From Ranitomeya imitator (Eukaryota): 64,000 bases of DNA. The notes below the pieces were generated by a model, which ran no database searches, was not told where the DNA came from, and was given only the letters and a program-made list of their open reading frames with translations. Shown here piece after piece: positions 1-64,000 of this stretch. The stretch's first letter is position 1; each line of letters starts with the position of its first letter. The stretch is taken from positions 10,726,001 through 10,790,000 of the forward strand of contig NC_091290.1 of assembly GCF_032444005.1 (NCBI RefSeq), written 5' to 3'. Made by a program: the position numbers and the translations under genes.

Positions 1-1021
1 GGTGTCCGTCAGCCGCATTTCTGATCTCAGGGCTGGTCTGCCGCCGGCAGGGAGGAAACTTGCCGAGAACCTAAGGGCAGCATGTTGTAGCAGGAGCAGG
101 AATAGTGAGAATGCCGGGTCAGCGCCTGCAGCAGGTAGCACAGCCAAACCCAAAGCGAGAATCCTGCCACAAAGCAGGGAAAAGAGCATGAAGATGTGAA
201 CATGTGCTCGGGCGGGAAGAGACAACAATTCTCATGCAATTCTAAGAATGTTCTAATAATACGTTGCATTCATAAAAGTAACACATGTGCATGAGTTCTG
301 GGCTCCAGAGCTCACAATCTTCATACACGTCCATTTATCTTATGTTCGTGCATTTGCACGTGGGAAGTTGATGGGTGCAAAACGTGGCTGAAAATCTGGG
401 GGGTTGTGTATCGACCTACAATCTGCAGCCAAGTAGACGGAGGCCGGTTGGTGCAACGACTGCATAACATTTCTCACAATGGCTGCCACCCTGTGCGGAA
501 AAATTGGGCATGTTTGCAGAATTGTGCCCGCCATCTACCACTAGAACCTTCTTACGTGGCAGAAGGAAGATTGGACAGGACTGCCGGATCCCCGCAGGGA
601 TAAAAAATCATGACAACAGGATCCTCCATCATAGGACAGAGGTCACATCTTTAGGGGCAAGAAATGGGTTCATAGCGGGAAGTAGAATGGTCACGACCGG
701 GACAAGGGGCAGTTTGAAAAATTTTTACTGACGCGTTTCGGAGACCTCCCGGATGTAGTTCATTAAAAGTTGTACGATTTATATAGATGCAGCCCTTTTC
801 TAAATGGAGGCCCTAATGTAAAGTATGTAACAGGGCTGCCCAACTACGAGGCATCGCGTGGAGTAATTTTGGCACCTTTTGGGCCACGGTGTGACTTTGA
901 TGTCTTCGCCGACGGGGCTAAAACATACAGTGATCCCCCCCATTACAATGGCAAATACCCTTATTTAGTTTATATACTTATCATAGATGATAACATTTCA
1001 GGCCTGATACATGCCTGATAC

Positions 1022-1460
1022 ATGGAGCCCAGCAACGCCCCGTGCCCTAGCCCACGTGCTTCAGGGCACGCGCCCTCAGCCCACGCGCCCCCAGCCCACA
1101 TGCCACGCGCCCCAGCCCATGCACCCCAACCCACGCGCCCTCAGCCCATGCGTCCCCAACCCACGCGCCCCAGCCCGCGTGCCCACAGAACACGTGCCCC
1201 AGCCCACAGGCCACGTACCACAAGCCCACTTTCCCAGCCCAAGCACCCCAACCCACGCACCCCCAGCCCATGCACCCCAACCCACGCGCTCTCAGCCCAT
1301 GCGTCCCCAACCCACGCGCCCCCAGAACACGTGCCCCAGCCCACATGTCCCAGCCCACATGTCGTCAGGCCACGCACCCCCAGCCCACGCGTCCCAGCCT
1401 ACACGCCCCCAGCCCATGCACCCCAACCCACGCGCCCCAGCCCACGCGCCCACGCGTCAG
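1022..1460. repeat. C-rich degenerate minisatellite (cccagcccacgcg-type) with about 150-bp higher-order recurrence
   Basis: Recurrent cccagcccatgcaccccaacccacgcg blocks at about 1110, 1262 and 1410. Confidence 0.8.
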
Positions 1461-2224
1461 CGCTTTGCACCACTGCTATCTTGCTATGTAAACAGACACA
1501 TTAGAAAGCCTTATTCTCAGACTTTGTAGCCTTTCGCTGAGCCGGTTTTTTTTTGCAAACTTTTTTTTTTATCCTGCAAGAGTTGTTCCCTGTGAGATCT
1601 GCCTGGTAACAGATCTGCTCAGCCATTGGCGGCAGCGAGTGATGAGTGTTCCTAGATCGGCCCCTCCATCATAGGGAGTTCCCTTCATCATTGTAATGTG
1701 TGACCACACACAGGGGAAGGGGAGGCACAGGACTCACACCCTGATAACCAGGCCTGATAACTAATCCTCATCCCCTGATAACCGGCTTCCACTCTGCAAA
1801 ATGAACCATTCATATGCAAAGTTTGCCCTGCACAGCCAGAGGCGCTGCACCCATCCCCAAAACAGCCCAATATCAGTGCCATGTATCACCGGCGACCAAT
1901 ATGGCCCCATCTATATTCCGGTCACAATGCATTTTATTGATGCATTGCAATGAGCCTCAATTTAATCAGGCAGCTAGATGGCTTTTTTGTACTTTTACAT
2001 AGGACTGCAGGTTGCATTTGCTTCTAGGCTATAATTCTGCATGCGACTTAATCCGCCTGGGACGTTCCTCATCGTGAATTTTATTGGTTTGCTTTCACAA
2101 TGCGTTTTGCATGGCGGAGATATACGTGGGGGGAAGTGATACAGTATACAATGAGCATTATACACAGCAGAAAAGGAGGAACCTAATGGAGACCCCAAAC
2201 TATACTTTTTAGGGGGTTTCCAGA

Positions 2225-2504
2225 TGCAGCACGGTGGCTCAGTGGTTAGCACTCTAGCCTTGGAGCGCTGGGGTCCTGGGTTCTAATCCCACCCAGGACG
2301 ACATCTGCACAGAGTTTGTATGTTCTCCCCGTATTTGCGTGGGTTTCCTCCGGGTTCTCCGGTTTCCTCCCACATTCCAAAGACATACTGATAGGGAATT
2401 AAGATTGTGATCCCCATCAGGGACAGCGACGATAACATTTTGTAAAGCGCTGCGGAATATGTTAGCGCTATATAAAAATAAAGATTATTATTTATTATTA
2501 TTAT
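2225..2504 (+). mobile_element. tRNA-derived SINE (V-SINE-like core, LINE-like 3' tail)
   Basis: A box GGTGGCTCAGTGG, B-box-like GGGTTCTAATCCC, central gtttgtatgttctccccgt...gggtttcctccggg...ctcccaca block, tail tgtaaagcgctgcgg...aataaa followed by (att)n. Confidence 0.8.
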
Positions 2505-2754
2505 TTCCCAGTGCACTTAAAAAACAGATATTGCAAAACGCGCTGGAAAAGCAACCGGAGGAGAGAAATGTTAACCATCCGTGTAACGTGTTGAGTTGCG
2601 TGGAAGCATGTTCTCCCCTAGAAGTAATGCAGAAAGAAAACATTTCGGGGCCTGTATATAAAACTGTAGACGTACGGAGGTGCAGGATCAGCCACATTAC
2701 AGATCGGTGAAACATACCCCCTAGGATCTGTGCATGCTGCCGATCTACGTACAA

Positions 2755-5030
2755 ACTACCAAGGGCAAAACAGGCGAGTCACGTGCAAGCTACTAGGGGG
2801 CAAAACAGGCGAGCTATGTGCAAGCTACTAGGGGGCAAAACAGGCGAGCTATGTGCATGCTACTAAGGGGCAAAACAGGCGAGCTATGTGCATGCTACTA
2901 AGGGGCAAAACAGGCGAGCTATGTGCATGCTACAGGGGGCAAAACAGGCGAGCTATGTGCATGCTACTGGGGCAAAACAGGCGAGCTATGTGCATGCTAC
3001 TGGGGGCAAAACAGGCGAGCTATGTGCATGCTACAGGGGGCAAAACAGGCGAGCTATGTGCATGCTACTGGGGCAAAACAGGCGAGCTATGTGCATGCTA
3101 CTGGGGGCAAAACAGGCGAGCTATGTGCATGCTACTGGGGGCAAAACAGGCAAGCAATGTGCATGCTACTAGGGGGCAAAACAGGCGAGCTATGTGCATG
3201 CTACTAGGGGGCAAAACAGGCGAGTCATGTGCATGCTACTTGGGGGGCAAAACGGGCGAGTCATGTGCATGCTAAAAGGGGGGCAAAACAGGCGAGCTAT
3301 GTGCATGCTACTAGGGGGCAAAACAGGCAAGCTATGTGCATGCTACTAGGGGGCAAAACAGGCGAGTCACATGCATGCTATTAGGGGGCAAAACAGGTGA
3401 GTAACATGCATGCTACTGGGGGGCAAAACAGGCGAGTCATGTGCATGCTATAAGGGGGGCAAAACAGGCGAGTAACATGCATGCTACTGGGGGGCAAAAT
3501 AGGCGAGTCATGTGCATGCTATAAGGGGGGCAAAACAGGCGAGTCATGTGCATGCTACTGGGGGGGCAAAACAGCCGAGTCACGTGCATGCTATAAGGGG
3601 GCAAAACAGGCGAGTCATGTGCATGCTACTGGAGGGCAAAACAGCCGAGTCACTTGCATGCTACTAGGGGGCAAAACAGGTGAGTCATGTGCATGCTATA
3701 AGGGGGGCAAAACAGGCGAGTAACATGCATGCTACTGGGGGGCAAAATAGGCGAGTCATGTGCATGCTATAAGGGGGGCAAAACAGGCGAGTCATGTGCA
3801 TGCTACTGGGGGGGCAAAACAGCCGAGTCACGTGCATGCTATAAGGGGGCAAAACAGGCGAGTCATGTGCATGCTACTGGAGGGCAAAACAGCCGAGTCA
3901 CTTGCATGCTACTAGGGGGAAAAATAGGTGAGTCATGTGCATGCTATAAGGGGGGCAAAACAGGCGAGTAACATGCATGCTACTGGGGGGCAAAATAGGC
4001 GAGTCATGTGCATGCTATAAGGGGGGCAAAACAGGCGAGTAACATGCATGCTACTGGGGGGCAAAATAGGCGAGTCATGTGCATGCTACTGGGGGGGCAA
4101 AACAGCCGAGTCACGTGCATGCTATAAGGGGGCAAAACAGGCGAGTCATGTGCATGCTACTGGGGGGCAAAACAGCCGAGTCACTTGCATGCTACTAGGG
4201 GGCAAAACAGGTGAGTCATGTGCATGCTACTGGGGGGCCAAAACAGGCGAGTAACATGCATGCTATTAGGGGGGCAAAAAAGCCGAGTCATGTGCATGCT
4301 ACTAGGGGGCAAAACAGGCGAGTCACGTGCTTGTTATTAGGGGAGCCAAACAGGTGAGTCACGTGCATGCTATTAGGGGGCAAAACAGCTGAGTCACGTG
4401 CATGCTATTAGGGGGGCAAAACAGCTGAGTCACGTGCATGCTATTAGGGGGCAAAACAGGCGAGTCACGTGCATGCTATTAGGGGGGCAAAACAGGCGAG
4501 TAATGTGCATGCTACTAGGGGGCAAAACAGGCAAATCACGTGCATGCTATTAGGTGGGCAAAACAGGCGAGTCACAACCATGCTACTAGGGGGGCAAAAC
4601 AGGTGTGTCACGTCCATGCCACTAGGGGACAAAACAGGCGAGTCACATGCATGTTACAAGGGGCGAAACAGACGAATCATGTGCATGTTACAAGGGAACA
4701 AAATAGATGAGTCACATTTATGCCACTAGGAGGGCAAAACAGGCGAATCATGTGCATGCTACTAAGAGGGCAAAACAGATGAGTCACATCAATTCTAGGA
4801 TGGCAAAACAGGCGAGTCACGTGCATATTAGTAGGAGGGCAAAACAGGCAAGTCATATGCATGCTACTAGGGGGGCAAAACAGGCGAGTAATGTGCATGC
4901 TACTAGGGGGCAAAACAGGCAAATCACGTGCATGTTTCAAGGGGCAAAACAGGCAAATCACGTGCATGTTACAAGGGGACAAAAACAGGAGAGTCATGTG
5001 CATGCTGCAAGAGAGCAAAACAGGTGTGTG
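2755..5030. repeat. About 33-36 bp minisatellite (GGGGCAAAACAGGCGAG[CT/TC]ATGTGCATGCTACTA), about 65 units, degenerating towards the 3' end
   Basis: Tandem units directly visible. A 248-bp higher-order duplication gives near-identical ORFs at 3481 and 3729. Confidence 0.95.
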
Positions 5031-5782
5031 TCACTGCGGCTACTACATTGCAGTAATGTGCCCGTGTGCATGGGACTATTACGGCTTCGCGTGTTCATTG
5101 ACATCTGACAAGTCGAGGGTTTCCAGGACCCCACAGGCAATCGATAAGGACCCACCAACTATAATCTATAGTCCTAAAAATCAGACGGCTATGAGTGAGG
5201 ACCGCCATACAAATTTCCTGGGCTCCTGAATGCCAAATTTTGTAGCAATTCCAGAAGATGCATGGTGACAATTTGCTCTCGGGACTCTGGGAGAGCTGGG
5301 TGACGGCCCAGGACGCCATATTGGTGGAAGGAGATATAGTAAAGAAACACCCGGTGACTTTTATGGTGTCGGAAAGGTCTCTGTCTCCTAGATCTGTCAC
5401 GTGTGTGGGTATAAATGACAAATATCTCTGTGGGGTGTGTAAGGTGAAGGCTCCAACAATCAGGAGCTGTCTGACTGCGGGCAGCTCTGCAGCAACTTGT
5501 CGCCCGGGCGCAGAGGGCGCGTGACTGCGGGCGATCTCATAAAACGAGGAAATCATAATGAAATTCACCTCCAGAAGATGAGCGCAGCTCTCACAGGAGG
5601 AGGAGCTGTTAATTCTGCTCCGCTCATTCACAAAATCGTGAAACAGAGAAGTCTGACTTCCTTCCTGATCGCCACACACACGCTCGCTTCACATGATCCG
5701 CGGCCCCGCAGTCTAACCTCAAGCCCTCCATTATAAACCCAGAACATGCAGAGCCCATCATTCCACAAGACAATGACACAAT

Positions 5783-7730
5783 CAGCTCTGCTGCATCGCA
5801 AATGTCAGCTCTGCTGCATCGCAAATGTCAGCTCTGCTGCATCGCAAATGTCAGCTCTGCTGCATCGCAATTGTCAGCTCTGCTGCATCGCAATTGTCAG
5901 CTCTGCTGCATCCCAAATGTCAGCTCTGCTGCATCGCAAATGTCAGCTCTGCTGCATCGCAAATGTCAGCTCTGCTGCATCGCAAATGTCAGCTCTGCTG
6001 CATCGCAAATGTCAGCTCTGCTGCATCCCAAATGTCAGCTCTGCTGCATCGCAAATGTCAGCTCTGCTGCATCCCAAGTGTCACCTCTGCTGCATCCCAA
6101 GTGTCAACTCTGCTGCATCCCAAATGTCAGCTCTGCTGCATCCCAAATGTCAGCTCTGCTGCATCGCAAATGTCAGCTCTGCTGCATCCCAAATGTCAGC
6201 TCTGCTGCATCCCAAATGTCAGCTCTGCTGCATCCCAAATGTCAGCTCTGCTGCATCCCAAATGTCAGCTCTGCTGCATCGCAAATGTCAGCTCTGCTGC
6301 ATCGCAAATGTCAGCTCTGCTGCATCGCAAATGTCAGCTCTGCTGCATCCCAAATGTCAGCTCTGCTGCATCCCAAGTGTCAGCTCTGCTGCATCCCAAG
6401 TGTCAACTCTGCTGCATCCCAAGTGTCAACTCTGCTGCATCCCAAATGTCAGCTCTGCTGCATCCCAAATGTCAGCTCTGCTGCATCGCAAATGTCAGCT
6501 CTGCTGCATCGCAAATGTCAGCTCTGCTGCATCCCAAATGTCAGCTCTGCTGCATCGCAAATGTCAGCTCTGCTGCATCGCAAATGTCAGCTCTGCTGCA
6601 TCGCAAATGTCAGCTCTGCTGCATCCCAAATGTCAGCTCTGCTGCATCCCAAATGTCAGCTCTGCTGCATCGCAAATGTCAGCTCTGCTGCATCCCAAGT
6701 GTCAACTCTGCTGCATCCCAAATGTCAGCTCTGCTGCATCGCAAATGTCAGCTCTGCTGCATCCCAAATGTCAGCTCTGCTGCATCCCAAATGTCAGCTC
6801 TGCTGCATCCCAAATGTCAGCTCTGCTGCATCGCAAATGTCAGCTCTGCTGCATCGCAAATGTCAGCTCTGCTGCATCCCAAATGTCAGCTCTGCTGCAT
6901 CCCAAATGTCAGCTCTGCTGCATCGCAAATGTCAGCTCTGCTGCATCCCAAGTGTCAGCTCTGCTGCATCCCAAATGTCAGCTCTGCTGCATCGCAAATG
7001 TCAGCTCTGCTGCATCGCAAATGTCAGCTCTGCTGCATCGCAAATGTCAGCTCTGCTGCATCCCAAATGTCAGCTCTGCTGCATCCCAAATGTCAGCTCT
7101 GCTGCATCCCAAATGTCAGCTCTGCTGCATCCCAAATGTCAGCTCTGCTGCATCGCAAATGTCAGCTCTGCTGCATCCCAAATGTCAGCTCTGCTGCATC
7201 CCAAATGTCAGCTCTGCTGCATCCCAAATGTCAGCTCTGCTGCATCGCAAATGTCAGCTCTGCTGCATCCCAAATGTCAGCTCTGCTGCATCCCAAATGT
7301 CAGCTCTGCTGCATCCCAAATGTCAGCTCTGCTGCATCGCAAATGTCAGCTCTGCTGCATCGCAAATGTCAGCTCTGCTGCATCCCAAATGTCAGCTCTG
7401 CTGCATCCCAAATGTCAGCTCTGCTGCATCCCAAATGTCAGCTCTGCTGCATCCCAAATGTCAGCTCTGCTGCATCGCAAATGTCAGCTCTGCTGCATCC
7501 CAAATGTCAGCTCTGCTGCATCGCAAATGTCAGCTCTGCTGCATCGCAAATGTCAGCTCTGCTGCATCCCAAATGTCAGCTCTGCTGCATCGCAAATGTC
7601 AGCTCTGCTGCATCCCAAATGTCAGCTCTGCTGCATCGCAAATGTCAGCTCTGCTGCATCGCAAATGTCAGCTCTGCTGCATCGCAAATGTCAGCTCTGC
7701 TGCATCGCAAATGTCAGCTCTGCTGCATCG
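5783..7730. repeat. 23-bp tandem array CAGCTCTGCTGCATC(C/G)CAAATGT, about 85 copies
   Basis: Near-perfect 23-nt period. Variation is mostly the single C/G site. Confidence 0.98.
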
Positions 7731-7986
7731 CTGAGTGCGATAGCGTGGAACGCAGATGAAACGATGGCATTCAGGATCATTTCACAGGTTTCGTCATGCA
7801 CAGAGATAATGTAACACCAAATGACAAAACCAGCTCTGCTGCATCTGTAGGAGCAGGCCTAAAACCTGAGGTGTCAGACTCCGGGAGACGACAGTAACCT
7901 GCTGCCGCCAGTTCTGTTTGTGTAGGCGTATAACATCCAGAAAATGAGGGCGCAAAGGTGGTGACGAGACCTGAACCTGCACATAA

Positions 7987-10900
7987 GCACAATATATACA
8001 GGGGGTGCACAGTGTATACAGGGGGTGCACAGTGTATACAGGGGGGGTGCACAGTGTATACAGGGGGTGCACAGTGTATACAGGGGGGGTGCACAGTGTA
8101 TACAGGGGGTGCACAGTGTATACAGGGAGGGTGCACAGTGTATACAGGGGGTGCACAGTGTATACAGGGGGTGCACAGTATATACAGGGGGTGCACAGTG
8201 TATACAGGGAGGGTGCACAGTGTATACAGGGGGTGCACAGTGTATACAGGGGGTGCACAGTATATACAGGGGGTGCACAGTATATACAGGGAGGGTGCAC
8301 AGTGTATACAGGGAGGGTGCACAGTGTATACAGGGAGGGTGCACAATATATACAGGGGGTGCACAGTATATACAGGGAGGGTGCACAGTGTATACAGGGG
8401 GTGCACAGTGTATACAGGGGGGTGCACAGTGTATACAGGGGGTGCACAGTGTATACAGGGGGTGCACAGTGTATACAGGGGGTGCACAGTGTGTACAGGG
8501 GGTGCACAGTGTATACAGGGGGGTGCACAGTGTATACAGGGGGGTGCACAGTGTATACAGGGGGTGCACAGTATATACAGGGGGTGCACAGTATATACAG
8601 GGAGGGTGCACAGTGTATACAGGGGGTGCACAGTGTGTACAGGGGGTGCACAGTGTATACAGGGGGGTGCACAGTATATACAGGGGGTGCACAGTGTATA
8701 CAGGGGGTGCACAGTGTATACAGGGGGTGCACAGTGTGTACAGGGGGTGCACAGTGTATACAGGGGGGTGCACAGTGTATACAGGGGGTGCACAGTGTAT
8801 ACAGGGGGTGCACAGTGTATACAGGGGGTGCACAGTGTATACAGGGGGTGCACAGTATATACAGGGGGTGCACAGTATATACAGGGAGGGTGCACAGTGT
8901 ATACAGGGAGGGTGCACAGTGTATACAGGGAGGGTGCACAATATATACAGGGGGTGCACAGTATATACAGGGAGGGTGCACAGTGTATACAGGGGGTGCA
9001 CAGTGTATACAGGGGGGTGCACAGTATATACAGGGGGTGCACAGTGTATACAGGGGGTGCACAGTGTATACAGGGGGTGCACAGTGTGTACAGGGGGTGC
9101 ACAGTGTATACAGGGGGGTGCACAGTGTATACAGGGGGTGCACAGTGTATACAGGGGGTGCACAGTATATACAGGGGGTGCACAGTATATACAGGGAGGG
9201 TGCACAGTGTATACAGGGGGTGCACAGTGTATACAGGGGGGTGCACAGTGTATACAGGGGGTGCACAGTGCATACAGGGGGTGCACAGTGCATACAGGGG
9301 GTGCACAGTGTATACAGGGAGGGTGCACAGTATATACAGGGGGTGCACAGTGTATACAGGGGGGTGCACAGTGTATACAGGGGGTGCACAGTGTATACAG
9401 GGAGGGTGCACAGTGTATACAGGGGGTGCACAGTGCACAGTGTATACAGGGGGGGGTGCACAGTGTATATAGGGAGGGTGCACAGCGTATACAGGGGGTG
9501 CACAGTGTATACAGGGGGGGTGCACAGTGTATACAGGGGGTGCACAGTGTATACAGGGAGGGTGCACAGTGTATACAGGGGGTGCACAGTGTATACAGGG
9601 GGGGTGCACAGTGTATACAGGGGGTGCACAGTGTATACAGGGGGGTGCACAGTATATACAGGGGGTGCACAGTGTATACAGGGAGGGTGCACAGTGTATA
9701 CAGGGGGTGCACAGTGTATACAGGGGGGGTGCACAGTATATACAGGGGGTGCACAGTGTATACAGGAAGGGTGCACAGTGTATACAGGGGGTGCACAGTG
9801 TATACAGGGAGGGTGCACAGTGTATACAGGGAGGGTGCACAGTGTATACAGGGGGGGTGCACAGTGAATACAAGGGGGCGTGCACAGTGTATACAGGGAG
9901 GGTGCACAGTGTATACAAGGGGGCGTGCACAGTGTATACAGGGAGGGTGCACAGTGTATACAGGGGGTGCACAGTGTGTACAGGGGGTGCACAGTGTATA
10001 CAGGGGGGTGCACAGTGTATACAGGGGGTGCACAGTGTATACAGGGGGTGCACAGTGTATACAGGGGGTGCACAGTGTATACAGGGGGTGCACAGTATAT
10101 ACAGGGGGTGCACAGTATATACAGGGAGGGTGCACAGTGTATACAGGGAGGGTGCACAGTGTATACAGGGAGGGTGCACAATATATACAGGGGGTGCACA
10201 GTATATACAGGGAGGGTGCACAGTGTATACAGGGGGTGCACAGTGTATACAGGGGGGTGCACAGTATATACAGGGGGTGCACAGTGTATACAGGGGGTGC
10301 ACAGTGTATACAGGGGGTGCACAGTGTGTACAGGGGGTGCACAGTGTATACAGGGGGGTGCACAGTGTATACAGGGGGTGCACAGTGTATACAGGGGGTG
10401 CACAGTATATACAGGGGGTGCACAGTATATACAGGGAGGGTGCACAGTGTATACAGGGGGTGCACAGTGTATACAGGGGGGTGCACAGTGTATACAGGGG
10501 GTGCACAGTGCATACAGGGGGTGCACAGTGCATACAGGGGGTGCACAGTGTATACAGGGAGGGTGCACAGTATATACAGGGGGTGCACAGTGTATACAGG
10601 GGGGTGCACAGTGTATACAGGGGGTGCACAGTGTATACAGGGAGGGTGCACAGTGTATACAGGGGGTGCACAGTGCACAGTGTATACAGGGGGGGGTGCA
10701 CAGTGTATATAGGGAGGGTGCACAGCGTATACAGGGGGTGCACAGTGTATACAGGGGGGGTGCACAGTGTATACAGGGGGTGCACAGTGTATACAGGGAG
10801 GGTGCACAGTGTATACAGGGGGTGCACAGTGTATACAGGGGGGGTGCACAGTGTATACAGGGGGTGCACAGTGTATACAGGGGGGTGCACAGTATATACA

Positions 10901-11200
10901 GGGGGTGCACAGTGTATACAGGGAGGGTGCACAGTGTATACAGGGGGTGCACAGTGTATACAGGGGGGGTGCACAGTATATACAGGGGGTGCACAGTGTA
11001 TACAGGAAGGGTGCACAGTGTATACAGGGGGTGCACAGTGTATACAGGGAGGGTGCACAGTGTATACAGGGAGGGTGCACAGTGTATACAGGGGGGGTGC
11101 ACAGTGAATACAAGGGGGCGTGCACAGTGTATACAGGGAGGGTGCACAGTGTATACAAGGGGGCGTGCACAGTGTATACAGGGAGGGTGCACAGTGTATA
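7987..11200. repeat. Satellite block A, 20-22 bp unit GTGCACAGTGTATACA(G4-7 or GGGAGG)
   Basis: Tandem units directly visible; G-run spacer on the + strand; internal 1240-bp duplication. Confidence 0.97.
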
Positions 11201-14200
11201 CAGTATACAGTATATACGCAGTGTACAGTATATACACCCAGTATACAGTATATACCCCCAGTGTACAGTGTACAGTATATACACCCAGTGTACAGTATAC
11301 AGTATATACCCCCAGTGTACAGTATATACCCAGTGTACAGTATACAGTATATACACCCAGTGTACAGTATATACACCCAGTGTACAGTATACAGTATATA
11401 CACCCAGTGTACAGTATATACCCAGTGTACAGTGTATATACACCCAGTGTACAGTATATACACCCAGTGTACAGTATACAGTATATACACCCAGTGTACA
11501 GTATATACACCCAGTGTACAGTATACAGTATATACACCCAGTGTACAGTATATACCCAGTGTACAGTGTATATACACCCAGTGTACAGTATATACACCCA
11601 GTGTACAGTATACAGTATATACACCCAGTGTACAGTATATACACCCAGTGTACAGTATATACACCCAGTGTACAGTATACAGTATATACCCCCAGTGTAC
11701 AGTATATACCCAGTGTACAGTATACAGTATATACACCCAGTGTACAGTATATACCCAGTGTACAGTATATACCCAGTGTACAGTATACAGTATATACACC
11801 CAGTGTACAGTATATACCCAGTGTACAGTATACAGTATATACACCCAGTGTACAGTATATACCCAGTGTACAGTATACAGTATATACACCCAGTGTACAG
11901 TATATACACCCAGTGTACAGTATATACCCAGTGTACAGTATACAGTATATACACCCAGTGTACAGTATATACCCAGTGTACAGTATACAGTATATACACC
12001 AGTGTACAGTATATACCCAGTGTACAGTATACAGTATATACGCAGTGTACAGTATATACACCCAGTATACAGTATATACCCCCAGTGTACAGTGTACAGT
12101 ATATACACCCAGTGTACAGTATACAGTATATACACCCAGTGTACAGTATATACACCCAGTGTACAGTATACAGTATATACACCCAGTGTACAGTATATAC
12201 CCAGTGTACAGTGTATATACACCCAGTGTACAGTATATACACCCAGTGTACAGTATACAGTATATACACCCAGTGTACAGTATATACACCCAGTGTACAG
12301 TATACAGTATATACACCCAGTGTACAGTATATACCCAGTGTACAGTGTATATACACCCAGTGTACAGTATATACCCAGTGTACAGTATACAGTATATACA
12401 CCCAGTGTACAGTATATACCCAGTGTACAGTATACAGTATATACACCCAGTGTACAGTATATACCCAGTGTACAGTATACAGTATATACACCAGTGTACA
12501 GTATATACCCAGTGTACAGTATACAGTATATACGCAGTGTACAGTATATACACCCAGTATACAGTATATACCCCCAGTGTACAGTATATACACCCAGTGT
12601 ACAGTATACAGTATATACACCCAGTGTACAGTATATACACCCAGTGTACAGTATACAGTATATACACCCAGTGTACAGTATATACCCAGTGTACAGTGTA
12701 TATACACCCAGTGTACAGTATATACACCCAGTGTACAGTATACAGTATATACACCCAGTGTACAGTATATACACCCAGTGTACAGTATACAGTATATACA
12801 CCCAGTGTACAGTATATACCCAGTGTACAGTGTATATACACCCAGTGTACAGTATATACACCCAGTGTACAGTATACAGTATATACACCCAGTGTACAGT
12901 ATATACACCCAGTGTACAGTATATACACCCAGTGTACAGTATACAGTATATACCCCCAGTGTACAGTATATACCCAGTGTACAGTATACAGTATATACAC
13001 CCAGTGTACAGTATATACCCCGTGTACAGTATATACACCCCGTGTACAGTATATACCCCCAGTGTACAGTATATACCCCCAGTGTACAGTATATACACCC
13101 CGTGTACAGTATATACACCCAGTGTACAGTATATACCCAGTGTACAGTATACAGTATATACCCCCAGTGTACAGTATATACACCCCGTGTACAGTATATA
13201 CCCCCAGTGTACAGTATACAGTATATACCCCCAGTGTACAGTATATACCCCCAGTGTACAGTATATACACCCAGTGTACAGTATACAGTATATACACCCA
13301 GTATACAGTATATACACCCAGTGTACAGTATATACACCCAGTGTACAGTATATACACCCAGTGTACAGTATATACCCCCAGTGTACAGTATATACACCCA
13401 GTATACAGTATATACACCCAGTATACAGTATATACACCCAGTGTACAGTATATACACCCAGTATACAGTATATACACCCAGTGTACAGTATATACCCCCA
13501 GTGTACAGTATATACACCCAGTATACAGTATATACACCCAGTGTACAGTATATACCCCCAGTGTACAGTATATACACCCAGTGTACAGTATATACACCCA
13601 GTGTACAGTATATACACCCAGTGTACAGTATATACCCCCAGTATACAGTATATACACCCAGTGTACAGTATACAGTATATACACCCAGTGTACAGTATAT
13701 ACCCAGTGTACAGTGTATATACACCCAGTGTACAGTATATACACCCAGTGTACAGTATACAGTATATACACCCAGTGTACAGTATATACACCCAGTGTAC
13801 AGTATACAGTATATACACCCAGTGTACAGTATATACCCAGTGTACAGTGTATATACACCCAGTGTACAGTATATACACCCAGTGTACAGTATACAGTATA
13901 TACACCCAGTGTACAGTATATACACCCAGTGTACAGTATATACACCCAGTGTACAGTATACAGTATATACCCCCAGTGTACAGTATATACCCAGTGTACA
14001 GTATACAGTATATACACCCAGTGTACAGTATATACCCCGTGTACAGTATATACACCCCGTGTACAGTATATACCCCCAGTGTACAGTATATACCCCCAGT
14101 GTACAGTATATACACCCCGTGTACAGTATATACCCCCAGTGTACAGTATACAGTATATACCCCCAGTGTACAGTATATACCCCCAGTGTACAGTATATAC

Positions 14201-15768
14201 ACCCAGTGTACAGTATACAGTATATACACCCAGTATACAGTATATACACCCAGTGTACAGTATATACACCCAGTGTACAGTATATACCCCCAGTGTACAG
14301 TATATACACCCAGTATACAGTATATACACCCAGTATACAGTATATACACCCAGTGTACAGTGTATATACCCCCAGTGTACAGTATATACACCCAGTATAC
14401 AGTATATACACCCAGTGTACAGTATATACACCCAGTATACAGTATATACACCCAGTATACAGTATATACACCCAGTATACAGTATATACCCCCAGTGTAC
14501 AGTGTATATACCCCCAGTGTACAGTATATACACCCAGTATACAGTATATACCCCCAGTGTACAGTATATACCCCCAGTATACAGTATATACACCCAGTAT
14601 ACAGTATATACACCCAGTGTACAGTATATACACCCAGTGTACAGTATATACACCCAGTGTACAGTATATACCCCCAGTGTACAGTATATACCCCCAGTGT
14701 ACAGTATATACCCCCAGTGTACAGTATATACACCCAGTATACAGTATATACCCCCAGTGTACAGTATATACCCCCAGTGTACAGTATATACACCCAGTGT
14801 ACAGTATATACCCCCAGTGTACAGTATATACACCCAGTGTACAGTATATACCCCCAGTGTACAGTATATACACCCAGTGTACAGTATATACACCCAGTAT
14901 ACAGTATATACCCCCAGTGTACAGTATATACACCCAGTGTACAGTATATACCCCCAGTGTACAGTATATACACCCAGTGTACAGTATATACACCCAGTGT
15001 ACAGTATATACCCCCAGTGTACAGTATATACACCCAGTGTACAGTATATACCCCCAGTGTACAGTATATACACCCAGTGTACAGTATATACCCCCAGTGT
15101 ACAGTATATACACCCAGTGTACAGTATATACCCCCAGTGTACAGTATATACACCCAGTGTACAGTATATACCCCCAGTGTACAGTATATACCCCCAGTGT
15201 ACAGTATATACACCCAGTATACAGTATATACCCCCAGTGTACAGTATATACACCCAGTGTACAGTATATACACCCAGTGTACAGTATATACCCCCAGTGT
15301 ACAGTATATACACCCAGTGTACAGTATATACACCCAGTATACAGTATATACCCCCAGTGTACAGTATATACCCCCAGTGTACAGTATATACACCCAGTGT
15401 ACAGTATATACCCCCAGTGTACAGTATATACACCCAGTGTACAGTATATACCCCCAGTGTACAGTATATACCCCCAGTGTACAGTATATACACCCAGTAT
15501 ACAGTATATACCCCCAGTGTACAGTATATACACCCAGTGTACAGTATATACCCCCAGTGTACAGTATATACACCCAGTGTACAGTATATACACCCAGTGT
15601 ACAGTATACAGTATATACCCCCAGTGTACAGTATATACACCCAGTGTACAGTATATACCCCCAGTGTACAGTATATACACCCAGTGTACAGTATATACAC
15701 CCAGTGTACAGTATACAGTATATACCCCCAGTGTACAGTATATACACCCAGTGTACAGTGTATATACC
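11201..15768. repeat. Satellite block B, about 20 bp unit GTGTACAGTATATAC(A/C)CCCA with 18- and 27-bp variants
   Basis: Tandem units directly visible; C-run spacer; ends about 315 bp upstream of the ccnd1 ATG. Confidence 0.97.
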
Positions 15769-15970
15769 GCCGTGCAGGCTGCAGCTCTGTCTCCCACTAG
15801 TGGTGGTCTCTGTGCGCCTCGGACCCTCCCCCGGCTTCATCATCATCATGGAGGAGGAGGAGGAGGAGGAGGCGGCTCCGGCCATGTACTCTCGGCCAGG
15901 CCCCTGCTCCTCTTTCTCTTTCTCTCATTCCCTCTGTTCTGTGGTCCGGGGCAGAGGCTCCTGCAGGACG

Positions 15971-16060
15971 GGCTCAGTCACACCGTGCGGCTCCGTGACA
16001 CCGTGTGGCTCCGTGACACCGTGCGGCTCCGTGACACCGTGCGGCTCAGTCACACCGTGC
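15971..16060. repeat. 18-bp minisatellite x5 (GGCTCMGTSACACCGTGY) directly upstream of the ccnd1 ATG
   Basis: Five units at 15971, 15989, 16007, 16025 and 16043, followed by (GGC)4. Confidence 0.92.
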
Positions 16061-16083
16061 GGCGGCGGCGGCTCGGGAGCGGC

Positions 16084-16275
16084 ATGGAGCTGCTGTGCTG
16101 TGAGGTGGACACGATCCGCAGGGCCCATGTGGACCGGAACCTGCTGACGGAGCGCGTGCTGCGGACCATGCTGAAGGCGGAGGAGACGTGCGGCCCGTCC
16201 ACCAGCTACTTCAAGTGCGTGCAGCGGGAGATCCTGCCCTACATGCGGAAGATCGTGGCCACCTGGATGCTGGAG
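16084..16275 (+). CDS. ccnd1: Cyclin D1 coding exon 1 (64 codons, includes the LxCxE Rb-binding motif)
   Basis: ATG at 16084 reads [64 protein letters not shown], then the GT donor (GAG|gtgcgc) at 16276. This is the N-terminus of vertebrate cyclin D1. Confidence 0.97.
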
Positions 16276-16369
16276 GTGCGCGGGCGGCTCTGCGGGCGGG
16301 GGGTCACCGGCCTGGAAGCACCGAGGAGCCCCCGGGGACAGGCTGAGCTCCGGGCCCGCTGCTACTGCT

Positions 16370-16470
16370 GCCCCTGGGGTCACCTCTGCCCCCCTGGGGT
16401 CACCTCTGCCCCCCTGGGGTCACCTCTGCCCCCCTGGGGTCACCTCTGCCCCCCTGGGGTCACCTCTGTC
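16370..16470. repeat. 20-bp minisatellite x5 (CCCCTGGGGTCACCTCTGCC) in ccnd1 intron 1
   Basis: Period of 20 visible. Confidence 0.92.
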
Positions 16471-16679
16471 CCCGGCCATCACCTGCGGGGGGGGGGGGAG
16501 CAGGTCCACATTTTATCTGTGGCCCCAAACCCGAAGTTCCTGCTTCTGCCAATCAGTGAAGGGAGCAGAAAAAGTCGCAGAACTTTCCAAAGTCATTGCA
16601 TTAACCCCTGCAGGACTGGAGGGAGGCTGCGCAGGGTTATGTGGCATAATGGGCAATGTAGCAATGTGATGGTTATCAA

Positions 16680-19070
16680 ATAGGTGGATGCAGCAGAGCT
16701 GAGTGTGTTCTGTATAGGTGGATGCAGCAGAGCTGAGTGTGTTCTGTATAGGTGGATGTAGCAGAGCTGAGTGTGTTCTGTATAGGTGGATGTAGCAGAG
16801 CTGAGTGTGTTCTGTATAGGTGGATGCAGCAGAGCTGAGTGTGTTCTGTATAGGTGGATGTAGCAGAGCTGATTGTGTATAGGTGGATGCAGCAGAGCTG
16901 AGTGTGTTCTGTATAGGTGGATGTAGCAGAGCTGATTGTGTATAGGTGGATGTAGCAGAGCTGAGTGTGTTGTCTATAGGTGGATGCAGCAGAGCTGAGT
17001 GCTGTGTATAGGTGGATGCACACAGCTGATTGTGTATAGGTGGATGTAGCAGAGCTGAGTGTGTTGTCTATAGGTGGATGTAGCAGAGCTAGTATGCTGT
17101 GTATAGGTGGATGCACACAGCTGAGTGTGTATAGGTGGATGTAGCAGAGCTGATTGTGTTGTGTATAGGTGGATGTAGCAGAGCTGATTGTGTTGTGTAT
17201 AGGTGGATGCACACAGCTGATTGTGTATAGGTGGATGTAGCAGAGCTGAGTGTGTTCTGTATAGGTGGATGTAGCAGAGCTGATTGTGTATAGGTGGATG
17301 CAGCAGAGCTGAGTGTGTTCTGTATAGGTGGATGTAGCAGAGCTGATTGTGTATAGGTGGATGTAGCAGAGCTGAGTGTGTTGTCTATAGGTGGATGCAG
17401 CAGAGCTGAGTGCTGTGTATAGGTGGATGCACACAGCTGATTGTGTATAGGTGGATGTAGCAGAGCTGAGTGTGTTGTCTATAGGTGGATGTAGCAGAGC
17501 TAGTATGCTGTGTATAGGTGGATGCACACAGCTGAGTGTGTATAGGTGGATGTAGCAGAGCTGATTGTGTTGTGTATAGGTGGATGTAGCAGAGCTGATT
17601 GTGTTGTGTATAGGTGGATGCAGCAGAGCTGATTGTGTTGTCTATAGGTGGATGCAGCAGAGCTGAGTGCTGTGTATAGGTGGATGTAGCAGAGCTGAGT
17701 GTGCTGTGTATAGGTGGATGTAGCAGAGCTGATTGTGTTGTGTATAGGTGGATGCAGCAGAGCTGATTGTGTTGTCTATAGGTGGATGCAGCAGAGCTGA
17801 GTGCTGTGTATAGGTGGATGTAGCAGAGCTGAGTGCTGTGTATAGGTGGATGCAGCAGAGCTGATTGTTGTCTATAGGTGGATGCAGCAGAGCTGAGTGT
17901 GTTGCACGTAGGTGGATGCAGCAGAGCTGAGTGTGTTGCACGTAGGCGGATGCAGCAGAGCTGAGTGTGTGGCACGTAGCCGGGTGCAGCAGAGCTGAGT
18001 GTGTTGCAAGTAGGCGGGTGCAGCAGAGCTGAGTGTGTGGCACGTAGGCGGGTGCAGCAGAGCTGAGTGTGTGGCACGTAGGCGGGTGCAGCAGAGCTGA
18101 GTGTGTGGCACGTAGGCGGGTGCAGCAGAGCTGAGTGTGTGGCACGTAGGCGGGTGCAGCAGAGCTGAGTGTGTGGCACGTAGGCGGGTGCAGCAGAGCT
18201 GAGTGTGTGGCACGTAGGCGGGTGCAGCAGAGCTGAGTGTGTGGCACGTAGGCGGCTGCAGCAGAGCTGAGTGTGTGGCACGTAGGCGGGTGCAGCAGAG
18301 CTGAGTGTGTTGCACGTAGCCGGGTGCAGCAGAGCTGAGTGTGTTGCATGTAGGCGGGTGCAGCAGAGCTGAGTGTGTGGCACGTAGGCGGCTGCAGCAG
18401 AGCTGAGTGTGTGGCACGTAGGCGGGTGCAGCAGAGCTGAGTGTGTTGCACGTAGCCGGGTGCAGCAGAGCTGAGTGTGTGGCACGTAGGCGGGTGCAGC
18501 AGAGCTGAGTGTGTGGCACGTAGGCGGGTGCAGCAGAGCTGAATGTGTTGCACGTAGGCGGGTGCAGCAGAGCTGAATGTGTTGCACGTAGGCGGGTGCA
18601 GCAGAGCTGAATGTGTTGCACGTAGCCGGGTGCAGCAGCGCTGAGTGTGCTGTGTATAGGTGGATGTAGCAGAGCTGAGTGCTGTGTATAGGTGGATGCA
18701 GCAGAGCTGAGTGTGTTGCACGTGGGCGGGTGCAGCAGAGCTGAGTGTGTGGCACGTAGGCGGGTGCAGCAGAGCTGAGTGTGTGGCACGTAGGCGGGTG
18801 CAGCAGAGCTGAGTGTGTGGCACGTAGGCGGGTGCAGCAGAGCTGAGTGTGTGGCACGTGGGCGGGTGCAGCAGAGCTGAGTGTGTGGCACGTAGGCGGG
18901 TGCAGCAGAGCTGAGTGTGTGGCACGTAGGCGGGTGCAGCAGAGCTGAGTGTGTGGCACGTAGGCGGGTGCAGCAGAGCTGAGTGTGTGGCACGTGGGCG
19001 GGTGCAGCAGAGCTGAGTGTGTGGCACGTAGGCGGGTGCAGCAGAGCTGAGTGTGTGGCACGCAGGCGGA
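16680..19070. repeat. About 34-bp minisatellite filling ccnd1 intron 1, with two subtypes (TATAGGTGGATGYAGCAGAGCTGAGTGTGTTCTG, then CACGTAGGCGGGTGCAGCAGAGCTGAGTGTGTGG)
   Basis: Tandem units visible; subtype switch at about 17900, with brief reversion at about 18640-18710. Confidence 0.97.
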
Positions 19071-19145
19071 TGGGGGGAGGGGGGTCGTCATGCTCAGGAG
19101 AGGTCCCATTCTAACCAGTGCCACCATCTTGTCTCCCACCACCAG

Positions 19146-19361
19146 GTCTGTGAAGAACAGAAGTGTGAGGAGGAAGTCTTCCCGCTCGCCATGAACTATT
19201 TGGACCGATTCCTTTCTGTGGAGCCGCTAAAGAAAAACCGATTACAGCTGCTGGGGGCGACCTGCATGTTCCTGGCATCCAAGATGAAGGAGACCATCCC
19301 TTTAACTGCGGAGAAGCTCTGTATTTACACGGATAATTCCATCAGGCCGGAGGAGTTACTG
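19146..19361 (+). CDS. ccnd1: Cyclin D1 coding exon 2 (216 nt, cyclin box)
   Basis: Acceptor accag|GTC; translates [72 protein letters not shown]; donor CTG|gtaatt. Confidence 0.97.
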
Positions 19362-19797
19362 GTAATTTCCTGTTTACTGTACATCGGGCTGCGCTTACGT
19401 TTGTGCCATTAATGGGATATTAGGGGTTTTTGGGGGGTTTTTTTGCGCTTTGGTTAGAGAGACCCCTTTGTAGGTCACCGCTTGTGGTGGTCACAATGCC
19501 TCGTGCAACAGTGGGAGGGGGCAAAAAAAAGAGCATTTAATGCAAAGAGCTGGGGAACAATGTAACAGTTCTAGGCCACGCTTCTGCCACATGCTGCGAA
19601 CATTCCATGGCATCTGGCGCCCCCTAGTGGATGCATGCAGGAACTGCACCGCTGCTTTTATGGGGCAGGCCAGAGGCATACTGGGAGTTGTAGTTCTGCA
19701 GCAGCTAATTCTTTCTGCATTAGACATTGTCTATTTCTCTGTATTCCCAATTGTAACGTTTTGTCTCGCCCTTTTTTTTTCCTCTGTCTCCTCTCAG

Positions 19798-19957
19798 ATC
19801 ATGGAACTGTTAATTTTGAACAAGCTGAAGTGGGACATGGCCTCCGTGACGCCTCATGACTTTATTGAACACTTTCTTTACAAAATGCCACTGACTGACG
19901 ACACCAAGCAGATCATCCGCAAACACGCCCAGACTTTTGTGGCTCTCTGTGCTACAG
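19798..19957 (+). CDS. ccnd1: Cyclin D1 coding exon 3 (160 nt)
   Basis: Polypyrimidine tract then ctcag|ATC; [53 protein letters not shown]; phase-1 donor ACAG|gtacgg. Confidence 0.97.
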
Positions 19958-20653
19958 GTACGGGTGTTATGAAAGGCATGTTCTGGAATTGCTGATGCTC
20001 GCCCTGCTATTCCCACTGTTACTGTAAACCCCTCCCCCCATTTGCACATTTTACACCCCGTCAGGTTATATTGGTGGATTACTGACTATAAGGGGTTAAA
20101 AAAATGTGCCGGAAATGGTAAGTTATGAAGGAGCAAAAGTTTTCCTAACTTTCTAACTTATTGCACTGAAGAAAAAAAAAAAATGATGTAGCAGATCAAA
20201 GTGTGTGAATGTAAGAGCAGCTGCGCTGTTCGGAAGCGCGCCGCCGCTTTTATCTGGCACAGGGCAGCGCTTGTGCCACCATTTTTTGTTTTGCCATCTG
20301 TAAACTTATTGGATAATAAAAGCGCCATTGTAGCACCCGGCAAGTTGTCAGTTCAGCCAAGTATATCGTTGTGCGCTAATGGTCAGCGGCCCGGACCCTG
20401 CAGCCGCCACCGCACACTCCTGACAGTGTTGGTGAAACTGACACCCGCCGCTGACGTCTGCCGCTGACATCTCCGCTAGTTGCACAGCTAATGCTTTGTG
20501 CCGTGGTGTAGAGGCACGTTTCGGGGGTGGGGTAGCGCCTCTTGTGCAGACCCGTACTGAGTCCATGTGTTGACCTAAGATGGTGGCCGGCCCGGCATGA
20601 CCTTTTTATGATCTGAGCTGCCCCTTTAAGAACTGTATCCATACGCCAAGCTC

Positions 20654-23357
20654 GTTACAGTTACATAGTAACATAGTTAGTAAGGCCGAAAAAAGACATT
20701 TGTCCATCCAGTTCAGCCTATATTCCATCATAATAAATACCCAGATCTACGTCCTTCTACAGAACCTAATAATTGTATGATACAATATTGTTCTGCTCCA
20801 GGAAGACATCCAGGCCTCTCTTGAACCCCTCGACTGAGTTCGCCATCACCACCTCCTCAGGCAAGCAATTCCAGATTCTCACTGCCCTAACAGTAAAGAA
20901 TCCTCTTCTATGTTGGTGGAAAAACCTTCTCTCCTCCAGACGCAAAGAATGCCCCCTTGTGCCCGTCACCTTCCTTGGTATAAACAGATCCTCAGCGAGA
21001 TATTTGTATTGTCCCCTTATATACTTATACATGGTTATTAGATCGCCCCTCAGTCGTCTTTTTTCTAGACTAAATAATCCTAATTTCGCTAATCTATCTG
21101 GGTATTGTAGTTCTCCCATCCCCTTTATTAATTTTGTTGCCCTCCTTTGTACTCTCTCTAGTTCCATTATATCCTTCCTGAGCACCGGTGCCCAAAACTG
21201 GACACAGTACTCCATGTGCGGTCTAACTAGGGATTTGTACAGAGGCAGTATAATGCTCTCATCATGTGTATCCAGACCTCTTTTAATGCACCCCATGATC
21301 CTGTTTGCCTTGGCAGCTGCTGCCTGGCACTGGCTGCTCCAGGTAAGTTTATCATTAACTAGGATCCCCAAGTCCTTCTCCCTGTCAGATTTACCCAGTG
21401 GTTTCCCGTTCAGTGTGTAATGGTGATATTGATTCCCTCTTCCCATGTGTATAACCTTACATTTATCATTGTTAAACCTCATCTGCCACCTTTCAGCCCA
21501 AGTTTCCAACTTATCCAGATCCATCTGTAGCAGAATACTATCTTCTCTTGTATTAACTGCTTTACATAGTTTTGTATCATCTGCAAATATCGATATTTTA
21601 CTGTGTAAACCTTCTACCAGATCATTAATGAATATGTTGAAGAGAACAGGTCCCAATACCGACCCCTGCGGTACCCCACTGGTCACAGCGACCCAGTTAG
21701 AGACTATACCATTTATAACCACCCTCTGCTTTCTATCACTAAGCCAGTTACTAACCCATTTACACACATTTTCCCCCAGACCAAGCATTCTCATTTTGTG
21801 TACCAACCTCTTGTGCGGCACGGTATCAAACGCTTTGGAAAAATCGAGATATACCACGTCCAATGACTCACCGTGGTCCAGTCTATAGCTTACCTCTTCA
21901 TAAAATCTGATTAGATTGGTTTGACAGGAGCGATTTCTCATAAACCCATGCTGATATGGAGTTAAACAGTTCTTCTCATTGAGATAATCCAGAATAACAT
22001 CCCTCAGAAACCCTTCAAATATTTTACCAACAATAGAGGTTAGACTTACTGGCCTATAATTTCCAGGTTCACTTTTAGAGCCCTTTTTGAATATTGGCAC
22101 CACATTTGCTATGCGCCAATCCTGCGGAACAGACCCTGTCGCTATAGAGTCACTAAAAATAAGAAATAATGGTTTATCTATTACATTACTTAGTTCTCTT
22201 AGTACTCGTGGGTGTATGCCATCCGGACCCGGAGATTTATCTATTTTAATCTTATTTAGCCGGTTTCGCACCTCTTCTTGGGTTAGATTGGTGACCCTTA
22301 ATATAGGGTTTTCATTGTTTCTTGGGATTTCACCTAGCATTTCATTTTCCACTGTGAATACCGTGGAGAAGAAGGTGTTTAATATGTTAGCTTTTTCCTC
22401 GTCATCTACAACCATTCTTTCCTCACTATTTTTTAAGGGGCCTACATTTTCAGTTTTTATTCTTTTACTATTGATATAGTTGAAGAACAGTTTGGGATTA
22501 GTTTTACTCTCCTTAGCAATGTGCTTCTCTGTTTCCTTTTTGGCAGCTTTAATTAGTTTTTTAGATAAAGTATTTTTCTCCCTATAGTTTTTTAGAGCTT
22601 CAATGGTGCCATCCTGCTTTAGTAGTGCAAATGCTTTCTTTTTACTGTTAATTGCCTGTCTTACTTCTTTGTTTAGCCACATTGGGTTTTTCCTATTTCT
22701 AGTCCTTTTATTCCCACAAGGTATAAACCGCTTACACTGCCTATTTAGGATGTTCTTAAACATTTCCCATTTATTATCTGTATTCTCATTTCTGAGGATA
22801 TTGTCCCAGTCTACCAGATTAAGGGCATCTCTAAGCTGGTCAAACTTTGCCTTCCTAAAGTTCAGTGTTTTTGTGACTCCCTGACAAGTCCCCCTAGTGA
22901 AAGACAGGTGAAACTGCACAATATTGTGGTCGCTATTTCCTAAATGCCCAACCACCTGCAGATTTGTTATTCTGTCAGGTCTATTAGATAGTATTAGGTC
23001 TAAAAGTGCTGCTCCTCTGGTTGGATTCTGCACCAATTGTGAAAGATAATTTTTCTTGGTTATTAGCAGAAACCTGTTGCCTTTATGGGTTTCACAGGTT
23101 TCTGTTTCCCAGTTAATATCCGGGTAGTTAAAGTCCCCCATAACCAGGACCTCATTATGGGTTGCAGCTTCATCTATCTGCTTTAGAAGTAGACTTTCCA
23201 TGCTTTCTGTTATATTTGGGGGTTTGTAACAGACCCCAATGAGAATTTTGTTACCATTTTTCCCTCCATGAATTTCAACCCATATGGACTCGACATCCTC
23301 ATTCCCTTCGCTAATATCCTCCCTTAAAGTGGACTTTAGACAAGACTTTACATAGAG
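20654..23357 (-). mobile_element. CR1-clade LINE, 5'-truncated, antisense in ccnd1 intron 3
   Basis: ORF2 with partial APE endonuclease and RT. The 3' end has a short (actatgtt/taac)-type repeat at about 20654-20680. Truncated within the endonuclease at the LYVK motif. Confidence 0.95.
20766..23357 (-). CDS. CR1 ORF2 fragment (partial endonuclease plus reverse transcriptase), uninterrupted frame of about 863 codons
   Basis: Motifs GDFN, LDLILSN, SDHN, YLDFSKAFDTV, GVPQGSVLGP and FADD. The frame stays open 52 codons upstream of the ATG at 23201. Confidence 0.92.
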   Translation of the reverse strand, partial: LYVKSCLKSTLREDISEGNEDVESIWVEIHGGKNGNKILIGVCYKPPNITESMESLLLKQIDEAATHNEVLVMGDFNYPDINWETETCETHKGNRFLLITKKNYLSQLVQNPTRGAALLDLILSNRPDRITNLQVVGHLGNSDHNIVQFHLSFTRGTCQGVTKTLNFRKAKFDQLRDALNLVDWDNILRNENTDNKWEMFKNILNRQCKRFIPCGNKRTRNRKNPMWLNKEVRQAINSKKKAFALLKQDGTIEALKNYREKNTLSKKLIKAAKKETEKHIAKESKTNPKLFFNYINSKRIKTENVGPLKNSEERMVVDDEEKANILNTFFSTVFTVENEMLGEIPRNNENPILRVTNLTQEEVRNRLNKIKIDKSPGPDGIHPRVLRELSNVIDKPLFLIFSDSIATGSVPQDWRIANVVPIFKKGSKSEPGNYRPVSLTSIVGKIFEGFLRDVILDYLNEKNCLTPYQHGFMRNRSCQTNLIRFYEEVSYRLDHGESLDVVYLDFSKAFDTVPHKRLVHKMRMLGLGENVCKWVSNWLSDRKQRVVINGIVSNWVAVTSGVPQGSVLGPVLFNIFINDLVEGLHSKISIFADDTKLCKAVNTREDSILLQMDLDKLETWAERWQMRFNNDKCKVIHMGRGNQYHHYTLNGKPLGKSDREKDLGILVNDKLTWSSQCQAAAAKANRIMGCIKRGLDTHDESIILPLYKSLVRPHMEYCVQFWAPVLRKDIMELERVQRRATKLIKGMGELQYPDRLAKLGLFSLEKRRLRGDLITMYKYIRGQYKYLAEDLFIPRKVTGTRGHSLRLEERRFFHQHRRGFFTVRAVRIWNCLPEEVVMANSVEGFKRGLDVFLEQNNIVSYNY

Positions 23358-24599
23358 TTGCTGGCGTTCTTGATACTTTGTTACCCCTATTAGGTGGCAC
23401 GTTCGTCTTTTTTCGGGAATGTCACATAACTGGCTCTGGCGTTCTCCGCGGTGCCATATAAGCGCGTCAGTAGCCCAATGCAGCGCGTTTCAGGTCATGT
23501 AGGTTTTTGTTAACCCCCGAAGTGCTGCAGCCCGCCATGACTTTGCCCTGGAGCCCTGCGGCGTGTTCTCCGGCGGCCTCGCTCCTGCAGGCCGGGGTGA
23601 CCTGTTTTGTGACCAGTGAACCTGCTGAATGAACACGCCGCCGGTTCAAAGGTTGCCGACTCGGCTTGTTAAGACTCCGGCACTTTGATCTGTTTCCCTG
23701 TTGTTTCAGGCTAAGGTGCACGCAGCGTCATCATCCCCCCCCCCCCATATACCAGCAACGGAGGCTGAGGTCCATAACATACAGCAATGATTGCCGCAAC
23801 TACTACTCCCAGCAGGCAAAGTCAGGCAGCAGCTTCTGCCAAATAAGCCTGTGCATGCCCTTGAGGCTGCAGCTGGGAGTTGTAGTCCTGTGATAGCTGG
23901 AGAGGCCGGGTGATGGTCACATTAAGGATAAGAATCTGGTATTTTAGGATGATTTTTGATTTTGCTCGGAAGCCGCGAGGTGGCAGATGTTCTATGGGCG
24001 GAACATTCTATGGGCGGAACGTTCTTCATTTCAATTGTGTGTTTTATTATCTGTAATGAGGTTTAATGTTTACACCAGATTGAGCTGAAGTATTGGATTA
24101 TCCATCTATTTATCTATTATCTGTTTATCTATTATCTATCGTTTATCATTATCTGTCATCTATCCATTTATCTATGTCACATTTCTTGAGTTCTTTTTTT
24201 CCTTATCTATGAGATGATAGAGAGAAAATTAAGGAGAAATATCTCATTATTCTCTGATTGATCTCGCATGTAAAGCGCCATGGAATAAATGGACGCTGTA
24301 ATAATAATAATAATATGTATATAGTGAAAAACAAGAAGTAAGAGAAGGAAAGAAACAAGTAAATTAGATCTTCTTCCTTCTTCATCTATTTATTGGATAA
24401 AAACAAAAATAGTTTGAGTAGAAAATATCTATCACTATATCTTTCTATCTCTCCATTTATCTTCATCTATTCATAGCATTCTTTCTTTCTCTGTCTTTAT
24501 CACTTTCTTCCTTTTTGGCTTTCTATAGTTTTTTCATTCTCTTTACCTTTTTTCTAGCTATCTTTCTATAATTATTTCTCTTTCCTTCTTTGTAGTTTT

Positions 24600-25145
24600 C
24601 TATCACTTGTTTCTCTTTTTCCTTTCTTTCGCTCTCTATATCTATCTTTTTCTTCATCCGTATCTTTCCATCTTCATCTTTCCATCTTCATCTTTCCATC
24701 TTCATCTTTCTATCTTCATCTTTCCATCTATCTTCATCTTTCTATCTTCATCTTTCCATCTATCTTCATCTTTCTATCTATCTTCATCTTTCTATCTATC
24801 TTCATCTTTCTATCTATCTTCATCTTTCTATCTATCTTCATCTTTCTATCTTCATCTATCTATCTTCATCTATCTATCTTCATCTTTCTATCTTCATCTT
24901 TCTATCTTCATCTTTCTATCTTCATCTATCTATCTTCATCTATCTATCTTCATCTTTCTATCTATCTTCATCTTTCTATCTATCTTCATCTTTCTATCTA
25001 TCTTCATCTTTCTATCTATCTTCATCTTTCTATCTATCTTCATCTTTCTATCGATCTTCATCTTTCTATCGATCTTCATCTTTCTATCGATCTTCATCTT
25101 TCTATCTATCTTCATCTTTCTATCTATCTATCTTCATCTTTCTTT
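24600..25145. repeat. Compound pyrimidine-rich microsatellite (TCTA / TCTTCA / TCTT units)
   Basis: Low-complexity tandem tctatcttcatctt. Confidence 0.95.
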
Positions 25146-25979
25146 TTTTTTCTTCTCTATTTCTATCTCTCCCGCCATGCTTATTCTTTTTGGCATGTGC
25201 CACTAAAATGTAGGATCTTGATCCTTTCTTTGAGTCGCGGGTCTTGTACAATAAGGGGCCAGTGATTGTGCGCTGTCTAAACAACCGCGGGACGCGGCAT
25301 GCAGCAGCAGCGCGCAACTCCACGTTGAGCTATGAGGCCCTTTCCCGCCTGTTGCCTCTTCTCGCCATGATTGATGTCCTCGAGTTTGATTTGGCTGCTT
25401 GAAAGGATTTTCATTCATGGGTCTCAGACGGATGGAATGGCTCCTTTTACAGGAGGGGGTGCAGAGGAGGAGTGGGGGGTACTCCTGTAAAATGGGAATC
25501 GCCCCCCTCCCCCGCCCGTAGCGTTGCACAGCCTGGGCGCTGCTTTGTGTCCCTTCATGGTGGCTGGCACTCTTTTCTTTATTGGCGCTGAACTTGTTTA
25601 TTCTTTTTGGATGAAGTCTCGGATGGGCTGCCGGGGATGTGCGGCGGCCCCTTCTCTTTTGTGCCCGTGTCAGGTTCAATTCATCTCGCCGCTTCTCTCT
25701 TGTTTCTGAGCTATCAATGGCGCAAGATGAAGCAATGGGGTCTGACAATACTGACACGCTCCGATCGCAGGGCCGGGGCCCCCTTGATTAATATGCTGAA
25801 ATTAGTGGGGTCATTTCATCCTGAATGTAAAAAAAATAAATGATACCGCCTAGACGTGCTGCTCGTCTGGAGCAGAAATGACCTATAGTGGACCCCCTTG
25901 GCAGCCCACCATGGTGAAAGCAACAAAGGAAATATTTAGCTTTTTTTTTTGTCTTGAGAGATATAGATAGATATATATG

Positions 25980-26226
25980 TTAATATTATAATTATTGCTT
26001 TGCTTATATAGCGCTTCACAGGTGTCGTCATCACTGTCCCCATTGGGGACTCGCTATCTGCATTCCCTATCAGTCTTTGGGAAGAAACCCACACAAACAC
26101 GGGGAGAACTTACAAGCTCCTTTCAGATCTTGTCTTTGGGATTTGAACCCAGGACCCCAGTGCTGCAAAACAATAATGCTAACCACTGAGCCACCATACA
26201 GTGTTAACCACTGAGCCACCATGCTA
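25980..26226 (-). mobile_element. tRNA-derived SINE of the same family as 2225-2504, with duplicated A-box head
   Basis: Reverse complement of GGTGGCTCAGTGGTTA occurs twice (about 26177-26195 and 26203-26220). B box GGGTTCAAATCCC and a shared core are present. Confidence 0.72.
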
Positions 26227-27044
26227 CACCCTTGTGGTAACCAGTCACCGGACGCCATGTACAAAGGACCTCTGATATCCATCGGAATCAATAAACGCCC
26301 ATTGATGTCGGCCAGTAATGCTTTTTGCGATTCCTCTGCCCCTTATGGAATTTTGCAGTAGTGAGACCCCCCCCCCTTCACCCCCGAGATCAAGATTGAA
26401 TATATGAGAGCAATGGTGCAAACGAGAGAGAAATTCCTATCCCTAAAACAAAAATGTATTGCAGGACGATAGGAAAGCAAATGTACTGATTTTAAGGGTA
26501 CTCGCAATTAAAGGGGTTGTCCACCCCTGGTGAAATGTTTGTCAATACGTGCACCATTTGGATTTGGTTCTGCTTGCCGGTTCCGTCAGGTGTCACGTCA
26601 CGTCAGTCGTTTGTGATTTGCCGATTTGAGTCTCGGCCGCGAGATGCGGAACTGAGACTCATGATGGAACCTGACCGCAAGTATGTAGATGACATGATGG
26701 CCACTGGAACGGGCAGGCCAATGCTAGAGGTGCATGCACTGCACACTGTTAGGATTCAGCATGTTGAAGATTTCATACGGGGCGGATATCCCCCATCAGT
26801 TGTTGTTATGCGATGGTTGCGCATCATAGTTATGTAATATCAGTGGGGACATTGTATGTTGTAAGTTGGCGTCATGTCATGAGCTCCTGACATGGTGCAT
26901 CAGCTTCTGAAAATGAACTGAAGTACATGAGCTTCCTAAAAATTTTTTTAGATGATGCATACATGTCTTGCGTGGTGCATTAGTGCGTGAGCTTCAAGAG
27001 AACTTCTCACATGGTGCATGAATTTTTTAAAAGATGCGTTAGCC

Positions 27045-27206
27045 CAGGGGTCCCCAACTCCAGTCCTCAAGGCCCACCAACATGTCATGTTTTCAGGATT
27101 TCCTTAGTCTTGCCCAGGTAATAATTGCATCACCTGTGCAATGCAAAGGAAATCCTGAAAACATGACCTGTTGGTGGGCCATGAGGACTGGAGTTGGGGA
27201 CCTCTG
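27045..27206. mobile_element. hAT-type palindromic MITE (162 bp)
   Basis: TIRs CAGGGGTCCCCAACTCCAGTCCTCA / TGAGGACTGGAGTTGGGGACCTCTG. 8-bp flanking duplication cgttagcc / ccttagcc (7 of 8 match). Confidence 0.85.
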
Positions 27207-27339
27207 CCTTAGCCTCTTGGATGGTGCATGATCTTCTCAAAAACAACTTCTTAGATGGTGAATGAATATTCCTGATGGTGCAACAGCTCTTTACATGGTG
27301 CATCAGCTTCTTAAAATGAAGTTCCACAGATTATGCAGG

Positions 27340-29730
27340 AGTTCCTTCAAGTGAACATCTCTGATGGTGCATTAGTTCCTTCAAGTGAACTTCTCTGATG
27401 GTGCATGAGTTCCTTCAAGTGAACTTCTCTGATGGTGCATTAGTTCCTTCAAGTGAACTTCTCTGATGGTGCATGAGTTCCTTCAAGTGAACTTCTCTGA
27501 TGGTGCATGAGTTCCTTCAAGTGAACTTCTCTGATGGTGCATTAGTTCCTTAAAGTGAACTTCTCTGATGGTGCATGAGTTCCTTCCAGTGAACTTCTCT
27601 GATGGTGCATTAGTTCCTTCAAGTGAACTTCTCAGATGGTGCATGAGTTCCTTCAAGTGAACACTCTGATGGTTCATTAGTGCCTTCAAGTGAACTTCTC
27701 AGATGGTGCATTAGTTCCTTCAAGTGAACTTCTCAGATGGTGCATTAGTTCCTTCAAGTGAACTTCTCTGATGGTGCATGAGTTCCTTCAAGTGAACTTC
27801 TCTGATGGTGCATGAGTTCCTTCAAGTGAACTTCTCTGATGGTGCATTAGTTCCTTCAAGTGAACTTCTCTGGTGCATGAGTTCCTTCAAGTGAACTTCT
27901 CTGATGGTGCATGAGTTCCTTCAAGTGAACTTCTCTGATGGTGCATTAGTGCCTTCAAGTGAACTTCTCAGATGGTGCATGAGTTCCTTCCAGTGAACTT
28001 CTCAGATGGTGCATTAGTTCCTTCAAGTGAACTTCTCAGATAGTAACATAGTTAGTAAGGCCGAAAAAAGACATTTGTCCATCCAGTTCAGCCTATATTC
28101 CATCATAATAAATACCCAGATCTACGTCCTTCTACAGAACCTAATAATTGTATGATACAATATTGTTCTGCTCCAGGAAGACATCCAGGCCTCTCTTGAA
28201 CCCCTCGACTGAGTTCGCCATCACCACCTCCTCAGGCAAGCAATTCCAGATTCTCACTGCCCTAACAGTAAAGAATCCTCTTCTATGTTGGTGGAAAAAC
28301 CTTCTCTCCTCCAGACGCAAAGAATGCCCCCTTGTGCCCGTCACCTTCCTTGGTATAAACAGATCCTCAGCGAGATATTTGTATTGTCCCCTTATATACT
28401 TATACATGGTTATTAGATCGCCCCTCAGTCGTCTTTTTTCTAGACTAAATAATCCTAATTTCGCTAATCTATCTGGGTATTAGTTCCTTCAAGTGAACTT
28501 CTCTGATGGTGCATTAGTTCCTTCAAGTGAACTTCTCTGATGGTGCAGTAGTGCCTTCAAGTGAACTTCTCTGATGGTGCATTAGTTCCTTCAAGTGAAC
28601 TTCTCTGATGGTGCATTAGTGCCTTCAAGTGAACTTCTCTGATGGTGCATTAGTTCCTTCAAGTGAACTTCTCTGATGGTGCATTAGTGCCTTCAAGTGA
28701 ACTTCTCTGATGGTGCATTAGTGCCTTCAAGTGAACTTCTCTGATGGTGCATTAGTTCCTTCAAGTGAACTTCTCTGATGGTGCATGAGTTCCTTCCAGT
28801 GAACTTCTCAGATGGTGCATTAGTTCCTTCAAGTGAACTTCTCAGATGGTGCATTAGTTCCTTCAAGTGAACTTCTCTGATGGTGCATGAGTTCCTTCAA
28901 GTGAACTTCTCTGATGGTGCATGAGTTCCTTCAAGTGAACTTCTCTGATGGTGCATGAGTTCCTTCAAGTGAACTTCTCTGGTGCATTAGTTCCTTCAAG
29001 TGAACTTCTCAGATGGTGCATGAGTTCCTTCAAGTGAACTTCTCTGATGTTGCATTAGTGCCTTCAAGTGAACTTCTCAGATGGTGCATGAGTTCCTTCA
29101 AGTGAACTTGTCTGATGGTCCATTAGTTCCTTCAAGTGAACTTCTCTGGTGCATTAGTTCCTTCAAGTGAACTTCTCAGATGGTGCATTAGTGCCTTCAA
29201 GTGAACTTCTCTGATGGTGCATTAGTGCCTTCAAGTGAACTTCTCAGATGGTGCATTAGTTCCTTCAAGTGAACTTCTCTGATGGTGCATTAGTTCCTTC
29301 AAGTGAACTTCTCTGATGGTGCATTAGTTCCTTCAAGTGAACTTCTCTGATGGTGCATTAGTGCCTTCAAGTGAACTTCTCTGATGGTGCATTAGTTCCT
29401 TCAAGTGAACTTCTCTGATGGTGCATTAGTTCCTTCAAGTGAACTTCTCTGATGGTGCATTAGTTCCTTCAAGTGAATTTCTCTGATGGTGCATTAGTTC
29501 CTTCAAGTGAACTTCTCTGATGGTGCATTAGTGCCTTCAAGTGAACTTCTCTGATGGTGCATTAGTTCCTTCAAGTGAACTTCTCTGATGGTGCATTAGT
29601 TCCTTCAAGTGAACTTCTCTGATGGTGCATTAGTGCCTTCAAGTGAACTTCTCTGATGGTGCATTAGTTCCTTCCAGTGAACTTCTCTGATGGTGCATTA
29701 GTGCCTTCAAATGAACTTCTCAGATGATGC
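27340..29730. repeat. 34-bp satellite GTTCCTTCAAGTGAACTTCTCWGATGGTGCATKA, interrupted by a CR1 fragment
   Basis: Tandem units visible. Degenerate copies extend to about 26880 and about 30240. Confidence 0.97.
28041..28481 (-). mobile_element. Short 5'-truncated CR1 copy (about 440 bp) matching the 3' end of the 20654-23357 element
   Basis: Same sequence as about 20667-21107 by eye; identical translated C-terminus in the ORF track. Confidence 0.95.
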
Positions 29731-31692
29731 ATTAGTTTCCTAAAAGGAACATCTCAGATGGTACATGATTTTTTTTCAGATGGAGCAAGAGTCTCTTAGA
29801 AGTTCTTTTGAGAAGATCTGGCACCAGCTTAGTCCATGAACCTGTCATTGCATAAGTTTCTTCACATGAACTTCTCAGATGATGCATAAAAATCTTAGAT
29901 GGGTCATCAACCTCTTTGAATGGTGCATGATCTTCTAAAAAAAAAAAAACTTAGATGGTGCAAGAGTTTCTTCTGAGTGAGCTACTCAGATGGAAGAGGA
30001 CTTGATTTCTAGCTCCACCTATTGGATGTCGCAATCCTAAGAGTCAATATTGACCCCTGTCAGATGGTGTATGTACTTTTAGATGGCACATCAATTACCC
30101 TGTTAGTTGCTGAATGAATTTCTTAGATGGTCCATCAGCTTCTCAAACAGAACTTAGATGGTGCATGATTTTCTCAAAAAGAGCTTATTAGATGGTGCGT
30201 GAATTTCTTAGGTGCTTGAGCTCTTTAGATGGCACATCACCTACTACGTTGAACGTAATGACCTGCTTAATATGACATTGGCTTTTATGGATCTGTGTAG
30301 CGGGTGACTACCTGTAGGCAGCCATATTTGTGCACGCAGTAGGAATGAATGAGGTCAGGAGTGGCTTTGGCATTGGTCAGAGCTCCCGTCCTCCCCTCTT
30401 GGTAGGTGATCGGCGGTGCACTGTGATTACTGAAGCCAGCAGTTCATTATTTTATCATAGGACTTATAGGAACAGTGAGTTAACAGGCGCTGACATGTAG
30501 AGGCGCTGTCGGTGCTTTGTGTCAACAGATCACTTTTCAGAGCAGGTTCCTAAAACACTTAAGAAATTACTTTGCAAACTTTTCAGCGCTATTTGGGCCT
30601 TTCGACTGTGCACCCCAAGAAGTTCTTGGGTGTCTCGGGACTGCGATTTGCAGGGTGTGAAGGAGGAAGTGAAATTTGATGGCATAAGTGGAACAAGACC
30701 CTTTTGGGGACATGCATCTCCATTGGTTCTGAACCTTCTGGAGTGTTCCCAGTCTGTCCGGCTGAATAATTGGTCCCTCACTAGGTGGGTTGGGACGGTG
30801 CGTAAGCTCTTCTGCCCATGTTTTAAGTGATTTTCTACTTGCAATCTGTTGCTTGAAGGGAGGGAAAGAAAAAAGCGAGGGAGAAAAGCTTTAAAAATGT
30901 GGATTATTCCTAAGAGAATGGCGAGGCTGCTGAATGTGGTGGTCCGGCCTCTTCAGGAAACACGAGACCGGCTTTGTATAGACCTACAGCAATGCAGCTT
31001 GGATGGGGTCCCAGTATCCTGGCACCATTGTGTCACAGCAGAATGGAGCCGAGTGCCGCCTGTGTTGGGATCCCCGGCACTTAGCTCTGGCACATTTCAT
31101 TGAGCCTCTGTTGTCGTGATGGATGACGGCCAGTGACTGGCAGCTCGGGCCATGACAAAGCCTTTCTAAAGGTGCGATCTTGGCCGGAATAGGCCATTGC
31201 CGGCTTGTGAAAGCGTCCAGATATTTATTACTAACTGCTTGCTGTCACTTTGCAAAAGCCCAGAAACAATTCAGGTCCTTAATCCTGGAAGCGGCGTCTG
31301 TTCTGTGCCCGGGAGAGAAGCGAGAGCGTTACCAGGTCACTTTGAAAAGCCGCACAGAGCGAATTCTTTTGTGTCGGGGAAGCAAAAGTGACTCGATTGT
31401 GTTACATGACTTCTACTGTACCCAGAGCAGGGGCACCGGCGGGGGTGCGAGCGTTGGATTAGGCTATTAGAAGACAATTTGACATCTGCCTGAGGTTCTC
31501 CAGCAGGCAACTTGGCAATAACATGTTGGGGGAAAAAAAGTCTTCATCACCATCGATGATTGACGTAGCCGGATTAGACTATAAGATCCTTTTTTTTCTG
31601 AAATGCTTTTTTTTCTTTAATTTTGAAAACTGTTTAAAGTTTTTTTTTTTTTTTCAACTTTTTAACTAATCCGTATTTTCTCTTCATTGCAG

Positions 31693-31841
31693 ATGTAAAG
31701 TTTATTTCCAACCCCCCTTCAATGATTGCAGCTGGGAGCGTAGCAGCCGCCATACAGGGTCTAAATTTGGGGAACACAGACGGCGACTTCTCTTCTCAAC
31801 ACCTCACTCTATTCTTAGCACAAGTCATCAAATGCGACCCG
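31693..31841 (+). CDS. ccnd1: Cyclin D1 coding exon 4 (149 nt)
   Basis: ttgcag|AT; (D)[49 protein letters not shown]; donor CCG|gtaagt. Phase matches exon 3. Confidence 0.96.
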
Positions 31842-33564
31842 GTAAGTCCACCCCAAATATATAGATAGTTAGAGATGAATGAACTTGAACTTTAAAAGTT
31901 TGAGGTTCGTACCAGACAGTTGGTGTCCAGTGCTAAACGCTGAAAACAGACTTCTACCGGAAGTCCTATACAAACCCATAGTCTATTGTGTCAGTTCTAG
32001 CGGACGTGCATTGCAATGTTTGGAGATCTGGGGGAAGCCCGGAGAGAGAGGTTCAAATTTGGGTACAGTTCTGAAATAAAGTTTTGGTTGGGTAGAAGAA
32101 CCCAAACTTTCATGGCTCCACTCATCCCTAATCGTTTGTGATCGGCGTGGCGCTGGGGACCTACGGCATTCATGTAGTTCTCGGTAGCCGCTCCTGCCCT
32201 TTGACCACCTGCCCGCTCAGATCTTAAGTGATGTACTCCAGTGTCTTGTAAGACCACAGAGGCTTAAAGGTCTGTAGTGAATGACTGATGGGTAAAGTCA
32301 GCCATTTGCAGATGATGGTTTTCAGCTTAGACGGTGCATGTTAGAATAAGCAGCTGTCAGGCACTTTTTAGCATCGCTTATCCAATGGGAAACAAAGGTG
32401 TCAAAATCTAAGCGGAGCAGTGCGGCAATCAGGTCGCTTTATGGCATCGCCTTACTGGTGGCCAACTCAACTCGTTGGTGTGGATAGAGAAAGGACCCAA
32501 ATGTAAAGATAAAAGTAGGCTCCCAAAAGGATGTCTCACCTTCTATACAACCATTTCATGGCCCAATTCCCTTTTGGCTGCCTCTCTCCTAATTTCCCAT
32601 AGCAGGAACCTGGTCAGCTTCTTTGTTTTTTCCACCCTTGGGCCGGCACTGTGAGCAGTGGTCCTATGTGCCGTCCAAGTGTAGAGTTAATCAATAACGC
32701 AACCACCTGACACATGGTGTTAGCTGATCAATAAACGTTTGAGCTGGAAAACAACAGAACCTGCCTCTTACTTTCTAGGAATTGAAGTCCTTTTTCCACA
32801 TTAGGCCACTCGCACCACGTTCTCGTTCCCCATCCTCGGTAAACACCACATTAGACCCATCTGAGGACTGCTTACTATAGCAAGTGTTAAAAATAACCTC
32901 CCGGCCGCAAATTTGTGTGAGGAGCTAAAAACCACAAGATTGAGTCTAGGTGCATTCGGGCCCCTGGAAGACACAGTCCCAATGGGCCCCTCTTAACTTT
33001 CAATTTTTCTTCCTCACCTTCCAAGATCTATAATTGTTTGAATTCTCCAGATAATGGGCAAGTTTTTTTGCAGTACAAGTTCTAAATTTTATCATTATCA
33101 TTTTGGGGTCTTTATGACTTTTTGATCTTTTTATTTAATTTTCCTTGGGAGGCGACGTGATCGAAAAACATTAACTGCTCCATTTAGATTTTGCTCTAGT
33201 TTGGCGTTCACCATATGGGATAAATATTATAATAGTTTATTTGGATGACTATGCACACATAGCAATTATGTCAATAATTTTTTTTTTTAGATGGGTGTTA
33301 TTTCTTTATATTTTTCACTTTTTTTTTTTTTTTAAATTGGTGCCCCGCAAGGGACTCGGACCTGTGATCACTTGTACAATACACTGCAATCCTGTAATAT
33401 TGCAGTGCATTGCAAAATTACTGATTTCACGATGAGGCTTCATGGGAGTACAAACTTGGCAGACATTGGGGTCTTCAGTAGTACCCTCGGTTGCCATAAC
33501 AATACCATTGGCATTTCATATTTGCATCCGTGTGGGGCCGATGATTGTCAGACACCTGTCATGC

Positions 33565-34220
33565 TGTTAACGGCGATAAAGGGGCAGGACGGCGTACTGG
33601 GACCCGCACCTGTCCCTGCCACTATAATGGGGCCCTGACTTTCCCTTATCTCAGGGGTACCTATAATGGTTAGGAGGCCTGAGCCGCCAGCGTATCCCTG
33701 TCTCCTGTGCAGACCCCATCAGTGGCCCCCTCTCCCCCCAAGGGAGGTGGACTGCACCAGTGTATAAATACAACAATTAAACAGGGTATACAGACAAGGT
33801 AACTAAAAGTCTCAAACTCACCAAATGCTCACACAACCACAGAGGAAACACAGAGAAGGGAAGAGAAGGAATAAACTAGGAAGGAAAACAGGTTTAACAT
33901 GCAACCAAAACAGCAGACACCAATCTCTGTAAATAGACCTCCAAGCTCCTAATACCACGCTCCTTCTCACTCCAAGCCAGGCAACAGAACTGATCACTGA
34001 CAACAGTTGTAGACAAAGCTGAGTCTATAGAGATTACCAAAACCAAATCAGCTGAGAGACACAGCTCTCAGTAACTATAATAACAAGGTTTAACTCCTGC
34101 CCTGCTGGCACAAGACAGCCAGGTCAGAATTCAGGAGGATAGCTTCTGTTCATCGTGTGTGAACGAGGCCCAGAGCGCTGCGGTTCTCTGGAACCTCTCT
34201 GTCGCGGTAGCCCCGTGACA
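33565..34220 (-). mobile_element. Possible solo-LTR-like insertion
   Basis: TG...CA termini (tgttaac...gtgaca). No TSD found. Confidence 0.35.
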
Positions 34221-34286
34221 AGTTCAACACCTTTATCCATTTCCAACCTCTTAAATGCTGCTGTCACAGTTGATCACAACGTTTAA

Positions 34287-35017
34287 GGGAGCTTTCACAT
34301 TGCGTTCTCTGTCCCTGTCGGGGTACATGTCTGAAATTCCCCACAAAAACGGGGTCCGGACGCATGCGCCGGCGGGGCCATAGATTGCAGTGGTGACAGC
34401 AGAGCAAGCATGTGCTCCACTGTGCATTTTTTTTCTGGAGTGTACGTCAACAGGATCCGAACACTTAGGCTATGTGCACACTTTGCAGATTCCACTGCGG
34501 ATTTTTCCGCAGCGGAATTGCAAAATCCGCAGTGAAAACCCATCGCGGTTTTTACTGCGGATTTATCGCGGTTTTTACTGCGTTTTCTTCTGCGGATTTT
34601 CACCTGCAGTTTTCTATTGGAGCAGGTGAAAATCCGCAGAAAAGAAGTGACATGCTGCGGAATGTAATCCGCAGCGTTTCCGCGCGGATTTTTCTGCAGC
34701 ATGTGCACAGCGTTTTTTTTTTCCCATAGGTTTACATTGAAATGTAAACTCATGGGAAACTGCTGCGGATCCGCAGCGGTCAAATCCGCTGCGGATCCGC
34801 GGCAAAATCCGCAAAGTGTGAATATAGCCTTAAGACGTAGTCTACTACATGTGAGTGTCCGCCTCATGTAGGCGTACATGAAAATGATGCACGGCAGAGC
34901 GCATGTTCACTCTGCCTTCACCGTTACAGCCTATGGCCCAGTTGGCGCATGCGTCCGGACCCTGATTTGCAAGGGAAATGTGGTCCGATGGAGACCCAGC
35001 ACAATGTGAAAGCAGCC
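34287..35017. mobile_element. Harbinger-like MITE (host of a nested MITE)
   Basis: TIRs GGGAGCTTTCACATTG / CAATGTGAAAGCAGCC, flanked by TAA and TTA. Internal inverted segment ccggacgcatgcgcc / ggcgcatgcgtccgg. Confidence 0.65.
34468..34829. mobile_element. PIF/Harbinger-type MITE nested in 34287-35017
   Basis: TIRs GGCTATGTGCACAC / GTGTGAATATAGCC, TTA duplication on both sides, internal ccgcag/ctgcgg repeats. Confidence 0.85.
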
Positions 35018-35881
35018 TTAGACTGCTGTGATCAGAGCTCCCTCCGATCCCAGCAGTTGGTCCACTTTCTATCCCTCCTGTTTGTGCCCTGACTTTTCGG
35101 CCTAATCCACTGTGCATTTATTGGCATAGAACGTTCCGGCCATAGAAGTAATTAGGAAAGGCCAGTTAGTTGTTTGGTTTTTTTTTTTTTTTCACTCTTT
35201 GTAATTAATCTACAGAGGGTTTTAGGGTTGAGCACATTGTGGGCAGTGAAAATCTGAGTAGTCAAGCAGAAAAGTTTTTGGCAGAAAGTGGTGAAGGGTA
35301 AAGTAAGCGCCTGTTGTTTCCCTGCCTCTGTCAGTTTCCATCTGACCCCAGAGTTCTCTCATGTGAGGGCTGCACGCACGTCACGGCAGAAGATCACTGC
35401 CCCACATTTTAGTTTTGTTGTTCTGTTATGATCCAGAAAAATATCTGCCTTCCTCGCTGCGGACGTTCTGCTTCTGATCTGACATTCCTGTAAAATATCA
35501 ATCCTGAAGCTTTTTTTTTTTGTTGTTTTCATGCAATGTGGAGCCGTTCCTCTGTTAGTCCTTCTGGAAATGTAATGGGTAAACTTACAACTTGGTAACG
35601 CCCAGATGTCAGATTATTCAATATATCACCAGGAGGAATAACAGAGGAACGTCTCAAGTCTTTATTTTGGTCTCATCGATACCAATTTTCAGTCTATAGT
35701 AGCATGCACAATTAAAAGAGCTGTCTAGAACACTATCCCACGGGGACGAACAAAACGTGGTCATATTAGACCTTTCTAGGGGCCAATTTGACTTTGCCAA
35801 ACAATAACAAAAACGAATGGTTGAAAACAACAAGGACTTCATTGTGCATTGGCTGTGCTTTAAATAAAGTTTATTGACAGG

Positions 35882-35967
35882 TCCATGGCAACCAATCGCA
35901 GCACAGTTTTCATTTCTAAAGATACTCTGGTAAAATGAAAGCTGCTCTGTGATTGGTTGCTATGGGC
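35882..35967. repeat. Short hairpin interspersed repeat (ccatggcaaccaatc...gattggttgctatgg)
   Basis: Self-complementary arms; related motifs at about 36195 and 37198. Confidence 0.5.
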
Positions 35968-36422
35968 TACAAAGACAGTAATGATACAGCTGTCCTGTCA
36001 TCATCAAACTTTATTGATAATGTCTATATAAAAAAAGCACTTTCAAAAGAGACTGAGCATTCTATATAATGTAGGCCGGGCTGATTTAGTCACAGAGTCC
36101 GGAGTTCAGGGAAATGTGTCGGCGTTCACATGGTGTACTGAATTACAAAATATGAGTGTATAGGGCCTTATTTTATCAAATTAAATAGGACCTTGTTGCC
36201 CATAGCAACCAATTCCTGCCTAGCTGTGTTTTTTTTTTTTGTTTGTTTTTTTTCCCCTCTGTGACTGACTTATGCTGCTATCGCTGAGCAGGCAGTTACA
36301 TGACTACGACGGCCATCCTAGAATCTGTGGAGTGCAGCACATTTTTACATTGGCAGTGGGGCTCCTAAAGGCCCATCCCCGCCGCCATCTTGGTCCTCCT
36401 GCGAACTCCAGTCTAGGTTTGA

Positions 36423-36761
36423 GGCTATGTGCACACGTTCAGGATTTATTGCAGAAATTTCCTGATAAAAACCTGAAGTTTTCTTAAAGAAATTGCATGC
36501 GTTTTTTGCACGTTTTTGGTGCGTTTTTTTTCCCCAGACATTTCCCAATGCATTCTATAGTGGGAAATCCGCAAAAAAAACGCAAAATTAATGAACATGC
36601 TGCGTTTTTTACCGCGATGCGTTTTTTTCGTGGGAAAAAACATGCATCATGTGCACAAAAATTGCGGAATTCATTCTAAATGATGGGTTGCATAATGTAT
36701 GCTGTGTTTTGCGGTTTTATAGCGTAAAAACGCGAAAAATCAGCAACGTGTGCACACAGCC
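36423..36761. mobile_element. PIF/Harbinger-type MITE
   Basis: TIRs GGCTATGTGCACACGTT / AACGTGTGCACACAGCC; 3-bp TSD TGA on both sides. Confidence 0.85.
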
Positions 36762-36765
36762 TGAT

Positions 36766-36928
36766 NNNNNNNNNNNNNNNNNNNNNNNNNNNNNNNNNNN
36801 NNNNNNNNNNNNNNNNNNNNNNNNNNNNNNNNNNNNNNNNNNNNNNNNNNNNNNNNNNNNNNNNNNNNNNNNNNNNNNNNNNNNNNNNNNNNNNNNNNNN
36901 NNNNNNNNNNNNNNNNNNNNNNNNNNNN
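36766..36928. other. Assembly gap (163 N)
   Basis: Run of N in ccnd1 intron 4. Confidence 0.99.
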
Positions 36929-37294
36929 ATTGCACTAACCTGTACAGTCATATTTACTACATGATTAATGCAATAAAGACGAAACCCAAAAAATCAATGG
37001 GAGAATTGAGTGTCGTACACAGTTTTCCCGAATTGTTTCGGACAAATTATTATTCCGGGATAAATGCCACAAGCAGCTATTTCAATGCAAAAAATAACAG
37101 AGAAGGTTATGACTCTTGGAAGTAGGCAAGGGGGAAAAAAAAACAAAAAAATGGCCGTAGCGGAAAAGGGGGTTAACTATATGAAAGCTGAGCTGTGATT
37201 GGTTGCTAAAGCCACCAGGCCCAGGCTTCTGTTGCGGCCCATATGATTTTGGTTCCAATAAGCTTTATTGTAATGAATTCAGAGAACGCTTTTA

Positions 37295-37617
37295 GGCTAT
37301 GTGCACATATTCAGGATTTTTCGCGTTTCTTCGGCCGTTTTCTGCGGGAGAAACTCTTAAAAAAACGCATACATAAGCATCCCATAATTTTTAATGCATT
37401 CTGCAATTTTTGTGCAAATGATGCATTTTTTTTCCGCGAAAAAACGCACCGTGGTAAACGCAGTATGTTCATTAATTTTGCGGATTTTTTGCGTTTTTCA
37501 CGCTATTTAATGCATTGGGAAGCTCCGGGGGAAAAAAACGCATGCGGATTTCCTACAGAAAAAGTCCGGTTTCGTTCAGGAAAATTCAGCAGAAAATCCT
37601 CACGTGTGCACATAGCC
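37295..37617. mobile_element. PIF/Harbinger-type MITE about 60 bp upstream of ccnd1 exon 5
   Basis: TIRs GGCTATGTGCACA / TGTGCACATAGCC; TTA TSD on both sides. Confidence 0.87.
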
Positions 37618-37680
37618 TTAGGCGCGATCTCGCCGTTTTTTGTTAACTGTGGATCCTAACAACTTCTTTCCCTTTTCTAG

Positions 37681-37839
37681 GACTGTTTACGGGCATGCCA
37701 AGAACAGATCGAGCTGCTCCTCGAGTCCAGTTTGCGCCAAGCATCCCAACCAATCAATAGCTCATCAGACACAAAATCCGTCATAGACGAAACAGACCTT
37801 TCCTGCACCCCAACCGATGTCCGGGATGTGAACATCTGA
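37681..37839 (+). CDS. ccnd1: Cyclin D1 coding exon 5 (52 aa plus stop; TP phosphodegron Thr282, equivalent to human Thr286)
   Basis: ttctag|GAC; [52 protein letters not shown]. Exons sum to 192+216+160+149+159 = 876 nt = 291 aa plus stop. Confidence 0.97.
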
Positions 37840-40800
37840 TGACGGATGGGGAAGAAAATAATTAAAAATCAATTTTTTTTGACTTTCTGGCAACGGAATG
37901 TGAGGTTTGCATATGTCTCCCGGAAATGAACTTCGCCCATAATCCTCATCAAAAAGAGCCAATCCTATGGACATATATCTTCGGGAAGAAATATAACTTT
38001 TTTTTTTCCCTATATACCTGTGACGTACAATAACACCCAGAAAAAAAAATTCTTTAAAAAAAAAAAAAGCAACAAAAAGTGAAAATAGTATTCGCATAGG
38101 CCGACATTGGGGTTTGTGCTTGGAAAAAAGAGAATTTTTATAATCAACTAGTTTTATATTCTACGTGTTCATGTCTATATGTTGTAAGAATAGACATTAA
38201 CACAAGACACAATGTCTCCAGGGGAGGTACTAAAAAAAAACAAAAAAATTGGTTCCTTATGTGTATGCAGCCATTTTTAATGTAGAAGAGGTTTTTTTCG
38301 TTAGAATTGTTTGGGGAAAAAAATTCCACGATCTTCTTTTTTTTTTTTTTTATTATAATGTTTTTGTTTTTTTGCTTTTTCCGCTCTCGGCGTCTCTATA
38401 GTCTGCTTGCTATTGCATGTAGTCACTTTATACTCTTTCTCTGTGTTTATTATTATTTTTTATTTTACCTTTTTTAGTTTTTGTATCCTCTTCACTTTAT
38501 AAATGGTCAATGTAACCCATACTATAGCATATGTTAGTATAGTGCATTACTATATGTTAATCATTATTGTATGGCCTTGTGGATTGCCTGTGTCTATGGC
38601 TTGTTAGGATGCCAGTTTTGGTTTATTTTTTTTCTTTACGTCTCAAGCCTTAGGTTTCCTGACCTCTATTTTACTGTTGTTAAGAGATAGTGATGGTAAT
38701 ATATTATATTTTTTATAATCTTTGGTATTTTTGTAACTCCCTCTGTGTTTAAAAAAAAAAAAATCCAAAAACTGGCATCGGCCCACCTTGGGCACCCGAT
38801 TTCCATCCTAACCCCTTCTCCCAAGCCTAAAATAGTCAGGAATTTAATCCACAGACCATTTTTTTTGTGTGTTCTATTCTAAAACCATTCCATTTCAAAG
38901 CACTTTGGGTCCTTTTTTTAAGTTTTTAGAGAATACATGGGAAATAACAAAATAAAAATGGAATGGTTTGGAATTCGGAACTGGACGGCAAAGAAAGTGA
39001 TTACTACTATAAAGCTCAAATGGGCGGGGGATGGGGTAAGGAGAGATCTGTGGCTCAGAGTATTCTTGGCAGTTGTAGTTTGGCCATAATGTGGGCCGTT
39101 GCGGTCTTAAAGGGATAGGATTGGCGACCGGGTTGCATTTTCAAGAATGTCAAGGGTTCAAAATGGCCGTCTTAGTTAGGTGTCTGTAATGAGTACGGTC
39201 TCGGGATCATACCTAGGTATTAGAAAATGTGAACACAGCATAAATAGATCCTGTTTGATTTCCTCCCTTCGCCATGCTAAGGTGTATGCTGTGTTCAGTT
39301 TTATATGTTTGCGTAAGGGCAAGTTAGCGTTAAGGCTTTATCACAGGTTTATGTCAAAGAAGCTTTTGTTCTCATTTTTTTTTTTTCAACACTAAACTAT
39401 ATAATTTATCGCTAAGGTTTAAGTAAATATTTATTGCAAGAGATCCTTACAAGGCCAGTACCACCTTAAAAAAAATAAAATAAATAAATTAAAAAAAAAA
39501 TTGCAACTTCCCCCTTGAAATATACTTTTTGGAGGTTCCCACCACCCATCGCGGCTGTCAACACTGACGATTCCGCGTCGCTCACACAAAGCACTGTCAA
39601 TCTTAATCGCGGAGATTGTGTACTTGAAATTAGCCATCTTAAAATTCTCCCTCCATCGGCCCCTCGCCCTCTCCATCCTCATCCCACCCAAGTCCTTGTC
39701 CCACCACTTTTTGTTCTTGGCTAAAAGACACACAAAAAAAAATCTATAAAAAAAAAAAAAAAATTTGCACAATGAACCTCTAAACCTTTGTATTTTATGG
39801 AAAAAAAATTGTTTTTTGAAGGGTAGCGGTTGACTTCGGAAGAGAATGTATTGATGATGAGCTGCGCATGTGAGAAAATGTCCTTACGGTGTTGATTGTT
39901 TTAAAGAAAAAAAATAATAAGGAAAAAAAAAAGGAAAAATGTCAAAAAAAAAAAGGGGGGATTTCTCCAGTTTTATTAAAGCTGCTATGGATTTAAACTC
40001 CCAGTATGGTTTTGAAAAGTTTAGAAAAAAAAAAACCAGTGCTTTTCTGTATCTTACGTCATTGTTTTATTTTGCTGCTATTATGTCGTAGTCCTTTTTT
40101 GTTATGTATTGTCTTATACTGCCAATTTCTAGAATTTAATTTTCTCATAGAAAATTATAATGTCGACTTCCATGTGTTTTTTTTTTTTTTTTTATGATTT
40201 TTTTTTTTATGTCAGTTTTTACTTTATTGTGATTACTGCTCAATTCCAAAAAGAAAAAAAAAAGTTCTTGTTTCACAATACCTCATGTCTCATTGTTGTC
40301 ACGTCCAGGTTTTTATTGCACCCTGGGTCCAGAATTATCATTATTGGTCTATTTTTAGTTTTTTAAATATGTATTTCAATCGTTCTAGAGACTTTCGACT
40401 TTCCATTGGAATGTGTGTAAAGTTGGCTTTACCGGCATTGACCTTGGTTGGCCCCATTATTGTTGGTTGTTGAGGTGCAACTGAGACCTCCGCCCTTTGG
40501 CCATTGTTCTTTAGTAACCTTGTACGGTTGGAAATATATATAAAAAAAAAAACAAGACCTCATTTCAGGTCAATGCTATTAAGGGGTATTTTGTTGATGT
40601 AACTATTGGGGGTCGAGAAACTTTTAGGTTATTGTTGGACTGAATGGGATAACATGCTGGACCTTGTACCAAAGCATGAGTTGGATGTGCACAGTCCAGA
40701 AGTTTCATTGGCATCATTATGGTTTATTACTATTAAGAATTTTTGGGATTAACTTTTGGGGGATAAATTACCTTTAGATGTTGTCGGACTTTGAGGCTCA

Positions 40801-42790
40801 AGATGTTGGAACTCTTAGCAACTCAATGACCATAGATTGCGTTGGATAAGGCCAATTACGTACTTAGGGGTCAATACTATCAAGACTTGTTTGGATTGAT
40901 CTTTCGGGATCATTGACCTTTTTTGATGGTGGTGGACATTGGCCCAGCATGCTGGAACCCGCAGCCACTCATTGATCATAGATTGCATTGGATAAGGCCC
41001 AGTACTTCATTAGGAATTCGAAGCTATTAAGAAATTTTGGGATTGATATTTGAAGGTCCATGAACTTTTTAGATTATGTTGGACTTTGTGGCTCAGTATG
41101 CTGGAAATCGGAGCCACGTAATGATCGTAGAGTGAGTTGGAAGACCTCATTAGGAGTCAACGCTGAAATTTTTGGACTGACCTTTGGGGGTCAACGATAT
41201 TTTTAGACTGTGTTGGACTTTGGCCCAGCATGCTGAAACTCATAGCCACTCAATGACCATAGATTGTGTTGGATAAGGCCAACAACGTCAATAGGAGTCA
41301 ACGCTATGAAGACCTTTTTAGATTGATGTTTGGTGGTCAATGAACTTTTTAGATGGTGATAACGACTGTGTGGTTCAGCATGCTGGAACTCGTAGCCAAC
41401 CAGTGATCATAGAGTGAGTTGCAGAAGCCTAATGACATCATAAGGGGTCAATACTATTGAGACTTCTTTTGGATTGACCTTTGGGGGGGGAGGCAATGAG
41501 CTTTTTAGTTGTTGGTGGCCTTTGTGGATCATCATGCTGGAAATCAAAGCCACTCGATGACCGTAGAATGAGTTGAATGACCTCATTAGGAGTCAATTCT
41601 ATTAAGAAATTTCTGGAATGACCATTGTGGGCCAATACATTTGTGTTTTTTACGACTTTGTGGGGATGAGGAGGCCAGTATGTGAAAACTTTTAGATGCA
41701 TGACTGCAGTGGAATAAATTGGGACATGGCCAACGTGCACAATCCAAGGGAGGAATTGGCATTGTTATGAGACAGTACTTAAAATTTTTTTTGGGATTTA
41801 TCTTTAAGGGTCACTACTATTAGAAAAAAAATGACCATTGTGAGTTTAGGAACCTTATGGGACTGTTGTGGGCCTACATGGCGGAACTTATAGCTACATG
41901 ACTACAGTAAAGTGAGTTACACCAGGCCTGCGCACAGTCCGAAGGGGGGGGGGAAAAACTCCACGTTGCACCTCTTTGTGATTGAAGTCAAGTTTTAGGT
42001 TGTTCGTAGAATGTTACTTTACATTTGATACCACTGTTTTTGTAGATGAAGCTCGTCACATGGAAATGTCAGTAGAGTAGGTACTGTTGGTCTGGATCGG
42101 ATGGAAGGTGCTCAGTGCCAAAATGAAAAGAAGGCATCAACATCTCAAATGTATCACCGCAAACCAGCTAATGCTCTTACATGGAAAAAAAATATTTAAT
42201 AAAAGCTCAGCTGGGCTCTGCATGCTGCTAAACCAAATCCAAATTGGTAGGGAGTAAGAACTTACAAAAATAATTGAGGGTTAATTTAATTTTTTTATTT
42301 TCTACTGCCAGGATCCACAAGTACGTGGCGCATCCTGTCCAAAAATTCCAGGAATATTTTTGCTTTTATTTTACTGTTTACCTCAAAAACTTCCATATGA
42401 TCTAAAACTTTTTTTTTTCTCTCTCTCCTGGACCAAATGTGATAACGTCCCGGTAATTTTTTACAAAATTTTTATGTGTTTAAGTTTGATTTTTATTTTA
42501 TTTTGCTGGGGCAGCATGTGAACAACTCTTGTTCTCACCTATTGTGACTCCTATAAGGCCAAAGTCTGTTGGTTCATGTTTTAATAGATGGGTAATGTTA
42601 CTTTATTTACAGGTTTTTTTTGTTATTGTTAATTAGCCAATCAGTCAATATTTTTGCATCTTGTTCATGATGGTCGGTCTGAAACGCACATTGTCACCAA
42701 CAGACCGTTATGTAATACATTATATTTTGAATTGAATGACAAAAAAAAAAACTAGGAATAAACCGTACAGAAAAAAACCCAAAACAATTT
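37840..42790 (+). other. ccnd1: Putative long ccnd1 3' UTR with candidate distal poly(A) signal AATAAA at 42757-42762
   Basis: AT-rich sequence after the stop. Blocks at about 38870-38970, 39388-39460 and 39960-40290 resemble the mammalian CCND1 3' UTR as I recall it. The AATAAA is followed by a GU/U-rich tract at about 42789-42810. The 3' end is not proven. Confidence 0.55.
40560..41900. repeat. Old, diverged tandem repeat of about 145-150 bp, about 9 copies
   Basis: The ctattaag-like anchor recurs at 40576, 40730, 40877, 41024, 41304, 41454 and 41599. Confidence 0.75.
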
Positions 42791-43025
42791 CTTGTGGTGT
42801 TATTTTTTTTCACACTTGATGAAAATACCAGAGATGTCTGATTATTGGACTAGTGGCGTTCTTCGTGCATATAGACTAGTTCTTCTGATTTGTCATGGTC
42901 GGACATTGCTTCCCCAAATTGGCAGTAGCCCCACAGAAGTCAGAGGAGACGAAATGCATCACTCAGAGATAGAAAACTTTCAATTGAATAGTTCAAAACT
43001 ATTTTGAGTTTCAATAAATATGCGT

Positions 43026-43327
43026 TTTTTTTTTTACCTTGTATAAATGCCGCTGTTATCCTGAATCCAACGACATTTTTTTCTTGTTCCTGCGCCTCTC
43101 CATTCCTGAGATACGGCCCCTCTTTCCCTGTCTTTCTGGTTAATTTTATCCAAGTGGGTGTGGTTCTCGGCTCCTCAGGGGACGTCTTTTTGAGGACAAC
43201 TCCCAGTTAGCTAAACAGATTATTTGTATTCTGGGAAGAGAGGGCCAGATCTCAGGAACGGAAAGGAGCAGAGATAAAAGAAAAACCATGCTGGATTCAG
43301 GAGAACAGCGGCAGGTAAAAAAAAAAG
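43026..43327. mobile_element. Imperfect palindromic MITE-like element
   Basis: Arms gccgctgttatcctgaatcca / tggattcaggagaacagcggc and tcctgagat / atctcagga. Confidence 0.55.
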
Positions 43328-44676
43328 TTTAAAATTTTGCCTACAGTTACAAATTATCCCTACAAAAATATTAAGTGATAAATGTATGTATGATCAGGTG
43401 GGGAGATCCCTACGGGGCCTGTGTACCCCTGGTGAATGAGACGGCAGTGCTCGTGTGCATTCCCTGACTATCATCATGCACACTAATGCTGCATTCACAT
43501 GAGACTTGTGGACCTCATTTCTAAGGATCTAACAGACCCGAAACAGATCATACATCTATAACCTATCCTGTAGTCTAGATTTGGAATAATCCCTTTAAGA
43601 GAGTTCTATCTTTTCATTTCGCAATTGTGTAATTTTAAGACCTCTCTCTTTTACAGGAGTTATTTTTTTTTGCTTTGAAGCTCCCTCTAATTTTTAGATG
43701 TTTCCCCTAAAAATAAACTGATCGAAGTGTCCTGCCGCTTTGTTAAAATGTGGGAGAACTTGGCAGCAAATGTTAGATTTCTCTGCGGTGACCCTACAGG
43801 AGAAGGTGAGCATCACACCTTTTGAAATCGGTGGGATTTCCGTGTAATGCATATACTTGTTGGGTTCTCCAGAAAGAGGGATAATTTGTCAAATATCCCG
43901 ATCAGGGCCTTCTTCATAATGTGCCCTATCTCAGCATCACGGGTGGTAGCACCACTGAGCTGAGTACTCGACCGCTTCCTGGACTGGGCACGTCATGTTT
44001 TGGCCTCTTAGCATTTTGCCCATCAAATAAGTCACAGACTACGCTGATAATTTTTGGACAGTTTGGCATCTAGAACTGAACAGCCTTGCCAACGTTGTGC
44101 TATCCCTCCTCCTCCCCCGGCGTACGTAGCCACATAAATTAGCGAGTGGGCAGCGGTGAGTGATTGATGCTCCGCTATTTGCCGATACAGGACAGAAAGT
44201 CAGTGGAAAATTAAGTAGACAGAAAATTCCTTGTACCGTAATTCAAAATAATTTTGGGGTCAGATTTAAAGTAATAATCTGGGCAAAAGCTTTAGATTAT
44301 GGTTGTCCTGCAGAGCGAAGGCGCCCGCCTCACCCCAAAGTTTCAATTCCGAACTTAAAGGAACAACAATGGGTGACTTGGGCGCCACCACTCAAGGCAA
44401 TAACTAGGTTCTCCGCTCGTGTCCAGTGTGTCACATTTACAGGGAGGTTTAGAAAAAGTCAAGTACAGACTCATTCAAGTTAGCAAAGAGGTGATCCTCT
44501 ACTGACCAAGTCCTAGCCTGCACGGGGCACTGTCTCAAAACCCTTTACATATGCCCCCTTAAGACTTTAGAAACCATCAGTAGTTCCCACGGACAGATCT
44601 TTATATTCCTATTGTGTCTACAAGTCCTGGTTTACATATAAATGCCTCAATGTGTTGAGCACGACTGCAGAAAATC

Positions 44677-45042
44677 CTAATGTATCCCATATATTATTCC
44701 GAACTTTACACCCTTGTACACTCACAGTACTTAGTTACTAATGTATCCCATGTATTATTCAGAATTTTACACCCTTGTACACTCACAGTACTTAGTTACT
44801 AATGTATCCCATATATTATTCAGAATTTTACACCCTTGTACACTCACAGTACTTAGTTACTAATGTATCCCATGTATTATTCAGAACTTTACACCCTTGT
44901 ACACTCACAGTACTTGGTTACTAATGTATCCCATGTATTATTCAGAATTTTACACCCTTGTACACTCACAGTACTTAGTTACTAATGTATCCCATGTATT
45001 ATTCAGAACTTTACACCCTTGTACACTCACAGTACTTGGTTA
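44677..45042. repeat. 61-bp tandem repeat x6
   Basis: ctaatgtatccc at 44677, 44738, 44799, 44860, 44921 and 44982. Confidence 0.95.
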
Positions 45043-45892
45043 CACTTTTTATGTGTTTTTATTGCGATCAGTAAACTAGCCTGCTCGATTACTGTTTCCG
45101 GTGAGTGGTGTAATGTAGGGGGTTAAAGCACTAATGGATTCTGAGTTTCTTATCGGACCAATATCCAACTATTTGAGCTTTTCAACACATAAATCCGTGC
45201 CCGCTGCCTTATAAGTGAATTATCCTCCAGGGACCTGACAGCTGTGCGGGAGGCGCCTTTCGGGGATTCTTGCCCACACGGGATGCGTGCATTTTTACGC
45301 TGCATCCATGTGATGAGGGGATCACAGACAGAATGTGGAGTATGAAACAAAGTCCTGGAACAGATGAGCGTCTGATAATAAAGATGGGCTCGGTTATTGG
45401 GCAAACCTGGCAGTATTGGGTCAACTTGCCAATTGCTAATTAGATTTTTTTGGGTGCCACAATCATTAGTAAGTGCCCCCTTCACTTCACATTCCATGTT
45501 TCGCCCTTGATCGCCCTACCTATGGCTCTGCTGCCATTCACACTCTGGTAGTCGCTGACTGGGCTTTTCTTACTTTTCCTACAGCGATAATGTCATGTAC
45601 ATCCATTTGACCGCTGCAGACCATCATCAGTCTTGGCATTCCAGCGCTATGCATGCAAGCTTCGATTCAGAGGCCAGTGATTGGCTGCAGCGGTCACATG
45701 GATGTACAGCGCGTTATCTGTGAAAAAGTGAGTCGGATTATCATTTTATAAAATATTTCCTGCCGGAACTTTAAATTTCTTACACTCTTACACAACCCCT
45801 TTAAGATTTGGCTCAGTGAACTTATCCACTGACTGCTGCAGCTGTCACTGAGCAGGTGCAGCAGCATAAAGGGCAGAGATAACTGCTCGCGT

Positions 45893-45925
45893 GCTCCCTC
45901 TGCTGGTCACTGTCTGGAACTGCAG
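45893..45925 (-). promoter_or_regulatory. CTCF motif, core plus upstream (ZF9-11) module
   Basis: Minus strand CTGCAGTTCC-agacag-TGACCAGCAGAGGGAGC. Confidence 0.7.
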
Positions 45926-46262
45926 GACTCAATTTGTGAAAATCGCACATCACACTGTTGCAATTAATTTTCTCGATTCATTTGTTATTTATAGTTTTTT
46001 TTCCACGATTTCATTATTCAGCATCAAATTGGAGACTGAATATGGTTAGATATGCACCGCAGGCGTTGTAATAAATTTGGCGTGTTTCGACCTTTAATCC
46101 ACCTGAGCGTTTTTCATGTTCCTTATCCCTTCAATTTAAAGGGATTTTTCCGATAAGTGATGCCATATGGGGGACCGCTGCTTGTAGTAAAGGGGGCACA
46201 GCGCTAGTTTAGTGCAGCACCCTCTGTATTTCCCTGCACAGTCCCGGGCATCACCATGATAA

Positions 46263-47387
46263 CACTGGTCAACAGCATTTTTGGTGCCAAAGATATTACA
46301 TCGAATTTAGGGTAACTTTGCGGTGCTGATTCTGAATATGTCATCAGTTTTGCCAGATTGGCTCAAGTTTTTGAGATTTTTGGCATCTTATTTATAGCAC
46401 TTGTTGGTAAATGCGACGCATCATCTCATTAATTTCTTTGGATTAGTACTTGAACTGAGCAGTTCTCAATATAGTTTTGTGTTAATTAGTGTTCTAAAAG
46501 TTTGTTCATAGCTTGATTTTTGCACTAACTTTATGTTGTTGTCTGTTTTCCAGTGAAAAGCATGAACTCATCAAGAAGAAGTTGTCTTAACGATCCAGAC
46601 TCATTCTGTTACATTTGTGGTGAATACACACTGCCAAAACATAGAAGAAACATAACAGACTTCGTAAAAAAAGTGTATTTTGCCTATTTTGGGGTTATGC
46701 TTGGGGACCAAGACAAGTTTTGGGCACCACACATAGTGTGCAAAGCATGTATCGAATTATTACGAAAATGGAGCAAAGGACAAAGAAAAAGCTTCAAATT
46801 TGGTGTTCCAATGGTGTGGAGAGAGCAAAAAAATCATCATGATGACTGTTATTTCTGTGCAGTGCAAGTGCAAGGATTCAATAAGCATAAGAAACGAAAA
46901 TGGGAGTATCCTAACATGGAATCTGCAAGAAGGCCTGTCCCTCATTGTGAAGATGTGCCTGTACCTGTGTTTACCATGTTACCTGACCTTCCCCCACCTG
47001 ATGATGATGAAATGTGTATTCACCACAAATGTAACAGAATGAGTCTGGATCGTTAAGACAACTTCTTCTTGATGAGTTCATGCTTTTCACTGGAAAACAG
47101 ACAACAACATAAAGTTAGTGCAAAAATCAAGCTATGAACAAACTTTTAGAACACTAATTAACACAAAACTATATTGAGAACTGCTCAGTTCAAGTACTAA
47201 TCCAAAGAAATTAATGAGATGATGCGTCGCATTTACCAACAAGTGCTATAAATAAGATACCAAAAATCTCAAAAACTTGAGCCAATCTGGCAAAACTGAT
47301 AGCATATTCAGAATCAGCACCCCAAAAATACCCCAAATTCATTAAAATATTTTGGACACCAGAAAAAAAATTTTTTGTTGTTGACCA
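46263..47387 (+). mobile_element. Non-autonomous DNA transposon derivative, probably Chapaev3 group (CMC), with internal 309-bp fold-back
   Basis: Left end taa|CACTGGTCAACA and right end TGTTGACCA. Transposase N-terminus with CYICG, WAPHIVCKAC, PMVWRE..NHHDDCYFC and YP..ESARRPVPH motifs. Superfamily assignment is from recall only. Confidence 0.75.
46562..47012 (+). pseudogene. Truncated transposase N-terminus (Cys/His-rich zinc-finger-like region), no catalytic domain
   Basis: ATG at 46562 preceded by an acceptor-like ttttccag. After 47012 the frame enters the inverted duplicate and stops at 47056. Confidence 0.75.
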
Positions 47388-47597
47388 AACTGATGGCGTA
47401 TTCTAAGTGGAGTAAAGAAAATGGCGCAAATCCACATGTGATCATCATTTAGCGCTGCACCACCTTCTACATTTTCAGAGCACAATGATCGACCTGGTCA
47501 CCTGGCTGTGCCCTATTCAATAAAAAGGACCTGCAGAGCAGTACTGCAGCATTTTTTCCACACCTGCCTAAAACTTTTGCTCAGTGCTGTTTATATA

Positions 47598-49170
47598 TGC
47601 TGCTCAAAAACATAAAGGGGACACAAACAACAGAATAGAATTCAGAGTAAATCAAACTTCTGTGAAATCAAACTGTCCACTTAGGAAGTAGCACTGCTGA
47701 CAATCAATCTCACATGCTGTTGTGCAAATGGAATAGACAACAGATGGAAATTATTGGCGATTATTAAGACACCAGCAATAAAGGAGCGGTTCTGCAGGTG
47801 GGGACCACAGACCACATCTCAGTACCAATGCTTTCTGGCTGATGTTTTGGTCATTTTTAAATGTTGGTCGTGCTTTCAAACTCGTGGTAACATGAGACGG
47901 ACTCTACAACCCACACAAGTAGCTCAGGTAGTGCAGCTCATCCAGGATGGCACATCAATGTGAGCTGTGGCACGTCTGTTTGCTGTGTCTGTCAGCGTAG
48001 TGTCCAGAGGCTGGAGGCGCTACCAGGAGACAGGCCAGTACACTAGGAGACGTGGAGGGGGCCGTAGGAGGGCAACAACCCAGCAGTAGGACCGCTACCT
48101 CCGCCTTTGTGCAAGGAGGAAAAGGAGGAGCACTGCCAGAGCCCTGCAAAATGACCTCCAGCAGGCCACAAATGTGCATGTGTCTGTACAATCAGTTAGA
48201 AACCGACTTCATGAGGATGGTCTGAGTGCCCGACATCCACAGATGGGGTTTGTGCTCACAGCCCAACACCGTGCAGAATGCTTGGCATTTGCCACAGAAC
48301 ACCAGAATTGGCAAATTCACCACTGGCGCCCTGTGGTCTTCACAGATGAAAGCAGGTTCACACTGAGAACATGTGACAGACGTGACAGCATGGAGACTCC
48401 GTGGAGAGCGATCTGCTGCCTGCAACATCCTTCAGCATGACCGGTTTGGCAGTGGGTCAGTAATGGTGTGGGGTGGCATTTCTTTGGCGGGACGCACAGC
48501 CCTCCATGTGCTCGCCAGAGGTAGCCTGACTTCCATTATGTACCGGGATGAGATCCTCAGACCCCTTGAGAGATCATATGATGGTGCGGTTGGCCCTGGG
48601 TTCCTCCTAATGCAGGACAATGCCAGACCTCATGTGGCTGGAGTGTGTCAGCAGTTCCTGCAAGATGAAGGCATTGAAGCTATGGACTGGTCCGCGCGTT
48701 CCCCAGACCTGAATCCAATTGAGCACATCTGGGACATCATGTCTCACTCCATCCACCAACGTCACGTTGCACCACAGACTGTCCAGGAGTTGGCGGATGC
48801 TTTAGTCCAGGTCAGGGAGGAGATCCCTCAGGAGACCATCCGCCGCCTCATCAGGAGCATGCCCAGGCGTTGTAGGGAGATCATACAGGCACGTGGAGGC
48901 CACACACACTACTGAGCATCATTTCCTTGTCTTGAGGCATTTCCACTGAAGTTGGATAAGCCTGTAACTTCATTTTCCACTTTGATTTTGAGCATCATTC
49001 CAACTCCAGACCTCCGTGGGATATTAGTTGTGATTTACATTGATCATTTTTAGGTTTTATTGTTCTCAATACATTCCACTATGTAATGAATAAAGATTTA
49101 CAGCTGGAATATTTCATTCAGTGATATCTAGGATGTGGGATTTAGTGTTCTCTTTATTTTTTGGGCAGTG
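47598..49170 (+). mobile_element. Full-length but decayed Tc1 (DD34E) transposon, about 1.57 kb
   Basis: TA|..CTGCTCAAAAACATAAAGGGGACAC ... GTGTTCTCTTTATTTTTTGGGCAGTG|TA. Confidence 0.93.
47892..48915 (+). pseudogene. Tc1 transposase pseudogene
   Basis: [23 protein letters not shown] start; motifs FTDES, MVWGGIS, QDNARPH and SPDLNPIEHIW. Two in-frame stops early and a frameshift near 48385. Confidence 0.92.
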
Positions 49171-50301
49171 TATATATCCCTGCACACAATACGGACATAA
49201 ACAGGCTCTACGTTATACACACATCTGCACGGCGTTCTGTCCATGTGAATGAGGCCTTATTCTCTGCATTATTCTTCCTCGCCCGCCATGCGGCAGCTGC
49301 AGCCGCTCATCTCTGGGAGAAGAGGAATTCTTTCTTCCTTCGACCTCTGGGGACTTTTTCTTGCAATTCCATTGTAAGATGTCGGGGCCGGAGAACAATG
49401 GCGGCGTGTGTTTCTATACTGGTGCTGGTGCAGGCGGCTCAGGCCATGTGACACCGTATACAGTGTTTTGTCATCTTAGGAATGCCTTTGATCAGGAGTT
49501 TTTGCAAGAGAGGAAAGAAAAAAAAAACTGAAACTCTAATCCGTTCCCACAGTCCACTAAACGTGAGCTGGACCAACACTGGACAATGGCAGCGAGGCTT
49601 TGTGCCGGGACAATAGGACCCTCAATATTACCCGGCCCCCGACTCGCCCCGCCGCTCACTAAACTCTTGTATTCCCCATAAAAAAAAACTTTAATTCTAG
49701 AGGATTTTTTGTATAAATTTGCATTGGTTAGTCCCTCTGTTATTCCTCCTGGAAATATAAGAACAACTGTACAGAGGATGTGACCTCCTCATTCTGACAT
49801 TCACGGCTGATCGCTAGAAGATCCGGTCAGAAGACACTTTTTGGAAACCCTCCTAGCAAGTGTCCAAAACCCTTTTTAAAAAATTATTTCAATATTTCAC
49901 AGTCTCTTTTTTTTGTAGCAGGAACCCCTTAAAATAAAATGATCATCTGTAACCTGGAAATAAGGGAGCACTTTTCCTGCAGCGCCTCCAGAGGAGAATA
50001 GAAGGACTGCATGCCGCATGCAATGCCGGGTCCTCCAGAGAAAGAGACGCTCTTTGTAGTCGTGCTAGATTTTGGCTAATTAATCGAGCGGAAATAGGGG
50101 GTGATTTAGGGACCCTCAGCTGTCAGCTCGGAGGAGGGGCACCACTTTAGCCCCTTGGTGTACACATATAAGCTCCATGCAGATATTCGCCATGGTCAAT
50201 GCTAATCAATGAGTCCCTATAGGACGCCTATGTTTCATGGGCCGCCATTGTGACTTCTGTTTTCACTCAATTTCCGGTATTGTCTAATGAACATCAGGGC
50301 A

Positions 50302-51645
50302 GCGAGTGGGCAGTTTAGAGTGGAGTGAATGGGCAGATCGGAGGGGAGCGAGTGGGCAGATCGGAGGGGAGCGAGTGGGCAGATTGGAGGAGAGCGAGTG
50401 GGCAGATCGGAGGGGAGCGAGTGGGCAGATTGGAGGCGAGCGAGTGGGCAGTTCGGAGGGAAGAGAGTGGGCAGGTCGGAGGAGAGCGAGTGGGCATATC
50501 GGAGGAGAGCGAGTGGGCAGATCGGAGGGGAGCGAGTGGGCAGATCGGAGGAGAGCGAGTGGGAGATCGGAGGAGAGCGAGTGGGCAGATCGGAGGGAAG
50601 CGAGTGGGCAGATCGGAGGGAAGCGAGTGGGCAGATCGGAGGGGAGCGGGTGGGCAGATCGGAGGGGAGCGGGTGGGCAGGTCGGAGGGGAGCGAGTGGG
50701 CAGGTCGGAGGGGAGCGAGTGGGCAGGTCTGAGGAGGGGAGCGAGTGGGCAGGTCGGAGGGGAGCGAGTGGGCAGATCGGAGGGGAGCGAGTGGGCAGAT
50801 CGGAGGGGAGCGAGTGGGCAGATCAGAGGGAAGCGAGTGGGCAGATCGGAGGGGAGCGGGTGGGCAGATCGGAGGGGAGCGGGTGGGCAGGTCGGAGGGG
50901 AGCGAGTGGGCAGGTCGGAGAGGAGCGAGTGGGCAGATCGGAGGGAAGCGAGTGGGCAGATCGGAGGGGAGCGGGTGGGCAGATCGGAGGGGAGCGGGTG
51001 GGCAGGTCGGAGGGGAGCGAGTGGGCAGGTCGGAGGGGAGCGAGTGGGCAGATCGGAGGGGAGCGAGTGGGCAGGTCGGAGGGGAGCGGGTGGGCAGGTC
51101 AGAGGGGAGCGAGTGGGCAGATCGGAGGGGAGCGAGTGGGCAGGTCGGAGGGGAGCGAGTGGGCAGATCGGAGGGGAGCGGGTGGGCAGGTCGGAGGGGA
51201 GCGAGTTGGCAGATCAGAGGTGATCAGAGTGGAGTGAGCAGGCAGATCGGAGGTGAGAGGTCAGGCAGATCAGAGTGGAGCGATCGGACAGATCAAGGGT
51301 ATGGAACGGGCAGATAGGAGGGGAGCGATCGGACAGATCGGAGGGGAGCGAACGGGCAGATCGGAGGGAGGGGTAGGGCAGATCGGAGGGGAGTGAGCGG
51401 GCAGATCGGAGGGGAGCGAACGGGCAGATAGGAGGGGAGCGAATGGGCAGATCGGAGGGAGGGGTAGGGCAGATCGGAGGGGAGTGAACGGGCAGATCGG
51501 AGGGAGAGGTAGGGCAGATCGGAGGGGAGTGAACGGGCAGATCGGAGGGAGGGGTAGGGCAGATCGGAGGGGAGTGAACGGGCAGATCGGAGGGAGGGGT
51601 AGGGCAGATCGGAGGGGAGTGAGCGGGCAGATCGGAGGGGAGCGT
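50302..51645. repeat. Purine/G-rich 22-23 bp minisatellite (GGGCAGATCGGAGGGGAGCGAGT)
   Basis: Tandem units visible; alternating about 45-bp dimers after about 51280. Confidence 0.95.
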
Positions 51646-52541
51646 CAGCCATTGTATCAGCAGGAATGCTGCGGCTGACATCTTGGTTTTCTGTCTGACT
51701 CCATTGTTTAGATAGGGCCGTACAAGTCGTTACAGAGCCGCGGTCTTTTCACTATTGTCATCACGTCTTTCGTGTTCCTCGCACTTTCGCATAGATTTTA
51801 CTGTCGCTCCTGTGACAACTGGAAGGGAATGAATCCGTTCTTCTAAGCTAATACAATTTGCTACAAATTTTCACACAAAATTTGGATTCTGATGGTCGAC
51901 GATGTTGGTCGCGCTCCAACATGTGACCGTGTGAGGCCTGGTCACTGGAAAGACACCGGAGAGGTACGAGGGGAGCGGGCCGAGGAAGAGAAGAGATTAC
52001 CATTTTATTTAACTCTTCCTGCCAGATTAGATTCCCGCTGAACTCATCTCTGACCCCTGAAATGAGCGAATCTGCAGAATTAAATTTCGCTCAACCCTAG
52101 TTCCATCATATCTGAAGAAGCGTCTCCATACAGCCGGGTAACGATGGGTCCGGGACATGAGCCGAAATGCACAGCCCCAATATCCTCTAATGTGAACATG
52201 GCCGAGGCCACGGCCGTCTCCCGGCAGAGCGAGGGCCGATCCCCAGAGCCGGGATTGCGTCCTTCAGCATGAAGCTGCGCTGTATATAGGTGGTCCGGCG
52301 GGCAGGACACAACAGAAGTGGTCAGCGCCTTCCAGTGCCACATCCTTTAACCTCTGCATTACATTTTTGGAATGGCAGCTCAGATCCAATGAAGTGAATA
52401 GTTTTTGGAGAAATAATTCACGCTTTCGCTGCCTGCACCACCCCTTTAAGATGGAGGTATTGTAGGATCCTCATGGTGCTCCAAACCCAGTTGAGTTTGA
52501 GTCCAGAATAATAATGGCTGGGATGCAGAGCATTTTTGTTT

Positions 52542-52573
52542 TGCAATACAGGTTTGATCCTGTAGGTGGCGCC
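52542..52573 (+). promoter_or_regulatory. CTCF motif, core plus upstream module
   Basis: TGCAATACA-ggttt-GATCCTGTAGGTGGCGCC. Confidence 0.6.
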
Positions 52574-53948
52574 CAAGCTCCACAAAACAAACAAACAGCT
52601 GGGCGCAGCTTAGCAGGATGTGCTGTTGCATGCTGACACCTACTGGACACATTCCGGTACTGCAGAACACATCTGCCTTAGCACAAATAAAGACCAATTC
52701 ATCATCTGCATTCCTTTATTTAGTTACTTTTCTTTTTTCCTTTTTTTATTGTTTTGCCATATTTGTTGACTTTTTTTGCATCAAATTCTGCAAAATATCC
52801 TGAATTTTGTGCAAAATTAATTATTTCTTTTTTTGTCTACAACCTTTTTTTTCTATTTTTTCACTCCATAGAAGTGAGAAACTGGAGTATATTTGGGTTA
52901 AAAAAAAAAAAAAAAAAAATCACCATTGATGAATCAACTGAAAAAAACAAAAACTGGAAAACACCAAAACTGACTAAACACCAACTATATATAGACAAAG
53001 AAGGTGCAAGTCCATTGATTAAACTTTATTCTCAGGATCTTTGGGGGTCCCAGTGATTGGACCCCCAGCAACGATTGAGTGAGTTCACATCCTGGTGATA
53101 CGCCATCACTAACTGATGCAGGAACACCCCTTTAAGGAACGTTAATATTTTCCCAGAGCTCTGTTCTAGCCCTATCTGGTGGGCAATGACGCAATCAGTC
53201 GGGGGTCCCCCTCATCAGGTCTGTCGTATGCACAGGATATCCACCTTCAGCAAGACCCCTAAATCATGTGCAGAAATCATCGCACTTGGCCAAGATTCAT
53301 TATTAGGTGGCTAAAAGCAAACAACTAAAAATGTATAAAAATGGGGTAAAGTCCATGGATGCAGCCGGCGAGTAATTAATCACATGTGGGCAAAGAAAGT
53401 TCCGTTTTTGTTTTGTTGCCTTGGAGACCGACCACCGCCTGATAGACGGCACAACATGTGTAGTATTTACACGCTATTTTTTTCACTGTTTTGAAGCCGG
53501 TGGGTTTCGCCGTTACCTCCTAATCCCAGCAATGCTGGCAAGCTATAGACAGCAGCGGTGGTCGGTCTCCTAGGCAACAAGCTGTAAACACAAATGTTAA
53601 TCTCATGAGATCCGCTGCAAATTTTAATAGGCAGGAAAATGCAAAAGTGCTCGTTTTTACAAGAACTATTTGACAATATCCATCTGTTATGGGGGGGATG
53701 GCAGCACAAACTACAAGTCTCAGCAAGCCCTGACTTCTTCACAGGAGGTCCTTCAGGTTCTTGGTGCGCTCAGGTTTCGGCGTGGACCTTCAGGAGGTTA
53801 CGGCTCGTTATGGACTGTGACACTTGGGGTACGGCTGCGTCACCAGCAGCATTTTCAGTCCTCATCTTTCTGCACTGGACTCGGTCATGGCTCCGGGGCC
53901 GGGCCAGCACCCGCACAGTAGGAGGATCCGTTGTCAGCGCTGCCCAGA

Positions 53949-54017
53949 TCAGAACGAGAGTCCGGAGGCTTCATAGGTCACGGAGAAGTCGGGCTGAACG
54001 TTCAGAATGGAGCAAAC
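53949..54017 (-). CDS. lto1: LTO1 coding exon 5 (22 aa plus stop)
   Basis: ctgcag|GTT; VCSILNVQPDFSVTYEASGLSF*. Exons sum to 50+106+71+118+69 = 414 nt = 137 aa plus stop. Confidence 0.95.
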   Translation of the reverse strand, partial: VCSILNVQPDFSVTYEASGLSF

Positions 54018-54519
54018 CTGCAGGAGCAAAGCTCGAGTCACAACACAAGCTGCAAATATTGTAGGACCATCGTAGACCCCCTTTAACCTCCCCGCTACTT
54101 CCTTGCAAGAAACCATTTTTCTTTTAACAATGCTTGGACCTCAGTGCTACACGGCAGAGCCGAGGAAGCCCCCTCTACAATATGGCACCTTACAGACCCC
54201 CGCAGCACCACGGGCTCCGCATGATACTCCCCAGCTGCACCGGATCAGAGGACCCTCCGACCCATAATGGGTTATCACATTGACCCTTCATGACCGCACA
54301 GAGTAACTTTATGTGTCGGGGAGGAGCTCAGGAGCTGCGTTACACAGCCGGCACCTGCCTGTAACAGCAGCGATCAGAGCTCCAATCGCTGCCGTTTAAC
54401 CAGTTAAATGCCGCTATCAAGTGCAGAGGGAAGGGAGATTAAAAAAGTGAAAAATTAAAAATCAATAAATAATAAACACATAAGTCTGAATCTACTTGCT
54501 TTTCCCAATACAAAGAAAA

Positions 54520-54523
<4 letters not shown>

Positions 54524-54596
<73 letters not shown>
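54524..54596. repeat. (AT)n microsatellite in lto1 intron 4
   Basis: About 36 AT units. Confidence 0.98.
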
Positions 54597-54601
<5 letters not shown>

Positions 54602-54993
54602 TACAATCAAGATATAAAAAAAAAATAATTGAGAGGTATAGGTAAAAAAAAAAAAAGTAATAATGGAGAAATCCGCCCCTGGAATCGAGATGATCCGCCC
54701 CTGGAAAAAAAAAAAAGGCTCAGACCGTCGTCTGTACCCTAAAATGATAGCGATAAAAGAGTCAGCTCGCCACACAGAAAAACAAACCCCAAACAACAGC
54801 TCCATCGATGGGAGAAAAAAGAAAAATGTTCCGGTGATGCCATAATCATACCGACCTGGAGAATCACCATACAAAAAAAAATGGCGCAGAGAAAAACGAC
54901 AATAATAAAGGGTGGATTCGGAATGTTCTGACGGAACTTCTCGGAGCGTCACTTATAGAAGGAGGACGAGCGCAGGAGCCCCCCGACACTCAC

Positions 54994-55111
54994 CTGCTTC
55001 ACTTTCCCCCGGACCCTGGACAGGTCGTCCTGGAGCTTCTCATTAGTGGGGTCTTCTGTGGGGAAGCTCTGAATCATTTTGATCAGGGAATCCAGGATCT
55101 TTATTTTTTTT
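54994..55111 (-). CDS. lto1: LTO1 coding exon 4 (118 nt)
   Basis: ttacag|A; KKIKILDSLIKMIQSFPTEDPTNEKLQDDLSRVRGKVKQ; donor CAG|gtgagt. Confidence 0.95.
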
Positions 55112-55194
55112 CTGTAAGAAATGGAAAACAATATAAAATCAGAATTGACTAAATCGTAAATGGCAGAATAGCAGCGAGTAATTGGCCATAAGTA

Positions 55195-55502
55195 GCGATG
55201 AGCGAATATACTCGTTACTGGAGATTTCTCGAGCACGCTCGGGGGTCCTCCGAGTATTTGTTAGTGCTCGGAGATTTCGTTTTCATCGCCTCAGCTGAAT
55301 GATTTACATCTGTTAGCCAGCATAAGTACATGTGGGGGTTGCCTGGTTGCTAGGGAACCCCCACATGTTATGAAGCTGGCTAACAGACGTAAATCATTCA
55401 GCTGAGGCGATGAAAACTAAATCTCCGAGGACTAAATAAATACTCGGCGGACCCCCGAGCGTGCTCTGGAAATCCCGAGTAACGAGTATATTCGCTCATC
55501 AC
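55195..55502. mobile_element. Palindromic MITE flanked by TA, in lto1 intron 3
   Basis: TA|GCGATGAGCGAATATACTCGTTACT ... AGTAACGAGTATATTCGCTCATCAC|TA; arms pair almost to the centre. Confidence 0.85.
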
Positions 55503-56622
55503 TAGTCATACGTCTATATAAATGTCAGACGCCCAGGAGTCGATCAGCCGATTGAAGGCAGAGGACAGCGCCCTCCATTGTGTGGTGGCTGCTCGTGGTA
55601 CTGCAGCTCTCAGCCACTACACTGTATACGGGGCCGTCCCTCCAATCAGTTGATCAATGTATCATCAGAAAGTGACTTATTGTGCCGAAATCTAAAAAAG
55701 TAAAAAAACAACCGAAATCGGATGGACACTAAAAATTGATTGTATTTTGGTACCGAGTTAGCCAGAAAAATCTACGCCCAAAAGGTAAAAAAAAAAGTAA
55801 GACTGATACCTTTATTGGCTAACCAGAAAAATGATACGTACATGCTTTCAGAGCACAGAGGCTCCTTCATCAGGTGGGATGATGTCACAGCTCACCTCCT
55901 CCTCCTCCTCCTGTACAATGACCTGACAGGTCGCAGAGCATGCCCAGAATACTCCCACATGGAAGTCATGCTGATGGCTATGGCTGTGACACGGACAAGG
56001 ATGGCAGCACAATGCTCCTGACTGGCCGGCAGCTCTCCCGGGCCGAGCGTGACAGCATGTGCTTCTATGCAGCCGTCACGTTCAGGTAAGGAGAGCCGCC
56101 AGCCAGTCCGAGCACCGTGCTGTGATCGATCGTCGCCTGTGTTATACGGCCGGGTGACTCTTCCCTAAATGGAGTTAATAGAACATTGAGCAAAACAGAA
56201 AATAGAATGAAAAAAAAAACCAACACAATAAATCAGAAAATGAAAACAGATTTGGAAATAAGAATATTAGCGTTGAGCAAAAACATCTGCAGGACCCCGG
56301 TCCAGAGCAGACGTTGTCGGCAGCCTGTGGCCGCCAGACCAGGGCCACGAGAACGTCCTTCACCGTCACACGAATGCCAACCTCGGGAGGTTTCTTGTGA
56401 TTACTCGGCCCCCCGCGATGTCGTGACCAGGTGCCGGCATTCGAGCGCTGGTTGACGACATCGGTCCTCACGACCCTTGTCCGGTCACCAGACTCATTAG
56501 ATGGGATCACGGCCCTGCGAATGTTCATACTCAGCTCTAAAGAACGTGTGTGACGGAGAGTAAATGATAATACACGAGACATTTAGGACCACCAGCAGCA
56601 CCGCCACGGCCCACGGGCTCAC

Positions 56623-56693
56623 CTCTGCTTCTCATCGGTGGTGGGCAACAGGAGGAGTCTCCACGTGGACGCAAATCCCAGATAACAACCGAG
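56623..56693 (-). CDS. lto1: LTO1 coding exon 3 (71 nt)
   Basis: ttccag|CTC; LGCYLGFASTWRLLLLPTTDEKQ(R); donor AG|gtgagc. Confidence 0.93.
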
Positions 56694-56970
56694 CTGGAAA
56701 ACGCCAGAAATGATAAGATTAACTGACAACCCTCCTCAGATCCATCATTACCTGACACTAAACATCACGGCAGAGGAAAAACAGAACGACCAAAACACTA
56801 CAAGCACCAAACGGTGAAGTGATAACATCGACTATCAGGCAACAACGGCGCCAGTCAGCGGAGAGAGATATAAGGCAGCAAGGGATCGGTCAGATCTCAA
56901 AGAGGAGGCAGGAAAAATGAGCAAGCGGCAAAATGTGATGGCTCCATGGCTGAGTCAGAGCATCTCTAAA

Positions 56971-58308
56971 ATGGGGTGTTCACGGTATACGGCAGGTCTT
57001 GTGGGGTGTTCCCAGTATACGGCAGGTCTTGTGGGGTGTTCCCAGTATACGGCAGGTCTTGTGGGGTGTTCCCAGTATATGACAGGTCTTGTGGGGTGTT
57101 CCCAGTATACGGCAGGTCTTGTGGGGTGTTCCTGGTATACGGCAGGTCTTGTGGGGTGTTCCCAGTATATGGCAGGTCTTGTGGGGTGTTCCCAGTATAT
57201 GGCAGGTCTTGTGGGGTGTTCCCAGTATACGGCAGGTCTTGTGGGGTGTTCCCGGTATACGGCAGGTCTTGTGGGGTGTTCACGGTATACGGCAGGTCTT
57301 GTGGAGTGTTCCTGGTATACGGCAGGTCTTGTGGGGTGTTCCCAGTATATGGCAGGTCTTGTGGGGTGTTCCTGGTATACGGCAGGTCTTGTGGGGTGTT
57401 CCCAGTATATGGCAGGTCTTGTGGGGTGTTCCCAGTATATGGCAGGTCTTGTGGGGTATTCCTGGTATACGGCAGGTCTTGTGGGGTGTTCCCAGTATAT
57501 GGCAGGTCTTGTGGGGTGTTCCCAGTATACGGCAGGTCTTGTGGGATGTTCACGGTATACGGCAGGTCTTGTGGGGTGTTCCCAGTATATGGCAGGTCTT
57601 GTGGGATGTTCACGGTATACGGCAGGTCTTGTGGGGTGTTCCCAGTATATGGCAGGTCTTGTGGGGTGTTCCCAGTATATGGCAGGTCTTGTGGGGTATT
57701 CCTGGTATACGGCAGGTCTTGTGGGATGTTCCCAGTATATGGCAGGTCTTGTGGGATGTTCACGGTATACGGCAGGTCTTGTGGGGTGTTCCCAGTATAC
57801 GGCAGGTCTTGTGGGGTGTTCCCAGTATACAGCAGGACTTGTGGGGTGTTCCCAGTATACGGCAGGTCTTGTGGGGTGTTCCCAGTATATGGCAGGTCTT
57901 GTGGGATGTTCACGGTATATGGCAGGTCTTGTGGGGTGTTCCCAGTATATGGCAGGTCTTGTGGAGTCTTCCCAGTATATGGCAGGTCTTGTGGGGTGCT
58001 CCTGGTATACGGCAGGTCTTGTGGGGTGTTCCCAGTATATGGCAGGTCTTGTGGGATGTTCACGGTATACGGCAGGTCTTGTGGGGTGTTCCCAGTATAT
58101 GGCAGGTCTTGTGGGATGTTCACGGTATACGGCAGGTCTTGTGGGGTGTTCCCAGTATATGGCAGGTCTTGTGGGATGTTCACGGTATACGGCAGGTCTT
58201 GTGGAGTGTTCCCAGTATATGGCAGGTCTTGTGGGATGTTCACGGTATACGGCAGGTCTTGTGGAGTGTTCCCAGTATATGGCAGGTCTTGTGGGGTGTT
58301 CCTGGTAT
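56971..58308. repeat. 30-bp tandem array (GGGGTGTTCCCAGTATAYGGCAGGTCTTGT), about 44 copies, in lto1 intron 2
   Basis: Exact 30-nt period. Confidence 0.98.
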
Positions 58309-58404
58309 GTGTGTAGTAGTTAGTATCTACTAATCTACCAAAATTGGTCCAAGGATGGGAGATGGTTTTAATATTATGGCTAACCACAATATATTGCAAT
58401 ACGG

Positions 58405-58735
58405 AGACGCACAGGCGCAGGGGATGCACAGGCGCGGGGGACGCAGAGGTGCGGGGGACGCACAGGTGTAGGGGTCACACAGGTGTAGGTGTAGCACAGG
58501 TGCGGGGCACAGTAGACGCAGAGGCGCGGGGGTCGCACAGGTGTAGGTGTTGCACAGGTGCGGGGGACGCACAGGTGTAGGGGTCACAGGTGTAGGGGTC
58601 GCACAGGTGTAGGTGTTGCACAGGTGCGGGGGACGCACAGGTGTAGGGGTCACACAGGTGTAGGGGTCGCACAGGTGTAGGTGTTGTACAGGTGCGGGGC
58701 ACAGTAGACGCAGAGGCGCGGGGGGCGCACAGGTC
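58405..58735. repeat. Degenerate about 16-17 bp minisatellite (gcacaggtgtaggggtc)
   Basis: Tandem variants visible. Confidence 0.8.
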
Positions 58736-59072
58736 AGTCTCTGTACTGTGGACGCAGTGAGGCAATGATGTAGTGACAGATAACGCTGCAGGAGGCGCCG
58801 ATGTCTCGGAGAGGCTGTAATGAGCAGAGGGAACGCTCTGTCCTGGTGACGCGTCCAGACCTGGTGTCAGCACTAAACCTGAAGTCATAAGACCAAAGGC
58901 GATAGAGGAAATGACTGGAGAGCAATCACTGCCCCAGGAGCTAAATATATCACTGGAGGTGTGATCACAGATAATGGGAGTAGTAGTGCTGGATGACAAC
59001 ACGGATTAGTGGCACCCGGTGACACAGAAATGATGTGACACGTATCGATCCCTCGGAGCCGCGCGCCTTTAC

Positions 59073-59178
59073 CTCAGATCCAGCTCTCGCCCCATACATG
59101 GCTCCATATTGCTTCCCCTCCGTCTCACCGATGTGTTTTCCTTCAGCAAATCCTTCTTCATATCCTTCCCCTCGGTAT
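59073..59178 (-). CDS. lto1: LTO1 coding exon 2 (106 nt, Gly-x3 repeat region)
   Basis: ctgcag|A TAC; YRGEGYEEGFAEGKHIGETEGKQYGAMYGARAGSE; donor GAG|gtaaag. Confidence 0.95.
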
Positions 59179-59347
59179 CTGCAGGCGTCACAAGACAAAG
59201 ATCAGATAAACTGCTGAAAATCTAGGAAGGTTTCATCAACCCCTGACGTGGGATATCAGGGACCCCCCAAGTGCCTGACAATAAAGGGGTCCAGGGCGTG
59301 GGTTACTAATGCGGCCCCTTGTAAGAAAGCTGCAGCATGTAAGGGCA

Positions 59348-59844
59348 TGAAGACACAAAAGAGCATAGTAGAACCAAAAACACTCATTTTCAAAAAATCA
59401 CAGTAATCCGCAAGTGCTAGTAAAAAGATGTAAAAAACAGGGTATTTGGTTGATACGTTTTTTGCAAAAAATGTATACTAAGCTGCTCTACCAAACGTCA
59501 AGGTATACCCATATCAGAGCAGTCCTAACTGATGTATGCAATCCCTATCTGATGTATTTAAAAACCTGATCATCTGTATAATACCTGTGTGAACAGGGTT
59601 CAGAGAGGAAAAGTCCATGTGGACATGCTGAGTGGAACATCAGATAGGGATTGCATACATCAGTTAGGACTGCTCTGATATGGGTATACCTTGACGTTTG
59701 GTAGAGCAGCTTAGTATACATTTTTTGCAAAAAACGTATCAACCAAATACCCTGTTTTTTACATCTTTTTACTAGCACTTGCGGATTACTGTGATTTTTT
59801 GAAAATGAGTGTTTTTGGTTCTACTATGCTCTTTTGTGTCTTCA
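59348..59844. repeat. 208-bp inverted repeat with 81-bp spacer in lto1 intron 1
   Basis: Arms 59348-59555 and 59637-59844 are reverse complements with no mismatch seen by eye. Confidence 0.92.
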
Positions 59845-60661
59845 AGTTTCTTGGTGGTGTGTGAGCATGTTCCTACAGACTTGTTCACTGTGCGAGTAGC
59901 CCATGTGTTCCTGTTTCCAGCATGTAAGGGCATGTAGGCTGCAGTTTGCTCCAGAGCAGCGCTCTTGGTCACCTGACTGTGGAGAGCAGTGGGCCGCATT
60001 CACTTACATGAGCATGAACTCACCAGCCGTACAGGAGAGGGATCTGACAGTAAACCAGCGCTGCATTCTCAGAAATGGTAATAATATCCTGTAAGAAGAA
60101 AGGACTGGGCATATCTAAAATCCAACATGCCTGATCCTTCATTCACAAGATCACCTGAGAGCCATGACACCACCGTCAGTTGTAATCGGCAACTTCAGTG
60201 AACTTTGGTCTAATGTTTAAGGAGCTGATGTAATTGCAGCAAACCCCCAGCTGGAAAAAGAGGTACTGCCAACATTTCTACCAATGAAGTGAATGGAAAG
60301 TGTGTGTAACAGTGCGGGGTCACACGGCAGAGATATGCAGCGTCACCTGACTCATCACATTACACAGCTCCTATAGAATGCAGCCGTCGCTGGGCACGTA
60401 AGACGTGTGCAATGTGCGGAGCGGAGCCGCACGTCCGGGTCTGCAGAGCAGCAGGAATAGATCTGCAATGTAATGGAGGTTTCTGGCTTCATGAAAAGCA
60501 CAGAATAAGAGATAAAGTGCTGATTACTAGGGGGTCCGACCGCTGGAACCCCCACAACCTGGCTACGACAGGGGATGCTGCGCATGCGCCCAATCACTGT
60601 CTGTTGGATGCGAGTGCAGCTCTCTTCTAACAGGGGGCTCTGGAGTCCCATTATGGGCATC

Positions 60662-63015
60662 AATGGGGGTCCCAGTGGTCAGACCTCTAGTAATCAGCCA
60701 GTTATGGCCCAGCATCAGTGGGGGTCCCAGTGGTCACACCTCTAGTAATCAGCCAGTTATGGCCCAGCATCAGTGGGGGGTCCCAGTGGTCAGACCTCTA
60801 GTAATCAGCCAGTTATCACCCATCATCAGTGGGGGTCCCAGTGGTCAGACCTCTAGTAATCAGCCAGTTATTGCCCGTCATCAGTGGGGGGTCCCAGTGG
60901 TCAGACCTCTAGCAATCAGCCAGTTATCGCCCATCATCAGTGGGGGTCCCAGTGGTCAGACCTCTAGTAATCAGCCAGTTATCGCCCAGCATCAGTGGGG
61001 GTCCCAGTGGTCAGACCTCTAGTAATCAGCCAGTTATCGCCCAGCATCAGTGGGGGTCCCAGTGGTCAGACCTCTAGTAATCAGCCAGTTATCACCCATC
61101 ATCAGTGGGGGTCCCAGTGGGCAGACCTCTAGTAATCAGCCAGTTATCGCCCAGCATCAGTGGGGGTCCCAGTGGTCAGACCTCTAGTAATCAGCCAGTT
61201 ATCGCCCAGCATCAATGGGGGTCCCAGTGGTCAGACCTCTAGTAATCAGCCAGTTATTGCCCACCATCAGTGGGGGTCCCAGTGGTCACACCTCTAGTAA
61301 TCAGCCAGTTATTGCCCGTCATCAGTGGGGGGTCCCAGTGGTCAGACCTCTAGTAATCAGCCAGTTATCACCCATCATCAGTGGGGGTCCCAGTGGTCAG
61401 ACCTCTAGTAATCAGCCAGTTATTGCCCGTCATCAGTGGGGGTCCCAGTGGTCAGACCTCTAGCAATCAGCCAGTTATCGCCCATCATCAGTGGGGGTCC
61501 CAGTGGTCAGACCTCTAGTAATCAGCCAGTTATCGCCCAGCATCAGTGGGGGTCCCAGTGGTCAGACCTCTAGTAATCAGCCAGTTATCGTCCAGCATTA
61601 GTGGGGGTCCCAGTGGTCAGACTTCTAGTAATCAGCCAGTTATCGCCCAGCATCAGTGGGGGTCCCAGTGGGCAGACCTCTAGTAATCAGCCAGTTATCG
61701 CCCAGCATCAGTGGGGGTCCCAGTGGGCAGACCTCTAGTTATCAGCCAGTTATCGTCCAGCATCAGTGGGGGTCCCAGTGGGCAGACCTCTAGTAATCAG
61801 CCAGTTATCACCCATCATCAGTAGGGGTCCCAGTGGTCAGACCTCTAGTAATCAGCCAGTTATCGCCCATCATCAGTGGGGGTCCCAGTGGGCAGACCTC
61901 TAGTAATCAGCCAGTTATCGCCCATCATCAGTGGGGGTCCCAGTGGTCAGACCTCTAGTAATCAGCCAGTTATCGCCCATCATCAGTGGGGGTCCCAGTG
62001 GTCAGACCTCTAGTAATCAGCCAGTTATCGCCCATCATCAGTGAGGGTCCCAGTGGTCAGACCTCTAGTAATCAGCCAGTTATTGCCCAGCATCAGTGGG
62101 GGTCCTAGTGGTCAGACCTCTAGTAATCAGCCAGTTATCACCCATCATCAGTGGGGGTCCTAGTGGTCAGACCTCTAGTAATCAGCCAGTTATCACCCAT
62201 CATCAGTAGGGGTCCCAGTGGTCAGACCTCTAATAATCAGCCAGTTATCGCCCATCATCAGTGGGGGTCCCAGTGGTCAGACCTCTAGTAATCAGCCAGT
62301 TATCACCCATCATCAGTGGGGTCCCAGTGGTCAGACCTCTAGTAATCAGCCAGTTATCACCCATCATCAGTGGGGGTCCCAGTGGTCAGACCTCTAGTAA
62401 TCAGCCAGTTATCGCCCATCATCAGTGGGGGTCCCAGTGGTCAGACCTCTAGTAATCAGCCAGTTATCGGCCGGTATCAGTGGGGTCGCAGTGGTCAGAC
62501 CTCTAGTAATCAGCCAGTTATCGCCCATCATCAGTGGGGTCCCAGTGGTCAGACCTCTAGTAATCAGCCAGTTATCGGCCGGTATCAGTGGGGTCCCAGT
62601 GGTCAGACCTCTAGTAATCAGCCAGTTATCGGCCGGTATCAGTGGGGTCCCAGTGGTCAGACCTCTAGTAATCAGCCAGTTATCGGCCGGTATCAGTGGG
62701 GTCCCAGTGGTCAGACCTCTAGTAATCAGCCAGTTATCGGCCGGTATCAGTGGGGTCCCAGTGGTCAGACCTCTAGTAATCAGCCAGTTATCGGCCGGTA
62801 TCAGTGGGGTCCCAGTGGTCAGACCTCTAGTAGTCAGCCAGTTATCGGCCGGTATCAGTGGGGTCCCAGTGGTCAGACCTCTAGTAGTCAGCCAGTTATC
62901 GGCCGGTATCAGTGGGGTCCCAGTGGTCAGACCTCTAGTAATCAGCCAGTTATCGGCCGGTATCAGTGGGGTCGCAGTGGTCAGACCTCTAGTAGTCAGC
63001 CAGTTATCACCCATC
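60662..63015. repeat. 54-55 bp tandem array (GGGGGTCCCAGTGGTCAGACCTCTAGTAATCAGCCAGTTATCGCCCATCATCAGT), about 43 copies, in lto1 intron 1
   Basis: 55-nt period; the distal units are 54 nt, which explains the 62370-63128 ORF. Confidence 0.98.
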
Positions 63016-63539
63016 ATCATCATCATCATCATGTCCAGAGCGAGTCACCTGCGACGGCGCCTCCATCATATCCGTGTTACGTCCGTGACACCACAGAAAT
63101 CGTCAGATGTGACGACTCCGGCTACTAAGTGACACTAGTGAGGCGGCATCGGCTCTAATGATTCCTGACACAGGATCACTAATCTTCCCAATGTGCTGGA
63201 TTTTCTTGCATTATTGCATTTGTGCCTTTTTTCTATTTTTTTTAATGTTTTTCCTCTACGCCTTTTTTTTTTAAATCTCTTTTACGCCTTCCCCTGCGGC
63301 CCCGGAGCACACTGAACTTTGTGAGTTCTCGCCCTTTCCAGTACCTGAGCTTGCTGTCAGTGAATGGAAACACAACAATGCCAGCTCCACTGCAAAAAAA
63401 AAAAAAAATAATAATAATAGATGTTTCTAATTTCTAGCCACTGCAGCAAGCAGATATCCTGAAACAGTAGGGGGAAGTATATTACAGACGTGCAGAACTT
63501 CCTGTTTCCACATCCGTGCTGTGGGGGTCACTCAGGAAG

Positions 63540-63557
63540 TCGCCGCTAGATGGCGCC
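63540..63557 (+). promoter_or_regulatory. CTCF core motif in lto1 intron 1 near the promoter
   Basis: TCGCCGCTAGATGGCGCC. Confidence 0.6.
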
Positions 63558-63584
63558 CGCTCCCCCGTGGCATCGCCCGCTCAC

Positions 63585-63634
63585 CTCTCCTCACACATCA
63601 CAATCCCCCCGAACAGGTCGTCCGCGCACTCCAT
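63585..63634 (-). CDS. lto1: LTO1/ORAOV1 coding exon 1 (50 nt)
   Basis: Minus strand accATG GAG; MECADDLFGGIVMCEE(R); phase-2 donor AG|gtgagc. Confidence 0.9.
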
Positions 63635-63639
63635 GGTGA

Positions 63640-63830
63640 CGAGATGTGAAAGAAAGGGAACCTGACATTACCGGACCGAGTTGTCGGGGGAAGACGCAGA
63701 GCCGAGCACAGAACAGGAAGTAGATGCGAGCAGACTTCCGGAACTACGCAGGTATGACGAGTCTCACAGGCGGGACTTGCCGTGAGGGAATGAGGGGGCG
63801 ACGGTGCCGCTGCGGGGTCTTCTGCGGCCT
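63640..63830 (-). promoter_or_regulatory. Probable lto1 housekeeping-type promoter (CpG-rich, ETS/GABP-like motifs)
   Basis: CpG-rich stretch just upstream of the lto1 ATG. It carries CAGGAAGT (63714-63721), ACTTCCGG (63735-63742) and a GC-box-like GGCGGG, followed by AT-rich flank. Confidence 0.55.
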
Positions 63831-64000
63831 ACACGGTGGTCTCTCACTCAGTGAAGATGATGTATGGCGCTTTGTGTAAAGAAAAAAAATATGTATAATG
63901 TGTGTAATATAAAAAAGTGAAAAATAAAAGGTAAATATAGATAATTATAAAATAATATGTAAACTTATAATATAAAAATATAGTAAACTGTATTTATTTT

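What the first reader, a model, noticed from the sequence alone, without database searches (positions are those of the whole stretch)
46263..47387. Fold-back transposon able to make a 309-bp hairpin against its own family (Mu-killer-like architecture)
Seen: the element keeps both termini (CACTGGTCAACA...TGTTGACCA) and about 150 codons of transposase. At 47013 it switches into a near-perfect inverted copy of its own 5' region. The arms are 46322-46630 and 47013-47321, only a few mismatches are visible, and the spacer is 382 bp. The arms cover the 5' non-coding region, the acceptor-like site and the first about 23 codons. Known: maize Mu killer is an inverted partial duplication of MuDR whose read-through hairpin RNA silences the family in trans. 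Inference: this locus lies between two convergent genes, about 3.5 kb past the candidate ccnd1 poly(A) site. Read-through could yield dsRNA/endo-siRNA against an active family. The Chapaev3 assignment rests on recalled motifs and CAC termini.
Basis: partly seen in the sequence, partly recalled or inferred. Interest (0 to 1): 0.7.

Follow-up and report, generated by a model that had tools for sequence, protein, structure and literature searches.

The report
Fold-back remnant of a Chapaev3 transposon
This is a real 1.1-kb broken copy of a young frog "Chapaev3" jumping gene whose back half was replaced by a mirror copy of its own front, most likely a DNA-repair by-product, and nothing yet shows that it silences its family.

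Summary
The inverted repeat is real. The arms are 46278-46630 and 47013-47365. Their inner 309 nt are 99% complementary, their outer ~45-80 nt are diverged, and the loop is 382 nt. An intact ORF runs 150 codons to the 47012/47013 junction.

The Chapaev3 assignment now rests on tests:
- Metagenome elements encoding homologous full-length transposases end in the same CACTGGTCAACA.
- Those elements carry TTA/TAA target duplications.
- The window's left end reads A|TAA|CACTGGTCAACA.

The right end lacks the invariant terminal GTG, so this copy is probably immobile.

Public contigs, including cDNA and poly(A) libraries, hold a non-fold-back form that is 98.5-100% identical, so the family is young and its RNA is present. 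No listed contig crosses the fold-back junction. No run holds more of the element's sampled words than the non-fold-back form alone explains. RNA-library contigs do not cover the unique right flank.

Another first-stage note on other DNA of this genome describes a 1141-letter Chapaev-like fold-back. I could not check it, so a few copies may exist.

Best reading: a low-copy fold-back deletion derivative made by template switching during gap repair. It can form a long hairpin RNA (-670 kcal/mol), but a Mu killer-like function is unshown.

The parts
46259..46262 (.). Left flank A + TAA: the putative target-site duplication in the A|TWA context
   Evidence: Sequence. Chapaev3 elements make TWA duplications and insert between A and T (PMC4079192). 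Relatives show TTA/TAA on both sides.
46263..46321 (+). Left terminus CACTGGTCAACA plus the diverged outer subterminal region
   Evidence: The 12 terminal nt are identical to the termini of metagenome relatives (L005, L014, L028-L034). This stretch is about 73% alike to the right outer part, with indels. Its 31-letter words are not explained by the public non-fold-back contig.
46322..46630 (+). Left arm, inner part: 5' non-coding region (to 46561) and codons 1-23
   Evidence: 309 nt with 3 mismatches to the reverse complement of 47013-47321.
46562..47056 (+). Open reading frame: 150 codons of the transposase N-terminal zinc domain, 14 junk codons from the inverted arm, then a stop
   Evidence: Homologues: 3827 cluster representatives, best 71%. 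The model has pLDDT 90 with a ZAD-like zinc module. The catalytic domain is entirely absent.
46631..47012 (+). Loop/spacer: codons 24-150, single copy within the element
   Evidence: 382 nt between the arms. 0 mismatches to the X1 and X3 contigs.
47012..47015 (.). The novel junction, where coding sequence switches to the inverted 5' region, with a possible 2-nt (TG) microhomology
   Evidence: The non-fold-back contigs of X1 and X15 match through 47014 and then run on unlike, while the arm starts at 47013. No listed contig bridges it.
47013..47321 (-). Right arm, inner part: inverted copy of the 5' non-coding region and codons 1-23
   Evidence: 0 mismatches to the X1 contig read on the minus strand.
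47322..47386 (-). Right outer subterminal region and truncated terminus (...GTTGACC, terminal WGTG missing)
   Evidence: Other copies read GTTGACCTGTG then TAATA(G) (X3 and X15 loose ends). Relatives end in ...GTG plus TWA. The window has GTTGACC|AAACTG.
47387..47545 (.). Right flank, not part of the element. It is present in run X7 on a contig that lacks the element.
   Evidence: X7 record 23 (703 nt, depth 19) matches only 47387-47545, with 279 unlike letters before it. It may be an empty site, orthologous or paralogous.

Best explanation
This is a non-autonomous, low-copy fold-back deletion derivative of a young Chapaev3 (CMC superfamily) DNA transposon in a frog-like genome. It keeps one complete terminus, the 299-nt 5' non-coding region and the first 150 codons (a ZAD-like zinc domain only). 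Everything downstream, including the whole catalytic domain, is replaced by an inverted copy of the element's own 5' region, which joins a differently built terminal stretch. The most likely origin (inferred) is abortive gap repair after excision or a replication error. A nascent strand primed in one terminal inverted repeat switched to the homologous repeat at the other end, copied the 5' region in reverse, and was joined at a 2-nt microhomology. The right end has lost the invariant GTG, so this copy is probably a dead end for transposition. If transcribed from outside, or from the two inward-facing copies of the element's own 5' region, it would give a ~350-bp hairpin or double-stranded RNA matching the family's 5' end. 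That step and any silencing effect are not shown. I treat the locus as a repair by-product with latent dsRNA potential, not as a demonstrated silencer.
For: Structure. Chapaev3 identity: the hallmarks are given in PMC4079192. Full-length homologues P0056 and P0139 carry the same N-terminal domain plus CFLC, PPLH and HFLHSH motifs. Metagenome elements of 2.1-2.7 kb encoding such proteins end in CACTGGTCAACAAA with TTA/TAA duplications. The window's left end is A|TAA|CACTGGTCAACA. The long arms are derived: none of the 44 related loci has an inverted copy of its own 5' region, and their terminal repeats are short. A non-fold-back form exists and is near-identical. The X1 contig (1381 nt) has 0 mismatches over 742 nt, then runs on for 624 unlike letters past 47014. 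The X15 poly(A)-RNA contig does likewise, with 6 mismatches in 415 nt. Low copy number: the X1 depth is flat, meaning one contig and no separate junction contig. X3 contigs stop at 47011 and 47013. The best sampled-word share of any of 20 holder runs is 0.84, against 0.858 expected from the non-fold-back contig alone. Truncated right terminus. Precedent for the mechanism: the mosquito MITE Goblin has long TIRs made of inversely duplicated subterminal sequence, explained by gap repair with template switching at the TIR (PMC3814204). Hairpin potential: minimum free energy -670.7 kcal/mol with both arms fully paired.
Against: A first-stage note (s1-295322) describes a Chapaev-like fold-back of almost the same length (1141 letters) elsewhere in this genome. 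If it shares the junction, the form has transposed at least once and is a small family. Which outer end is the native 5' end is unresolved. The X1 contig links the right-outer type to the 5' UTR and coding sequence. Yet in 7 of 8 relatives, including the closest (L004), the end with the longer A/T spacer is the 3' end, which would make the window's left end the 5' type. An X3 contig joins 47014 to 47258 (depth 34, side 33). It may be a further derivative sharing the left breakpoint, which would mean the lineage is not single-copy in that organism. The microhomology is only 2 nt, with a chance expectation of about 1 in 16. Logan contigs drop rare variants, so absence of the junction is weak evidence. 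The source assembly's own reads were not available.
Confidence: 0.68

Rival explanations
1. It is a Mu killer-like natural silencer. The locus is transcribed through both arms, by read-through from ccnd1 or from the element's own duplicated 5' regions. The hairpin is diced into small RNAs that repress the active Chapaev3 family in trans.
For: The architecture matches Mu killer (PMC3440606 abstract) and the maize Ac composite insertions, whose inverted duplications are transcribed from the Ac promoter or a flanking promoter and trigger siRNAs and heritable silencing (bioRxiv 10.1101/2020.01.07.897926). The arms are near-perfect and target the 5' end of a family that is young and present in RNA libraries. 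The predicted hairpin is very stable. ccnd1 lies upstream on the same strand.
Against: There is no RNA evidence for this locus. No listed contig crosses the junction, and depth is zero over the unique flank 47393-47514 in the cDNA/RNA libraries X1 and X15. No small-RNA data could be examined. From my own knowledge, vertebrate germlines rely mainly on piRNAs, and efficient endo-siRNA production from long hairpins is documented mainly in mouse oocytes. The candidate ccnd1 poly(A) signal lies 3.5 kb upstream.
Confidence: 0.08
2. It is one member of an amplified non-autonomous (MITE-like) long-TIR subfamily. The fold-back arose once, was mobilised by the autonomous transposase, and exists in many copies sharing the junction.
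For: Note s1-295322: a second Chapaev-like fold-back of 1141 letters on another piece of the same genome. Chapaev3 families do spawn MITEs (PMC4079192). The X3 joint 47014->47258 may be a derivative with the same left breakpoint. Run X7 shows a very high copy number of family parts.
Against: No listed contig in four runs bridges the junction. No run exceeds the word share expected from the non-fold-back form. There is no second copy in the 64-kb window. This copy lacks one terminus.
Confidence: 0.2
3. It acts as a truncated-transposase repressor. The intact 164-codon ORF makes only the N-terminal ZAD-like zinc domain, which poisons or competes with the full transposase, as the KP protein does for the P element (comparison from my own knowledge).
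For: The ORF is intact, with 0 differences from the X1 contig over the spacer. The domain is strongly conserved and folds confidently. Its closest solved folds are ZAD domains, which I know as dimerisation modules.
Against: The ORF may be intact simply because the copy is young. Any mRNA would have its 5' leader and start codon buried in the hairpin. There is no expression evidence. The ZAD similarity is weak (E 0.4-2; Pfam hits below cut-off).
Confidence: 0.03
4. It is an assembly artefact: a chimeric fold-back read or a mis-join created the inversion.
For: Palindromic chimeras are a known long-read artefact (my own knowledge). No independent read set spanning the inversion could be laid.
Against: The arms differ at 3 inner places and in their whole outer parts. 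The element sits between unique flanks with a proper A|TAA|CAC left boundary. A similar element is reported elsewhere in the genome.
Confidence: 0.03

Closest known systems
Chapaev3 transposons (CMC superfamily; the Merrow/Garfield/Conan families and their MITEs, PMC4079192)
   Same: A 5'-CAC terminus. A TAA flank preceded by A. An N-terminal domain homologous to that of full-length transposases carrying the C(2)C, LH and H(4)H motifs. A terminal 12-mer identical to relatives that show TWA duplications. A single-exon gene with a ~300-nt leader.
   Different: The described non-autonomous Chapaev3 elements are plain internal deletions. This one carries a 309-353-nt inverted copy of its own 5' region, keeps no catalytic domain, and lacks the 3'-most GTG.
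Maize Mu killer (PMC3440606) and the Ac composite insertions (bioRxiv 10.1101/2020.01.07.897926)
   Same: [quoted passage not shown] It can fold into a long hairpin RNA that targets the family.
   Different: Those loci are shown to be transcribed, to yield siRNAs and to silence heritably through plant RNA-directed DNA methylation. None of this is shown here, and the host is a vertebrate without that pathway. The arms here are ~0.35 kb, against a ~4-kb hairpin RNA for Mu killer.
Goblin MITE of Aedes aegypti, derived from the Tc1/mariner element Ozma (PMC3814204)
   Same: A non-autonomous derivative whose lengthened inverted repeats are inversely duplicated subterminal sequence of the parent. 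It is explained by gap repair with template switching at the terminal repeat and microhomology at the break.
   Different: Goblin is a different superfamily. It is a short (54-bp TIR), amplified family with 6-bp microhomology. Here the arms are ~350 nt, the microhomology is 2 nt, part of the ORF is kept, and the copy number appears low.
Foldback (FB/NOF) elements
   Same: A hairpin-shaped element with long inverted arms.
   Different: As I know them, FB arms are built of tandem subrepeats and belong to a Mutator-like group. Here the arms are unique 5' sequence of a Chapaev3 element, with no direct repeats found.

Membership tests
Chapaev3 (CMC superfamily) | Invariable 5'-CAC ... GTG-3' termini | tested here: inconclusive
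   Left end CACTGGTCAACA is present at 46263. The right end stops at ...GTTGACC(A) without GTG. Other family copies and relatives have it, so this looks like a truncation in this copy and not a family difference.
Chapaev3 (CMC superfamily) | 3-bp TWA target-site duplication, inserted between A and T | tested here: inconclusive
   The left flank is A|TAA. The right duplication is not recognisable in this copy. Another family copy reads GTG|TAA|T (X15 and X3 loose ends). Relatives L003, L004, L005, L007, L014 and L028-L034 have matching TTA or TAA on both sides.
Chapaev3 (CMC superfamily) | DDE transposase with C(2)C, LH and H(4)H motifs | tested here: inconclusive
   This copy has no catalytic domain. 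Its N-terminal 130 residues match (47-50% identity, E 1e-33 to 1e-39) the N-termini of 560-568-aa proteins P0056 and P0139, which contain CFLC, PPLH and HFLHSH. No comparison with curated Repbase Chapaev3 proteins was possible. Pfam has no model for them.
Chapaev3 (CMC superfamily) | Terminal sequence shared with elements that encode the homologous transposase | tested here: met
   CACTGGTCAACA is identical in the window and in L005, L014 and L028-L034, with one or two changes in L007 and L004.
Mu killer-type silencer locus | Inverted duplication of the 5' terminal region and the start of the transposase gene of an autonomous element | tested here: met
   A non-fold-back form exists in public contigs.
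Mu killer-type silencer locus | Transcription through both arms giving a hairpin RNA | tested here: inconclusive
   No listed contig in the cDNA/RNA libraries X1 and X15 crosses 47012/47013 or covers the flank 47393-47514. Contigs cannot show absence, and no raw reads were available.
Mu killer-type silencer locus | Small RNAs from the arms and heritable trans-silencing of the family | not testable with these tools
   No small-RNA data or genetics were at hand.
Amplified MITE-like non-autonomous family | Many homogeneous copies sharing the same internal junction, each with its own target duplication | tested here: inconclusive
   There is none in the window. The junction is not seen in the listed contigs of 4 runs, and word shares fit the non-fold-back form only. 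One possible second copy is reported by note s1-295322 (unchecked). The source genome could not be searched.
Foldback (FB) elements | Arms composed of tandem subrepeats | tested here: not met
   No direct-repeat families were found in 45500-48200.

The most novel reading that the evidence does not exclude
A vertebrate counterpart of maize Mu killer. In this reading the fold-back copy arose spontaneously and is transcribed from its two inward-facing copies of the transposon's own 5' region or by ccnd1 read-through. It would supply hairpin or double-stranded RNA that seeds small-RNA silencing of a currently active Chapaev3 family in a frog. That would make it a natural record of how a genome first 'recognises' a newly invading DNA transposon.
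Probability: 0.07. Interest if true: 0.75.

Novelty: new member of a known kind. Interest (0 to 1): 0.3.

Why it matters
How a genome first recognises a newly active DNA transposon is well documented only in plants, through Mu killer and the Ac composite insertions. A young, transcribed Chapaev3 family in a frog, with a fresh fold-back copy of its 5' end, is the right raw material to ask whether the same route works in a vertebrate. It is testable with small-RNA and stranded RNA data from one species. As it stands, the locus is a clean example of a known by-product of transposon gap repair. It also gives a tested Chapaev3 annotation (termini, target site, 5' leader, N-terminal domain) for this genome.

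Tried and rejected
DNA around related proteins in eukaryotic assemblies could not be fetched, and the exact fold-back ORF could not be looked up.
2. An exact 24-mer from the spacer found nothing in the JGI metagenome contigs, so those contigs hold no frog copies of this family.
3. The search of earlier findings by sequence and by relatives gave blanks.
4. Pfam gave only sub-threshold zinc-finger hits for the ORF and nothing for the long homologues. Rfam found no family in 44000-49500.
5. I looked for paralogous copies of the flanks inside the window to reconstruct the empty site and found none.
6. I tried to decide which outer end is the native 5' end. The public contig evidence and the analogy with relatives disagree, so the question is left open.
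7. I laid only 46600-48400, leaving out the left arm on purpose because read laying turns away stretches with a long repeat. As a result the left flank and left terminus were not examined in reads, and the putative empty-site contig of X7 could not be checked against the left flank.
8. The short-sided joints in X7 (sides of 22-28 letters) were not used as evidence.
9. A splice-acceptor role for the ...TTTTCCAG site was rejected. Relatives have unspliced ~300-nt leaders, and the X1 cDNA contig is colinear with the DNA there.

Full report
**Observation**

The region 46263-47387 was read and scanned for repeats.

- The arms are 46278-46630 and 47013-47365: 353 nt, 96% complementary without gaps, with 382 nt between them.
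- The 15 mismatches in that register are unevenly placed. Twelve lie in 46281-46321, three at 46341, 46342 and 46384, and none in 46385-46630.
- A gapped alignment shows that the outermost ~60 nt also differ by indels. The left end reads CACTGGTCAACAGCATTTTTGGTGCC. The right end, reverse-complemented, reads TGGTCAACAACAAAAAATTTTTTTTCTGGTGTCC.
- The ORF starts at ATG 46562. It reaches the inner end of the arm after codon 23 (46630) and the junction after codon 150 (47011/47012). It then reads 14 codons of inverted arm to a stop at 47054-47056.
- No second copy lies in the window.
- As RNA, the whole element folds into one long hairpin of -670.7 kcal/mol.
- Rfam finds no known RNA family here.

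**Which transposon**

The 150-residue product has 3827 relatives at E<=0.001 among cluster representatives. The best relative of similar length is 71% identical, an uncharacterised protein of the amphisbaenian Rhineura floridana. Pfam gives only sub-threshold zinc-finger hits.

Full-length homologues P0056 (560 aa) and P0139 (568 aa) have the same N-terminal domain. It is followed by a region containing CFLC, PPLH and HFLHSH. These are the C(2)C, LH and H(4)H motifs that PMC4079192 gives as characteristic of Chapaev transposases.

That paper also states the Chapaev3 hallmarks:
- CAC...GTG termini.
- A TWA target duplication.
- Insertion between an A and a T.

I tested these on 44 metagenome loci that encode relatives of P0056. 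Elements of 2.1-2.7 kb end in CACTGGTCAACAAA or near variants. They are flanked by matching TTA or TAA:
- L005 2714-4869
- L007 3646-5788
- L014 3697-5806
- L028-L033 (L028: 3690-5831)
- L003 153-2364
- L004 455-2693

The window's left end is A|TAA|CACTGGTCAACA, with the same terminal 12-mer. The ~300-nt leader also matches the relatives, so no splice acceptor needs to be invoked. The Chapaev3 assignment is therefore supported by tests. One caveat remains: curated Repbase proteins could not be compared.

**The right terminus is damaged**

Other copies of the family seen in public contigs read ...GTTGACC TGTG followed by TAATA(G) (loose ends of X3 and X15). The window reads ...GTTGACC|AAACTGATGG. 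Three to five nucleotides, including the invariant GTG, are missing, and perhaps part of the duplication as well. The exact placement is ambiguous. This terminal sequence is conserved across relatives whose transposases share only 35-60% amino-acid identity with this ORF or with P0056. I therefore infer that this copy can no longer be mobilised.

**What public runs hold**

Twenty runs from 13 studies hold part of the stretch, with a best share of sampled words of 0.84. I laid 46600-48400 on four runs. I left the left arm out on purpose, because read laying turns away stretches with a long repeat.

- **X1.** A loose end carrying what I recognise from memory as the SMART template-switch oligo marks this as a cDNA library. 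A single 1381-nt contig covers the element. It equals the reverse complement of 47370..47013 joined to 46631..47014 with 0 mismatches. It then runs on for 624 letters unlike the window. This is a non-fold-back form. The flat depth shows there is no separate junction contig.
- **X15.** This is a poly(A) RNA library. A 775-nt contig shows the same colinear 5' region and coding sequence, with 6 mismatches in 415 nt. It has 112 unlike letters beyond 47014.
- **X3.** Contigs end at 47011 and start at 47013.
- **X7.** About 33,000 contigs hit the stretch. They fall on the element and on the Tc1-like repeat from 47.6 kb.

The words of the X1-type contig alone account for 0.858 of the element's 31-mers. 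The missing words are the left outer part, the junction and the extreme right end. No run exceeds that share. So the family is young, abundant and present in RNA libraries. This copy's junction and left outer part are not abundant anywhere that is indexed. The unique flank 47393-47514 has zero depth in X1, X3 and X15. Contigs show presence only, so none of this proves absence.

**Copy number**

The scan's notes list one other item: 'Chapaev-like transposon turned into a foldback element by copying its own 5' end', 1141 letters, on another piece of this genome (s1-295322). There is also a fold-back hAT derivative (s1-307446). I could not read either sequence. The near-equal length suggests a second copy of the same derivative.

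An X3 contig joins 47014 to 47258 (depth 34). It might be a further derivative with the same left breakpoint. I therefore rate 'low-copy, one to a few' as most likely. A larger family is a live rival.

**Origin (inferred)**

None of the 44 related loci has an inverted copy of its own 5' region, and their terminal repeats are short. The arms are therefore a derived feature of this element.

The pattern has three parts: near-perfect inner arms, unlike outer ends, and a junction with a possible TG overlap. The overlap is suggested because both non-fold-back contigs match through 47014 while the arm starts at 47013. This pattern fits gap repair or replication with a template switch inside the terminal-repeat homology. 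The same model was proposed for the mosquito MITE Goblin, whose long TIRs are inversely duplicated subterminal sequence (PMC3814204).

Which end is chimeric is unresolved. X1 links the right-outer type to the 5' UTR and coding sequence. By analogy with 7 of 8 relatives, including the closest (L004, 59% identity), the end with the longer A/T spacer should be the 3' end. On that analogy the window's right end is the 3' end.

**Function**

The resemblance to Mu killer (PMC3440606) and to the Ac composite insertions is architectural only.

Both arms carry the element's own 5' region. If that region holds the promoter, the two copies face inward. They would give convergent transcripts over codons 24-150 without any read-through from ccnd1. 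ccnd1 itself lies upstream on the + strand. Its last coding exon ends near 37.85 kb and there is an AATAAA at 42757 (the motifs were recalled from memory and serve as a lead only). No datum here shows transcription of this locus or small RNAs from it.

**The N-terminal domain**

AlphaFold with 43 sequences gives pLDDT 89.9. The nine best PDB matches are all Drosophila ZAD domains, though weakly so (E 0.4-2, TM 0.39-0.59 on the target). Pfam zf-AD reaches 26.8 bits in P0139, against a cut-off of 28. A truncated ZAD-like protein acting as a repressor is conceivable but unsupported.

**Verdict**

This is a real, well-defined fold-back deletion derivative of a young Chapaev3 family. The structure and the family assignment are confirmed, and the silencing role is unshown. 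It is a new member of a known kind, of modest interest unless small-RNA data show otherwise.

Noticed in passing
window 46562-47011 (protein); P0056, P0139: The conserved N-terminal domain of these Chapaev3-type transposases is not in Pfam. It folds confidently (pLDDT 90), and its first zinc module resembles the arthropod ZAD (zinc-finger-associated) domain. The nine top Foldseek PDB hits are all ZAD domains, and zf-AD scores 26.8 bits in P0139. This may be an evolutionary link between ZAD and a transposase domain.
   Followed up: partly
window 47546-48915: A Tc1-like transposon lies on the + strand, with ORFs carrying a DDE-type transposase C-terminus (...LLMQDNARPH...). Summed contig depth is very high in run X7. 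It starts 160 nt to the right of the fold-back.
   Followed up: no
window 47387-47545: The short flank between the two transposons lies in run X7 on a 703-nt contig (depth 19) that lacks both neighbours. It may be an empty site or part of an older moderately repeated element.
   Followed up: no
window 47383-47403 vs 47289-47309 (and 46334-46355): The first ~21 nt across and beyond the truncated right terminus are ~81% alike to a subterminal stretch of the arms (pair I3). This may be chance, or a trace of how the terminus was lost.
   Followed up: no
window 45569-45732: A small imperfect palindrome (arms 45586-45626 / 45678-45718, 83%) lies in the left flank and looks like a MITE.
   Followed up: no
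window 50300-51700, 56900-58450, 60650-63130: Long open frames of repeated peptide units on both strands indicate three satellite-like tandem arrays downstream of the element.
   Followed up: no
L025 4001-4889, L026 1952-2840, L040 197-1387, L041 627-1817: Metagenome relatives whose match to residues 5-547 of the transposase spans only 0.9-1.2 kb. These are plain internal-deletion derivatives, showing that deletion is common in this group while fold-back copies were not seen.
   Followed up: no
Read-laying run X3, joint 47014->47258: A contig (depth 34 in a 17-million-letter run) joins the end of the spacer to the last 129 nt of the right arm. It may be a shorter derivative sharing the fold-back's left breakpoint.
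   Followed up: no
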